A DNA stretch of 62,679 bases, filler included, from Rhabdomonas costata (taxonomy: Eukaryota), in NCBI GenBank assembly GCA_019059605.1. It is 35 parts of 35 records of this genome, joined end to end, with 100 filler letters (N's around TTAATTAATTAA, not from the genome) between each part and the next. Parts side by side here need not be neighbours in the genome. Positions count along the whole stretch, not along the records: positions 52,043 to 53,736 come from JAHMHO010010550.1; 34 more parts are not named here. One strand, given 5' to 3'. Positions 1 to 62,679 of this stretch are shown in pieces (the first letter of the stretch is position 1; each line of letters opens with the position of its first letter). The notes under the pieces are model-generated. The model was given only the letters and a program-made list of their open reading frames with translations. It searched no databases and was not told the DNA's origin. The translations under genes were made by a program, and so were the position numbers.

Positions 1-85
1 GCTTCGGGCGCTGCGTGTTCTTGTGGGCAGGCTGACGGCAGAGGCCACGACGGTAGCGCGAACTATCCTCTCCTCTCTTCCGCAG

Positions 86-965
86 GAGCTCAGCTTCGCT
101 TGGAAGGTGCGCAACATCCTTCCTCCCTAATTCTCCCCTTCGCTCCGCCGATTCGGGCTTTCAACTGCTTTCCCAATGGGGATTCCTGCATCGTTGTCCT
201 GTCCGAATTCCTGCTTTTTTGTCTTCTGTCGTTTGCTTTTACATACTGATTGGTAAAGGAGTAGCCAGAGTACCCAGACTACCGGTATTTGTCTTGGTCG
301 TTAGATAAGGTATTCAATCGCCCCCCGGTCTACTCTCTTACTGAGGATAACGATGATCACGACAGCGCAAAAAAGAGAGGAAAGTCAGAGATATTCTTTC
401 ATCAATGGTGGCTTGGCATGGGTGTCTTCTGCCGTCTGTGTTTGGGTTTGAGTTATGGTGGGCTTTGTGTGATGGCTGCCTTTCCTTCTTCAATTAGTTT
501 TTGGGGCACGCCGTATTGCTTTCAGTGTTTTGGGAGCTTAATGTCGCCGTGATGCGCAAGGATCACTTCAATGGTATACGCCCATGGATTTTATACATTA
601 GGAGACGGGATGGAATCCCCTTTCGGTCAACCACGTTCCCTTTCACAGGGCACGTGCAAGTTCCACGCCGTATCGCACCCGCACAATTACTGCAGCACCA
701 CACGCTCCCGCCCCTCTCAATTCCCGGCAAGCTGAGCTGCAGCTGAGTAAACGTGCGACGATTTGATCGTTTGGGAGGCGTTTGGCATTTCCTTGGTTTC
801 TCTGTTGCCTTCATCTTCGGGCCCTTCTCAGCCAATTCAGCTTCTGGTCCCTGTATGTCAATCCAGTCGCCGCAACGTCTCGTGCAGGATGACTTCCTCG
901 TCCACATTTCCACGGTGGACCAGCAGCACAAGAGACTCTTCGCGATTCTGGGCATGCTCAAGGAA
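86..965 (+). CDS. Hemerythrin-domain protein, partial (exons 86-106, 888-965)
   Basis: CAG|GAGCTC...TGGAAG|GTGCGC and CAG|GATGAC...AAGGAA|GTATCG join in phase 0 to ELSFAWK-DDFLVHISTVDQQHKRLFAILGMLKE, matching the hemerythrin N-terminal pattern W-x-D-x-F-x-V-x-I-x-x-[IV]-D-x-Q-H-K-x-L-F. Confidence 0.8.
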
Positions 966-1688
966 GTATCGCTTGCTCCCGTTTCGGAGACGCGTCGCAC
1001 TGACATTGTAATCCTCCCCGCCCGCTTCACCACCACCACTTCCATATTCTTTCTCGACACGTCATTGTGAGAACAATTCAGCCCTAGTCTTTGCAACAGC
1101 ATCGGCACTTTCCTAAGGGGGGGGGGCACGAAATTGCGTCAAGCGTAACGTTTTTTTTGTCCGCGAAAAACCCTTCTGGTTGTCATGGTTTCAGTTTAAG
1201 ATCTGGGTGGTTAACTTTACGTCTGGGGAAAGGGGAAGGTTAATGGAGACTCTTGGGAAGTGTGTGAGGTTACTAGTTTGGCCACAGCCGGATCAACGCC
1301 TCTCTTTTTTCTGCGGTGGTTGTTCTTTCGTCCCACTCAAGAGCGCACGCGAAACGAGAACAAAAGGGCAAAAAGGGACGTCATCAGCTCTCTCTCTCTT
1401 CCGGCGACCGGCTCAGACCTGTTGAAAAAACAGAACCCCCGGAGGGGAGTTACCATCTCCGACCTCCGTGATGAGGCCCAAAAACCAAGTTCTCGTGTTT
1501 GACTGGCAAAAGCGGTGTTTTTCGTTATGCTGATGACCTACATGACTACTAATTGTTCTGTAGCTTCACTACTCTGCCGCGTGTGCATTTATGGTTTGTA
1601 CACAGAGGAAACACAGAGGTTTATAATTTGAACTATATATTATCTTCAAAGGCTAAACCTCTGTGTTTCCTCTGTGCACAAACACAAC

Positions 1689-1788
1689 NNNNNNNNNNNN
1701 NNNNNNNNNNNNNNNNNNNNNNNNNNNNNNNNTTAATTAATTAANNNNNNNNNNNNNNNNNNNNNNNNNNNNNNNNNNNNNNNNNNNN
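1689..1788. other. Artificial contig spacer N44-TTAATTAATTAA-N44 (first of 34 copies, about every 1.79 kb)
   Basis: Identical 100-nt spacer with stops in all six frames recurs 34 times; separated segments are near-equal in length and unrelated in content. Confidence 0.99.
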
Positions 1789-3588
1789 GGTGTTTGGTGC
1801 TGTCCGCGCGGGGCTTCGCTGCGGAACCTGGTGGCAATGGATAAGGCTGGCTTAAGTGTGTGGCGCGGGTGAGGCGACTCCCAAGGGTTCCCTTTCCCCG
1901 CACTTTCTTCTCTTCGGGACCAGTAGAAGTTGGGCTTTCCTTCCTTTCAGTTCTTTTTTGGCCGCCGGCCTCTTGTTTTATTTTTGGATTGTTTGTTCTC
2001 TCCTCTTGTGGCTCCGTGTGCACCTTTTCTTGTGTTCTCGAGACCTCAAACCTGCGGTGTTTTTTCTACTACCGCTACATTCGTTTGTGCAAGGTTGTAT
2101 TTTTAGATTTGATTTTGAGTTATTCATGGTGCCCTAGCTTGGAAAACTTCTGGCTGTAATTTTCACACCGTGTGTTGGAGGCCGCTGGAGTTGTGCTCTC
2201 TCTCGGTTGTGGTTACAGGAAGGACTCAGTGTTGGCGTGGACTCACAGAAACTTGTATTTTTGCGGTTTTTTTTGTGTGCGTGCTCCAAAAAAAACCTGT
2301 GAAAAAGCTTTGGGTGCATTTGATTCTCTTTGCCGCACTCATTGAAATCTCGGTGCAGTCACTGTGCTTGCTGCGCGCCCTTTTCTGGAAAATCCCACAT
2401 ACATACATACATACAGTTGTGGCGCCCTTCACCCGCACCCTTTCTCTTTCCTCGGGAAAGATGTGTCTCCCACGGTGTCTGTATGTTTGTGCCTTTCAAG
2501 CTCCCTGCTGAACAAAATCAGGGCAAATCTTGTGTGCTGAGGCAACTGACGTCCCCAATTTTCATTGGGGAAGTTCTGGTTGGTGGGGCCCAAAGTTGCC
2601 TTCACCTTTATGTACTATTGCTGGGCGAGACCAGCATGTTAGACCGTGTATATGCACCCGAGCCGACTTCGATGTCTCCGAGCAGCTGCATCAGTCGTCA
2701 CCTTTCATACCCAACTCATTGTGTGCCTTTTTTTCACACCCCATTCCTGTGTCCTGTGTCCCTTCCTTTACACTCACTATTGCCCACTCGCTCACATCCT
2801 TATGCCCCCCTTTCAGCTCTCCGGCCGTGTAACCACTCCGAGGATTGCTTTTGTGGTGGGTTTGCCTGCTGTTTGGTATGGAGTGGGTTTTGCACGGTTA
2901 GCGTAATCCAAAACCTCGTGCCAAGACTCGGCCCGCACCATTCATCGACTAAAAAGCTCATTACGCGGTTCCCCCTAGTGTTCCACCCTTGGAATGTCAA
3001 GGAAGAACCCCCAGCGCTTAAATTCGTGATTATCGAGCAAGGTTTGGAGCTGAATGCATGCAGAGTTGAGCTCATGATGAACAAACGGTAACTATTACGT
3101 TTTGGAAGCCACAGTTTCGGAACTCCGACGCATCCGGGAAGCTTGCGTTGAGTGAGAAGCCTAGGTTTGTATAGTTGTGTCTCAGTTCCATTCGTTCTTG
3201 TCCTAAAACACGAGCGTTTGCGACCGCTACTCAAATAGAGCGAAAAACTTTGCAGTACCTTCCGTATTGGACTTGAGACGTCTCTGGAGGGCCATGTCAC
3301 TCACCTTCTGTGTCGGGGTCGAACTTTTGGGGATGGGAGTGCTCAGTTAACGCTCAAACAGGCTGAGGGCCAAGTTGTCAATCGACAAGCGTCCCATTTC
3401 CTTTCATCCGAACGTGTTTCGGCTTATTAACTTCTGCTAACCTACTGGTGGTATTAGGCCGCGGCACAGGCTTTCCAGAAAAAANNNNNNNNNNNNNNNN
3501 NNNNNNNNNNNNNNNNNNNNNNNNNNNNTTAATTAATTAANNNNNNNNNNNNNNNNNNNNNNNNNNNNNNNNNNNNNNNNNNNNGTTG

Positions 3589-3696
3589 TTTTTTGTAGTG
3601 ATCCATTAAATTACCGAGTTGCCTTCATGGATTATGATAGTTACAATTAGACATTTCATGAGACATTTCGGTAATTTAATGGATCACTACAAAAAA
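3589..3696. repeat. Contig-terminal inverted repeat (29-bp arms 3589-3617 / 3668-3696)
   Basis: TTTTTTGTAGTGATCCATTAAATTACCGA and its exact reverse complement; starts 4 nt from the contig start. Confidence 0.95.
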
Positions 3697-5764
3697 AGCT
3701 AAGCAACATCAACCAGTGCCTTATTTAGTAAAATACCGGGGGAAACAGAGATACAGAACAAGCAGACACAGCACAGGAACACAAACCCAACCTACACACA
3801 GACATCTTTGCGCAGGGGTAAAAAGGCAAAAAAAAACACAGGGCCCAATTGAGGATGGATAGAAAGAGGTAACGAGGGAAATGTGAGGTGCGCAGGTGTT
3901 TGGCCATGTCCTCCCCCTCTGCGTTTGTTGAGTGACTGATATTCCCTGCCGCCGGAGGCTCGGTGCACATTGGGTGGTGGTGTGGTGGGTGGCCTGTGGC
4001 CCCTCGGGTTGTGGGCAGGGGTGAGCTGTTTCCGGTTCCGCCGTCCAGCCGCAGGATGAGCGGGAACCGTGAACATCTCCCCCAGCTTTCTTTCCGGTTT
4101 GGGCAGAGAGGGAGAGCCTCATGGGCTTTTTTCACACGACACAGTACACACAACACAGCGGTAGGTACACAGTGTGCAGTATTCGGAACCTTATCATTTC
4201 TTTGCAAGCGCGAGGAACGGACAGAGGGATGGTTCTTTTGCAAAAAAAAAGAACAGGGGGATGCTCCTTCATGGATGTTCTTCAAATACGAAATCTTCGG
4301 AGGAATCATGGGATTGCATAAAACAGACTGGGAGAGGGCAACCCTTCAGACCTGTTCATAACGTAAGCCCCAACCACCAGCAGCAAAAATCCAGCGGCAC
4401 ATGGCAGTGCGATGGGCAAGATATTCATCGTGGAGTTTACTGTAGAGACCCCCCCCAGAAAACAATAAAAGCGCACGCAAAACCGAAACAACCAAATGCA
4501 ACCAAATAACGAGACAACCATTGCTCAGCCGACTCATCCTTCCAACGGATAGGCAAGCCCCAGTGTTCAAAGCTGATACGAGGCACCATTTTACAGACCT
4601 TTCTCCGGGTTTGCCACATTGTCCGTGCCTCCGACTGATTAGAGGTCGTGCAAAGGAAAAGCGGTCTTTTTCTGTGGTGGTTGTTCTTTCGTCTCACTCA
4701 AGGGTGCAGGCGAGGCGAGAAAAAAGAACAAAAGGGAACGCCATTAGTGAAACAAACCTGCACATGACAGAAATGAAAGAAAGCGTAACTTGCGTGCGTT
4801 TTCTGTTCAATACGCTGAGGCAAACAACTACTCTCGGTCACCGCCTCAAGGCAACAGCTTCTACTACTCGTCGGGGTGTGCAAAAACCATTGCCACGTCA
4901 GCTACATGAGAGCAACTGAAAGTAAGCGGGATTTTGAGACCCACACAGCGCAAAGCCAACCGCACACATTAAAGGACAAATTTACAACCGCAGCAGCGAA
5001 AGGAAAGGTGCAGCGACCTGACCCATTCTTCCGGGATCCTTTCGGGTGTACAAAATATAAAAGCCCGTCCGGTGCTTCAAAAATAGTGATCAAGTTCCCT
5101 GAGACCGGTTCCTCCCATTTGATTGTCGAAACATACCACCGTGTTCAGAAGCAACTCTATACAAAAACTAAAGGCAGAGTGACGGTCACAGACGGACACA
5201 GACATGCCTTGCGCAGGGTCGGGGTCATAGCGCTGCTTCAGAGTGCACACAACAGGCTTCGAGCCGTCCGTGTCCACACANNNNNNNNNNNNNNNNNNNN
5301 NNNNNNNNNNNNNNNNNNNNNNNNTTAATTAATTAANNNNNNNNNNNNNNNNNNNNNNNNNNNNNNNNNNNNNNNNNNNNTGGTTTGGTATAACCCCTGA
5401 AAGGGAACTATGAAGAACATAGAGGCAGCAGAGGGAAGAGAGCGCGTGGATCAGTGCTCATTAAAGGCGTTTTGATGAACACACTGGACACAGAATTGCT
5501 ATACAGAATAAACCACATCGCCTTTTGGTCTAAACTTTCTTCGTTTGTGTGGTTATTATTTGCATTATTTGCATTATTGAGAAGTAGGCATACACTTTCC
5601 CCAATTAGCAGCACACTCATAGCACGATCTTGATAAATCGGGCCTTTCTGCTCTGCTGCAGCTCAGGCGACTACTCGAGGAAACAGAAAAGACAAGCACA
5701 CACAACACATACCGCTAAGCACCCCGTGAAAAGAGAAAGAAGAGGAGGTAAGGGGGTGTCCCAC

Positions 5765-5984
5765 CGAAGGTCAACGGGTCCGCCTTGTTTGCGACGTCGT
5801 ACGGCAGCAGCAGCACGGTAAAGCATGACAGGGCGACGCTGAGCACTACCACCCCCTTCGGCAGCCATGCTGTGTTGCGGTCCTCCTTGCTCCCGAACAC
5901 GCACAGGAGGTACACCGAGCCCCCCAGAATCAGCACAATGGCGATCACCAGTACGGCGATCAGCCAGGGGTTGACCGACAGCAT
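5765..5984 (-). CDS. LMBR1-like membrane protein, first exon
   Basis: MLSVNPWLIAVLVIAIVLILGGSVYLLCVFGSKEDRNTAWLPKGVVVLSVALSCFTVLLLPYDVAN: two TM helices, EDxNxAWxPK and LLPxDVAN motifs; ends at donor G|GTGGGA. Confidence 0.85.
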
Positions 5985-7176
5985 TGCGGAAAAAGGGTGG
6001 CGGAGCGGTTACGTCTTCTAACTTTCCTTCCTCCACCACAATGTTGCCATCAAAGGGCAAGAAAATACACCTCAGAACTTGGATGGTTGCGGGACACCCC
6101 TGGAACTACAAAGTAGACACCAACAAAAGCCGAATTGGCGGTATGACGGTGTGTGGGGAGGGGATTTCCATCATCGACAGCGGTAACACTAATCTATCCA
6201 CAAGAGGTCGGCGAACAGTGTCGGCGCACTCGAAATGATGAAGTGATTTTTGAGCTACAGATTGGAAAAATCACGCTCCTAAGCCCCTTAATGGCAGGAC
6301 TGCTGCTCGCCTTCCCTTTCTGGTTTTGGCTTTCGAGCTCTTTGGGAGAGACGCTACATCATGACACGAGGCAGGGCAGGCCTGGTGGGTGGTTCAGTGG
6401 ATGGGTTGGTGAGGGAGGTCGCAAAGGAAGGAAAAAATAATGGTTGGGGTGGGGGTGGGGAGCTGCAGACAAGACAGAAAGTAGGCAAACCTGCTTTTAG
6501 AAAAAAAACAATAGTTGTTTCACACAGGTTGACATAAGGGAGTTATCGAGGCGGTCTTCCCGGTACGCCAGCCAACTGCGGGAGAGGGTGTCCCCCACCA
6601 ACAAAAAACTTGGATTGACTCTGAAGAAGCCGTGGTTCGAGACGGATGGTGCTATCATACAATAGAGAAAGACATCTTCAAGGGGAAATCGGTGCTTGGC
6701 CTCCCAGATCACGTGGTCCGTCCACCTTCGACTTTTCTTGTGAACCAGGGACAGAAACCATCTTGCGCATGACAATGCTCTGCCTGTCCTGCGCAGGTTT
6801 TTCTTTTTCGTTGAAGAAGTCCCCTTCGATGGTTCTCGCCCCGCGCGCGCTTGAGTGAGACAGCAGAACAACCACCACAGGGGGCAAACTCAAACAACAG
6901 CAGTGTATAAGCATGGCAGGTTCACCCCCTTCGGACATCCCATTCGGCTAAGAGAGAGTGAGGACGGCAGCAAGTGCCATTTCATTCCAAGCCACTTGCC
7001 GTCCACAAGGCCCGCTTATATTGGCAATTTTGGTTATACTAATCGTCACTATAATATGGACTTGTAACCCAACAACNNNNNNNNNNNNNNNNNNNNNNNN
7101 NNNNNNNNNNNNNNNNNNNNTTAATTAATTAANNNNNNNNNNNNNNNNNNNNNNNNNNNNNNNNNNNNNNNNNNNN

Positions 7177-7956
7177 GTGGTGGGTGTGTTTGGTGTTGGT
7201 GGTGGTTCCTTCCGGAGGGGAGGAACCCCCTTCGAGTCCATTTCACATGACGCGAAGGCTGATTCTTCGTTGAGCCCCCGTACGCTGTCTGATCGACAGT
7301 CCGCCAGCAGTCTGGATGGCCGGCCTCAAGGATCCGTCCTCAGCGCCACAGCAGGGGCACCAAGCGACACACCCACTGCATCGGTCACGCACAAGCGTAA
7401 GACAACACTTTCCGGAATAGCACATGCCCTGCAGAATTTTACAAAGAGTAAGACTGGGAAGCCACCGAGACCTCGAAAGCTCAGTGTTGATGCCTCAGTG
7501 GTATCGAACCCCACAGACGACACCTTGGTTCGACCTGAACGCTCTTCTAGGAGCGAGACATCGAGCCCCTCGGACTCCTCTGCCAACTTGCAGGTCAAGA
7601 CAGTCCTTTTGGAGAATCTGCTGAAGCAGTTGATGCAGGAGCATCAGGCGCAGATGCATGCAGGAAGACAAGCTAATGCGCGGATTGTTGAGCTCCAAGA
7701 AGCATTGAAAAAGGCTGAGGGGGAGGTTATGCAATGGCAGCTACAGGCCGTGCAACTTAAGCGGTCTCTGCATCAGACCAAGCAAAAGCAAGCTTCCTTG
7801 GAAGCCGAGAATGCAAGGCTTCGTGCTGAGCACGCTGAAATGCAAACCGCGGTGCAGCGCATGGCAACTGAGCTTGTCAGCACCTCAAGAAGCGCAGTGG
7901 AGGCCGCGGAGGACCTCAGATCGACCAGGGCAAGCGCGGAAGATCTGCAGGCAATG
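7177..7956 (+). CDS. Large exon of a Ser-rich / coiled-coil hypothetical protein
   Basis: Open frame of about 260 codons, Ser/Pro-rich then heptad-rich (LLENLLKQLMQEHQ...LEAENARLRAEH); plausible donor ATG|GTTCGG just before the stop. Confidence 0.65.
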
Positions 7957-9719
7957 GTTCGGTGGTTTGGATAGCTCTTTGGACAATCATTGCTGCATTG
8001 CAAACCTTGCTTTTGTTTGTGTATTTCGAGGTTGTTGCAACTTTTGCGTCTCTATTTTGACTTGTTCCTGTGCCGCCGCTAATGGTACACCTTCGGCGAG
8101 TTTATTTTTGGTGGCACTGTGTGACAGCGGGAGAGTGTTGGCTCTCATGGCAGGGAGATGGGTCCACGGATTGCTGTGAAAATTTGTCCATTTCAAAGTT
8201 AACAGTGACGTTGCTTTCGTCCACCCTCGAATCCTGATCCTCACCCATCTGGGCGGTAGTTTGTGCGTCCATGCAATTAGTCGTCAGTTGTTCATTTTGC
8301 ACTTCCTCCCGACAATGCCCGTTAGCATTCCTTTTGGGAAAAGCTCAACTGAGTCATTAAGGTTTCAGCAAGCTTTGAGAACTTATTAACCACATAATGG
8401 CTGTCGGGGGGGGAGGGGGGTTGTGGCCCGTCCCGGATCATGAAGTGCGGAAGGGCCATTTTGCCCCCTACCGGTGTAGTAATTAAGCATTCACAGGGCT
8501 TCAAGGGTTCCGTGCAATGCAGAGCATTAATTAGTTTTCAGATTCAGTGCCTCTGGCTTCCCGTCGGTTTTGCGATACCTGTTGTCAGAAAGCTTCGCTT
8601 TGCTTGCAAGCACGACTTGGAAAATTTGCAGTTAAGTAAAAGTTTTTGGATGTTCTTCGGCGTCCTGCGGCAATGTCAACGCTTTCTTGCCCTTCCCTCT
8701 GTTTCAGGTTCCTCTAATCCCCTTTGTGTATTTTTTCCTTTTTATTCCAACACCTGGATCTCCCGTTTCTCCGCGGTCGTCGGTCTCCGGACCCGACGTC
8801 TGAGCGCTCTCAGGGGAGATCCTGCACCCCTGATCGCTCCGGCTCCGGATCAAGCGTGTCCGAACCACACACNNNNNNNNNNNNNNNNNNNNNNNNNNNN
8901 NNNNNNNNNNNNNNNNTTAATTAATTAANNNNNNNNNNNNNNNNNNNNNNNNNNNNNNNNNNNNNNNNNNNNGGGTGTTGGGGTTAGCTGCGGATGAGAC
9001 AACAGGGGAGAGGGATCCGAGTGGAAGAAGAAGCAGGAACGGGGGTGACAGCAGCGGCAGCGATGCACCCGCTTCAGCTCAACGCAGACCAGCGTCAACA
9101 GAAGGAGCTCGAGAAATGGCCCCCTAGCGTCCAAGGGCGCCGTGTCTCAGATAAGGGCGCGCAAGAACCACAGCCGTGACAACAAAAGTTGTCGCTAACA
9201 CCAAGCCACAGCAAGCCGACAATATGCCATACGAGTGAGAATCTTCCGACCATCCCTCCGATGCTTTTTTTGGGGGGAGGGAGGGGAGTGTTAAACGGTT
9301 TAAAGTCGTTAGGGGTGTTAACCGGTAAGTTCCGAGACTAAGAATTTTGTTTTACACTACCTTTCCTATTTCGGTGTGTTAGATGGTGAAATTGCCTGGG
9401 AAGGGCGATGAACGGTTTCCAGGAAATGGCACGTTAAAGGGACAGTTATTTTGGGACTTCTTTTGGTGGCAAACGGAGCGGAGGGCCGAGAGGGGACGAT
9501 GTCTGGGGAGCGCGGGGGAGTTTTCGCGGTCATCCGAACCAAAAGCGACAAGGGTTTTCTAGTGGCTGTGCTTACCAACAACGGAAATCGTTCGTTTGAG
9601 CTTCGACCAGCATAGTTTTGTAAATCACCGTTTAACCTATGAACGTATCCAACTCCAGCACTCATAAAGCATAAATTTGGCCACAGCTTGATTTGGGAGG
9701 GGGGGGAGGGTACTCGCAC

Positions 9720-10519
9720 CCGTCGTTGGGGAACAGGAGGTCCACAAGGTTCCCCCAGGGGGGCTTGAAGGAGGCCAGGATCCGGAAGTCCGGGTAGGCA
9801 CGCAGCAAGGGTGCCAGCTGGAACAGCCTAAACATACGGTACACACCCGCGAATACAAAAAGCGACGAGAGATGGACATACACAGCCTTTCCCAGCAGCG
9901 TTTTCCGAGGTGACAATCAACCTTCGGCGTATTGTTTTACTGCTCTCGTGGGCAACTTGTTTGGCTCAAATCTGGGCTTAGCTAAACTTGGCCAAAAGCA
10001 ACTTTGCTTTCCTAGGGCACTGAAACTACAGCCGGACAACAAAAGATTTCTCCCGTCAGGAAATCTCATGCACGACGTACACATATACATCGTCAGTAAG
10101 CGGGACGTGGGTCTGCCCTGGAGTGCGTAACTACGGCTATACAGCCTGCGGTCAACGATACCCACACTGCGAGAATGCTGCTCCTGCTCAGCCGAAGGCC
10201 CTAACAAAGCAAAATCCCGATAACCACAATCCATCAAACGCCATTTGAACCACCAACCATACATCCCTAAACCCGAAGCTGGGCAGCGCGGGGGTATCGT
10301 CACTCACTTGGGTATCGTCTCAGCGAGGAAGTGGTAGAAGTTCACGGAGTACACGTGGACCACGGTAGCAGCACGGCGCAGCCTAAGGGCGGTGCGGGCT
10401 ACCTCAGTGCGGGCGCTGTCCACGGTGCCCCAGGGGCACAGACCGGCCCAGTACAGTGTGGGCCGCGATGAGCCCGCGCGGCCCGAGGAGGGGAGGACCA
10501 CCAGGTTGCCATTCCATAT
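9720..10519 (-). CDS. Glycosyltransferase family 61 (DUF563-like) protein, partial (exons 10519-10308, 9827-9720)
   Basis: Phase-2 join CCC AA|G CTG gives YSVNFYHFLAETIPKLFQLAPLLRAYPDFRIL, resembling the GT61 NYYHxxxExxP[RK]L motif; GT-AG sites. Confidence 0.7.
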
Positions 10520-12564
10520 CTGCCACCCCAACAAACTGACGGACACGCATCCACATCCACATTCATCAGGTCTTTTTTTAACCCCAAGGGTTCCATTTTC
10601 TTGCGATTTTTTCATCCGAAAAAACATAATGCAAATGAAAAATCTAAAAACAAAAACAAGCCGAAAACNNNNNNNNNNNNNNNNNNNNNNNNNNNNNNNN
10701 NNNNNNNNNNNNTTAATTAATTAANNNNNNNNNNNNNNNNNNNNNNNNNNNNNNNNNNNNNNNNNNNNACCTTGACCGTACGGGGGCAGGTGGGGTCGAA
10801 TTTTTGGTGAAAAATGCCCTAAAATGGGGCAAACCCAAGCAAAATGGGTCAGAAATGGGCCAAAAACAGGCGAAAAACGAGCCTAAAATGTGGCCCAGGC
10901 GCCATTTTCAAAACGCTCTGTGCTAACCAATCATAATAGGGAGGGAACAGGACCTGAGAAGCGTTTGCGCGCGAGAAGGTGAATTATTGTCCATTTTTCC
11001 ATAGTGATGGCCCCTTTTAAATCGAGTTTTGTCATGAGATTAGAGCAGGCACGACAGAATTTCCGCACTTGGCCTCTCAGTTTGTAATTTGGTGTGTTTT
11101 TCGCTATGAGAGAAGAGCCTGCTCCCATGGTTTTACCTTTCTCCAGGCATTTGGGTCCTTTTCTGTCCTCGCCCTGTGGATTGCAAAGATGTCACTGTCA
11201 ACCCAGAGGTTTTTCTGCGGGCTTCTGCGAGCTTCGGGATGAGATGGGCAGTGGCCCAGTGTAGGGCATCTTGGTGTCGCTGCAGCCAGAGCCACTCCAA
11301 CGCAAGCAAAGGATGGGTACCCTATGCATTGATATAATTTTGCTTGACTTACCGCCAAGAGGGATCTGCAGGGGTTGGTCCATACATCTTTGGAATGCCG
11401 GAATGCCGCGGTTCCATATCGCCCCCCCTCCCAAACTTTCCAGGTTATGCCACCCGCGGTGCCTCTCGGGCTCTGGTCGAGCTGGTGGGGGAGGGGGCAA
11501 AGATGACCATGATCATTACATGGATGACTGAGGTCTGTCAGATTTTTTACTGACTCAGTTTTTTGGTCCCGAAGGAGTTGAAATTATGTGGGCGAAGGTG
11601 TAATATGGTTTGGACGGCCTCATCCTCCCAACCAGTGTCGGTCCCAATCGTCATCCTATGAATTCTTTTTGCACGTGGCTCACGTCAATTACCATTTGCA
11701 TTTGTTGCCGTGAGACTGGTGGAAATGAGTATCCGTCTCCTTGGGGCGTCAAAGTTATATTTGGTGAATGCCATGTAGAGCGAAGGCGAAAAGCGGAAGT
11801 GGGGGCTTTTTCGCTGTTGCGTGACTGCTTCCTCAATATCCGCTTGTTCGCATTTCCATCATTGGTAGTGTTTGAAGTGCAGAAGCCAAGCAACCAGCGC
11901 ACTGTGCCGTCTCACATTTAAAAAACTGCCTGCCTGAGGATGCGTAGTCTGGGTTATTGAAGCTCGTATCTTTCGAGGAAGCCCAAAAGTAAGTCGCTTG
12001 CTGTTCGGTCCTGCAAAGGGGTGAACCGGTGCTTATGCAATGAGAGATGTGCGAACCCCGGCCATGCCTGTCGACACAAACGGAGAGATTGACGTGCCGT
12101 GGTGGGAAGTGCTGAGAAACTTGAGATCTGCGGAATACCTGAGCGTTTAGCGCAAAACGTGCTGCTAACTCATAAACGGCATCCCAACGCAAACGCCACT
12201 GTGCCTTTATCCCTGCGGTCCTTCAATCACCTGGAGACATATCAATTTACCACCCCTTTTCGTCAGCTGCCATCATCCTCATTTTTTATTTGAGCCTTAC
12301 ACTTGTTTTGCTGCTCGTGAATTCATTCCGTGTTTCCGGTTATTCCTGTTGCTGCAATGCCACCCTCGCTGCGGGCGTGGATGCTGAGCCTCGGGTCCTC
12401 TCCTGAAGAGAGCTCCGAGGAACAAGAGCAGCGGCGAGTGATGCTTGTGGTGCACCACCCAACCNNNNNNNNNNNNNNNNNNNNNNNNNNNNNNNNNNNN
12501 NNNNNNNNTTAATTAATTAANNNNNNNNNNNNNNNNNNNNNNNNNNNNNNNNNNNNNNNNNNNN

Positions 12565-14061
12565 CCAGCTCCACCCCAATCGTCACCCGCTTCACCTGCT
12601 CCACGCTCAGCCCCGCGCCCTTCACCCCGATCAGCTGGTTCGCCAGCGGCCGCAGCTCCAGAAGGTCCAGCACTAGCCTCACGATGTCCTCCTTGGCCTC
12701 GTCGGAAACGGTGCTGTTTAGAGGAGTCGACGAATCTCACCGCGGCGCGCCAACCCAAGAATGTTGCTCGTCAAGTAAATCGCCCAACGCTTCTGGGACT
12801 AAGCTGAAGCAACCTCGCGCTGCTGACTGTGTGTGGTGCTTTATCTGCATTGCAGGTGTTTCTTTCTCATCTCTGAGGCAGTCCGAGGGCCGAGCTGAGA
12901 TGGTGGTGGTGAAATTGAAAGTCACAGCGAGATCAACAAATTCAGCAAATCGCGTATGTGTGAAGTGATGACAGACGATAAGACGATGAAAGCGCCCGCT
13001 GTTTCACGATGGCGGCGCTTCCGTCCACGACACTTCCCGTTTTCTACCCCCCCCCCTCGCGTAACACAGAAGGGGGTCTCAGTGATGAAAACAACCCTCT
13101 GCTCCCCATCTCATCAATCGTCATGACTCGGACCCCCTTTCTCCACCACTACACCAATAACTCTCCAGACTTTTACTGCGCGGCTGTTTTACCTACAGCA
13201 GCATGGAAACAGCAGAGCGTCAGTGGAGCAGACCTGGAGAGTCTCAGTCGTGCAGAGAACCGCAGGGCCTCCAGCACCGTCGCCGCAGGAGTGTGCAAGT
13301 CCAGCTGCTCGACATAGCTTTTGGTTTTAAGGTGTGAGCGCAGACGTAGGGAGCCGTCATAGCTCATGTGCGAGTGTAGCGTGCGCACAGGCCCTGCATC
13401 CATCCAGGACACTCACAAACTCTCCTCCGCAAAGGGGCCACTTGTATTTTTTGGGGTGGTGCATTCAGAGGTAGTTGACGGAGCTAACCCAACCCCCGCG
13501 CACTATAAACAACCTTCACAAAATGTGTCTGATTCCGACGTTTAGTGGCGCAAAACGTCCCTGAAACGTCCCAACCCATCCGCCGGCTCCGGCCACGCAA
13601 CAGACTGGCCTCCGCACCACCTCAAATAATTGAATCCCTTTGTACTGCGATGTCTTGGGAATCGCCCTTGCGTTCCCACCTACACGTTCAGCAATGCACA
13701 ACGTTTAACACCCCCCCTCCCCAATACAGTTGTTCCCAAATCAGGACTAGAACTGCCCGCTGCCGTCCGCCGCGAGGACTGAATTTAGCGCAGCGGGATG
13801 AGGATTTTCATTGGGGGAGGGGATAAACTCAGCAGACCCAGAGATCCGGCCAAACTCCACCGGGCTCATCGTTCGCCCGTTCAGTAGAATGTCCCCAGTG
13901 ATCTTCCCCGTGGTCTTCCGCCCGCCCAACACGTCCAGCAGGGTGGTCTTGCCTGCGCCGCTGCTCCCCATTAGGGCGGTGACCGTGCCGGGCTTGGCGA
14001 AGCCGCTAACCTCGTTGAGCAAGGTTAGGTTGTAACGCCCACTTTCTCCAGGAAGGTCAAC
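12565..14061 (-). CDS. PDR-type ABCG transporter, second nucleotide-binding domain (exons 14061-13838, 13317-13234, 12713-12565)
   Basis: [32 protein letters not shown] (Walker A), GYVEQLDLH...[13 protein letters not shown] and [16 protein letters not shown]; joins phase-consistent. Confidence 0.95.
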
Positions 14062-14127
14062 CTTCAAGAGGGGAATTTACGCATACGTCACCTAAGAATG
14101 CTACCCTATGAGGTGTTCGAAATGTGC

Positions 14128-14252
14128 TTCACCCTGGCCCCCTATCCCTTAACGGCTCTTTTTAATTTACGAGGGTCCAGTCATCCTGACTCAGGACGAC
14201 TGGACCCTCGTAAATTAAAAAGAGCCGTTAAGGGATAGGGGGCCAGGGTGAA
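14128..14252. repeat. Near-perfect 125-bp palindrome at contig end
   Basis: 62-bp arms with one mismatch, centred on 14190, followed only by CCACAAAA before the spacer. Confidence 0.95.
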
Positions 14253-15197
14253 CCACAAAANNNNNNNNNNNNNNNNNNNNNNNNNNNNNNNNNNNNNNNN
14301 NNNNTTAATTAATTAANNNNNNNNNNNNNNNNNNNNNNNNNNNNNNNNNNNNNNNNNNNNGACGCGACTAAGCGGCGTTTCTAATGCAAGCGAACCACCC
14401 CATTGTAAGTATTCATATCAAACGAGCGAGCTGGTAGGACGGTTGACCACAGCTACCTCCGTTGAGCTTTCTAAATCCTCTGCTGCTTCACAAGCCAAAT
14501 GTCAGGACACGAGCACATCAAAGCAAGTGCAGCAAATTCCAGAAGCCCCCTCTCCACGTGAGTCCGCACACGTTCGATTGGGGTGAGAGGGCGCGTCCCC
14601 GTCTCGGCTCCAAAGCAAATTGTGGGGGGTTTAAAAAGAAAATCGAAAAAGAAGGGGAGGGAAAGCAACGGCTCTGCAGCATGAAGGGTTCGAAACAACA
14701 CCTGCTCATCAAATCGAGAACTCTCTGGTTGGAAAGGAAAACCACACAGCTACGGCATATACTGTGAAGCGCAACGGCACAGTGACTGAAGGAAAGAATC
14801 TGCGCAGATTCCCGTAGTACCGGAGTTGTGTATGTGTGTGCGTGTTTGTGGATGGAGATCATTCGGAAGCGTACAAGTATTCACAGAAGCTAAACACGTC
14901 GTGAAGAATGATGCAACAAAGGGAATGGGAGGCAGAAACAGAAATGAAAATAAAACGAAGGAAAGCATGTGGTTTGTGTTTTCGAGGGAAATGGGGAACT
15001 CAACTGCACAGCAGAGAGTGCATCCAGGTCTATGTGGGCCCCTCGGGACTGGGCATGGGCGCCCAACACGCGCACAGCCATCTGACCGCCTGCGCCGCCA
15101 TGTCAGTGCGAGAGAAGAGTTTGGAGAATGCACGTGAGCACGGATCCAAGTTAGGGAAATGCCGTGTCTCTCTCTCTGTGTGTAGGAGTGTGTAGAA

Positions 15198-15229
15198 AGA
15201 AGGAAGGAAGGAAGGAAGGAAGGAAGGAA
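15198..15229 (+). repeat. (GGAA)n microsatellite
   Basis: About seven tandem GAAG units. Confidence 0.9.
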
Positions 15230-16659
15230 CACCTGGGGACAGTCTCCCAGGTGAAACAAGAGACAATGATGGCATCGACTGTAGGGCGCAAGGGCTGGAG
15301 AGGGAGTCCAGGGCACCCTCAAAGAAGCATCGGAAGCCCATCATTTCGGATGCACCACTTGAGCGAAAAGAAAGCAAAAGATAAAGGCAGCAAAATCAAC
15401 GCGCGCGTCAAAAGCCGTTTCCCAGCACAGGTGCTGATGTCCACGGGGTGCCTGTCACGAACTGAAATCTGGGTAATACACCCAGCCCCGAAAGCATATA
15501 CACCCCCGACATCAATGGTATCAGGGTACCTTGCGCATGCAGCTTCCGTAGTAGCGGATGGCATGCGGACTGCACATGCACACAGAGATCCACGACATGG
15601 TGGGCACACGGTGAAAGAAGACAGCAAAAGGAAGACAGCGACAGAAAGTCAGAAAAAGGTGAGACCAAAAGGGAGGAAAGTACTGAACACAAGAGACAAC
15701 CGCTCCTAACAGGCCTAGCACAGTAAAAACCGCGACAACACCAGCCACATCAGTCAGCTGACAGAACTCAATTTAAAAAAGGATCCTCTCCATAGTAAAA
15801 AATGGCAAATAATTCCAAAACTTTCCGGTACTCCTTGCCCGAAGCTCTTGTTTTTTACCCAAAGGCATAGTCCTACCCCTGAAATTCTTTCTTCCACCAT
15901 GATCTTCCCTTGCTCGCTTGTGAAGTCCCCAGGATGCCCCAAAAAGATTCAAATTTGACCTTATACGACCCTAAACGACATAAAATGCTACAAAAAAGAG
16001 CCAAATTAGGTAAAAAAAATAGTCCCAAATTGGGAAAAAAAATAGCCCAAAAAACANNNNNNNNNNNNNNNNNNNNNNNNNNNNNNNNNNNNNNNNNNNN
16101 TTAATTAATTAANNNNNNNNNNNNNNNNNNNNNNNNNNNNNNNNNNNNNNNNNNNNGGGTGTTGGTGGTAGTCACGAAGGATGGGTCTGAGCGCAGCGAG
16201 GGAGCCATCCGTAGTAGGGTGTAGGGGTAGGCATCAGGCGTAGCATCTTGGGCTCATGCGGGCGGGCATTCTGAGTTCGGAGTGATGGGTGGGGGTGTAA
16301 AATTCCACGTGGGTATTTGGTTTCGTCTTTCGGTCTTTGATTTCTGGCAGGTGGCAGATGGCAGCGAATTACTAACTGAGCAGGAAGCTGGGTGTGGGAT
16401 ATTTCGAGGGGACTTCCACTGAGACACGCTGGTCAGCATTCCGTTTTCATGCCACTGCGATAACAGGAACATGCACATACACGCGGGGGAGTAAACACGC
16501 AAATACACACACAAGCATACCAGAGCATGTGTCCCCACTGAAAGAAACGAAAAAAAAAAGAAGTCCACAGCGGGGAAAAAAGAAGTCCACACAAGAGATC
16601 TTAGGGGCACCCAGAAAGTAAAAGCCCGTGGGCATCGGAAAGGGGCAAGAAACGCATAC

Positions 16660-17091
16660 CAGTGGATGTTCGGAGTAGAGAGACACCAACAGCTTGCTTC
16701 CGTCCCGGCGTACCACAGTCTGCTCTGGAAGCTGAACCGCTGAGGGCCCAATTCCCACCAAAGCATGAAGTGAATGAAGAGAAGTAAGAGCCGCACCAAA
16801 AAGCCAGTCAGGGAATTTCCTGTGCTCAATCTCAAGAATCATTACCGCGGCGATGTCTGTACTTCCAACTATCGAGGTCACAGAGGCAACAGATTTTACA
16901 CCATATAACAGAACACGGCAAACAGAAACCGAAGTCCTTACCGTGCGCAATGCGGTGCGCCCAAAGTGAGTGCAATGCATACGCGGCCTGAAGTAGTCCT
17001 CCGGCTCCGTAAACATCCCGTCGCCATCCAGAGAAGTCTCGCTCTCGGGAGAGGGCGAAGGCTGCCTCACCAAAAGGGGAGACTCCGCCAT
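16660..17091 (-). CDS. EFM7/NNT1-like protein methyltransferase, N-terminus (exons 17091-16983, 16739-16660)
   Basis: Phase-1 join gives ...GMFTEPEDYFRPPVQLPEQTVVRRDGSKLLVSLYSEHPL|, resembling the Efm7 N-terminus (LFEEPEDF..P ... LRLVGxSPLW); both donors GTATGC. Confidence 0.65.
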
Positions 17092-18093
17092 TGGATCGAA
17101 AGGCAGCGGTTTTTCGGGATAAAAAGGAGGACAAATCGTTCTGCCTCAACAAAGGGGAAATCCATCTGCACGACAGTTCAACGACCAAAATAGCGCATTT
17201 TTCATTGGAGAGTCATCATTGGTGCTGGGCGTCTTCCTCACCAGCGTAGCATCGCAGGAAATTACGTTCCGAAGGGTTTTTGGGGCAAATAATGATGTTA
17301 CCAACGACCTTTTGGGGATAAGCATAACAGCTGCCACCAACAAAAGTTGCGAATACTTCACCTCTTGAAGGCTGCAATGCTGCTCCAACTTTGGTGAGGG
17401 GGTTGCGAAATCCAAGGGGCCAAAAAACCACCAGGCCAGCTTCGAAAACTAAGTTCACAAAACCGCGCAAATAACCAAATCCAAGAATCAGCGCGGGAAG
17501 CAGTAGATTCACTCAAATCACTTGACTTGGTACGCCTTCCCTTTACCTGTGGCTTTCGGGCAGCCACGAATGCACAAAGCCTGAGAGTTTTCAGATGTGA
17601 TGGAGTGGTGTGGGCAGGCAGCTTGCCAGGGTGTCCGACAGCTCGTACAGGGCTACAGTCCTGGCTGCTTTCTGAGTGACGGTTGACGAGTTCGCCTTGA
17701 GGCAGCAAGGCTGTTCCTGAAATGCCGTAACAACAACATCACAGTGAAAAAGTGCACGATAAAAGCAAAGAGCAGACGTTTCGAAAGTAAATAAATAAAG
17801 AGGTTTTGACATTTCCGCATCATCACACAGCATACACTACATCCAAAAAACCNNNNNNNNNNNNNNNNNNNNNNNNNNNNNNNNNNNNNNNNNNNNTTAA
17901 TTAATTAANNNNNNNNNNNNNNNNNNNNNNNNNNNNNNNNNNNNNNNNNNNNGGTTTGGGTTTTTGGGGAAGGGTACTGGCCATGCGGACACCCGGATGT
18001 GACCAGCGTGCCCCACCGTTCCCGTGGGGTTGAGCTCTGAGATTCAAGTGCATGACAGTGCTGGGGGAGCTTTGGCCTGACACTGTTCTGCAG

Positions 18094-19134
18094 GGGCCTC
18101 GGTATGGACGTGGGGCAGTGCCTGCTCTGGCACTGACGAGGCGTCCATGGGGGCGGGGTTCCCCTGTGAGGTGGCGCTTCGGCTGTCGCGGAGGGGGGCC
18201 TCCCCTGACCTGCGGTCCGTGGCTCGGCGAGCCAGTATGCCGGGGGCGGAGGAGGTTCTTCCCACGGCTTCTCCATGGACGGGCAGGTGTTGGCCCACCT
18301 TCCCACTCCAATCCCCGCCCTATCCTATCCCATCCACACCTGCACCACGCCAGCACCTTCATGGCTGTAATTGATGAAAAGTGAGCTTACAACTAGTGAG
18401 AGTTTCCCAGTAAGCATGCGCTTCATAGCAGCCTTGCCTGTCGTGTTGGGTGTTGGGGTATGTCTGTGTCTCAATCGTTTAAGGCCTGATATTGGGAGGA
18501 CACTGCAGTCCCGCAGGAACCCACTCGCCGTGTGCTTCTTTCTTTCCTTCCGTTTGCCAACCAGAAACGCGCGTGTGCACTCCCAACCATGTGCGTTTGC
18601 CTCCCTCATCCAGGCGGACTCTCTGTGTGCTTTATTTTAACGGGCGCCAGCAAGTGCTCAGCGACGGGTTTGCGGTCGAAACTTCTGCCACGCTTTCCAG
18701 TGATCATCGGATTCCGACTTTCCAGCATAGTACATGTATTTTTATGTGTGAGTCTTTATTCAGTTGAAAACAACCTATCCACAATGAAGAAGTTGAACGG
18801 TTTTGGGGATGATCTTGTTTCGGCCTCAGCTCTGGTATCACGTCGGATGAGTTGAGGTAAGATCCGTTGCGATCTCTGAACGGTCTCCGCAACCCACATT
18901 CTCCTCTGAGCATTCCACTGCCCCCGTTTTTTTTCTCGCTTGCGTGCGTATGTACGCTGGGGTCTTCTTCCACAGCGAGGCCGTTCCAGTGTGCTGTGCC
19001 CACCAGTGCTACGGCCTCACCTTGACGCTGCGGTGGGGTCAGGCCGGCTTCTCCCTTGCCACCCCCCGGAGGTGCTGCGCGGCGCAGTGCCCTCCCTCAG
19101 GGTCTCTGTGTCGGCAGAGCACTGCTGCGGAGAT
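18094..19134 (+). CDS. Possible RCC1-repeat-like protein fragments
   Basis: GC-rich segments bounded by CAG/GT encode GASVWTWGS... and ...LRVSVSAEHCC; only weak resemblance to RCC1 repeats. Confidence 0.25.
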
Positions 19135-19866
19135 GGTGCACAAAAGGGTTAGCGTGGGACTTTTGCGTTGCATATTGGGGGGGGGTCGAGGGGCATGGTT
19201 GAGCGAACTTACTTCCTATTTCTGAACAGCTCAGCGACTGCGCTGTTGCAAGCCAATGACTCAGGAGGAGTTGCTGTGGCTTGCTTCTGGAAGGTGTTCT
19301 CGCTTTTCCCAAAGTACAGGACACCTTCCACTGACTGATATATCTCCGCGTGGGCATCATATCCTTGTCACTGGATGGGGTGTTGGACGCAGGGGGGACA
19401 CCAGGCGCGGAGTCCCTTGCTCTTCTCGGCGGTCTGGTCTCCTTCCCTGTTCATGTCGGAGAAGACGCTGGCGACTTGCCGAACAACAAAGAGCACCAGT
19501 TGCAGGCTTGTCCTGTCAGTCGTTGACTCATCACTGCCACCCACTCAAAAACCCACAGCCTCGGTTTTCCGTGACACGACCATCGCACATGCATTGTCCT
19601 CGCCAGGTAATCCAAAGCGCGATGCACAACAGACGAGAGTTTGGGCGNNNNNNNNNNNNNNNNNNNNNNNNNNNNNNNNNNNNNNNNNNNNTTAATTAAT
19701 TAANNNNNNNNNNNNNNNNNNNNNNNNNNNNNNNNNNNNNNNNNNNNTGGTGTGTGTGCCTTCTCTTTTCAGTCGTGTTGCACCCTTTTCTTCCATTTCC
19801 TTCCCACAAAAATTTTCTTGCCTTTTTTTCTTCTTTTTGAATGAAGAATGTGTGATCCTTTGCCAG

Positions 19867-21321
19867 AAGCCTCGGGATGATGCGAATATCAAGTACCCAA
19901 CGGCCAGGTTGCGTGTGTCTCCTCGGACCTTGCCCGCCTCTGTTCTAGCTGGCATGTGTGAATACGAACCCCAGTACAATCCGAAGGCTGTCGCTCGAGA
20001 TGATCGTCTCAGGTTTGACGTAGTCTCTGGTATTTCTCCCGCAACGATCTCCCGCAACCTCCAGTCGTTGGTTGACTTGAAGCTCAAAAATTTTGGAGCT
20101 GGGTCGACTGCCGACACAACTCCAGAATATTTGAAGGAGCTGGAGTTGGGCCGCGACCGAACTCGCGTTTGCTTGGCTTTTGTCCTTTTTGGATGGTTTT
20201 GCAGCTTTGGGTTGCACCCGGAGCATCCTTGCTTCCAGCAGTGGATTTCTCAGCTCGAAGACAGCGCAAAAGAAAAAGGCGTGGCAATTGGCAACGATAC
20301 CTTCAAAAAGAGAATTGCTTTTCTTTGGGACGAACTACACCGCTTTGACCAGGAAGAGCGCCTATACGGGGTCTGCCTGCATCCCCTTCCCACTTTCTAC
20401 GACGTTCGTGTACAACAGGAGCGGTATTGTTATCGACTGTTTGGCGCCACTGTGGAAGAAGCGCGATACACTTTGCAATTATTTGATAGCTGTGTTTTCT
20501 CCTGTGGTGCGGAGGGAGCTTGGATAAAGCTTCGTCCCGCCCCTGAGCTGCTCTTCTGCAACCCATCGGCCTATGACGAGCTTTCACGCAATGTCGGCGC
20601 CACTATTGGAGTGGCATTTTGCGACCATCTCAAATCCCTAAAGGAGGCATTGTTGATGGACTCTCTGGAGAATCTCCTCCATCCTTTTGTTGTTGCACTG
20701 ATGAAACTTGCTCCTGAAAGCCCGAAGCGTGCTACTGCTGCAATACACAGCTTTGCCAAAAAACTGGTGGCTGGATCCGCCCCTCATCAAGCTGCGACAC
20801 ATTTGGCCTTTTACCAAAGGATTGGAACCTCGAGTGGCATGGCGGTTTTTGTACAGGAAGTGATTCTCAAAGAATTCTGTGCATGTACCTTGGCCGTCTG
20901 CGAAAGTGCCGTCAGGGAGCTCGGGTGGCTTTCCGAAAAGGGATGGCTCCATCCTCCTATCACTTTCCCCGCTCAATTGGATTCTGTGAGAAAGGTTGCG
21001 GTTAAACAACGCGATGACTTCTCCCCCGTTACGAGAGAACGGCTGCAAACGTGGGTGCAACCCCTGGAGTTTAACAGTGGTACGGAAACCCCAAGCCTGC
21101 CGCAGGAGGAAATTATGAAACCGGTTCAGGATGGTTTGACAAGCGTGAGACCCGTCCCTGTGGTAAGGTTGTTTTCTCTCAGAAGTGTGGTTCAGAGCAG
21201 TCCAGTTCTTCCGGTGCAACAGACAGGAGTGGAAGTGGCTTCTGGATTTTCTGCTTCTGTACTTTCAGTTGGCAGCGTGGTAGACTGTGGCTCTCTTCTG
21301 CATCTACGTTGCGAGCAAGGT
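19867..21321 (+). CDS. Large uninterrupted exon of an unknown protein
   Basis: Stop-free for about 480 codons after a pyrimidine-rich tract and CAG at 19864-19866; no family recognised; 3' end confounded by a fold-back repeat. Confidence 0.7.
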
Positions 21322-21434
21322 TTCGGGGTTCTACGTGTTCGGCCTGGTAGAGAGTGCTCTTTGGTAGACCTTGCTCGCAACGTAGATGCAGAAGAGAGCC
21401 ACAGTCTACCACGCTGCCAACTGAAAGTACAGAA
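21255..21434. repeat. Contig-terminal inverted repeat (67-bp arms 21255-21321 / 21368-21434)
   Basis: Exact reverse-complement arms with a 46-nt spacer, followed by ACACAAAA and the spacer. Confidence 0.95.
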
Positions 21435-22283
21435 ACACAAAANNNNNNNNNNNNNNNNNNNNNNNNNNNNNNNNNNNNNNNNNNNNTTAATTAATTAANN
21501 NNNNNNNNNNNNNNNNNNNNNNNNNNNNNNNNNNNNNNNNNNTGTGGGGGGGCGGATCAGTTGCTTTGCTGGGGTGTTAGCCACGGTTCTTTGGCAGAAG
21601 TCCGGGTGCTGGGTAGAAAAGAGATTCACGATATTGTTCATTGTTCGATGAGAATCCATTATCGTTCGCTGTTTCTCTGTGTGTGTGTGCGCGCGCGCCG
21701 AATTCGATGGCTGCGCATAAATACCAGAGCTAATAGCTGTTACTCAGCGAATGCCCGGATGGGTTTGCGGAGTTTCTGAAAGGCTATCACCCAGGTGATC
21801 GACACAACTGCCCCTAAGTGAAATAAAAAAACAGGAAAATTTAGTAAAATGATAACTCAACACCGGACCCTAAGCCTACACCTCAGAGCTGTAGCACAGG
21901 CGCTTTCAGAACCTGTGATAACGGTGTGTAGTGCTCATTTCGGGCAGCTCCAGCCTCTGAAGCTGTTGGGCCTATCTCAGCATCTGCGCTTTGGCTTGCC
22001 GTTTCTGCCGTAGTCGAGTGCTGGTGGGCGGCTTAAGAAACGTTGGGGTTGGGTATCGAGGGCGCCTTTTGAAGAGACCTGTGGACATACAGCCGCACCC
22101 AGAAAGAGACAATCAGCTCAGGAAAGCGTTGTATGTAGTCTCCTGACTGATGGGCAAACCGTGTCACCGTTTTGGGGGTGGCTTTAGATTACTGCAGTGA
22201 CTGTTTGCGGGGGCAAGGAAGTGTGCTTTGGGTGGTGTGGTGGTTTGGGGGTCCGTGTGTGTGTGCGTGTGGGATTCCATCAG

Positions 22284-23009
22284 AACTACAGTGGCACGGT
22301 GACGCTGCGGTCCTCGATCGACGCTTCTCACCAGGGGGGCCCTGCCCTGGACAGCCACGGCTGCCAGGCCAGCACTCAGCTCACCGTTCTGCAGCGGCGG
22401 CCCGTGCCTGGCAAGGGGGTGCTAATGCTCGCCCAGACCACGGGCAGCCGGGTGGTGATCGGGGTGTACGCCCAGCACAAGCTGATGCAGGGCACCAGCA
22501 CGTGGATGGAGGACGTGGAGGGCGAGGTTCGAACGCACGCACACACACACACACACATCAGCTGTTGGGACACTTGGGACGCCGTGGGTGTTCCAACTGA
22601 CACGCATTCCGCTTTTTGCCAGTCCAGTAAGGCGCAAAGATCTCTCCTAAAGACCTCGAAGGGCACCCAAAAGACCCACTAGACCTTGAAAATGGTGAGC
22701 GGAGCGGACCGCTCCCTGTGATAGAGTTAGGAGAGAAGGTTTGAGTCGAGATGGTTGCTGCACTGAGTCGGGCTGGCGTCACAGACCCCTACCTCCGGGA
22801 AACCGCGGGTAGGTCGCGTGCCATGCTGGGGTTGAAACGAATGTGCAACCTGTACCGCTGCCCTACACTGCAAAATCACGGGAGTATGGTTCCTGTGCTG
22901 AACCGCAGATCTGTGATGAAGAGCTGTGCATCAGCGAGCAGTTCAGCTTCATCGCGGCCAAGGACTCCACGTACAGCCTGCACAAGCTGGTCAGCATCTT
23001 CACCAGCCG
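22284..23009 (+). CDS. Glycoside hydrolase family 65 N-terminal domain (trehalose/kojibiose phosphorylase-like; exons 22284-22526, 22909-23009)
   Basis: NYSGTVTLRSSIDAS...VLMLAQTTGSRVVIGVYAQH and ISEQFSF...YSLHKLVSIFTSR match GH65-N motifs (NxSGxxxxRSxxD; KxVxxxTSRD); phase-0 join. Confidence 0.7.
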
Positions 23010-23215
23010 GTACCGCGGCTCACGTTTTCTCCTTCCTCGTTCTGTCGCATCCTTTCGCTGGCCTGTCGGGGCAGCTGTGGATTCCGGTTCAAGATGGCAT
23101 GCTGACAGGGCATGCAGCATGACATCCCCTCCCCCTCCCTCCACCCTCCATTCCCATCTCATCTCACCGATTATATTTTTGCATCAAATCATCAAATGAC
23201 ATCACATCCCGTGAC

Positions 23216-23233
23216 GTCACGTCACGTCACGTC
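23216..23233 (+). repeat. (ACGTC)n short tandem repeat at contig end
   Basis: GTCACGTCACGTCACGTC. Confidence 0.7.
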
Positions 23234-25129
23234 GNNNNNNNNNNNNNNNNNNNNNNNNNNNNNNNNNNNNNNNNNNNNTTAATTAATTAANNNNNNNNNN
23301 NNNNNNNNNNNNNNNNNNNNNNNNNNNNNNNNNNGCTTCTTGAGTTCGTGAGTTGTTTTGGTAAGCAGGAGGGTTTCCATTTTCCGCTGTGATGGGGAGA
23401 ACGCATTGGGTGAGACTTTTCTGTCTTCGTGTTGCATCCCAAGTCGCATTTGGATCTGGAAGAAAGCAGAAAGCGGCCCCTACCCTGCTTTTATTTTTTC
23501 TGTTTTACAGCTCCCTTTGTTCTGAATTCCACACTCAAAGAAAACGAGGACTCAACCGAACTCCGTGGCGGCGGAGGCCGCGGCGCCGGACCAGACCCCA
23601 GGTCGGGCCGAGTCTTCTCTGGAGGTCTGCGTGGGGTTTTTTCCTTCTCTTTGTGTGAGCGTTGTAGGGGGTTTACGGGTGAATGCTGGATCTTCCTTAC
23701 GGTTATCGTTCCACACCATAAGCTTTCCGATCGTGAACAAGGCAAGCTGTGTAACTCTCACCCTTTGGCTGCGAAGGGGTGCATGTGGAATAGCATTTTC
23801 GCCACATGCCAAGAAATGCAGTTGAACAAGTGGGAAAAAGGACCCCCAGGAAGGTTGACAATTGCTCATCCATGTTGAAATGTTGAAATGTTGCCGTACC
23901 CCTTGCACCCGGTGGGAAGACGATGCAAACAAAAACAGGACGAAACCCTTTTGCCCAAGTTGCATGTTCGAGATAACGTTGGCTTTCGGGAGAAGGGAGG
24001 CTGTACCGAATCCCCCACATGATACGTTTGATGAATACCCATCCCCTATGCCTTCCCTGCATCTTTTTTGGAATGCGTCTCCAACGGTCACAAGGGCAAT
24101 TCAAACGGTCTCGGCAACAAACAAGAATTTATTTACTGGCATTCGCTGTGAGACGTTGCTGAGCATTGATGATGAAGTTAGCAAGATACGCAAGGCTGGA
24201 CCTGTCTTTCCCTTTTCAAACTGTGCCCGCAAGGTCCCATGTTGAAACCGAACCTTTCTAAGTTATGCGGACCCTATCTTCCCACCCAGCTTTGCTTGTC
24301 CCCAGCCTAATCCAGCTTGCGTCTACGCTTGGTATACGCGATATAAATGCTCTGCTTGTTCTACCCAACCCGATGCCCATTGAGTGAGTGGATGTGGGTG
24401 GGCGGTTGCAGGAGGAAGGCTACTTCCAGGTCGTGTTCCGGTCCCGGAGGGTGAGATTCCGCATATGCCCGCAACGACACGACGGGAACCGGATCGAGCG
24501 CAAGCTCTCCAAGCACTTTGAGGTACATCTTGTTTGTGAGTATACACAGGATGGAGGGACGCACCTCTCCTCTTTCTGTCGTTCTTTAGAGTTATCCAGC
24601 AACACATCGTCTAACCCCGAGTGCCGGTCTAAGGACCTGCAACAATTGTCAGGGATCACCTCCAAAAATGGGGGGGGGGTCGGACTAGTTGCTTAGCTTC
24701 GCCCTTTAGCTGGTTTTTTTTTCGACCGGAGGACCTGGCATGGGTATCATAATTTGTAGCCCATCGGCGTTAGTCTCAGGCCAGGGAGCCCCCCACCCAC
24801 CCAAGAACCCCAGCAGCAGAATAGTAACAAGTGAAGTTGTAAATGACAGTCAGGCCACCCAAGAATGCGGCGTTGTTCCAAACATGCAGAGTACCATGCA
24901 AAAGGCACACCCGCCTGCCTGGCATGCCCGAGCAGTCTACCACCAACCCAAACACACAGGAATACTACCCAACCCACTATCACTATCACGCTCACATCGA
25001 ACCTTAGCCATCTAGTTGATGTCCACCAANNNNNNNNNNNNNNNNNNNNNNNNNNNNNNNNNNNNNNNNNNNNTTAATTAATTAANNNNNNNNNNNNNNN
25101 NNNNNNNNNNNNNNNNNNNNNNNNNNNNN

Positions 25130-26576
25130 GCGGCCAGGGCGTAATTGGTTTCAATTACTGCGTTCGCGTGATAAATAAGGTTTGCACGGGTGGGTTGCGG
25201 CTTCAAGAACCCCGGCTGCCGCTCATCTGGCAGGTGACGGATGAAGATCCGGGAGTGCAGCATGTACGGAGTAGGCTCAATGGGTCTGTGAAAAGCAGTG
25301 AGGTTGACACTGCAGGGGAGGCGAGGTGAGTGATGCGCAAATCCGGATCCGGATGGTGTGGGTCAGGTGTGCCCTGGAAAATATGCTAGAACTACCTCTC
25401 CGTGCAAGCTACTCATGGATCAGAGCGTTAAAAGCGGCATGTGTCTCGTGTCCCTCGAGCACCTGCCCAGAAGCCTTGCCGCCCTCTCTCCCTCTGGGCT
25501 TAGCCCTGAAGTTGAGAGTGCGGTTGCCTCCTCAGCACAGCTTAGCAAAGCCAGCAGAGAAAACCAGCAGATAGGCCAACCTGTCGCATTTGCAACAACG
25601 ACTTGCCATCTCCACAACGGCACCTGCACATCGAGCGGACCCTTCCCACGCCATGCTCATGGCTTGTAAGAATCGAGGCGAGCTTGGCCTTCTCGCTGAC
25701 GGCGACCCCGCGGCTGCGACGGCGGCCCCCACCCTGCAGCGCGCTGACCCCTCCGACACTCCGCCTAGAAATGCTGTCTCCGCGGCTGGGGAGGTTGATT
25801 GAGCTGTTCAGCCAGTCGCTCTTCTCTGCAGACCTGCTACGAAACAACAGTTGCCGTAGGGTTATCTCACCGAGTGTAGGAGGAAGAGGGAAAGGTAAGG
25901 GAACGGGAAATAACGAAACAAGCGGCTTTAACTGAAAATGCACAAGGGGGGAGCAAAACCATCCGTTACTCTGGGTCGGAAAAAAACTGGGGAGCAATCC
26001 TCGGGGGCGGATGAATGATGCTCAGGCACAGTTTGTGATCACGGAACGGAAAGACAGAAAAAAAAATAAAAGGCAGAACAATAAAATACGCAGAATATTA
26101 AGAATTACAGCATAAGCCATCTCGAACCTTTCATACGACCCCAAAAACAGAAATCTTGTTCGCTAAAAGACGCCACTGATTGCAGTAGGCGAGGAACTCT
26201 TGCGTCCGCACACATACCTGTAAAGCGGTGGGATCGCCTCTGAAGGGCCCTCCTCCTTTGCTGAAGAAGGGATCTCCGCTGAAAGGGGTGCACCTCCGGC
26301 TCCCACCGCCAGAGATCCCGCGCTGCCCCGGCCGCCAACTCCGGCCTTCCGGAGTGGGAAGGGGCCGGGGACCTCGAGAGACTCTGGGGATTGATCCAGG
26401 AGCTGGCTCGCTGTGGTGCTGATACTATCGCTGCGGCAGTGGTGGACCTCTGCGGGATTGATGTCCAGGCCACTGCCTTGACGAAGGAGGTCCCTCCAGC
26501 AGTCCGGCTCGAAGCTAGGCACCTTTTGTGTTTTACGAGTGCGCTCTGCGGGGAAGCCACATCTCCAGCCATACAA
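25130..26576 (-). CDS. Multi-exon hypothetical protein
   Basis: Several GC-rich open segments, one ending TACAG|GTATGT (about 26218) and one starting after CCTGCAG (about 25310); no family recognised. Confidence 0.35.
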
Positions 26577-28036
26577 CGAAGGGTGGACAGGGGACGGCGA
26601 GAGTTAAAAACAGAGATGGGAAGAGGCAGTCGGTCGAGGGATCCCCATAAATTGGGATTTTTTGCCCTAAATTTAGTTCATAATAATCCGCAAAAATTCA
26701 AAAAAAAAATCAAAAAAAACTCATTTTTCAAGCGTTTCCAGAAATTCGTATGAAGTGAAGCTCCGGAAAGCCTCTTGATTCTAAGCCAGCCGCGGACAGC
26801 AACCGCTGGTCCTTCAACAACACCNNNNNNNNNNNNNNNNNNNNNNNNNNNNNNNNNNNNNNNNNNNNTTAATTAATTAANNNNNNNNNNNNNNNNNNNN
26901 NNNNNNNNNNNNNNNNNNNNNNNNGTGTGGGGGGTTTGAGCAGATCCTCGACTGACATTGTTATGCACAAAAAAGTATACAGGCTTTGAAATCCCCAACA
27001 CTGTAGGGTCAGAAAAGGGCGGTAATCCACCGTGGAAAAACAAGAGTACCACAAGCTTCGATAATTGCTGGATATTGGACATATCAAAAGACAGGAAAAG
27101 GCCCGCGATTGAGGTGCGTCACTAAGGTAACATAACGTCACTCACTTCGGATGGAAACTACACGCGATGGGTCAATACTGCTGATCCCAGGTCAACGTAG
27201 AAAGGGAACATGTTATCGACCACTGGTAACCGTTCCTGCGGATGAAAAGTTCCTCGTTCCTCGTTCACGATAGCCGTATCTTCAAGTATTCTATCATTCT
27301 CAGACCTGTTCACGCTTCCCGCTACCAATCACCAGCACCAATCACCCACAACCATTACAGGACACAGACTTCTCTCCTCCCCTTGCCCCCTCTGGTTTCA
27401 GCAAACGACTGAAGAGGCACAGGCAAAAACAACACGTGCAGCGAAATGTCAGCCCCGCACTGTGTCCCGGCACAAGACGCCACCAACAAAACAAAGCGCA
27501 GCAGCACAAGGCCATGGCCATGACCACGGCGTTTCCAGGAGATAACCTCGATGTTGCTTCTCTGCCACAAGCGCGACATGCGATACAACGCACTCAACTG
27601 TTGGGCCACCACCGAATGAAACCGTATGAAAAGGAGTGAGTACAAGAGTGCGACACGTAGACGAAGGGTAGAGATTTTCGAAAGAAATAACAGCATGCCA
27701 CTAAAACGATGCCGGGCCCCGTCCTTGGGACAACACTGTGCTATCCTTTCGTCCAGTTACGTGGGGACTTCCTTCACACCTCGCCCTCCTCGTGAACCGT
27801 TAGAAGCGCAGATCCGGCCATTCCTCATGCTGATTTATATGCCTGAAGCTCGCAAGAAAGCCATCTCGGGTCCAAAAAGAAAAGGAAGGTCCTTGTGCGC
27901 AATGAGCAGCCTTCTCAGAATATCACACACACACAATTGGCGGGGGCAATAAAAACACACACACAGAAAATCACATCCACACCTCCGTGACCACGTGCCT
28001 TGCAAAAAGCTGAAGAGCTGTGTGGGCCGAGCCGCC

Positions 28037-28194
28037 TTACATGAAGTCGTCCTCGTCCAGCTCGTCGATTTCTCGCTTGCCCCCGCCGCCGCCATCGTCG
28101 TCTCCCCCGGCGTCGTGGTGGTGACCCTCCTCGGCCTCGCGGAGCTGGGCAAAGTCCACCTTGAACCGCAGGAAGCCTCCAATCCCACCAAAGC
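28037..28194 (-). CDS. eRF1: Eukaryotic release factor 1, last exon
   Basis: CAG|GC TTT GGT... gives GFGGIGGFLRFKVDF...EIDELDEDDFM-TAA, the eRF1 GFGGIGGxLR[YF] motif plus acidic tail. Missed by the ORF track. Confidence 0.9.
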
Positions 28195-29806
28195 CTGGGA
28201 AAAATCAAGGCAAGCATCAGCATCACAGGCTGGGCCGTAATAGAGCGGGAGAAAGAGCCATAATATTCAGCACCATCCGCACGATATACAGGACGTTGCG
28301 TTGCTTGCTGGACCTCACATGACCCCTCTGCCGTCTGTGTCTTCCCCCGAATTAACCTCTTTCGCTTCTTTTGGTACCCGCCGCTCAGATGTCTTAACAT
28401 TTCATACCAGGGACCCACGAGTTGACTAGTCGTCCACCACCCCCAACAGATTACACACCGATTGGAATCCCATTTTCCTCAGTTCGGCGCCAGGGCCCAA
28501 CAGCCTGACCCAACAAGCACACTATACGTACAGAGGTTTCCAAGAACACAAATTGTCAGTCTGCGAGCAGCGCTTTGTTCACTTCACCACCCCAAGAATT
28601 GCCGCTTGTCCTTCTTGATNNNNNNNNNNNNNNNNNNNNNNNNNNNNNNNNNNNNNNNNNNNNTTAATTAATTAANNNNNNNNNNNNNNNNNNNNNNNNN
28701 NNNNNNNNNNNNNNNNNNNGGGTGTGTGGGGGAGCCGTTTAACGGGCGTTAGACCGTCATTAAGCGTCAGACCTGGAAGCTTTTCCAGGGTTTAGGAAAG
28801 ATTTTTTTTAAAGAAAATTCCCCCGAGGGGGGTGGGGTTTCCTTTTTGTTGTTTTTTCCCGCCAAAATCGCCTAACCTCCTGCAAGGCCCCCTTTGTATG
28901 AACGTTATAACCGAATGTCAATTTCCGCCCATAAACTCCCCCCTAAGCCAAAGGTGAGCGCTCTGCCGGGTCCCCTCATCGACTGTTCCCTGTTTTTACG
29001 TCCATACTACTTTCTACGTCTTTCACCGCTGGGGCACCCGTTTGTCAGGTGCGAACACCCGGTGTACTGGTGTCCGTGCCTGGATTCAGTTCCTTTGCAC
29101 GTGCTTGCCCTTGTACCTTTTTACACCTTACCTCGTTCCCTGGTTGTAAATTAACCTGTCTTAGGGGATTGCTTGAACTGTCAAGTGAATGTCTGTTGCT
29201 CTTCTCAGAACGTCGTTTTTGGTGTCTGGCGCAAGATCGAGTATCACTGTGTCACTGGGGGATGGAGGGGGCAGACCAACCAGTGCCCCTTACATGCTTG
29301 TGCAGTGGCACGGTGTGGAGGCTTGCAAGCTAGGCTAATTAGGGCAACTTGAAGGACCCCAATACTTCGTTTGAAACAAAAGGGACCGAAGGGAAACCAA
29401 AGGATGGGATTTTTCACAGCGGTTCCACATGTTTGTATGTGGGGGGGGGTCCAACACCTTCCGGCCATGGGATGAAGGCAGTATTCTGTGAAGGACGTTT
29501 GTTTGCTTCTGCTCTCTTCACACGAGAGGCCTATCTTCCAAGATAGAAAATACAGACGGGGCTCGCAACCAACGCAGTGTGGGTTAGGAGGGACAGAAAA
29601 TTGACTGGTGCGCAAAGTGGGGTCAGCCCCCTTTAAATTCGCTTGAAGAGAAGCAAAAAAAAATAAACACGGCATGTTGTGGACCAGATTGTTCACAAGC
29701 CCCTTCTGCAGGAGCTGAATGGCAACCTAGCTGCACAAACTTCACGATTGACGGAACGTCAAAGTTTGCCGTTTGTTTGCCGGTGGACGCAGGCAGGCCT
29801 TGATAC

Positions 29807-30414
29807 ATGAGTGCGGGGTATTCTTGGGCTTGGGGCTTTTCATCGTGGAAAAATTTTGTTGTCAGTGCCACACTGCACCTTCACTTGCTTCACAGGCTTT
29901 TTCTGAAAATGAGTCAGAACGCGGCTTTCAGTTGTGTCACGGGGGAAAGCAAGCCCTTTGCTCAGCCTCTACTGGGCTCTCCTGGACGCGCGTCTGGCCC
30001 GGTGACCTCGGTGACCTCGGCTCCATCTGCGTTTCCTGGCCTTTCCGCTTCAACCCCTGCTCCTTTTCTCTGCCCACCTGTTCCACTTTGCACGTATTCC
30101 GCGGCGAACACCACTTTGACCTCAGTGGGGATTCCCCCGTTTTCGTCAGCTGGCCCCACGCCTTCTCCTGCACAGCTCTTTGCAGCTGCTCCGACCTCGG
30201 CTCCAGCCTTGCCTGCCCCACTTGCCCCGAATCCCTTCCCACCTGCTCCTGCTGCTGCTCATGCTGGCGAACTGTCGGCTGAGATCACCGCAAACGGGGC
30301 GCCAGCCGTCAACACAACAACTCCAGCCCCTGCCCCTGCCATTCCTGCACCTGCCGCGCCGGTGCACATGCCCGTGCGGACGGCCCCTCCTGCACCTTCA
30401 GCCCACCCCCACCC
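29807..30414 (+). CDS. Pro/Ala-rich low-complexity coding segment
   Basis: Open to the contig end for about 200 codons, PAPAPA-rich. Confidence 0.45.
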
Positions 30415-30987
30415 NNNNNNNNNNNNNNNNNNNNNNNNNNNNNNNNNNNNNNNNNNNNTTAATTAATTAANNNNNNNNNNNNNNNNNNNNNNNNNNNNNN
30501 NNNNNNNNNNNNNNGTGGGGGGGGATTGAGGTGTCCCTGTATATGGAAATTTGTGAGAAGCCAATCCGACTCTTCGTGATTCGGGTTCCAGATGCGAAAA
30601 ACCGCACTGCAATATTTCAACCACAACGCACCCGCCCACAGAGACCCTAATAAAGAAGAAGGGAGCCGCTGCCTCTTTTCCTTCTGTACGCAATTCGAGA
30701 GTCCAGATCATCATGATAAATCCCATGCATGCCGTTGCAAATAAGAAAAAGCTTGGAGGGGTTGGAGGGCTACGCAAGCACCCACTGATAAAAAATATTG
30801 TCCGCGGGGCAAAGCCCCCCGCAATTTGAACGAACCACAACACGACACGGAAAGTGTGGGTCCTCCGCGGCCCAAAGCGATAAATGCTGGGGGATAAAAA
30901 CGCGACGCTTCCATCCAGCAATTATTGGAGATCGCCTGCCACACTCGCGCGCAAAGCATCCTCCTCTCATCCTCCACTTCAACGTAC

Positions 30988-31774
30988 CCACTTGTAGGCG
31001 TCCTTGACAAGCTGTGGAATCCCGGAGCCCCAGAGTTTGCCGGCGAAGTTGAACCCCTGACCCACTCCACGAAGGTACAGCACGTGGAAGCTGTGAGTCA
31101 GGTAGCGGCAGAAATCGGCGGTCTTGCGGACGTTGGTGCAGGTGCACCGTTCCTGCGCACCCACATCCGGAGGTACATCCGAAGCCACGGCGAAAGCCAA
31201 AACCAGCGCAAGAGACACAAAAAGACGAATCGTTATTAAGCTATTTGAGGGCAAAGATGAAGCAGGTCAAGGACCTTTTCTATGCACAGGGGGCCTCCCG
31301 AAACGCTGTGTGACCGGTGCTTGCACCCTCAGACCTTACCCAACCGTGCCCCTTGGCGGCTCTTCCTTTTACCTTGTGCCACTTCTTTCCCCAGCCAGCG
31401 GAGGGTTTATCGATGACATCCTCAGAACGTATGTACAAAAAACCGAGCTGCCTCTGTACCCACGGAAGGAAATGGCACTCCGCCGCCTGTTGCCCATCAA
31501 AATCACACGGTTCAACCTTTGGAAGCAGAACCAAGAAATACCCATCGAAAAGAGAACAGCGCAAGGCGGGACAGGGCAAGACCCCTTGCCAGCGACCGAT
31601 GTTAAAGCTTGGTCGAAGAAAGGCATTGTTAGCCAAACACCAGCACTGGCGGGTACGCCCCTGAATGGGGGTGTGAGGACGCACCTCGATTCCAGCATAG
31701 TCGGCGGGTGGGTTGTCCTGATGGGCCTCACATGGCGAGCAAGAGGTGCCATCGACACAAACCAGCAGGTCCAT
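30988..31774 (-). CDS. DUF2235 / Tle1-like alpha/beta hydrolase, N-terminus (exons 31774-31685, 31152-30988)
   Basis: Phase-0 join gives MDLLVCVDGT...TNVRK...VLYLRGVG...LWGSGIPQLVKDAYKW, the ordered DUF2235 motifs CxDGT, TNVxK, YxxGVG and GxGxxxxVxxAY. Confidence 0.85.
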
Positions 31775-34700
31775 TGTAGGAATCATAGGAAGAATGCAAT
31801 GGGGACAACCGCAAGTATGTCTGAAGAACAAAGCAGCGCAGGAAATCACTCTTAATACGATCCGCACAACCGAGCTGAACCCAGTTAAGCCACGTTCCTC
31901 TCGGGCAAGGAATTGAAAATCCCGAGAAAGGGGCGAGAAAAGTGCATATATCACTTCATACCGAACGGAAGGGTCCTTTGCCCTCCCCTCTTCTCCTTCC
32001 CGAGAAACACTGTACGGCACTTCAGGTATCAACCCACCGTTAGGAAAGGGTAACCAGGTATTGAGATGGAAGGGGGATGCCCTTGGTTAACTATGACGCT
32101 CTAAAAATTGGGAGCTTTGCACCACAAGAGAGCCTCTGGCTGTCCCTGTCCAACAGAATCACCATGAGGGTTCGGAAAACCCCAGGTGACATCGCAGTGG
32201 TGCGCACAGNNNNNNNNNNNNNNNNNNNNNNNNNNNNNNNNNNNNNNNNNNNNTTAATTAATTAANNNNNNNNNNNNNNNNNNNNNNNNNNNNNNNNNNN
32301 NNNNNNNNNGTGTTGGTGGGGGGGGAAGCGGAAGCGAAGGGTAGAGCTGATTGACGGCTTGCACACACAAGCGAAAGCTTCGGGTTGAAGCGCATGGCCA
32401 TGCGCGCAAAGCTAGAATAAAAGAATGAGAGAGAGAAGAGGAAGACGAAGAAGGAGGAGTAACGTGGGAGCGAGTTTCGAACAAGCTTGCACAGTTGCAA
32501 CGTATGGGCACTGCGGTGGCGTTTTATTCCCAGGATTCACAAAGGGCAACACAGATCACAGCCCTGAAACAGCGAAGACAGGACATCGTCCGCTTAAGCG
32601 GCACCAAGGGCGGGATGCCAAAAAGGGTGACAATCGAAGAAAGTTGGCGCCAAGGGTACAGCTAATGCAAGAGACTAAAGCAGGAGGAATAAAATACACA
32701 TACCGTCGGGATAGCAAATGCGATGGGAATTCAACAATGCGTTCAAAGAGGCAGCCTTCGGCACAGCGTCCCAAATTTTTATGACAATATTTGTGTGTGA
32801 GAGTCCCCGTGCGATTGTGGTGCGAACAAAGGGAAAAGCGTTAGAAAGGACTGCGGAAGATAAACTTTGATCTTTGAACTCAGCCAGTGCGCAGGTTAAC
32901 AAACATAGTACCTGGAGGCGAGGAGGGAAACCTAACGTGACGGAAACGTGTAGTGTGTCCTGGCGAAGTGCAGGAACACCCCTATCCAATGAGAGACAGC
33001 AGGATGTATCCGTAAAACCAAAACCTAGTGCTTCCTTATTCCCATGTTAAATCCGCGTGCCACCCCGGGTAAACAAAAAAGGAAACGACGTGCTCTAGAT
33101 CTCAGCCTACACCTTCTCACCAGCTCTTCATCGGAAGATGGGCGCTGCTCAGAGTGGCGATATTTTTCCCACTAGGTGCCCACTTGTGTTCAGCACTCAT
33201 CTCATTCCCCATAAAGGGAGAGGGGCGAAGGACCTTCATGGGGTTGCCACCAACTCGTCCTCCAGGTTTGAGAAGCTGACGTGCAGCCCACGGCTCTTGG
33301 GAGAGCCAAGGGAGGAGCCATCGCTGCAGAAGCTGCTTCCACTGCGCCGCAGCACAGTTTTGGGGGTGGGTGTGCAGCCCTGCTCGGTGGCCGCAGGGCT
33401 CTCCAAGGGGGGAGAGAGGGCAGGCTGCATTGGAAAAAACCCAATCATGTGGCAACATTGCCATGCATGAAAAGGGGTTAAAAACTAGTCCAAATAAAGT
33501 GCGGCCTTCAGAACCTCCACCGCAGAAACCAATATCCATCCTTTCAAAGAAAAACTAGGAACCATCAAGGAAAGGCATGGCCAGGGACCACACCAAACCG
33601 AGGGCCTCATGGCAGATAGGGACGAGTGGACGAGAGATGATGAGGGGCGCGAGCACAATGACACTGGGGCGGGGGTACGTCCCCCCTGCCCCCCACTTGG
33701 CCCCTATTATCACTGGGCCGGAGTTATACATACCCAACATTCATTCACTCATCCACTGATTGAGGAACCGACACGACACACTGACTCGAAGCATCAAAAA
33801 GGGTCAGGTTGCCGGCATACGTCCTCCTGCGCGGAGGGGCCCTCTCCCTTCTCCTGGAACCACGCGAGCAGGGCGCTGACGCCGACGCGGACCCGCCCGC
33901 CTTTGTACTGAGCCACGGAGGGAGAGGACGGGTCCCCGCCCATGGCCCGGCGGGAGGGCGCCAGGCGGGACAGGGAGACCGTGCCCCGCACTGCGGTGGC
34001 CAGNNNNNNNNNNNNNNNNNNNNNNNNNNNNNNNNNNNNNNNNNNNNTTAATTAATTAANNNNNNNNNNNNNNNNNNNNNNNNNNNNNNNNNNNNNNNNN
34101 NNNTGTGGTGGGTGTGGTTGGTGTTGGTGTCAGCGTACGTGGGGGACTGGATGGGGCGGTAGAGGAAGCCCGTTTTTGTGAATACCTGACAACTGTTTGA
34201 AAGTTACAAATGGTTTTTTCATGCTTTTTTTTTTGCGATTTTTTTTTTTGCGAATCACCCCAGACAACTTGGAACGATAGGATAATCGTGCATCATTCAT
34301 AGAATGGGACCTGTGAAGTGGATACTGGGTCATGAAGATGTCCGGGCGGGTCTTGTCCTCGACTTCGATCCCAAGTTCCAAGCCCATCGCTGAGCGCATA
34401 TCAACACGAGCGACAGAAGCCCACTGGCTGTGAATGTGTATGTGTGTGTCGGAGTTTGGCAGTAAGCAACGTTGTGCCATCTGAAGTGCACAACCCTGTT
34501 GAGTGTTGCCGTACTGAGTGCTGAGGAATCTGAGCTGACGTTTCTTGCTCGTTTTTTTTGGGGGATATTCATGCCTAGTTTTCTTATTTCAAATGCAGGG
34601 ACTCTCCGGTTTTTGCACTACCTTTTTCCCCTGAAAGTTATCTGCTGCACGGACGCTGTGGTGAAGGTGGAGTTCGAGGGTCTGCTGTCCGTGGTATGTG

Positions 34701-36257
34701 TGTGGGAGCGTTCTTTTTTATCCATAGAGAGTTAAGCTTGACCTGGCTTGTGGCTCTATGTGATTATATGAATGGGAATATGTCTGCTGGCGTTGCGGGG
34801 AGCAGGAGTTTAACGGGGTTGTTTGAGGCCTGCTGAGTTCAATACCTGTTTGTGCGTACATGTGTCGCTGGTTAGGCGACTCTGTGGGGGATGTGCTCTG
34901 GCACGCTTTGTCTAGTTTTGGGTCGGATGGAACCTAACTTTCCCCCTTTTTCTTACCCTCACGTTCCAAATTTGAGATCTGAACTGCTTACCGTGCGCAC
35001 CATCGCAGTAATACACTCTTATGTTATCCATCGCACATTGTCCCTTCCCGTTTTTTTCTCTTCCCAAGATGTGCTTTGAGCTGGAGGGAGCTGCTCGGCG
35101 AGTGAGGGCAGTGCGGTGGGAGCACCGCCGAGAGGAGTGCGCGGCGTTTCTTCAGCGCCTGGGAGTGATGGAGGTATCCCCCCCCCACTCCGATGCAGAA
35201 CATATGTTTCTTCTACAGTTTCTCTGTTGTTCAGGTGGCTTTTGTTGCCGGCCTCGGGACACTTACCAATCGTCCGGGGCCTCACCGAAAATGGGGGGGG
35301 GGGCACATATTTGGGACCCAAACGTCACCCTATTCGCTGAATGACGTTTTATTTCCCATGGTCACTCCTGAACCTGACTTGACCAGACCAGACCAGAGAC
35401 CCAACGTTGACCTGAGAGCTCGAGGGCTCATTTATTAACTCTTGAAGACCAAACTGCAACTCTTGGCACACTACCAAAGACCAAGAGCACTTCATACTGG
35501 GACCAGCGACTGTGTTTGTAAATCTCGCCTCCGCTTTTGGGCGTCCAAGTTATGGGGAGTGATCATCCGCACCGCAGCGGCGCGAGTTGGTGACCCACCT
35601 GCACTCACTGGAAAACCAGCCAAGCTGTTGCTCAGTTTCCACGGTAAATATATTTGCATTTGGTTTCAAAGTGCCCGCCAGAATGTAGCCCCCCTGAATC
35701 TAGCATTGAATATGTGTTCTGACCTGCCCGTGTCTTCTGTCATGTCTGCAAAAGTGCTGCTTGTTAAGACCGCTTCTCTCGGGTTTTTCCAACCCCCCNN
35801 NNNNNNNNNNNNNNNNNNNNNNNNNNNNNNNNNNNNNNNNNNTTAATTAATTAANNNNNNNNNNNNNNNNNNNNNNNNNNNNNNNNNNNNNNNNNNNNGT
35901 GGTGGGTGTGTTTGGGTGTGGGTGTGGTCCGGAGGGTTTCGAAAATGTTTGCGGTGAAGTTTGCCCTGACGCTTGTGCCCACCAATTTGACCACCAACAA
36001 TTGTACAAGTTTCGGAATTTTCTATGAGGAAATAGTTGATCAACGGCGACGCTTGTAAGTGCAAAGGGGGGTTTGTGGACGTTACAACAAGGTTTCTGCA
36101 CGCTGAGCACGACATGAAATAACTGCAACAAGACCCTTTGCTCATCTGAGGAAGACAAAAGAAGGACAAAAAAAACCTTTTATAAGTTGTGAACGTGCTT
36201 GTTAGTTTTAACATGTGGGTGTGCCGTTTTCTTCTGTCTCCGTTTCTTCGAACACAG

Positions 36258-37309
36258 GTCACTGACGAGGATCGTGACAATGCTCAGGCTCATCGGGGTG
36301 AGGCCCAGGCGCTGGCTGCGGAAGGTGCACCGCTTTTTCACACAATTTTGGGTTGCTTTAAAGGGGACTCTCCACTTCCCAGCAAATGAGGAAGGGCTGC
36401 ACTCCCCACCCAGGGTCTCAGAGTTTCAGGTGTCATCTTGACGATGCAGTTTCAGGGTCGGCTGAACAAAGCGACGTTTTTGCCACACCACACAGTTAAA
36501 GAGCATGTTTTGCTTTGAAAATCATTGAACCCTGAATTTTTCTTCACCTTACATGATCAAACAAATTTAAGCTGATACGAATTTGTTCTTTTTTGAAAGG
36601 GGGTCTGTATGCATGCCATAAAACCATTAAATAAATAAGACCCCTGTGGCTACACTTGAGAAATGTGTGTGCAGGCAAGCTGGACGAGGCCGTGGCTGCG
36701 GTGACCAAAGCTATCCTGCTGAATCCCGGCAGCGCAATCTTGTTTGCCGTGCGGGCAGAGTTTCTGCTGAAGTGCGTGTGTGCACTGCTCCTTTCTGTGA
36801 GCCTTTTTGTATTTTTGGAGTTGAAAAGGGAAACAAAAGGTTGGGTGTCTACAGCGTTGGTCCCCGTTGGTCGAGTCACGGTGAACAGGACAAATAGTTA
36901 ATCCGTTCAATGCCGGCCTTGAGAGGAATTAAAATTGTCGTTTTTTTGTCACTCAAGCGGTCAAAGAACAATTCAAAAATAAAATGATGCACGAGCAACT
37001 GAAAAGTTGCACAAGGTGACATTTGTCAACGTCAATATGAAATGGAGTTTGTGGAACCTTCTTTGTTTCGGTTGGCTTGAAAACCGTGATCAACCTTTTC
37101 ATAGCACAGAAATGTTTTTTTTTGCAAAAGGCGACCTGCAGCTAGACACCACTCCAAAAATGCACCACTGGCAACCACCTCCGTTCGGCATGAGAAGAAA
37201 CACAATGCTTTCCCTTCTTGCTTTCTTCAAAAGGAAGGGCCGGCTGCGCGCCGCGCTACGGGACTGCGACCATGCCGTGGAGATCAGCCCCATCGCCGCC
37301 CGCCCGCTG
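36258..37309 (+). CDS. ST13: Hsc70-interacting protein Hip, TPR region (exons 36258-36324, 36675-36771, 37234-about 37309)
   Basis: VTDEDRDNAQAHRGEAQALAAEGKLDEAVAAVTKAILLNPGSAILFAVRAEFLLKKGRLRAALRDCDHAVEISP is colinear with the Hip TPR region; joins phase-consistent. Confidence 0.85.
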
Positions 37310-37906
37310 ACACTTTTATATGGCATAAGTAAACTAAACGGGCCATAAGGAAAAGCACGGAAGCACATCAAGGGTCACTGAAAGTAGCCATCACGTATGC
37401 AGCAGAGCAGTGCAATGAAGGGATCCACATCATCAGGGAGGTTCCTACGCCACTGGAACTCCTTGACATTGGCCTCGAGGAGGTCCCCATGCACACCCCC
37501 TCTCGAGCGGAGGAAGGTCTTGAGGGCACCCCAAGTTCCATCAATTCCTTGGGTCGAGACAGTCCTGAGCTTACCATGGAGCCGTTCCTTACNNNNNNNN
37601 NNNNNNNNNNNNNNNNNNNNNNNNNNNNNNNNNNNNTTAATTAATTAANNNNNNNNNNNNNNNNNNNNNNNNNNNNNNNNNNNNNNNNNNNNAGGGTGAA
37701 AGCACGGAAGGACGGAAAGTGATTGAAGGCATGCATGAAGTGCATGAAGGTCAGTATGGTACAAGGGAAAGTATATCATTCAAGGAACGAGCGCGGAACG
37801 TCGCCCTCCCTTGTCTCATATGTGAAAACCCATTGCACAGTAGTCATGTGAAGACCACACATCCACGCGCTCAAACCCGCGCGCGCATACACACACACAG
37901 ACACAC

Positions 37907-38860
37907 CGTGTAGGCGTTCGGATCCATCTCCAGGAAAAGCGTCCCGGTGACGGCGGCCATCAGCACCACCTGGGCAAGCCTTGCCACCAGAAAGATGCGG
38001 TTCCTGGCAAGAAGCTTGAATTGCCTCGCGAACACCACCTGCAGGGTGTAGTCTGGAGAAGACAAAAAACCAGAATAAAAAAACAGCAGCACGAGAATTC
38101 TGTAACACGTGTAACACATGCCACATGGATGCGGGGGTGGGTCCTAGGGCCCTCAGTACCTTCGTGTTCAAACTAAAGGGAGAAGGAAGTTATTGGGAAT
38201 TCTTCGTCTGATCCTCTAGCCAAATATATTCACCGGTGCACATCAATCACACTCATCAACAACGTCCGCTCGGAACCATTCAAAAATGGACCCCGGACAA
38301 GGACAAGAACAAGTTCAGGGCGCGGAGGCGGGACGGGGTGATCCATACGCCAAGGGAATGGGAACTCCTGAAAGAACCGCTGCGCGCCATAGAACTTTGA
38401 ATTGGTAGGCTGTAACAGAAAAAAAAAAGCAGGAAAAGAAAAGAATAAAACAAATAAGCGTCCTTCAATACATTGTCACTTCAATTCCATGACCTTTCGA
38501 TCAACCCTACATCGAGGCCATCCACAAACGGTCACATAGGAGCAAACGAGCAGGCTCTCAGCATGGCGGAGACGGAAGGAAAAAAGCCAACGTAACAACC
38601 ATATAAGCAATCACCACATACAATTTCTCTCGAAACAATGTTTAACCTCACAGCGACGACCATCCACTGATTCGCTGTGCTCCTGCCTCGAAGAGAAAAG
38701 CGGCCATGGCGACCTGCGGAGGCAGCTTGGAGGGGTCAAAGTGGTACTGTGCCTTGAAGAACGAGCTTTCCTTGTACGCAGCGGCGAACTGGTCCGAGCT
38801 TCTGGGGGCCTTCGCGGAGTCCGGACCGGTAAGATAGGTCTTCCCCTCTTCTGTGGTGAC
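37907..38860 (-). CDS. PDR-type ABCG transporter, NBD1-TMD1 linker and first TM helix (exons 38860-38714, 38394-38349, 38052-37907)
   Basis: DQFAAAYKESSFF...FPWHYTLQVVFARQFKLLARNRIFLVARLAQVVLMAAVTGTLFL; phases 0 and 1 consistent. Confidence 0.85.
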
Positions 38861-39345
38861 CTGTCGACCGGGCAAGCGCAAGCAGTCACATACCTTGTTG
38901 CAAGAACACCCTTAGGAGGTTCCAATTCACCTCGGTTTCCCACCGACCCTGCGTGAGCACAAAAAGCTCTTCAGTCTCTCCACCGTGAGAAGCAGGGAAA
39001 AAAGAAAAAAGGTCGAAAAGCTTGCTCCATTACCCAAAGCTGATGCTACATTCCGATACGCGTGCAGCAGAGCCAACCGTTCGAGAGGGTAACAAAAAAA
39101 AAACGCAGTGAGAGCTCAGATGCAGAGTGCGTTGCGCAAATAAGTGAAAGGATGTGCAAGGAACGTGACGTGCTCCGCTCAGGACTCGTCATCTGCGTTC
39201 ACCCCGAGTCTGCTCCGAGATTTGATGATTGGAATCTGATGGCGTTTTCAGGTCACGAATCACTCACCTGCCAAAGCCTGCCGGTTTTGCTGACCTCCTC
39301 CAACCTCGTCTTTTATGGGTCGCCAGTATAAGAAAAGGTTTACCA

Positions 39346-39365
39346 GCTGCTGCTGCTGCTGCTGC
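39346..39365 (+). repeat. (GCT)n microsatellite
   Basis: About six tandem GCT units. Confidence 0.85.
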
Positions 39366-40865
39366 GCCTTGCACTCCACAAACCCCNNNNNNNNNNNNNN
39401 NNNNNNNNNNNNNNNNNNNNNNNNNNNNNNTTAATTAATTAANNNNNNNNNNNNNNNNNNNNNNNNNNNNNNNNNNNNNNNNNNNNTGAAAAAAACAGAC
39501 GAAAGATTCCGGAGTAAAAACGTTGGCCAGAAGTTCGGAGCATTGGGGAGGAAGTGCGCGCTTCCAGAGAACTGTCGCTCCTTCTTGCAGGTGATGCGGG
39601 TGATTTCGACGACCTGGCTGGAGTGTGCAAACTTTGGTGGCAGCAAGGCCACTTGCGCCTTCAATAGCATGTATGCCTCCTTAGCTGAGGAAGGTCATGG
39701 TAAATCACGCAGCGTTTTGGGGAATACTGGACAGAGCAATAAACCATGCCCCCTCTGCTCTGATGGGGTGGGGTGAAGAGAAGGGGCTGTGGGATGCAAG
39801 GCGTAGATGTGATAAAGGCGCTGAGTGAGGCCACTCTTTCATCTTGATTTTTCCTGATCTGTAAAATGCATTTCATGAAGCTGAGAAGAATGCGGGGATG
39901 CGCTTGGATGCATTAGGAAAGTGCGGCTCAGCATTTTTGCAGTTCTTATTTTGGTGCATATTCTCAGAGTATCAGGGCTTCAACTGTTTGTGAAAGGGAA
40001 ATCTCAGTGCATACCGGAAGTGGGAGAGAATAGAAGAACACCGTTGGAGGTGGGGGACCGTCTTGTCCCACAGATGGCAATGTTCCACCGATGTCCGCTC
40101 CCGGAACAGTGTCCTTGGGACCCATCCGGGTCCCTTCCATGTAATGTTCATGCTTTTCTTGCCGCTGCTGGCAGTACTTGTTCTGTTGCACGATGGCGAG
40201 GACCCGGCCGCCACCTGAGCACACTCATTGTGATGGTGGTGCGCTTGAGTGGGGACGGCGTCTTGATGAACCTTTCACTGATATACATGTGCTTGTAGCC
40301 GGTGTCTTTCTCAAAATCACGGTACACGCTTTTTCTCCGGTGGTCCTCTTTGGTGGATTTGTCGCTTTTGGCTCCTTCAAGACCACCCATACATGTTCCC
40401 TGAATAGGCACAAGTAGCACCCCGGCGTATTTTCTGTTTTCAGGGTTCTGTGTGGATTATATGGGTTTTCGGCCCCAGCTATTGCCCCGACCCGTTTCTG
40501 CACACCTCACTTGCAGCCTGTTCCACATATCGTGCGTGTGGAGAAACGCTGGCGACTCTCTCCAAATGTCCCTTGGAGGTGGCCTGAGCCTCCGGGGGCA
40601 GCAGTTCAGTGGGGTATTCAGAGCAAGATTTCATCATCGTGTTCACACATCTTCATTGTTCAGAGTTCGCAAGAAGGAGTAGGGCGAACGTGAAGAAGAG
40701 ACTCACAAGCGTCCAGAAGAGGGATTGCAGTTCCGATTCCGGTGCAGAACAAAGGAGAAGAAAACCTGTCTTGTTTGCTGGAGGGTATTAGCTTGTTCCT
40801 GCTTGTATGTGGCGCGACATGTGCACACAGACTTCGGTTTTCTATTGTTTTGAATGACTGCCAAG

Positions 40866-41087
40866 CGGGAGCTCGCGGTGGAAGTTCTCCGCGCCCGGCT
40901 GGAATCCCCCGCAACGGTATGTGCAAAGGTCCAGCTGGGAGACCAGCCCACCGGCGCCACAAGGTACAGCGACAGAACTGCAACCCCGGCGTGGAACCAA
41001 ACCTTCCGCTTTCCTGTGAATGATCCCTCCATTGAGAAGCTGAGAGTGGTTCTGCTGAGCTCCCGCAGGCTTCTTCCCGACCGCGAA
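40866..41087 (+). CDS. C2-domain exon
   Basis: ELAVEVLRARL...CAKVQLG...TATPAWNQTFRFPV...KLRVVL: C2 beta-strands with PxWNxxFxF; donor GAA|GTGTGC. Could alternatively start at ATG 40854. Confidence 0.8.
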
Positions 41088-41310
41088 GTGTGCTGACTTT
41101 GGACTTTATTCTCGCTCCTCACCGTTGTCATCCGAAAATCTCTAAGCGATGCTGGAAACGCGAAAAACACGAAAAAGATGNNNNNNNNNNNNNNNNNNNN
41201 NNNNNNNNNNNNNNNNNNNNNNNNTTAATTAATTAANNNNNNNNNNNNNNNNNNNNNNNNNNNNNNNNNNNNNNNNNNNNTGTAGTGGTTTCTGTGCTTT
41301 CGGAAGCAAA

Positions 41311-42363
41311 ATGCAACCCTTGGCTTGCTCACCGCACGACCAGGTGAGCAAAGAAAAGCTGCACGACGACGGCGAGCACCTTTTGGTTGGCCAAAGCAGC
41401 GGCGATATCGTCCTTTGCCCGGACGAGATATTCTTTCAGCTTCACCGGTGGGAGCAGCCCGGCGACGTGCTGGTGATGGTGCACGGGTTGATGTCCAGCT
41501 CCCAGACTTTTGCTGGGGTGATACCGCTGTTTCCTCCGGAGCTGCGCATATTGCTCTATGACCAGCGGGGGCATGGTCAAACCCCAGAGAAGGGACTGGA
41601 GCTCTCGCCCGTTCAGCTTGCCAGGGACTTAGCTGGGCTCCTGGATTTCCTCGGGGTTGCCGCGGTGCACCTTTTAGGGCACTCCTTTGGCGCGGTCACG
41701 GCACTGGCCTTTGCGGAGCGCCACGCTTCCAGGGTGCTGTCTTTGACACTTGAGGATATGGGGGTTCGGCGGTGCCCCCAACCTCAGCTTCCCTTGGAGG
41801 TGATCCGCGCCGAGGCCCTTCTTGCCCAGCAGCTATACCGCCCTTTCTTTGTCTCCCGAGAGGAAGCGCAGAGTTACCTTACGCGGTTCTGCGGAAAGCC
41901 CCGCTTCGGGCGCGGCCGCAGTGACATCCTGGAGAATCCCGACGGGACTTTCTCGCTAAGCTTTAAGCCCCACGTCGCCATCATGTACCACCACCCCTGC
42001 CTCCGCTCCGACTTCTCTGAGGTTATCGAGGGCGAGGTCTTCCCCGTGCTGGTCTTGGTGGCCAGGTCCGAAGAGTGCTGTGTGCCCCCGGAGGAAGTGA
42101 AGTTTATTCGAAGCCGGTGCCCCAGTGCGGAGGTGGTGTTTGTAGAGGGGGCGAAGCACAGCATCCACAAGACTCATCCGGAGGAGTTTGTGAAGGCCGT
42201 TGTGCGGTTGATTTCCTGGGTAAGACCCTTGACATCGTCCTTTTGCGAGGTTGTGAGTTCAGAGGCACGAGTGGCAGACGCAACTCCCCAAGCTTCGGAG
42301 GGAGCTGCAGACGAAGGGTTTGACGTTTTTGACGTTCTTGCTTTTCTTGGGGAAGCACCTTGA
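41311..42363 (+). CDS. Alpha/beta-fold hydrolase (esterase/lipase-like), complete and intronless, 350 aa
   Basis: VMVHG oxyanion motif, YDQRGHG, nucleophile elbow GHSFG and C-terminal catalytic His region GAKHSIH. Confidence 0.92.
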   Translation: MQPLACSPHDQVSKEKLHDDGEHLLVGQSSGDIVLCPDEIFFQLHRWEQPGDVLVMVHGLMSSSQTFAGVIPLFPPELRILLYDQRGHGQTPEKGLELSPVQLARDLAGLLDFLGVAAVHLLGHSFGAVTALAFAERHASRVLSLTLEDMGVRRCPQPQLPLEVIRAEALLAQQLYRPFFVSREEAQSYLTRFCGKPRFGRGRSDILENPDGTFSLSFKPHVAIMYHHPCLRSDFSEVIEGEVFPVLVLVARSEECCVPPEEVKFIRSRCPSAEVVFVEGAKHSIHKTHPEEFVKAVVRLISWVRPLTSSFCEVVSSEARVADATPQASEGAADEGFDVFDVLAFLGEAP

Positions 42364-42578
42364 CACTATAAACAGCAAGGCATCACCTTCCCCCTTTCTC
42401 CCTCCTCCCTCTAACTTTCGCTGGCTGGCTGGGTATGGGACGCCCGCGCAGGGTGGCGTTGTTTACTTTGCGCACTTTGATTCGTGTTCCTCGCCGCCTT
42501 TTCTTTCCCTTCCACATCTCTCCACCGCCTTCACCGCGGCCCTTATTTTTACCCACGTTTTACCCACTTCCAACGCCC

Positions 42579-42627
42579 GTCTAATCTAACGTCTAACGTT
42601 AGAGGGGCGTTAGACGTTAGATTAGAC
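42579..42627. repeat. Internal perfect inverted repeat (20-bp arms, 9-nt loop)
   Basis: GTCTAATCTAACGTCTAACG-ttagagggg-CGTTAGACGTTAGATTAGAC. Confidence 0.95.
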
Positions 42628-45600
42628 AGACGTTCTTCCTGGGATTACAATAGAAGCTTTGTAGGGGTTAGGAAGGCGGCACACGCCAGTCCCCCAACTG
42701 TGCATGACCCCAAGTCTGAAACATCGCAGCAAATGCGTACTGTATTCAGTTCTTTCAACTTGTGCCCTCGCAGGGGCGCGCACGCGGCCCATACGTTCTC
42801 CCCATTTTCGGCTGGTCCAATCGCGACGGATTTCCGCGTTTCCGCGCCTGATGAGAGCAGCTCGTTTGGGAGCTGGTATTTCCCGTTTGGCGAACTCGCA
42901 CTCAATCAAGCAGAAGACATTGAGAAAAACCTCGGGCGAGCCGCACAACAGACCGTCATCGAGGTACCCAAAACCNNNNNNNNNNNNNNNNNNNNNNNNN
43001 NNNNNNNNNNNNNNNNNNNTTAATTAATTAANNNNNNNNNNNNNNNNNNNNNNNNNNNNNNNNNNNNNNNNNNNNGTGTGGGTGTGTTTGGGGGGGTGGG
43101 GGCTTGAAACCTTACGCTCCACTATCCCAGCAAGCCGCCGCAAAAAAAAAGTTGAACAGATCGGATTAATTTGAACTGTGAAAATTTTTTTCGAACGCAC
43201 CTAATTTGAATCAACCTAATTTGAATGAACAGAAAACTAAGCAACAGGCGGCCGCAACACAAAAAAAGCGAAAAGCAGAGTTAAACTCGAAATAAGGATG
43301 TATAGAATCAAAATTCACTGTATCGTTTCGTTCATTCAAAGTTTCCCGTTTGCTTTTGTGGTTGAAAAACTTTTTCAAATTCCCTGCCTTCAAGTTGTTC
43401 CGATTCATTCACACAGACACAACAATAAAAACAAAAATTAAATTATTAGAAAAAACACTGCAAATAAATATCGTGCAGTTTTTTTTGACTTTCATATCAT
43501 GCATTCGATGAACACAAGCCACCAAGGTCGCCAGAGTAGGCAAGCACTACAGACGAATGCTCATGACATCTTTTCTCTCAAGGGTTTGGTTCCGTTTGGT
43601 GCCAAAAGAAAAAGATGGATAGTGGGGATTATTTAGGTATGCGCTATGAATACTGTGTGTACTATTTATGGATCAACACTGAACAGTGCGCACTTTACAT
43701 AAAATGTAATTTGTGTAGGTGGCGTCATCCATGTTGGAATAGTGGGCATTATCCAAGTATACCCATTTGTGAATAGTGTGGCACTTTTTTTCGAAATTTA
43801 CAATGCAATAGGAGCAGCACCATACGTTTCCAAAATAAGCTGGGAAAGAGCGAAAATGTTTTTAACTTAATGAATGTTATTGAAATCAGCTTTGCCTTAG
43901 GGGAATGACCAGAATAGCCAGGTTTCGTTGGGTTTGTAGGTCGCTCCCGTCCAGCCTCCATCTCCCGTCCTTACGCCAGCAAGGGGACCTCCAGTATGTT
44001 GGGGTTTTGAAGTCGTTTGAAACCGAGGGGGATAAATATGGTTGACAATACCTGTTCGTCAAGCGAAGTGTGCCAGAAGCGCCACCTCTAGGAGGATCCG
44101 TGGATGAACATCTGCCTGGCGTCGCTCACTTGGTCAAGGCCATATCGGAACCCTTGCGGAATGTTGCCCCAGGTTCAACTATGCGAAGTAAACGAAAAGG
44201 AAGGAGAGAGTGAAAGCAAAGGAAGTGTTGGGCCGTTGGGCCATTTGATTTCCGGATCAATCTGCACCGTGAGCAAGGAAGAAGTGAAAAGCCTTGCAGA
44301 GGCGGTTGAGCAAGTGAAACTGTGCTCCAAGAAAGAGTGTGTTTCTCGGGAATGGTGCATTCTTCTTCATCAAGCTTGGACAGTACCTTCATCGTTCCTG
44401 TGCCATCTGGCAAAAAGAAGAGAGGGAGGGGAGTTGATGAAGTGGGGAAAGTGAGAATTCCGAGGCAGAGGGGGTTCCATTTGTCGGCAATATTAGATGC
44501 TGGCACATAAAGGCAAGCCAAATGTAAGCGCTCCCACAACCCCGCTGTTGCCAATGCCACAGTGAGGAAGGACGTTTTGCTGCCTCGATTTTGTGATGTG
44601 AAGCAGCAACCTCGCGGGCGAATCAACCCTGTATCACGGCAGAAGAGCTCTGTACGCCTTCGGGAAGCGTAGATAAAAGCCAGATGGGCAAGGGCCGTTC
44701 CCTGAGACCCGACCCCGGGCGCCGCCGCCGTGATGACAACAAGGCCTGGGAAGCCGGACCACAAAAANNNNNNNNNNNNNNNNNNNNNNNNNNNNNNNNN
44801 NNNNNNNNNNNTTAATTAATTAANNNNNNNNNNNNNNNNNNNNNNNNNNNNNNNNNNNNNNNNNNNNTCAAGCTCGTTGTCCTGGTGGTTGGCTTGATGG
44901 TTAGATGGGTCCCGGCCGACACGTGGGAATTTCGGCCTTGGTATCTTTGGGGATTTCATGCGTCGGTTTTCGAGCGTTTGGTCTTTTAGGTTGGCCTTCC
45001 TTGGTTTCCCGCGCATGGTTCTTGGCTTTTCTGGCGTGTGTGTGTGTGTTTAAGGTTCCTGTGTTGGAGTTGGCGGCTCTGTCTCCAAGGCATTACGGGT
45101 TCTGGGTTCATGTGGTGGTTTATGAGATTTTTCACTGGCTTGCAAATGTGGGGTTGGGGTTCTGGATGAAATGGAAGTGGGATGGGTTGAACGGTGTCGA
45201 TGGGGTTACGTGTGTGTGTGTCTGTGTGTGTGCCGCGGAATTGGTCAGAGCTTACTAAATGTGCGGTGGGGTTTGTCGGTACGGTGCTGGATGATTGGGT
45301 TTGCATGTCTAACCAAGTAGAACTAGAGGTGTATGGGTGGCTACCGGACAAGGTGGGTTTTGGTGGTGTGGTGTTGGGTGGGAGCATGGAACATGTGTGG
45401 TTGGGTGGTGGCTTCTGGTGTGTCGTGGCGTGTGCTGGGTAGGATTAGTGGGCTGGGTGCGTACTTTTGGTGATGGTGTAAGTGGTGTGGTGTGGCCTTT
45501 CTGCGTTTAAGTTTCCGCTATCCTCGATTGGGTTCCGTATTCGAGCGCTTGTGGTTTTGGTGGTGCTTGGCGGATAGTTGCTGATACTATGGGTGTACTT

Positions 45601-46949
45601 GGGGCTTGATGGGGTGTCGGTGTTGCTGGGTGTTGGTTGTGCGTGTGTGCGTGTTTGTGTGCGTGTGCGGTGTTGTGCGTGTGCGGTAAGGCGTTCCTTC
45701 TGTGTTGCTGTTCTTGTACGATGCTATGGGTGATGCTGGTTATTCCATTGTGGTGGGTCCATGGTGGTAATGGTGCTCTGGGTATTGCGATTGTGCATGG
45801 GTGTGTGGTTCGAGCGTATGTGGCTTCCGTGTGTTGCGTTGCCTTTTTTGCCGTTGGTTGTTCTGAATGGTTTGCATGCTATGACGCTGAGAAGTGAGAT
45901 TTCGAGGCGGCCTTGCTCTCCAACCACCCACAAGATCTTCTATCTTTTTGGAATCTGTTCACTGTGTATTTCATCTTGAGGCTCATGGACATTCTTATGT
46001 ACTCTTTGAAATACTTCTGTGAGCTGTTCTCTTTAAGGGCCGTCCTATGGGATCGCGATTGTGTCCGTAAAATACACCAAAACCATGGAGTGTCTACAAA
46101 GTACATTTGATGCTGGTATTAGCCATAATAGCCAAAAAGATATTTGAACACTTACACACAACTAATCAGAAAGCCAAAGAACAAGATATCAAATTCCATT
46201 CAGATATAGTTTTCTATATTGATCTGTAAAAGCGTAAACAACAAAAACAATAACAACAGAAGATTCTGTAAGATGAGGTGCCGTAAATTTATTGAAAAGA
46301 GGCTTCAATGGCAGCGGCGTAAGTGGGAGCCGAAGAGGCAAGCTGGCTAGCCGCCACCGGTCCAATGCGTGGCACCCGGGAAAGAGGAGATGAGCCAATC
46401 TGTTTGAAGTGGCTAGTCATTGCCGCAGCTACCTCTGGTGAGGTGGAGCTCGCCCGGGTGCGCTTTTTTAGATGAGATTCACACCCATCGCATTGAAGGC
46501 CGCTCATAACCGAGCGGTTGCAGCGAGTGCAAATCCACCACGGTGATCTCGACGCCACAAANNNNNNNNNNNNNNNNNNNNNNNNNNNNNNNNNNNNNNN
46601 NNNNNTTAATTAATTAANNNNNNNNNNNNNNNNNNNNNNNNNNNNNNNNNNNNNNNNNNNNGTTGTGTTGTCAACTACAAAATAGAAAGGGAGATCGCAC
46701 TTGGGGGCGTTTGGTGTACAACAGTGCCAAATGCAAAACGGGGCTTTGGTGGACGAGTGACAGAGCATTGCTGCGGCAGCGCCACTAGGGCCGGACAATC
46801 TCTGAGATGGAAGTTATCTGGAATGGGGCGATGCTACGTTTTGTGGCGCGAACGTTTAACACTCCCCTTGAATGCGACTGCCCCCCATACCCACAGAGAT
46901 GATAGGGGTTGCATCCTTCAGCCTCAAAACCTGCAAATCATTGCAGTAC

Positions 46950-48071
46950 CCAGCAGGACTCGTTGAAGCGCTGTGTGATCGTTTGGTGAAGTTGTGTGAG
47001 GGTAAAGGGTAAGTGAAATGCAGAAGGACCCACACATGTGATATACGCCCCCCTACCTCCCACCTCGCTTTCTTCTGATGCTTTATGGGTTTCATAAATA
47101 GGAAACCCCCCCGCCGCTAAGAATGCAATCCACCTCACGCAACGTGCTGCCATCGGTCAGGGGGTCGTTCATCAGAATGTTCTCGGGGTGGGAAAAGATA
47201 CACGAAATTCGTCAGGTTGCAAACACAAGAGGGTAGCACAGAGCAAGGGAAGAGCACCTGCACTCACTATTTCTCGCCATGAAAGCGAACGAAGCACCTG
47301 CCTGCATGCTTTCAAATGCTTGGTAGATCCTTCACCCACCAACTGACACACGCGGCGGTATTGTTGAAGAACAATGCAAAGCTCACTCGAGCAAAATCGA
47401 TCGCACAATACAACACAAGGCACTGCACAGCCACCCTTCTCCAGGAAGTCGACCAAGAATGCTGCTCTGCTTGCAAAGACAGAAATACACACCTTCAGGT
47501 CGCAGTGAAACACGTGCATCACGTCGTGAATGTAGGCCAGCCCCCGCAGCGCGTGCTTCGCAATGCTCTTCACCCGGTGCACAGGAATACCTACAGGGAT
47601 GGTAGGGGAAAGAGTTAAATGTGTACCTGAACAGGAAGCCCATCCGCACGCCTACCAATTCAATCGCTGAGACGCACACACACGTCACCTCGTTCTCGAG
47701 GAAGGGGTGAAACAAGAGGAACGCTGAAGAGCAGGTCCGACATAAGGAATCGTGATACCCATGCCAACAGTGGTGTCGGCAACTTCGAAAGAATTAAAGA
47801 AGGTACGATAAGAGAACTGGAATAAGAGCATCAAATATGTGGAAAATGATGAACTGGAAGAGGGGGAATTCGGGGGAAGAGGAAATAATCGTGGCAGCCT
47901 TCACACCCTTGTAGGTGAGGGAACCATTGGGGTTGGTGATCAGCGAGAGCAGGTCGTGCCCGAGCACCTCGAACACCATAATGACGTTGACTCCTCCTGC
48001 GACCCGGGCCTCGAAGCTGTCCATCATCCGGATCACCGCGTGATGGAACCCTCCGGGCACGTCCCAGGCAC
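46950..48071 (-). CDS. SRPK: SR-protein kinase (SRPK family), subdomains IV-VII (exons 48071-47907, 47590-47493, 47187-47139, 46970-46950)
   Basis: IRMMDSF...VIMVFEVLGHDLLSLI...YKGIPVHRVKSIAKHALRGLAYIHDVMHVFHCDLK|PENILM...QRVLL; phases consistent; one acceptor reads CAC. Confidence 0.9.
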
Positions 48072-48799
48072 CTGCCGCCCCCACAAGGAAACCAACTAAT
48101 CAACTTACCGGCAGAGTAGAGCACGCAAAAAACCCGAACAAACAAGCCATTCTAAAAGCAAAATGCTGTACGAGGGGCAACAGGTCTTTCTATCTCATGT
48201 AATGCCAGCCCTGCTTTTCCCCTCCGTTTCTCCGAAAGGCTAATAGCAACCATTCGAACAGCATCCCGTCTCCTCCCTCTCAAGAAGAGCAAGACTGAAC
48301 ACAAAACAAGCGAAGATGGCGGTCAATTTCGCACCCCCCCCCTCCCCTATTCGCTNNNNNNNNNNNNNNNNNNNNNNNNNNNNNNNNNNNNNNNNNNNNT
48401 TAATTAATTAANNNNNNNNNNNNNNNNNNNNNNNNNNNNNNNNNNNNNNNNNNNNTTTGTGCAGGTATCTTCACGAACTCCAGACCGAGTCATGCCGCAG
48501 CTACCAATGGAACCAATGACAACCAATGGGAAACGCATTGTTGAATTTCAAGAAAACCTCCTTCTCCCTTTGGGTTTGCCGCCAGCTGCATCGTTTGCTT
48601 TCCTTGGTGTGCTTTGTATGGTATGCCCCGCCCTTTTCGCTTTGTTTGCCCCTTGCGTTGCACCCCGTTCACAGTCGCGGAAACGTTGGTCACATCCTCT
48701 AAGGGTTCGGGTTGGGAGTGGTCCCAAATGAAATCTCTTCTTTGAAAATTTTCTCTGTTGCCTCGAAACAGGTGTCGGCTGCCTTTCCTTCTACCATAG

Positions 48800-50148
48800 G
48801 TTTCATAACCCCAACATCACCGCTTTCGCGGAGCTCATAATGTCTGTCGATACGGTTGAGAGGCTATTGACTTTGATGATGAACGACCTGGCAGTGAACG
48901 TACGAACCCCCAGCCCCCCTTCTTGTTTGCCACAAGAAAACTGGCATTTACTTGTGTGCTCTTTTTGCTCTTCCACAGCAAAAGAGCGTGCTCTTCTCCG
49001 AGGGTACCAACCTTCTCATTTCTGTAATTGACTCTCTGGTTCGTCGAGAAGAGATGGCCCGCACCCTCAGCCAGGCATGCACCCCCTTCACGCTCCCCCC
49101 CGTGGGCGGGCCGGAGGGCTTGCGCGTGTCTGGGGGGGGGGGGTGCGAATTACTGAGCGAATGCGTTTGACGCCTGCACCCAGCAGACAAACAGGCCACA
49201 AGCGTGATCTGCCAACAGCAGCTTTCGCTCACTTGTACGCACACGCACTGGCTGTGGGTACGTGCTCAGGAAAGTGCCGAAAGCACCGCGGAGGTCACTG
49301 CCTCCTCCTCCCCTCCGCGAGATGCTGATGCCGAAGAACACCAAATCGACCGCACCATTGGTGCGATCCTCGCTCGCAGCGAGGAGTTGGTTGTGTTTTG
49401 CGTGACCCAGGGGTATGGCTGTTCCCTTTTTTCCATTTGATTTGGACCTTTCCGTTCTATCCTCGGTTCTTCTGCTTTGTTCTCCTCTCCAGCCATTGGA
49501 AAGCATTGAGCTGTCATGGACGACGCTCAGCCCTCCTTTGGGTCTATCCAGGCTGAAAACGGTGGAGCTTTTGTTGGTTCTCCTGAAAACCAAGAAGCGA
49601 CACGTCGAGGACACCTTGATTGCGTTGAATGTCTTGCCCACGTGTGTGGGATTAATGTTCACCTTTGACATGAACAACTTGCTTCACATTCTGGTCGACG
49701 AAATGGTGATCTCCGCCCTAGTCTCGGGAAACCCGGCGCTGGTGGCGTGCTTGTTTCAAGGCTGCAACCTGCTGGAGCGGATTCTCGACGCCGTCAGCGA
49801 CGACCGCCCCGCTCCTCAGGCAACCTCAGAGCCTCCGTCATCAATGGACTCGCCAGTGAAGGCGCCCGAGATGGAGCCGGAGTCCACCATTCAAGAGGCC
49901 CCTGACCAGTCTGGGCCAACAGCGGAGTCCTCTTCTCCTGTTGTCCCAGAGGGTGACTGTGGCATGGCCACCGCGTGCTCGGCTTCGGGCCACGAGAGCT
50001 CGGCCCCGCCAGAGGTGGCGGAGACGCCCTCGTGCGCAGAGTCTTCAGGGCCTTTAGCTGACACAGCGGCATTGACTGCCTTGAACGCCTCTAACCTCTC
50101 AGAGAGTAGCTCCGACGCACCCAGCCCCCCAACCCCACACCCAACACA
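48800..50148 (+). CDS. SAPS-domain protein (PP6/SIT4 regulatory subunit), partial
   Basis: SWTTLSPPLGLSRLKTVELL...LMFTFDMNNLLHILV matches the SAPS PxGxxRL and NNxLH motifs; upstream exons 48800-48899, 48979-49074 (GC donor), 49270-about 49412. Confidence 0.85.
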
Positions 50149-52045
50149 NNNNNNNNNNNNNNNNNNNNNNNNNNNNNNNNNNNNNNNNNNNNTTAATTAA
50201 TTAANNNNNNNNNNNNNNNNNNNNNNNNNNNNNNNNNNNNNNNNNNNNGGGGGTGGGGTTGGCGAGCATCGAGCCCTCGGACGTCTTCAGGCAGGCCACA
50301 CAGGCGGTCCCTAATTCCCGCACAGCCCAACTGCCCTTTTTCCAGGCCGCAGGCTTCCGGAAATTGAGAAGCAATATTGAACACACTCATGCATTGAGCG
50401 GGTGTTGTGACGCACGCTGAGACCAGATCACCGCGCCCCAGGAACCCTCGTCGACCATCGTGCACTTCGAAAGTCGTAAATGCAACCAGCCACCCAAAGC
50501 TGTCCTCTGAACTGCAAATCACTGTGCAAAGCAACCAATGCACCGAAGGTAGGACAAAAAGACAGAAGCGGGGGGTTTGCGCTCGCGACACGGTTCGACC
50601 TTTGAGGTAGAGATGAGGCGAGAACCCCAGCGCTACGGGGAAGGGCTCGCGAGGAAGCGAGGACGGGGCCATGGGAGATGCCGTGGAGCTGAGCGCATGG
50701 GAAACGCCAAGAGACATGGAACAACTCTCACTGCAGTGCAAGGGCAGAGGGGTGAACAGACATTCTTCGCTGTGCAGGGGGAGGTCCGTGGAAAAAACAG
50801 TACGTCAAAAATCATGTCGCCTTTTGCACGGTGGCACTTTTTCGGTTTTGGGAACACATTCGCGGACTACCGAGCATACCATTTGATCGGCATGTGTTCG
50901 GCATGTGCTCAATGAAATACACCGTAAAAAGGAGTTAGAATTCTTTTCTTCTTTCTCGCCGCAACAAAAAACCAGCGCATCATCGCCCCGATATGAGTAT
51001 ATAATTATAACCCTATAATTAGCGGTTAGCCCTGCTTTCCGGTTTGCAGTGCTAACCGTAGCACTGCCAACCAGTCGTACTTTTCAAAAAGCGGGACGAT
51101 ATAACACAACGTCACTGTGGACGTTTTTTTTCGCTGAAATACATCATTTCGGCGTCACTGACCAATTGAGCTAATCCCAGAGTGAGCGTGACATTAACAA
51201 AAATGCCAATGGTTTGGTGGGTCAGCTGTGCGGAACGTTTATCACAGCTCAAATACAACTAAATCCAAACCGACGCAAGACACCAAGCACACCGAGGGCG
51301 GATGAATAAACCGGATAAACCTGCATACCATCTGAGCTCGCTAGAGCGAGGGTTGGGGGTTAAGTTTAGTCTTAGATTGGATGGTGGAAGAAGAAGTAGA
51401 GGTACGCACCTTAATGCGGGCAACGTTAACTTTCCCTCCAGACGGGCCTGCAGCCTGCGGGTGCGCCACGCCGAAAGAAGTAAAGGAGAGAGGAAAATCA
51501 CGCAAGCAGCTGGAGCAATGCAGAGCGGCGCAAGCCACGTGAAGGTCACGGCCTCGCTGACGAGGCAAAACTCTTGCCAGACTCCTCCCTCCAACTTTTT
51601 TCTTGTTTAAAATGCCCGGTTTCATCCCCCCACCGCCCCGGAGTGCTCAGTTTTCAATTTTTCTGTGTATACACCCGCGTGCGTACCCAACACACCTCCC
51701 TATCCAAGTATGTTGCCCTCATTCTCTTTCTGCCGTTCTGCTGAACACTGGACATCTATTACGCAGCAGTTGCGACGGTTGGTGGTTTCTTCTCATGAAA
51801 ACTGACAGAGACAGACCCTCCATCCATGACCCAAACTTGGAACCGAACACCATGGGCAGCGCCTTCTCAATTCTCAATTCAAGCCTCAAAAAAAAACCCT
51901 ATACTACGCAAGCGCGTGCTCTTCTAGGACGCAACCAAAACANNNNNNNNNNNNNNNNNNNNNNNNNNNNNNNNNNNNNNNNNNNNTTAATTAATTAANN
52001 NNNNNNNNNNNNNNNNNNNNNNNNNNNNNNNNNNNNNNNNNNGTG

Positions 52046-52196
52046 TTTGTGTGTACGCTTGGGTGTTTTCGGTGCACACGAAGGACCCATCCCCACTCGC
52101 ATCATCAAGTGTTTCAATTGAAACCACTGCTTCTACTGGTAAACGATTCAGCGCCGAGAATCATGTGCACCGAAAACACCCAAGCGTACACACAAA
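52046..52196. repeat. Contig-terminal inverted repeat (33-bp arms 52046-52078 / 52164-52196)
   Basis: Exact reverse-complement arms starting 3 nt from the contig start. Confidence 0.95.
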
Positions 52197-52383
52197 GAGC
52201 CACTCCATAATTTTAACCAGCTATTGCACTTGGCGCCCAGGACAAGCGATGCCCACATGCACACATTGTGGCCAATGAGGAGGGAGAAGGTTAGCACAGG
52301 CTGTATGAGAGTGCCAATAGCGGACACTCCGACACTTTGGCGCCAGCACAACAAATTGGTGTCGCCTGCGAAAAACAGCCCAC

Positions 52384-53476
52384 CGCACGGATTCATTGTG
52401 AGACAGAAGTCGTATCCCACTCGTGGATTGATCGCTTAGCAGTAGAGACTAGACTTTCCGAGGCGGTCCATTGCCACCCCAAAAGGCTTTATTGTGAGAG
52501 TTGAGACGGAGTTGAGACAGCCACCACATTCGGGAAGTCCCTTTCACAGATAATATGAAGGGACCATTCCAAACCCACCGAAGACTCAAGCAAAACTCAA
52601 GCAAGACTCAAGCAAAAATTTTGAAGGTAACGAAGGGTCTACATACGCTGGAAGAACCGTTCCATTCCCGTCCTGCGCCGCACATCGGCTGTTGTGGGGT
52701 TATCTACTGAAGTGTGCGCGGAGGACAGCTCCGCAGTGACTGTGCCACTGATGTCGTGCAGGAACAGCAACAACAGCTGGTCCATTTCCTGGGAGTGGGA
52801 GGGGGTGGGGAGAGAAATACGTACTCTATTTCAAGCCAAAATTCAACCTCAAAAAAAAAAGGAGCACATTCCACATCGCAGCTGGGCCCATTTCGCCATC
52901 CTCTCTTCTTCCACGCAGGCGCATGAAAACATTCCTGGCACAGTGGAAAATAGCGGATACTGCTCTGGACTCCGCTTTTGCAAAGTTTTCAAGCACTGCC
53001 ATAGTTCCTTCCTATCCAAAATAAAATGAATATCAGTCAGCAAGTGCCGGCTCAGTTTAACTCTCTGCAACCGCTGGGAACGATCGATAGAGATTGCGTT
53101 CGATTGTGAGGACTAACGATGCTGTGGTGGTGATAGTCGGACAGGTAATCCTATAGAATGTCGCTGAAGGCAATTTGCGAGCTACAATGGTCAGCAATTG
53201 ATTGAAAACAGTGCGAGGCAAACCGGACCAAGGGCGAAGATAAGAACCGTGGGGGCCCCAGCACACCGTGCTTGTGGGGCGCTGCACGACGTCGTAGATG
53301 TAGATGAAGTAGTGGTCACCATCCAGCGGCCCCAGCATATAGGGGTGCCCCTCGTCGGCGAAGATGCGCCGCAGCAGGCTGACCTCGGAGGCCATCGAAG
53401 TGCCCGCGGGAGAAGGGCGGTCCCACGGCAAGGTGTGGTTCTTGCGGCTGTACTGCAAAAACTCCACTTCCAGCCC
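52384..53476 (-). CDS. S-adenosylmethionine decarboxylase-family protein, divergent (exons 53476-53267, 52788-52647, 52434-52384)
   Basis: VEFLQYSRKNHTLPW...EVSLLRRIF..GHPYMLGPLDGDHYFIY...TADVRRRTGM...MNPCG: YSRKN, G..Y.LG and NPCG landmarks of eukaryotic AdoMetDC in the correct order; phases 0 and 1 consistent. Confidence 0.85.
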
Positions 53477-54113
53477 CTTGATACAAACAAAACAAGTACC
53501 CACTGACCACATTCGAGCCTCGACCAGGCCCCGCGACCGAGCCAAGTTTAACTCCCGTCTCCAAGTTCCAGATCCATACGCTAAATGGTGAACCTTTCCA
53601 TCCATACCATGCATATTGTCCCTCACTCCCATTCGTCACCAACACCTAGGCATAGTCTTGGAATCCCTGGACGTCCAGTGCACCCACGCCCGAATTTGGG
53701 GCGGGGGCGGGGGTACTTCCATGAATACAAAACACCNNNNNNNNNNNNNNNNNNNNNNNNNNNNNNNNNNNNNNNNNNNNTTAATTAATTAANNNNNNNN
53801 NNNNNNNNNNNNNNNNNNNNNNNNNNNNNNNNNNNNGGTTTTGGTGGTAGTCTGTATTGTGGGGTGTGCACGATGCATCATCTTCATTATGTTCTTTGGT
53901 TGCTGCCTTGAGTGGGTGGGGAAGGGGTGTCATCCCTTCAGATTAGGAAAGCTTGACGTTTGAGCATGGTATGAGTTTTGGGGTTCGTCAGCAGCCTTCA
54001 TGGCACATTTTCTGTCATCTTGGCTGCTGTCGAGTCGAAATGCACTTCTACGGTTGTGGTGGTTGTAGGGAATCTTTTTTCATTCGTCGTTCTTGTTTGT
54101 TGTTTCCTCGCAG

Positions 54114-54964
54114 CACGTGCCTTCTGATGGGAATCCTTGTGACGGTGCTGACTCGCCCGCTCAGCCGGATGGTCCGGGGAATGGAGCAGCTGCTCAACAT
54201 GGAGCTTGCGATGGTCCTTGCAGTTGCCTTGTCTTTTTATAACTTCGCGAATGATTGAGTGCGTTTGGTTTTCGGCAAAGAAGGCACGCTGCAGGTCGAC
54301 CAGACTTGAACAAGGTTTTCAAATCATCCACATTACGGTGTGTTTGTGCATAGGGAAACCAGCAGGCGCGTGAAAGGAACAACCTTTTCTATTCGTGCGT
54401 GTCTATGCTAGAGATATATTTCTTTTTCCCTCTTTTCGTTCGCGCATCCATTAGCTTTCGTCTTTCTCTCTTCTCCTTCCCAATTCCAGGATCTCTCGCC
54501 CGCAGGCCCGTTCGCGGGCTCGAGCAAAGCCGCACTTAAAACCCACCGCCCCTGACCCATTTCCCTCATATCGGTAACTCCGAGCAGTGCCCTTTCGGGA
54601 CACCGTTACCCTTCACACACACACACGCAAGCGATGCGACAGAATGCTCAAGTCCTTGTGTGTTCGATTGAATAGGGCGCCGATCGGGAGTTCAGCCTCT
54701 TTGCGGAGATCCGCGAGATGCAGCACACCACGCGCACCCTGACGGAGGCCCTGCAGGCCTTCCAGCGGTACCTTCCCCCTACTGTGGTGCGGGTGCTGCT
54801 GCGGGACACCACGCTGCACCGGCTGTGGATGACCCCAGTGGAGGTCTCTATCCACTTCAGCGACATTGTGAACTTCACCACCGTCTCGGAGTCGCTCAGC
54901 CATGTGAAGTTAAGTGCACTTCTGCTGGAGTACCTTCAGGAGATGTCGGCGATCATCATAAAAA
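54114..54964 (+). CDS. Membrane-anchored class III adenylate/guanylate cyclase (exons 54114-54213, 54676-54964)
   Basis: TM end plus HAMP-like LTRPLSRMVRGMEQL...SLFAEIREM, then FQRYLPPTVV and SIHFSDIVNFTTVSE...LLLEYLQEMSAII (first metal-binding Asp motif). Confidence 0.9.
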
Positions 54965-56493
54965 GTGCGTTGTGTTTTAATCTTCTTAACAAGGGTTTCT
55001 GGCGTGGAGTGAAGCGATGTTTAGGGGCCTCAGAGTTGCAGGTACCTAAACTTTCTTTTTCAACAGACTGGAAGGAAAGAAAGCACAAAAGATCGCCAAG
55101 TTTTCAGCGGAAAAAGATTTCAACTGTCAGGCTTTGGCGTTCCAGGCACTGCTGTGTCCTAGTCGGTTGTGAGACCCGTTCTGTCTTAGGTCACTAAGGG
55201 CTCCATGAATGACACCCTTTTCGCGATCTTCCGAAAATTGCCTTGTCTGGGCTCTGCCTTGGTCACCAGTACTGTACCGCTTAAGCTACCTCTGACTGTC
55301 TTGTCATGCGGCGGGCTTGGAACGGAGAGGAGTATGGAAATGCAGGGAGAACAGTACAGGGAGCCCTGTGGGGAAGGCGTAAATACGAAACATCCGGCGA
55401 AAAACTTCGGTTCAAAATCCGGCGCCGTGCACGTGAACGTGCAAGTTCTCGATCACAGCTAAAGGGCACACACACACACACCCAGAATGGTGAAGTCCAT
55501 CTTCACCTCACATCCGTAGTTCCCCACAACNNNNNNNNNNNNNNNNNNNNNNNNNNNNNNNNNNNNNNNNNNNNTTAATTAATTAANNNNNNNNNNNNNN
55601 NNNNNNNNNNNNNNNNNNNNNNNNNNNNNNGGGGTGTGTGATCTTGGTTCGCAGTTGGCAGTGGGCTGCGTTGGGGGAGACCCCCCCCGCACGGCACCAA
55701 ACACACAGCTGGTGGGTGTAATGGGGCAGGGGCCTCGTCGATCTGAGTGTTTGCCAGTAACAGAGCGCTAATTTTTTTTGGGAGATTTACGTGAATATGG
55801 GGTCACTATTCACGTAAGATTTTTGACATCTTCATCTGCGAATAACTGAAATTCGACGCAGCTAGGGAAAGCATACCCCATTTGAAAAAGTTCCATTTGA
55901 AAAATGGTTAGGACCGCACAAACGAGCGTGTAGGGTGGAAGTTGCGAAGCTGGGGGCTGCCTCAAAACATGGTGGCACAGAAGGGCAATGCGAGTTTTCG
56001 TGCATAGCTCCGTACTAGAGAAGAGTGGATCGACAAGCACAGAACCCCATTCTACTTCATATGTTCCTTGGCTGCTCGAGAAAATGCACCACTCTGCACG
56101 AAATAGACGCGCGAGTACCCTTTAAGGGCAATAGATGCGAAAAAGCATAAAAGTGAAAACCCGCAAATTACGCATATACATCAATAAGGGTTGGACGCAA
56201 AACTAACAGGACCCAACATATAGCGTACAAAATTACACTCTTAACCCCAACTACTGCACACGGTCTGTGATCAGCGAGGTTACGAGCAGTACAGGACCGA
56301 GCCTCCTGCACAGAGAAGCAAAAAAAAAGACAAAATTAAACGGGTGCGGGGCGCGGCGACGCAGAAAGATGTTATAAGCGCCACAGCAAACTCGAGATCA
56401 AGAGTGAGAGAAGCGTTCGCGGACGCACGTACAACTGAAGCAGGTCGAGGGGAAAAAGCACAAAACAATGCCACTCAGCACAGACTTGCACAC

Positions 56494-57153
56494 CGGATCA
56501 GAACGTTCGTCTGGGGAACATCTGGGGATCCAACAGGAGACCACTGGGACAGCATATCAGTCGCAGACTGCCTAACGGCAGAAAGTTCCACGCTCTCGTC
56601 CGATTTCAGCTTGAGCAGCTGCAGAGAACCCACGCGCCCTCCACCCAAAACTCAGCCTCTATTTCATCTGTCATCCGTCGGTCAAGCAACCTGCCCGCGA
56701 GTTGTCCATGTTGTGGGGATCCGGACAGCACAGCCCTTACAACATATCTGTAGTTGCAAAACTCTCACATTGGAGAGGGGGGAGGAGGAAATTGAAAAAG
56801 CAGACCAAACCCTCCCTCTTTCGAGACGGTTTCCCTTTTCATATATGTGTGGACGCCATTTAACGGTTTCGTTTTCATTTTGGGAGTCGGACTTTGTTGG
56901 CCACCACCTCCGGAGCAATACACAGGCAGGAAAGCGAGAAAAATCCCCCCGCTCAGAATGCGACTATCGAACTCAAAAGCGACACGGAACCCTGACGACA
57001 ATCTTTTGAGCTGGGGTGCAGCCACACCAAAAACAGAGTCTGTAAGAGACAGACCGCCACTCCCGGGGCAGCCCGCATGGCCATATCCACCCAGGACTGC
57101 GCGAGTTCCACAGTAACTTGCTCTGCTAACTTGCGCTCGCCAAATTCACATGC
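56494..57153 (-). CDS. Hypothetical protein (exons 57153-57055, 56618-56494)
   Basis: Two CAG/GT-bounded stop-free exons joining in phase 0; no family recognised. Confidence 0.45.
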
Positions 57154-57541
57154 CTGAGGGGGGCAGAGCGCCACAGAGAAGCAAAAGTGCAACATTTCTC
57201 TGTCGTGGGTCTGGTCCACTGATCGTCTGATCTAGCTCTTGACGCCTTTTCACAGCGGCCTTCAAATGAAACTCCTGTCGCAGCCAGGCACACATGTCCC
57301 TCAGGCACACAGGCACCACAAACCNNNNNNNNNNNNNNNNNNNNNNNNNNNNNNNNNNNNNNNNNNNNTTAATTAATTAANNNNNNNNNNNNNNNNNNNN
57401 NNNNNNNNNNNNNNNNNNNNNNNNGTGGGTTTTGAGCGGCTCAACGGTGGCTACTTTGTCATTCGACCACGGTATCTCTTTCTCAGTCTCCTTTGTGCCT
57501 CGCCGCATATGTTCTGTCCTTGTCGGGACTACCGCTCTCAG

Positions 57542-58131
57542 GCGCAGGTCCTTCAGGCGGCGAACCTGGAGCCTGGTGCCCTGGACCTGATCACGCACAA
57601 GCTGGAGGACATGCTCGAGAAGAAGAACCGCACCATAAAGGACCTCTACTTCGAGCTGGTATGCCCGCCGGGGTGTTTGATCATAGAGCACAAATTGTGC
57701 TGGTTTTGTGCCCATCTTTCCGCGTAACAACGCCAATTCAGAAAACAAAGCATGAGCACAGGGAACCCGCATGCAGACACCGATTTTGGTTTGTGTCCCA
57801 TGAGACGCTATATTGAAAACTGCTTCCACAATGGATGGCTGAAGTCGCGCAAGAACTGGTTTGCATTGGTGCACACAGCGGAGCGTCCAGAGACAATTGT
57901 GGAGAAATTTTTCACAAACCTAAGGTAGGGTCTGTAGTGTATCTCGGTTGTTGGGGAGATCTTTCGAAGATTGTGTAGTGTTAGTGTGGATTTGAGCATT
58001 CAGTGGTTAGGCTGCTTTGCGATTTTCAGGCCAAAGTGGAGGTCCAGCACGCCGACACCATCCGTGCATGCGAAGAGAAGTGCAAGGCCAGTGGGGTGCC
58101 CCCGCTGAACCTGATTCAGATGGGCTCCTGA
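57542..58131 (+). CDS. GAS8: GAS8/DRC4 (trypanin family) C-terminus (exons 57542-57658, 58030-58131)
   Basis: [61 protein letters not shown]-...-TGA is colinear with the GAS8 C-terminus; implies a motile flagellum. Could be a trypanin-related paralog. Confidence 0.88.
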
Positions 58132-61100
58132 AGTCGGTGGTCTGAGACGGGGGGAAGGCCATCACCCGCATTCACGCACTCCACCGAACTCCTTCGCACT
58201 CCACCAGAGGCTTGCGGGCATCGCCCTTGCGAGAAGTCTGTTTGCATGTGGTCCTTCGTCACTCCTTTTTCCTCGGATGTGAGCTTCTTCTATGTTTTAT
58301 TGCTGTGTGTTTGTAAACTGACCGTGAATCTGTAGTTATGGTGCTGTCAGTTTGGCTTGTTCTATTTTGATGTTCGGAGCGATCCTGCTGAACTAGTCTC
58401 ATCAGTTATGGTTTTTCCGGGACTTTTAGACGTGCCGCTGATTCGGCATCGATTGTGAAGTCACACCGGAGTTTCTCGATGAATTCTTTTGACAAAAATA
58501 CCCAGCTGTTTGGGCGTGATGCCTTGCGACGATTCATTCGTATTCGTGATGTTAGGTGCTGACACACCGGATAAGTGTCCCCTTGACCGTTGTACCCAAA
58601 CCAAATGCACCTGTTGCTCGGTCGTGCGCCTTGTTCTCCACTTGTGCTTCCCAACTAGCAGGAATGTATTCTGCGGCCCTCTTTCAGGCTGCCTTTTCCG
58701 CACCGATCGACCAGCCTAATTTTGCCGTACATGGGCAAAAAACTGAATCCATACATCAGCAATTGCGCGGCGCTAGGTTCATTCCCCAAACTGATTCCCC
58801 AAACGCCGGACCCGGCAAAAGACCCCGTTCGGCTGGACGGGGTCCGATCACCACCCTGAACGCCGTCCGTGTGAACAAATGTTGGGCGGGCAAAACGGAA
58901 AAACAAGACAGACCAGTGCGTAGATCATGAGCCGGACGTTACCGTCAAATAGAATGGATGGCATCAGCACCTAACCTCACTTTTACGGCTCTCTAGGCTT
59001 ACTCGCTTTTCGAGCAATGTCTCATTTGTGTTCGGGGCTAATTGAAAATAGCGACGAAGTGGTGATGATGCGTAGTAAGTTGATTCCCCACCAACANNNN
59101 NNNNNNNNNNNNNNNNNNNNNNNNNNNNNNNNNNNNNNNNTTAATTAATTAANNNNNNNNNNNNNNNNNNNNNNNNNNNNNNNNNNNNNNNNNNNNTTTG
59201 GGCATTTCCCACACTACAGGGGTGTTAAGCACACGACATACCCTAAGCATGCGTGGTATCATGTTTTCTCCAGCGCCAAATAATTTGCTGAAAGTAGTGT
59301 ATGGGCACCTCCTGCCAACCTGACTCATATGCTGTGTGACGTCGGGTGCGTGCTGCTTGAGTTGTAGACCTACTTAGATGTTGTCGTAGAAAAGCGGTCT
59401 TTGACCTCCCCTGAGGTAAAAAGCACCGTTCACGCATCCATGTGTATAGCTTTTCCGCTTGCCCCACTGTCTCGGTTCTATGCTGTTCCTACTTTACCTT
59501 TGCACCCCTGGATCCAGCTTCCACACTTCAGCTTCTCCATGGTGCTCACTCCCTTTTGCACCAGTCGTCAACCCACCGCTCGTTCCCCGTTGAGCAGCCG
59601 TTTCCTTTTCCCTTCCCCTACTGCACCATTAGCTTTCCCGTCAGCCCCGCCGAGTACACCCGATGTGCCCATCCTATATTCTCCTTTGTGGTAAAAGCCC
59701 TCCAGTAGCTCTATACCATGTTGTTTTGATAACCTTCTTATTTCCTGCTCTTCTTTTTCCTCCGAACTCGCGTTCTCACTCTGTTAGTTCCTTATTAGCC
59801 TCTGGAAATTCTCACCCGGTTTCAGTCATTCTCTGCTGCGCCTTCGCGCTTGTTTGGAACCAATCTTTTTTGCACTGATGAACCTGAAAATAGTGAAAGG
59901 GAAAAAGCTTGGGCATCTTCATATCAATGTTGCGGTCGCGGGGGAGGACTGAACTCATGGAAACCTTCCCTGAAACCTGAACATGAAACTGCACCGCCTT
60001 GGTCAACTACAAAAGACAGCAAAATCTATTTTCCCCTAGCACCCCATCTGCGGGTTTTCCAGGGAGCAGCAAAGGGACAGAGCTCCAGCAGGAGGTGTGA
60101 CTGAATCACGGGAGTTTCTTCGCTCAATGGAAAACGGCACCCCAGTCCAATGAGAAAGAGTTCAATGGGAAGTGCGGAAAGGGTCAGAGTGGGGGTGCGA
60201 ACGTGGTGTGGCCGTTGTGTATGTGTGTGCAGGTTTTGCCTGAGGTATGGGGGCAGAGAAAGAGGCGCTGGTGTGGGACTTGGCCGAGGCCGTGGCAGCG
60301 GAGAGGTTGGGGCTGTGGTAGAGCTTCAGGGCCGCGGGGAGGGCGCCCGCGGAGCGGGCCCACAGCCAAGGCGGGGCCTCGCCCCGCACACCCACCGCCG
60401 CCGAGCCCATCCCCACACCAACCACAACCACAGAGACCTGACAGTACAATCCATAAACATACACCTAAACAGAGAACCATTAAAAAGGTATAAAGGCGAG
60501 GAAGACAATTCTCCGAAGGCTCTACCTACAGGGAAGAAGAAACTGGATCCAGAAGGAGACTTGCACCTGAAATGCATCATTTGCGAAGAAGTTTACAGGG
60601 ATGCGGGAATTTCCAATTCACATGAGCTATGACGGGCTCTGTCGAACAGATAATCTTTGGGCAGCACGGGATTTTCAAAAGACTCCTGCAAAGGTAAAAA
60701 AAAGGTCCTACATTTTGGCGCGTCTTTCCGAACATTCGAACATTCCGCAGTTATCCGAATGCGCGAGACGACGCTTTCAGCTCACAGTGCTATGGAAAAA
60801 GCTATTGGCCAACTGCATCGGAAATGGCGAGAGACCTAGACATCCATTGCGCACAAAAACCTTCTGGAAAAGTTACATAACAGGTNNNNNNNNNNNNNNN
60901 NNNNNNNNNNNNNNNNNNNNNNNNNNNNNTTAATTAATTAANNNNNNNNNNNNNNNNNNNNNNNNNNNNNNNNNNNNNNNNNNNNGGGGGGGGTTGCAGA
61001 GACAGCGGCAGTGCCCGTCACAGTTGTGCCAGGCCAGTCAGATGCAGTGGTAGGAGCTTTGCGGAAGCTTCAAGTAAACTATCCGTAGTCTCCAAGGTAC

Positions 61101-61139
61101 TACGGTAAAGAAGATAACTTTCTTCTGTGGTTAGTTGCA

Positions 61140-62679
61140 GTGGAAGAATTGAAAGATTTTCGGAGAGTGCCGGATCAAGTTGCAATTGTGTATGCGACGG
61201 GAGCTTTGAGATCGTTTGCAAGTGGAATCATTGCCACGAATCAGACTTTTATCGATTGGGTAAACTTTACGAGTACGCTGAGAAAAAGATTTTGTCCGCC
61301 TACGTGGGAATACAACATTTTATGGAGGCTGGAGAAATTGAAAATTGTGAACGGATATTTTCAGCGCGGGTCGAAATTCTTTGGCAATGACTCGGTTCGA
61401 CAACGCAGCACAATTGCAGTATATGTTTGTAAGACGGTTCGCGGGGACATACAAGTCAAAGCGGACGAGCCGCAGACATTGGACGAGGCATTATAGAAGG
61501 CCTGGGACTACTTTCGGAAGCCGAGACTCCCACCCCAAGTCATTGTTGCAGTGCCCGAGTCGTCGTTGCAGAAAGCAGTGGTAACAGAGGGTGCAGGCAT
61601 GGAGTTGGATGCGATGCGTTATGGCTACACGACTTTTTCTGGCAGTACGGCGTTTCTCACTCCAGGTGATAAAGGAAAAGAGATGGTGTCGTGATTTTCG
61701 TTTGGTGGAGCGAGCGCTTCGGTTGCATTGCCAGGAGTGCCGAATCTGTTTTCAGCCCACCAACTCTGGCTGCAACAGTTCCAGCGAGTAATGTAATGTT
61801 TACTGCCCCACCGCAGATTAACGCCGCAATGACACCTTCGCCAGATCGGAGATACTTCCAAGGAAGAGGCGAGGGAAGTTATGGAGGCGGTAGAAACTTT
61901 GGTGGACGTGGCAGAGGTTTTGGTTACGCGAGGTCGCCTTCTCCAAGGAGAGGTGGCAGGCCGAGAATTCCGACGCCACCGTTAGTGCAGAGGGGATGTT
62001 CACCAGAGAAGCCACGTATGGCAGCTAGCATGTTGCAGCATCCAGCGAAGACCACGTTTGCACGATCAGGCTTAGAAGAGGCGAAGCCACCAGAGCATCT
62101 AGCGCGCGTATGTTTCTATTGCTGAAGTGGTTATCACTTCTACAGATACTGTGAGCTTGCAAAGACATAGTTGCTCGTAAGAGCAGGAGTTACCCAATGT
62201 GTAACCGCGTTTGCGAAAAGATCAGAGAGCCCAAAATAGATGGGTTTGGACGCTGGGCCTCTCTTTCCCCATCTAATGGGCCAACGAGTCAGCAGAAATA
62301 GAAGTTCCCAGAGTGTTGTTGAGAAGAGGCAGTTCAAGCAATTTTGGTTGCACAAAGTGTGGCAGGAGGTAGAGAATTGAAGAAAACGGTGCACAGTGCA
62401 GCCGCAGTTTCTTGGAAAATCTCCCAGACCCACCTCCCACGCAGCCTTTGTTGTTTATACCTCTTCTAATTGGGATGAGACAGGCGAGAGCTTTGGTGGA
62501 CTAAGGTGCGTCTGACTCTTTCATTAGTCAGGACGTTGTCTATCAGTTGCATTTGCAGACCTACCCACTAAGACAGATGCTGACAGTGAGAGTAGCAAAT
62601 TGAGATGGGTTGAATGTTACTCACTTTGTTTGTGTGTCAGGGGGATTTGGAGAAATTCCTGTGACGTTGTACTTACGAG
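61140..62679 (+). mobile_element. Decayed Ty3/Gypsy-like LTR retrotransposon, gag-protease region
   Basis: Gag-like DWVNFTSTLRKRFCP and PQTLDEAL, RG-rich stretch, zinc knuckle CFYC*SGYHFYRYC (62111-62152, CX2CX4HX4C), aspartic protease ALVD*GASDSFIS and VRVAN*; in-frame stops and frameshifts. Confidence 0.85.

Follow-up and report, generated by a model that had tools for sequence, protein, structure and literature searches.

Three exons of the euglenid Rhabdomonas costata very probably belong to an active-type AdoMetDC-family gene and may encode a catalytically compromised copy

Does a euglenozoan outside the trypanosomatids carry a copy of S-adenosylmethionine decarboxylase (AdoMetDC) of the prozyme type? 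The prozyme, a catalytically dead AdoMetDC paralogue that forms a heterodimer with AdoMetDC and activates it approximately 1000-fold, is the textbook example of how a dead paralogue can turn its own enzyme on; PMC5201418 describes it as found only in trypanosomatids. The question is raised by a short locus of Rhabdomonas costata, which the initial annotation read as a prozyme-like paralogue in an intron-bearing, non-trypanosomatid host; the host is indeed such a euglenozoan, namely a euglenid, and another contig of the window shows 100% identity with a Rhabdomonas costata protein. The locus lies within a window of 62,679 nt (the whole stretch of DNA that was analyzed), in which 35 contigs of 1672–1696 bases each are linked by N44-TTAATTAATTAA-N44. 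A Pfam scan of 45 long open reading frames (ORFs) of the window found families in two of them (alpha/beta hydrolase and SAPS domain), and an Rfam scan of the whole window found no families.

The AdoMetDC-family fragment is located on the minus strand of a 1.7 kb contig (52043–53736, JAHMHO010010550.1), where three phase-consistent exons encode approximately 130 residues, i.e., only about one-third of the protein. These ~130 codons correspond roughly to residues 105–227 of human AdoMetDC. The features of the contig, in the order of transcription, are as follows:

53477..53736, minus strand: upstream intron sequence, without a profile match
53267..53476, minus strand: exon A, 70 codons (GLEVEF...RPTST)
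53405..53419, minus strand: altered Q-x-x-P-H site, R-P-S-P-A, followed by a one-residue Gly insertion
52789..53266, minus strand: intron 1, 478 nt, GT...AG, GC 0.49
52647..52788, minus strand: exon B, 47 codons plus one base, ending in phase 1 (EMDQLLLLFLHDIS...TGMERFFQ)
52420..52646, minus strand: intron 2, 227 nt, GTATGT...GAG, with a weak acceptor
52382..52419, minus strand: exon C in its minimal extent, (L)GYDFCLTMNPCG, running at least to 52382
52148..52381, minus strand: in-frame continuation to a stop codon (GLFFAGDTNLLCWRQ...), GC3 0.59
52046..52196, no strand: fold-back inverted repeat at the contig end, 36-nt arms, 97% complementary, 79 nt apart

Exon A has an AAG acceptor behind a T-rich tract and the donor GTGTGC; exon B has a CAG acceptor behind a C-rich tract and the donor GTATGT. 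Intron 1 (52789..53266) showed no homology in any frame. Intron 2 contains three overlapping copies of a 22-nt repeat with a spacing of 11 nt (52571–52614).

We compared the three exons with known families, structures, and profiles. Exon A matched the Pfam family SAM_decarbox (PF01536; E 3e-8, 33.6 bits, curated cut-off 22.2), T. brucei AdoMetDC (E 1.3e-11), and, in the PDB, 5tvf_B (47.7 bits) and 5tvf_E (42.8 bits); 94 database proteins matched it at E ≤ 1e-3, the best relative being 59% identical. It contains R-K-N, P-W, M-A-x-E, G-x-P, G-P-x-D-x-D-H-Y-F, and Y-D, and its counterpart in T. brucei AdoMetDC comprises the beta6-h8 connector loop, helix h8, and strands beta7-beta8. A euglenid active-type profile was built from 12 euglenid-type enzymes; when the contig was searched as six-frame pieces (76 in all), exon A scored 82.5 bits and exon B 26.8 bits (E 8.5e-9), and the two are colinear on the profile (positions 118–184, then 185–234). 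In the window-wide search of 2406 six-frame pieces, exon B reached E 0.76, only exon A was significant, and no further AdoMetDC piece was found. Exon B alone and exon C alone matched none of the solved structures, and exon C alone is too short for a score against the profile. Its assignment is made because the spacing from Gly to P-C-G, gap-free in 134 active enzymes, is exact, and because the score rises when the exons are joined (123.1 bits against the euglenid profile for the three together; separately, exon A reached 83.9 and exon B 23.7). Placing the acceptor of exon C 18 nt farther upstream would break this gap-free spacing, and this alternative was rejected. The claim of three phase-consistent exons of the AdoMetDC fold was thus borne out by the Pfam and profile matches, splice phases, and spacing, and the strings quoted for them are present: KNHTLPWDRPSPAGTSMASE at 53443–53384, LLLFLHDI in exon B, and MNPCG at 52396–52382.

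The reading frame runs through 130 codons in three exons without a stop or a frameshift, and the only length changes relative to active enzymes are two single-codon insertions, both in frame. Exons A, B, and C have GC3 values of 0.87, 0.72, and 0.62, respectively, compared to 0.69 in a clear coding ORF elsewhere in the window and an intron GC of 0.47–0.49. Because stops are absent, the insertions are in frame, and GC3 (0.87 and 0.72) stands far above the intron GC, we infer that the reading frame has been under selection. Past P-C-G, the homology ends abruptly: the in-frame continuation (52148..52381) is unrelated, with no AdoMetDC homology in a profile search of every frame, and it represents an intron (candidate donors G/GTGGGC and A/GTGTCG) or degenerate sequence. 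An 18-nt GT...AG stretch directly after P-C-G is too short to be an intron. A Y-W-x-x-H string in another frame (approximately 52325–52345) was considered as a frameshifted H-x-T-P-E and rejected, given three of nine residues, no profile score, and wrong spacing. The fold-back repeat at the contig end probably arose as an artefact during assembly or amplification, and the last ~150 bases of the contig are therefore unfit for a search for the next exon. Terminal inverted repeats of this kind occur in 5 of the 35 contigs of the window.

A pseudogene, i.e., a decaying and untranslated copy of a euglenid AdoMetDC gene, would account for this abrupt end, for the weak acceptor of exon C, and for the replacement of invariant residues described below. 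It would also be in line with the search of exon A against a 90%-cluster collection (proteins of 124–2000 aa), in which no protein of at least 124 aa matched at E ≤ 1e-3, which is weak evidence. Yet an intron after P-C-G, followed by an exon off the contig, would explain the end of homology equally well: the other introns measure 227–478 nt and only ~185 reliable bases are left. Against decay, moreover, stand the 130 codons in three exons free of stops and frameshifts at ~60% divergence, length changes that are both whole codons, and a GC3 in exons A and B that is at least that of the clear coding ORF and far from the intron level. The losses also spare the fold-defining columns, which neutral decay would not do. 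We therefore regard a pseudogene as unlikely.

Next to be considered is the branch of the family to which the fragment belongs. Exon A alone does not discriminate: its scores were close for the euglenid active profile (83.9 bits) and the prozyme profile (81.5) and, in a separate search, for the prozyme profile (79.6 bits) and active profiles (76.8). These similar scores, together with the loss of the same connector Gln and His as in all 24 prozyme-like rows of the alignment, are what would favor an orthologue or early branch of the trypanosomatid prozyme, whose duplication would then predate the euglenid-kinetoplastid split. The remaining evidence runs against such kinship. The spliced fragment, at 123.1 bits against the euglenid active-type profile, scored 88 against the prozyme profile (a difference of 35), and exon B and P-C-G have no prozyme counterpart: exon B scored −1.6 bits against the prozyme profile, and these columns are gaps in 22–23 of the 24 prozyme-like rows. 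In BLASTP, the best matches of the 130-residue model were all active-type (38–45% identity, most of them end to end). Identity to the prozyme-like rows is 27–32%, less than that to the active enzymes.

A maximum likelihood tree of 66 rows with SH-aLRT support, including the 24 prozyme-like rows, gave the same picture. The euglenozoan clade has a support of 100, and within it the prozyme-like rows form one clade (100) whose sister group is the active enzymes of kinetoplastids (97). The fragment joins P0124 (Dinema validum; 80) and P0122 (92) and is separated from the clade that unites kinetoplastid active enzymes and prozymes by branches with support of 96 and 97; an AU test rejected a clade of fragment and prozymes (dlnL 22.35, p-AU 0.0066). 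Kinship with the prozyme is thus highly improbable. The tree check that had been proposed for it placed the fragment with active-type euglenid enzymes, the very outcome that the initial annotation had named as speaking against its reading; of that reading, the loss of Gln and His as in prozymes stood, and membership in the prozyme clade did not (123 vs 88 bits, AU p 0.0066). Nor did its choice of diagnostic motifs survive: PW...MA.E, G.P..GP.D.DH, and D..R...E.D, taken as prozyme marks, are also present in active T. brucei, euglenid, and kinetoplastid enzymes, so that, as judged from the alignment, they mark the euglenozoan lineage and not the prozyme. Taken together, these results indicate that the contig very probably carries three internal exons of an AdoMetDC-family gene of a euglenid, on the active-type branch and outside the kinetoplastid prozyme clade.

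The euglenid references of this branch were Euglena longa (EukProt EP00668 P024294, P0002 in the alignment), Dinema validum (EP00994 P006963, P0124), and Entosiphon sulcatum (EP01012 P003017, P0120). The fragment is 37–41% identical to the active-type enzymes of euglenids over 128 shared columns and has in common with them Y-S-R-K-N, P-W, G-P-L-D-x-D-H-Y-F, the exon-B segment, and P-C-G, with identical spacing. It differs by its two single-residue insertions and by a longer end branch: over the same 128 columns, the end branch of the fragment is 1.01, compared to 0.62 and 0.48 for its neighbors (~1.6–2 times longer), and the lack of sampled close relatives of its lineage itself lengthens the branch. 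Identity to euglenid-type enzymes is 33–41% overall, whereas those enzymes are 44–58% identical among themselves. The human enzyme (PDB 1JEN, 3DZ2, and others) belongs to the same fold family, and R-K-N, G-x-x-x-x-x-G, D-x-W/Y, and P-C-G align; it lacks the euglenozoan marks P-W and D-H-Y-F, and its match to exon A is only ~13–14 bits (E 0.3–0.5).

We then examined the conserved positions of the fragment against 134 active enzymes. The site corresponding to Q-x-x-P-H, equivalent by the alignment and the residue numbers in PMC5201418 to Q139...H143 in the beta6-h8 connector of T. brucei AdoMetDC, is altered. The connector Gln, present in all 134 active enzymes, is R in the fragment, and the connector His, present in 133 of 134, is A; both are absent from 24 of the 24 prozyme-like rows. 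The Gly inserted behind this site occupies a column that is a gap in 99% of active enzymes. In exon B, the strand Met (133 of 134 active enzymes, the remaining row being a gap) is replaced by Leu, and a Phe-to-Leu replacement is also present; the Asp aligned with human D174 and T. brucei D189 is kept. In exon C, Met takes the place of an aromatic residue (129 of the 134 active enzymes have Phe, the other 5 Trp) whose role, that of human F223 and T. brucei Y243, is to stack on the substrate, as stated in PMC5201418. P-C-G is kept in exon C, whereas 23 of the 24 prozyme-like rows have a gap there. The initial annotation was accurate on these points: it had recorded the loss of Q-x-x-P-H, the replaced strand Met, and the retained NPCG.

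Losses were counted over 22 columns conserved at ≥85% among the 134 active enzymes, three of which (P, C, and G) are invariant by construction, as P-C-G defined the active set. The fragment misses 5 of the 22 columns and keeps 17. Among the active enzymes, 60 rows miss none, 45 miss one, 15 miss two, 11 miss three, 2 miss four, and 1 misses five, and the prozyme-like rows miss 8–11. The 17 columns kept by the fragment include all 12 that are largely kept by the prozyme-like rows. By the alignment, the residues equivalent to T. brucei W137, M146, R154, D169, H172, N132, and D189 are present in the fragment; in the T. brucei enzyme, PMC5201418 assigns them to the dimer interface, the N-terminal-helix pocket, and the putrescine sites; the interface residues among them are W137, M146, R154, D169, and H172. 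The T. brucei prozyme (PDB 5TVF/5TVM chain E; PMC5201418) likewise lacks the connector Gln and His. The fold-defining residues, P-W, and M-A-x-E are kept in both trypanosomatid prozyme and fragment, which by analogy may work like the prozyme, as a dimer partner. The two differ in the segment from the D-x-x-L-N strand to P-C-G, which is kept in the fragment and lost or scrambled in prozymes, and in the number of conserved columns missed (5 vs 8–11).

These replacements could also be those of an ordinary active euglenid AdoMetDC that evolves fast, is odd at a few conserved positions, and has its catalytic residues in exons beyond the contig. The fragment branches where an orthologue is expected, beside the Dinema validum protein and an environmental sequence of the active type; its frames are intact, its phases correct, and its GC3 strong; and 17 of the 22 conserved columns are intact, P-C-G included, with 1 of the 134 active enzymes likewise missing five. 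Its nearest neighbor, Dinema validum, whose sequence is a full-length transcript product with an intact E-S-S, departs from two motifs that are fixed elsewhere, where it reads P-Y-G and T-P-Q, and so shows drift of fixed motifs within the group; the enzymes of heterotrophic euglenids may simply be more permissive at such motifs. On the other hand, none of the 134 active enzymes replaces the Gln, the aromatic residue, or the Met, and only one replaces the His, whereas the fragment replaces all four, which E. longa and Entosiphon keep. Its connector loop has a one-residue insertion, and its identity to the euglenid enzymes lies ~10 points under their mutual identity. An active enzyme is a possible explanation that we consider doubtful.

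Catalytic segments and a second gene copy were sought as well. Activity depends on the Ser of the cleavage site, on the catalytic Cys (human C82, T. brucei C100), and on the Ser, His, and Glu of Y-S-x-N and H-x-T-P-E, and all of these lie off the contig. An exon with the catalytic Cys (T-C-G-T-T) or with the E-S-S cleavage site was not present on the contig, and profile searches found no exon with the cleavage site, Y-S-x-N, or H-x-T-P-E on the contig or elsewhere in the 35-contig window. The initial annotation had already placed the autocleavage site off the contig, and such an exon was found in none of its frames. A search with the E. longa enzyme returned no protein with an R. costata prefix, and hence no canonical second copy of the species, among the best 120 of 2416 matches (227–723 aa), as would be in keeping with a single active enzyme. 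Against this, Table S4 of PMC7052976 (Additional file 9) has a '+' for R. costata under both AdoMetDC and 'AdoMetDC regulator' (enzymes 2 and 2a), i.e., two AdoMetDC-like entries for the species; the entries come without identifiers and without discussion in the text, and the regulator '+' may be merely a second BLAST match. Eutreptiella gymnastica, too, has a '+' for the regulator in this table. AdoMetDC terms had no occurrences in six supplementary files of PMC8219788.

Our preferred reading, to which we give a probability of roughly 0.4, is that the fragment belongs to a translated, catalytically compromised AdoMetDC copy of independent origin. From its sequence features, the copy would be translated and under selection for its fold, with its catalytic competence compromised: it keeps all fold-defining conserved residues that are common to prozymes, and it has replaced four residues invariant in active enzymes, namely the connector Gln and His, the strand Met, and the stacking aromatic residue. 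With the fold and interface residues kept and these four residues replaced, a dimerizing AdoMetDC-like subunit would be the most likely product, and its decarboxylase activity may be weak or nil. Such a copy would have an origin separate from that of the kinetoplastid prozyme, and a canonical AdoMetDC of the same cell could be its partner. A wider proposal, which we advance only as a speculative and rather doubtful one, is that euglenids evolved their own AdoMetDC pseudoenzyme, a translated paralogue that kept the residues of the interface, helix pocket, and putrescine site, lost the stacking and connector residues, and tunes polyamine synthesis by pairing.

If the copy is active, residues fixed in 134 diverse enzymes would be dispensable, which bears on the enzymology of the family and on inhibitor design. 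If it has degenerated independently, it would offer a second natural experiment on how such a regulator originates and in which order residues are lost; here the connector Gln and His and the stacking aromatic residue would have gone first, ahead of P-C-G and the middle segment. An independent pseudoenzyme, if true, would make AdoMetDC regulation by a dead paralogue a convergent feature that evolved repeatedly in Euglenozoa, and organisms whose gene regulation is mostly post-transcriptional might use this device repeatedly for the control of polyamines.

The initial annotation had proposed that three phase-consistent exons in the window encode a segment of S-adenosylmethionine decarboxylase (AdoMetDC) resembling prozyme, the catalytically dead trypanosomatid paralogue that activates this enzyme, in an intron-rich, non-trypanosomatid host. 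The three exons (A, B, and C) were borne out by Pfam, PDB, profile, and spacing evidence, and all of the strings quoted for them were located in the window sequence. The description of the host is also correct: R. costata is a heterotrophic euglenid and, in the accessible text of PMC8219788, is relatively intron-rich, with conventional GT/AG introns and a few nonconventional ones. The features concerned are as follows.

52043-53736, AdoMetDC-bearing contig, gene on the minus strand
53476-53267, minus strand, exon A, 70 codons, preceded by a T-rich tract and AAG, followed by GTGTGC
52788-52647, minus strand, exon B, ending in phase 1, followed by GTATGT
from 52419, minus strand, exon C, completing the split codon, 13 residues ending M-N-P-C-G
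52046-52081 and 52161-52196, arms of an inverted repeat at the end of the AdoMetDC contig
1-1688, 3585-5280, 12565-14260, and 19748-21442, other contigs with a terminal inverted repeat

Exon A, one of six ORF pieces submitted to Pfam, was the one to match SAM_decarbox (33.6 bits against a curated cut-off of 22.2, E 3e-8); it also matched T. brucei AdoMetDC and prozyme in PDB. With exon A as query, 1.84 billion representatives yielded 94 proteins at E <= 1e-3, and its identity to the best of these is 59%. Exon B alone had no match in PDB, and its score with a broad eukaryotic profile was no higher than 5.7 bits; a 12-sequence euglenid-type profile gave it 26.8 bits (E 8.5e-9, with all 76 six-frame pieces of the contig searched). 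Exons A and B directly adjoin in profile order, at positions 118-184 and 185-234, respectively. Exon C is too short to be scored alone, and between its P-C-G and the conserved Gly in exon B the spacing is identical to that in 134 active enzymes, which are gap-free there. When the exons were joined, the model scored 123.1 bits with the euglenid-type profile, compared with 83.9 for exon A and 23.7 for exon B separately. GC3 is 0.87, 0.72, and 0.62 in exons A, B, and C, compared with a GC of 0.47-0.49 in the introns and a GC3 of 0.69 in a clearly coding window ORF. Intron 2 contains, at 52571-52614, three overlapping copies of a 22-nt repeat with 11-nt spacing and a ACTCAAGCA core.

Positions 1-62679 comprise 35 short unplaced contigs of 1672-1696 bases each, apparently size-sorted, rather than a single locus, and every joint is an N44-TTAATTAATTAA-N44 linker that introduces stops in all six reading frames; which genes adjoin across a linker is therefore uninformative for the AdoMetDC finding. 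The last ~150 bases of the AdoMetDC contig form a fold-back inverted repeat with 36-nt arms that are 97% complementary, a pattern typical of amplification or assembly chimeras. It looks like such an artefact, because terminal inverted repeats (at least 20 nt, involving the terminal 60 bases) occur in 5 of the 35 contigs, and the contig ends of this assembly should be distrusted. Pfam families were detected in only 2 of 45 long ORFs and in the exon A ORF among the six contig pieces: an intronless-looking alpha/beta hydrolase ORF at 41284-42363 on the plus strand (Abhydrolase_1, E 5e-22) and a SAPS (SIT4 phosphatase-associated) domain fragment at 49406-50148, also plus (E 3e-14). A plus-strand ORF of 564 codons at 19750-21441 has no Pfam family; over 38% of its length it matches R. 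costata RCo052714 (811 aa; EukProt EP00906_Rhabdomonas_costata_P037432) with 100% identity, and this contig therefore holds part of a larger lineage-specific gene.

The motifs PWD...MAxE and GP.D.DH had been likened to those of prozyme. They are not marks of it, as active T. brucei, euglenid, and kinetoplastid enzymes carry them. In the PDB alignment, the active T. brucei alpha chain reads F-P-W-E-Q-K-G-P-H, S-M-A-E-E, and G-Q-P-F-I-F-G-P-I-D-S-D-H-Y-F, and exon A scored 47.7 bits with this chain, 42.8 with prozyme, and ~13-14 with the human enzyme. Among 224 fetched proteins, P-W followed by the G-P-x-D-x-D-H-Y-F block occurs in the active euglenid, active kinetoplastid, and prozyme-like groups; the two are lineage marks of Euglenozoa. 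The motif that separates the groups is Q-x-x-P-H, kept in all active forms and absent in prozyme-like forms. Its loss from the window gene, which had been pointed out, was confirmed: the window reads R-P-S-P-A plus an inserted Gly.

Comparison profiles were built from sequences found in the present analysis. Exon A alone was not discriminating (83.9 bits for euglenid active, 62.9 for kinetoplastid active, and 81.5 for prozyme-like forms), and the joined model gave 123.1, 116.5, 87.2, and 87.9 bits with the euglenid active, all euglenozoan active, kinetoplastid active, and prozyme-like profiles, respectively. In BLASTP against all fetched proteins, active-type proteins came first (38-45% identity, mostly end to end), and prozyme-like proteins aligned over the first 74-108 residues only. 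A maximum-likelihood tree (368 columns, LG+C20+F+G4, SH-aLRT support) was calculated for 66 chosen rows, leaving out the other fetched proteins: the window, 12 euglenid-type, 9 kinetoplastid active, 24 prozyme-like, and 20 other eukaryotic sequences. The euglenozoan clade had a support of 100. All 24 prozyme-like rows made up a single clade (100) with a long stem, and its sister group is the kinetoplastid active enzymes (97). The window gene fell outside this pair, adjoining P0124 (80), from the heterotrophic euglenid Dinema validum, and P0122 (92), another fetched protein, with P0120 of Entosiphon sulcatum nearby. Its identity is 33-41% to euglenid-type enzymes, which share 44-58% among themselves, and 27-32% to prozyme-like rows. 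Forcing the window into a clade with the 24 prozyme-like rows, the grouping expected from the initial annotation and tested after the free tree had been seen, was 22.35 log-likelihood units worse (p-AU 0.0066). The window gene thus groups with active enzymes, an outcome that the initial annotation had itself named as refuting its reading, and a true relative of prozyme is very improbable.

P0124 (EukProt EP00994 P006963), nearest to the window gene in the tree, derives from a transcript and is full-length. Its L-S-E-S-S-L-F site is intact, and it has E-P-Y-G-Y-S for P-C-G-Y-S and H-I-T-P-Q for H-x-T-P-E. In heterotrophic euglenids, AdoMetDC motifs that are fixed elsewhere may drift.

Residue losses were counted against an active set of 134 of the 224 proteins, having an E-S-S-type cleavage motif, P-C-G-[YFW]-S, and H-x-T-P-E; fragments, prozyme-like proteins, five unrelated multi-stretch hits, the fetched protein P0115, and the Dinema sequence were dropped. 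Among the columns that the three exons span, 22 are conserved in at least 85% of this set, the three of P-C-G being fixed by its definition. The window misses 5 of the 22 and prozyme-like rows 8-11; 60, 45, 15, 11, 2, and 1 active enzymes miss 0, 1, 2, 3, 4, and 5, respectively. The 17 columns kept by the window include all 12 that prozyme-like rows largely keep. Arg has replaced Gln (Gln in 134/134 active enzymes) and Ala has replaced His (133/134); Leu stands both for Met (133/134, with a gap in the remaining row) and for Phe (124/134), and Met occupies the aromatic position preceding x-P-C-G (Phe in 129, Trp in 5). Human Q123, H127, M181, and F192 are presumably the equivalents, a numbering matched only to PDB-alignment offsets. 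Two other aromatic positions, after R-K-N (aromatic in 130/134 and 128/134), are His and Leu, and the polar position matching human E178 is Leu. On 128 columns with fixed topology, the end branch of the window is 1.01 substitutions per site, compared with 0.62 and 0.48 for its neighbours and a euglenid-type median of 0.31.

T. brucei numbering was transferred through the PDB alignment and the residue numbers in the accessible text of PMC5201418, the source of the structural roles that follow. The altered Gln and His align with Q139 and H143 of the beta6-h8 connector, a loop spanning residues 130-145. In the inactive T. brucei monomer this loop is partly disordered (Q139-P142); upon heterodimerisation it becomes ordered again and creates the pocket that receives the N-terminal helix. 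Human F223/T. brucei Y243, a residue stacking on the ligand, has its counterpart in the Met that precedes N-P-C-G. Two helix-pocket residues, W137 and M146, have retained equivalents in the window gene (activation of the W137A/M146A mutant is poor), as do R154 and D169, which make contacts across the interface, H172 and N132 at the pocket putrescine site, and D189 (human D174) at the beta-sheet putrescine site.

The intact frame over three exons, whole-codon insertions, high GC3, and the selective keeping of fold and interface residues speak for a protein that is translated and probably under selection, and against a long-dead pseudogene; a pseudogene is, in our view, improbable. Four residues essentially unvaried in active enzymes are replaced, a substrate contact among them, which suggests that catalysis is impaired or altered. 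A serious rival, possible if somewhat doubtful, is a divergent but active orthologue: motifs have drifted in the Dinema enzyme, the lineage is sparsely sampled, and no second copy was found in the window or among the best 120 of 2416 hits of the Euglena longa enzyme. That search (227-723 aa) returned no R. costata-prefixed protein among those best 120 hits, and the exon A search for proteins of 124-2000 aa found none; the published R. costata protein set was predicted from a transcriptome, according to the accessible text of PMC8219788. Our favoured but tentative reading, at a probability of about 0.4, is that the window gene encodes an AdoMetDC-like subunit of independent euglenid origin that would have weak or no activity and might act via dimerisation.

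The caution in the initial annotation that activity cannot be read off the fragment is one we share, the cleavage-site and catalytic exons being off the contig: profile searches found no upstream exons with the E-S-S site and catalytic Cys on the contig or elsewhere in the window. Past P-C-G, the frame continues for 78 codons to a stop, without similarity to any AdoMetDC in profile searches, and two GT sites, directly after P-C-G or 14 codons downstream, are possible donors. The next exon (Y-S-x-N, H-x-T-P-E) may well lie beyond the contig end; the remaining introns of the gene are 227 and 478 nt.

Prozyme is described as trypanosomatid-only in the accessible text of PMC5201418, a full-text search, judged from its listing, returned no paper on a euglenid prozyme, and of five terms for AdoMetDC or spermidine synthase none occurs in the PMC8219788 supplements. 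Additional file 9, Table S4 of PMC7052976 has a column 'S-adenosylmethionine decarboxylase regulator', marked '+' for trypanosomatids, four bodonids, one prokinetoplastid, Eutreptiella gymnastica, and Rhabdomonas costata and '-' for Euglena gracilis and three diplonemids. Because these entries come without identifiers or main-text discussion, a regulator-like second copy in R. costata is already in print only as an unannotated table entry rather than as an examined claim. Many deep-branching prozyme-like proteins (P0007, P0008, P0017, P0020, P0025, P0027, P0044, P0055, P0088, and others) come from environmental assemblies (Logan, ENA, JGI); the NCBI entry of one, P0032, assigns it to a Flavobacteriaceae MAG, presumably through contamination during binning. 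The diversity of the prozyme clade seems to go far beyond its trypanosomatid examples, consistent with the bodonid '+' entries of Table S4. The independent euglenid origin of the window gene, which our sequence comparison supports, is new relative to the literature searched.
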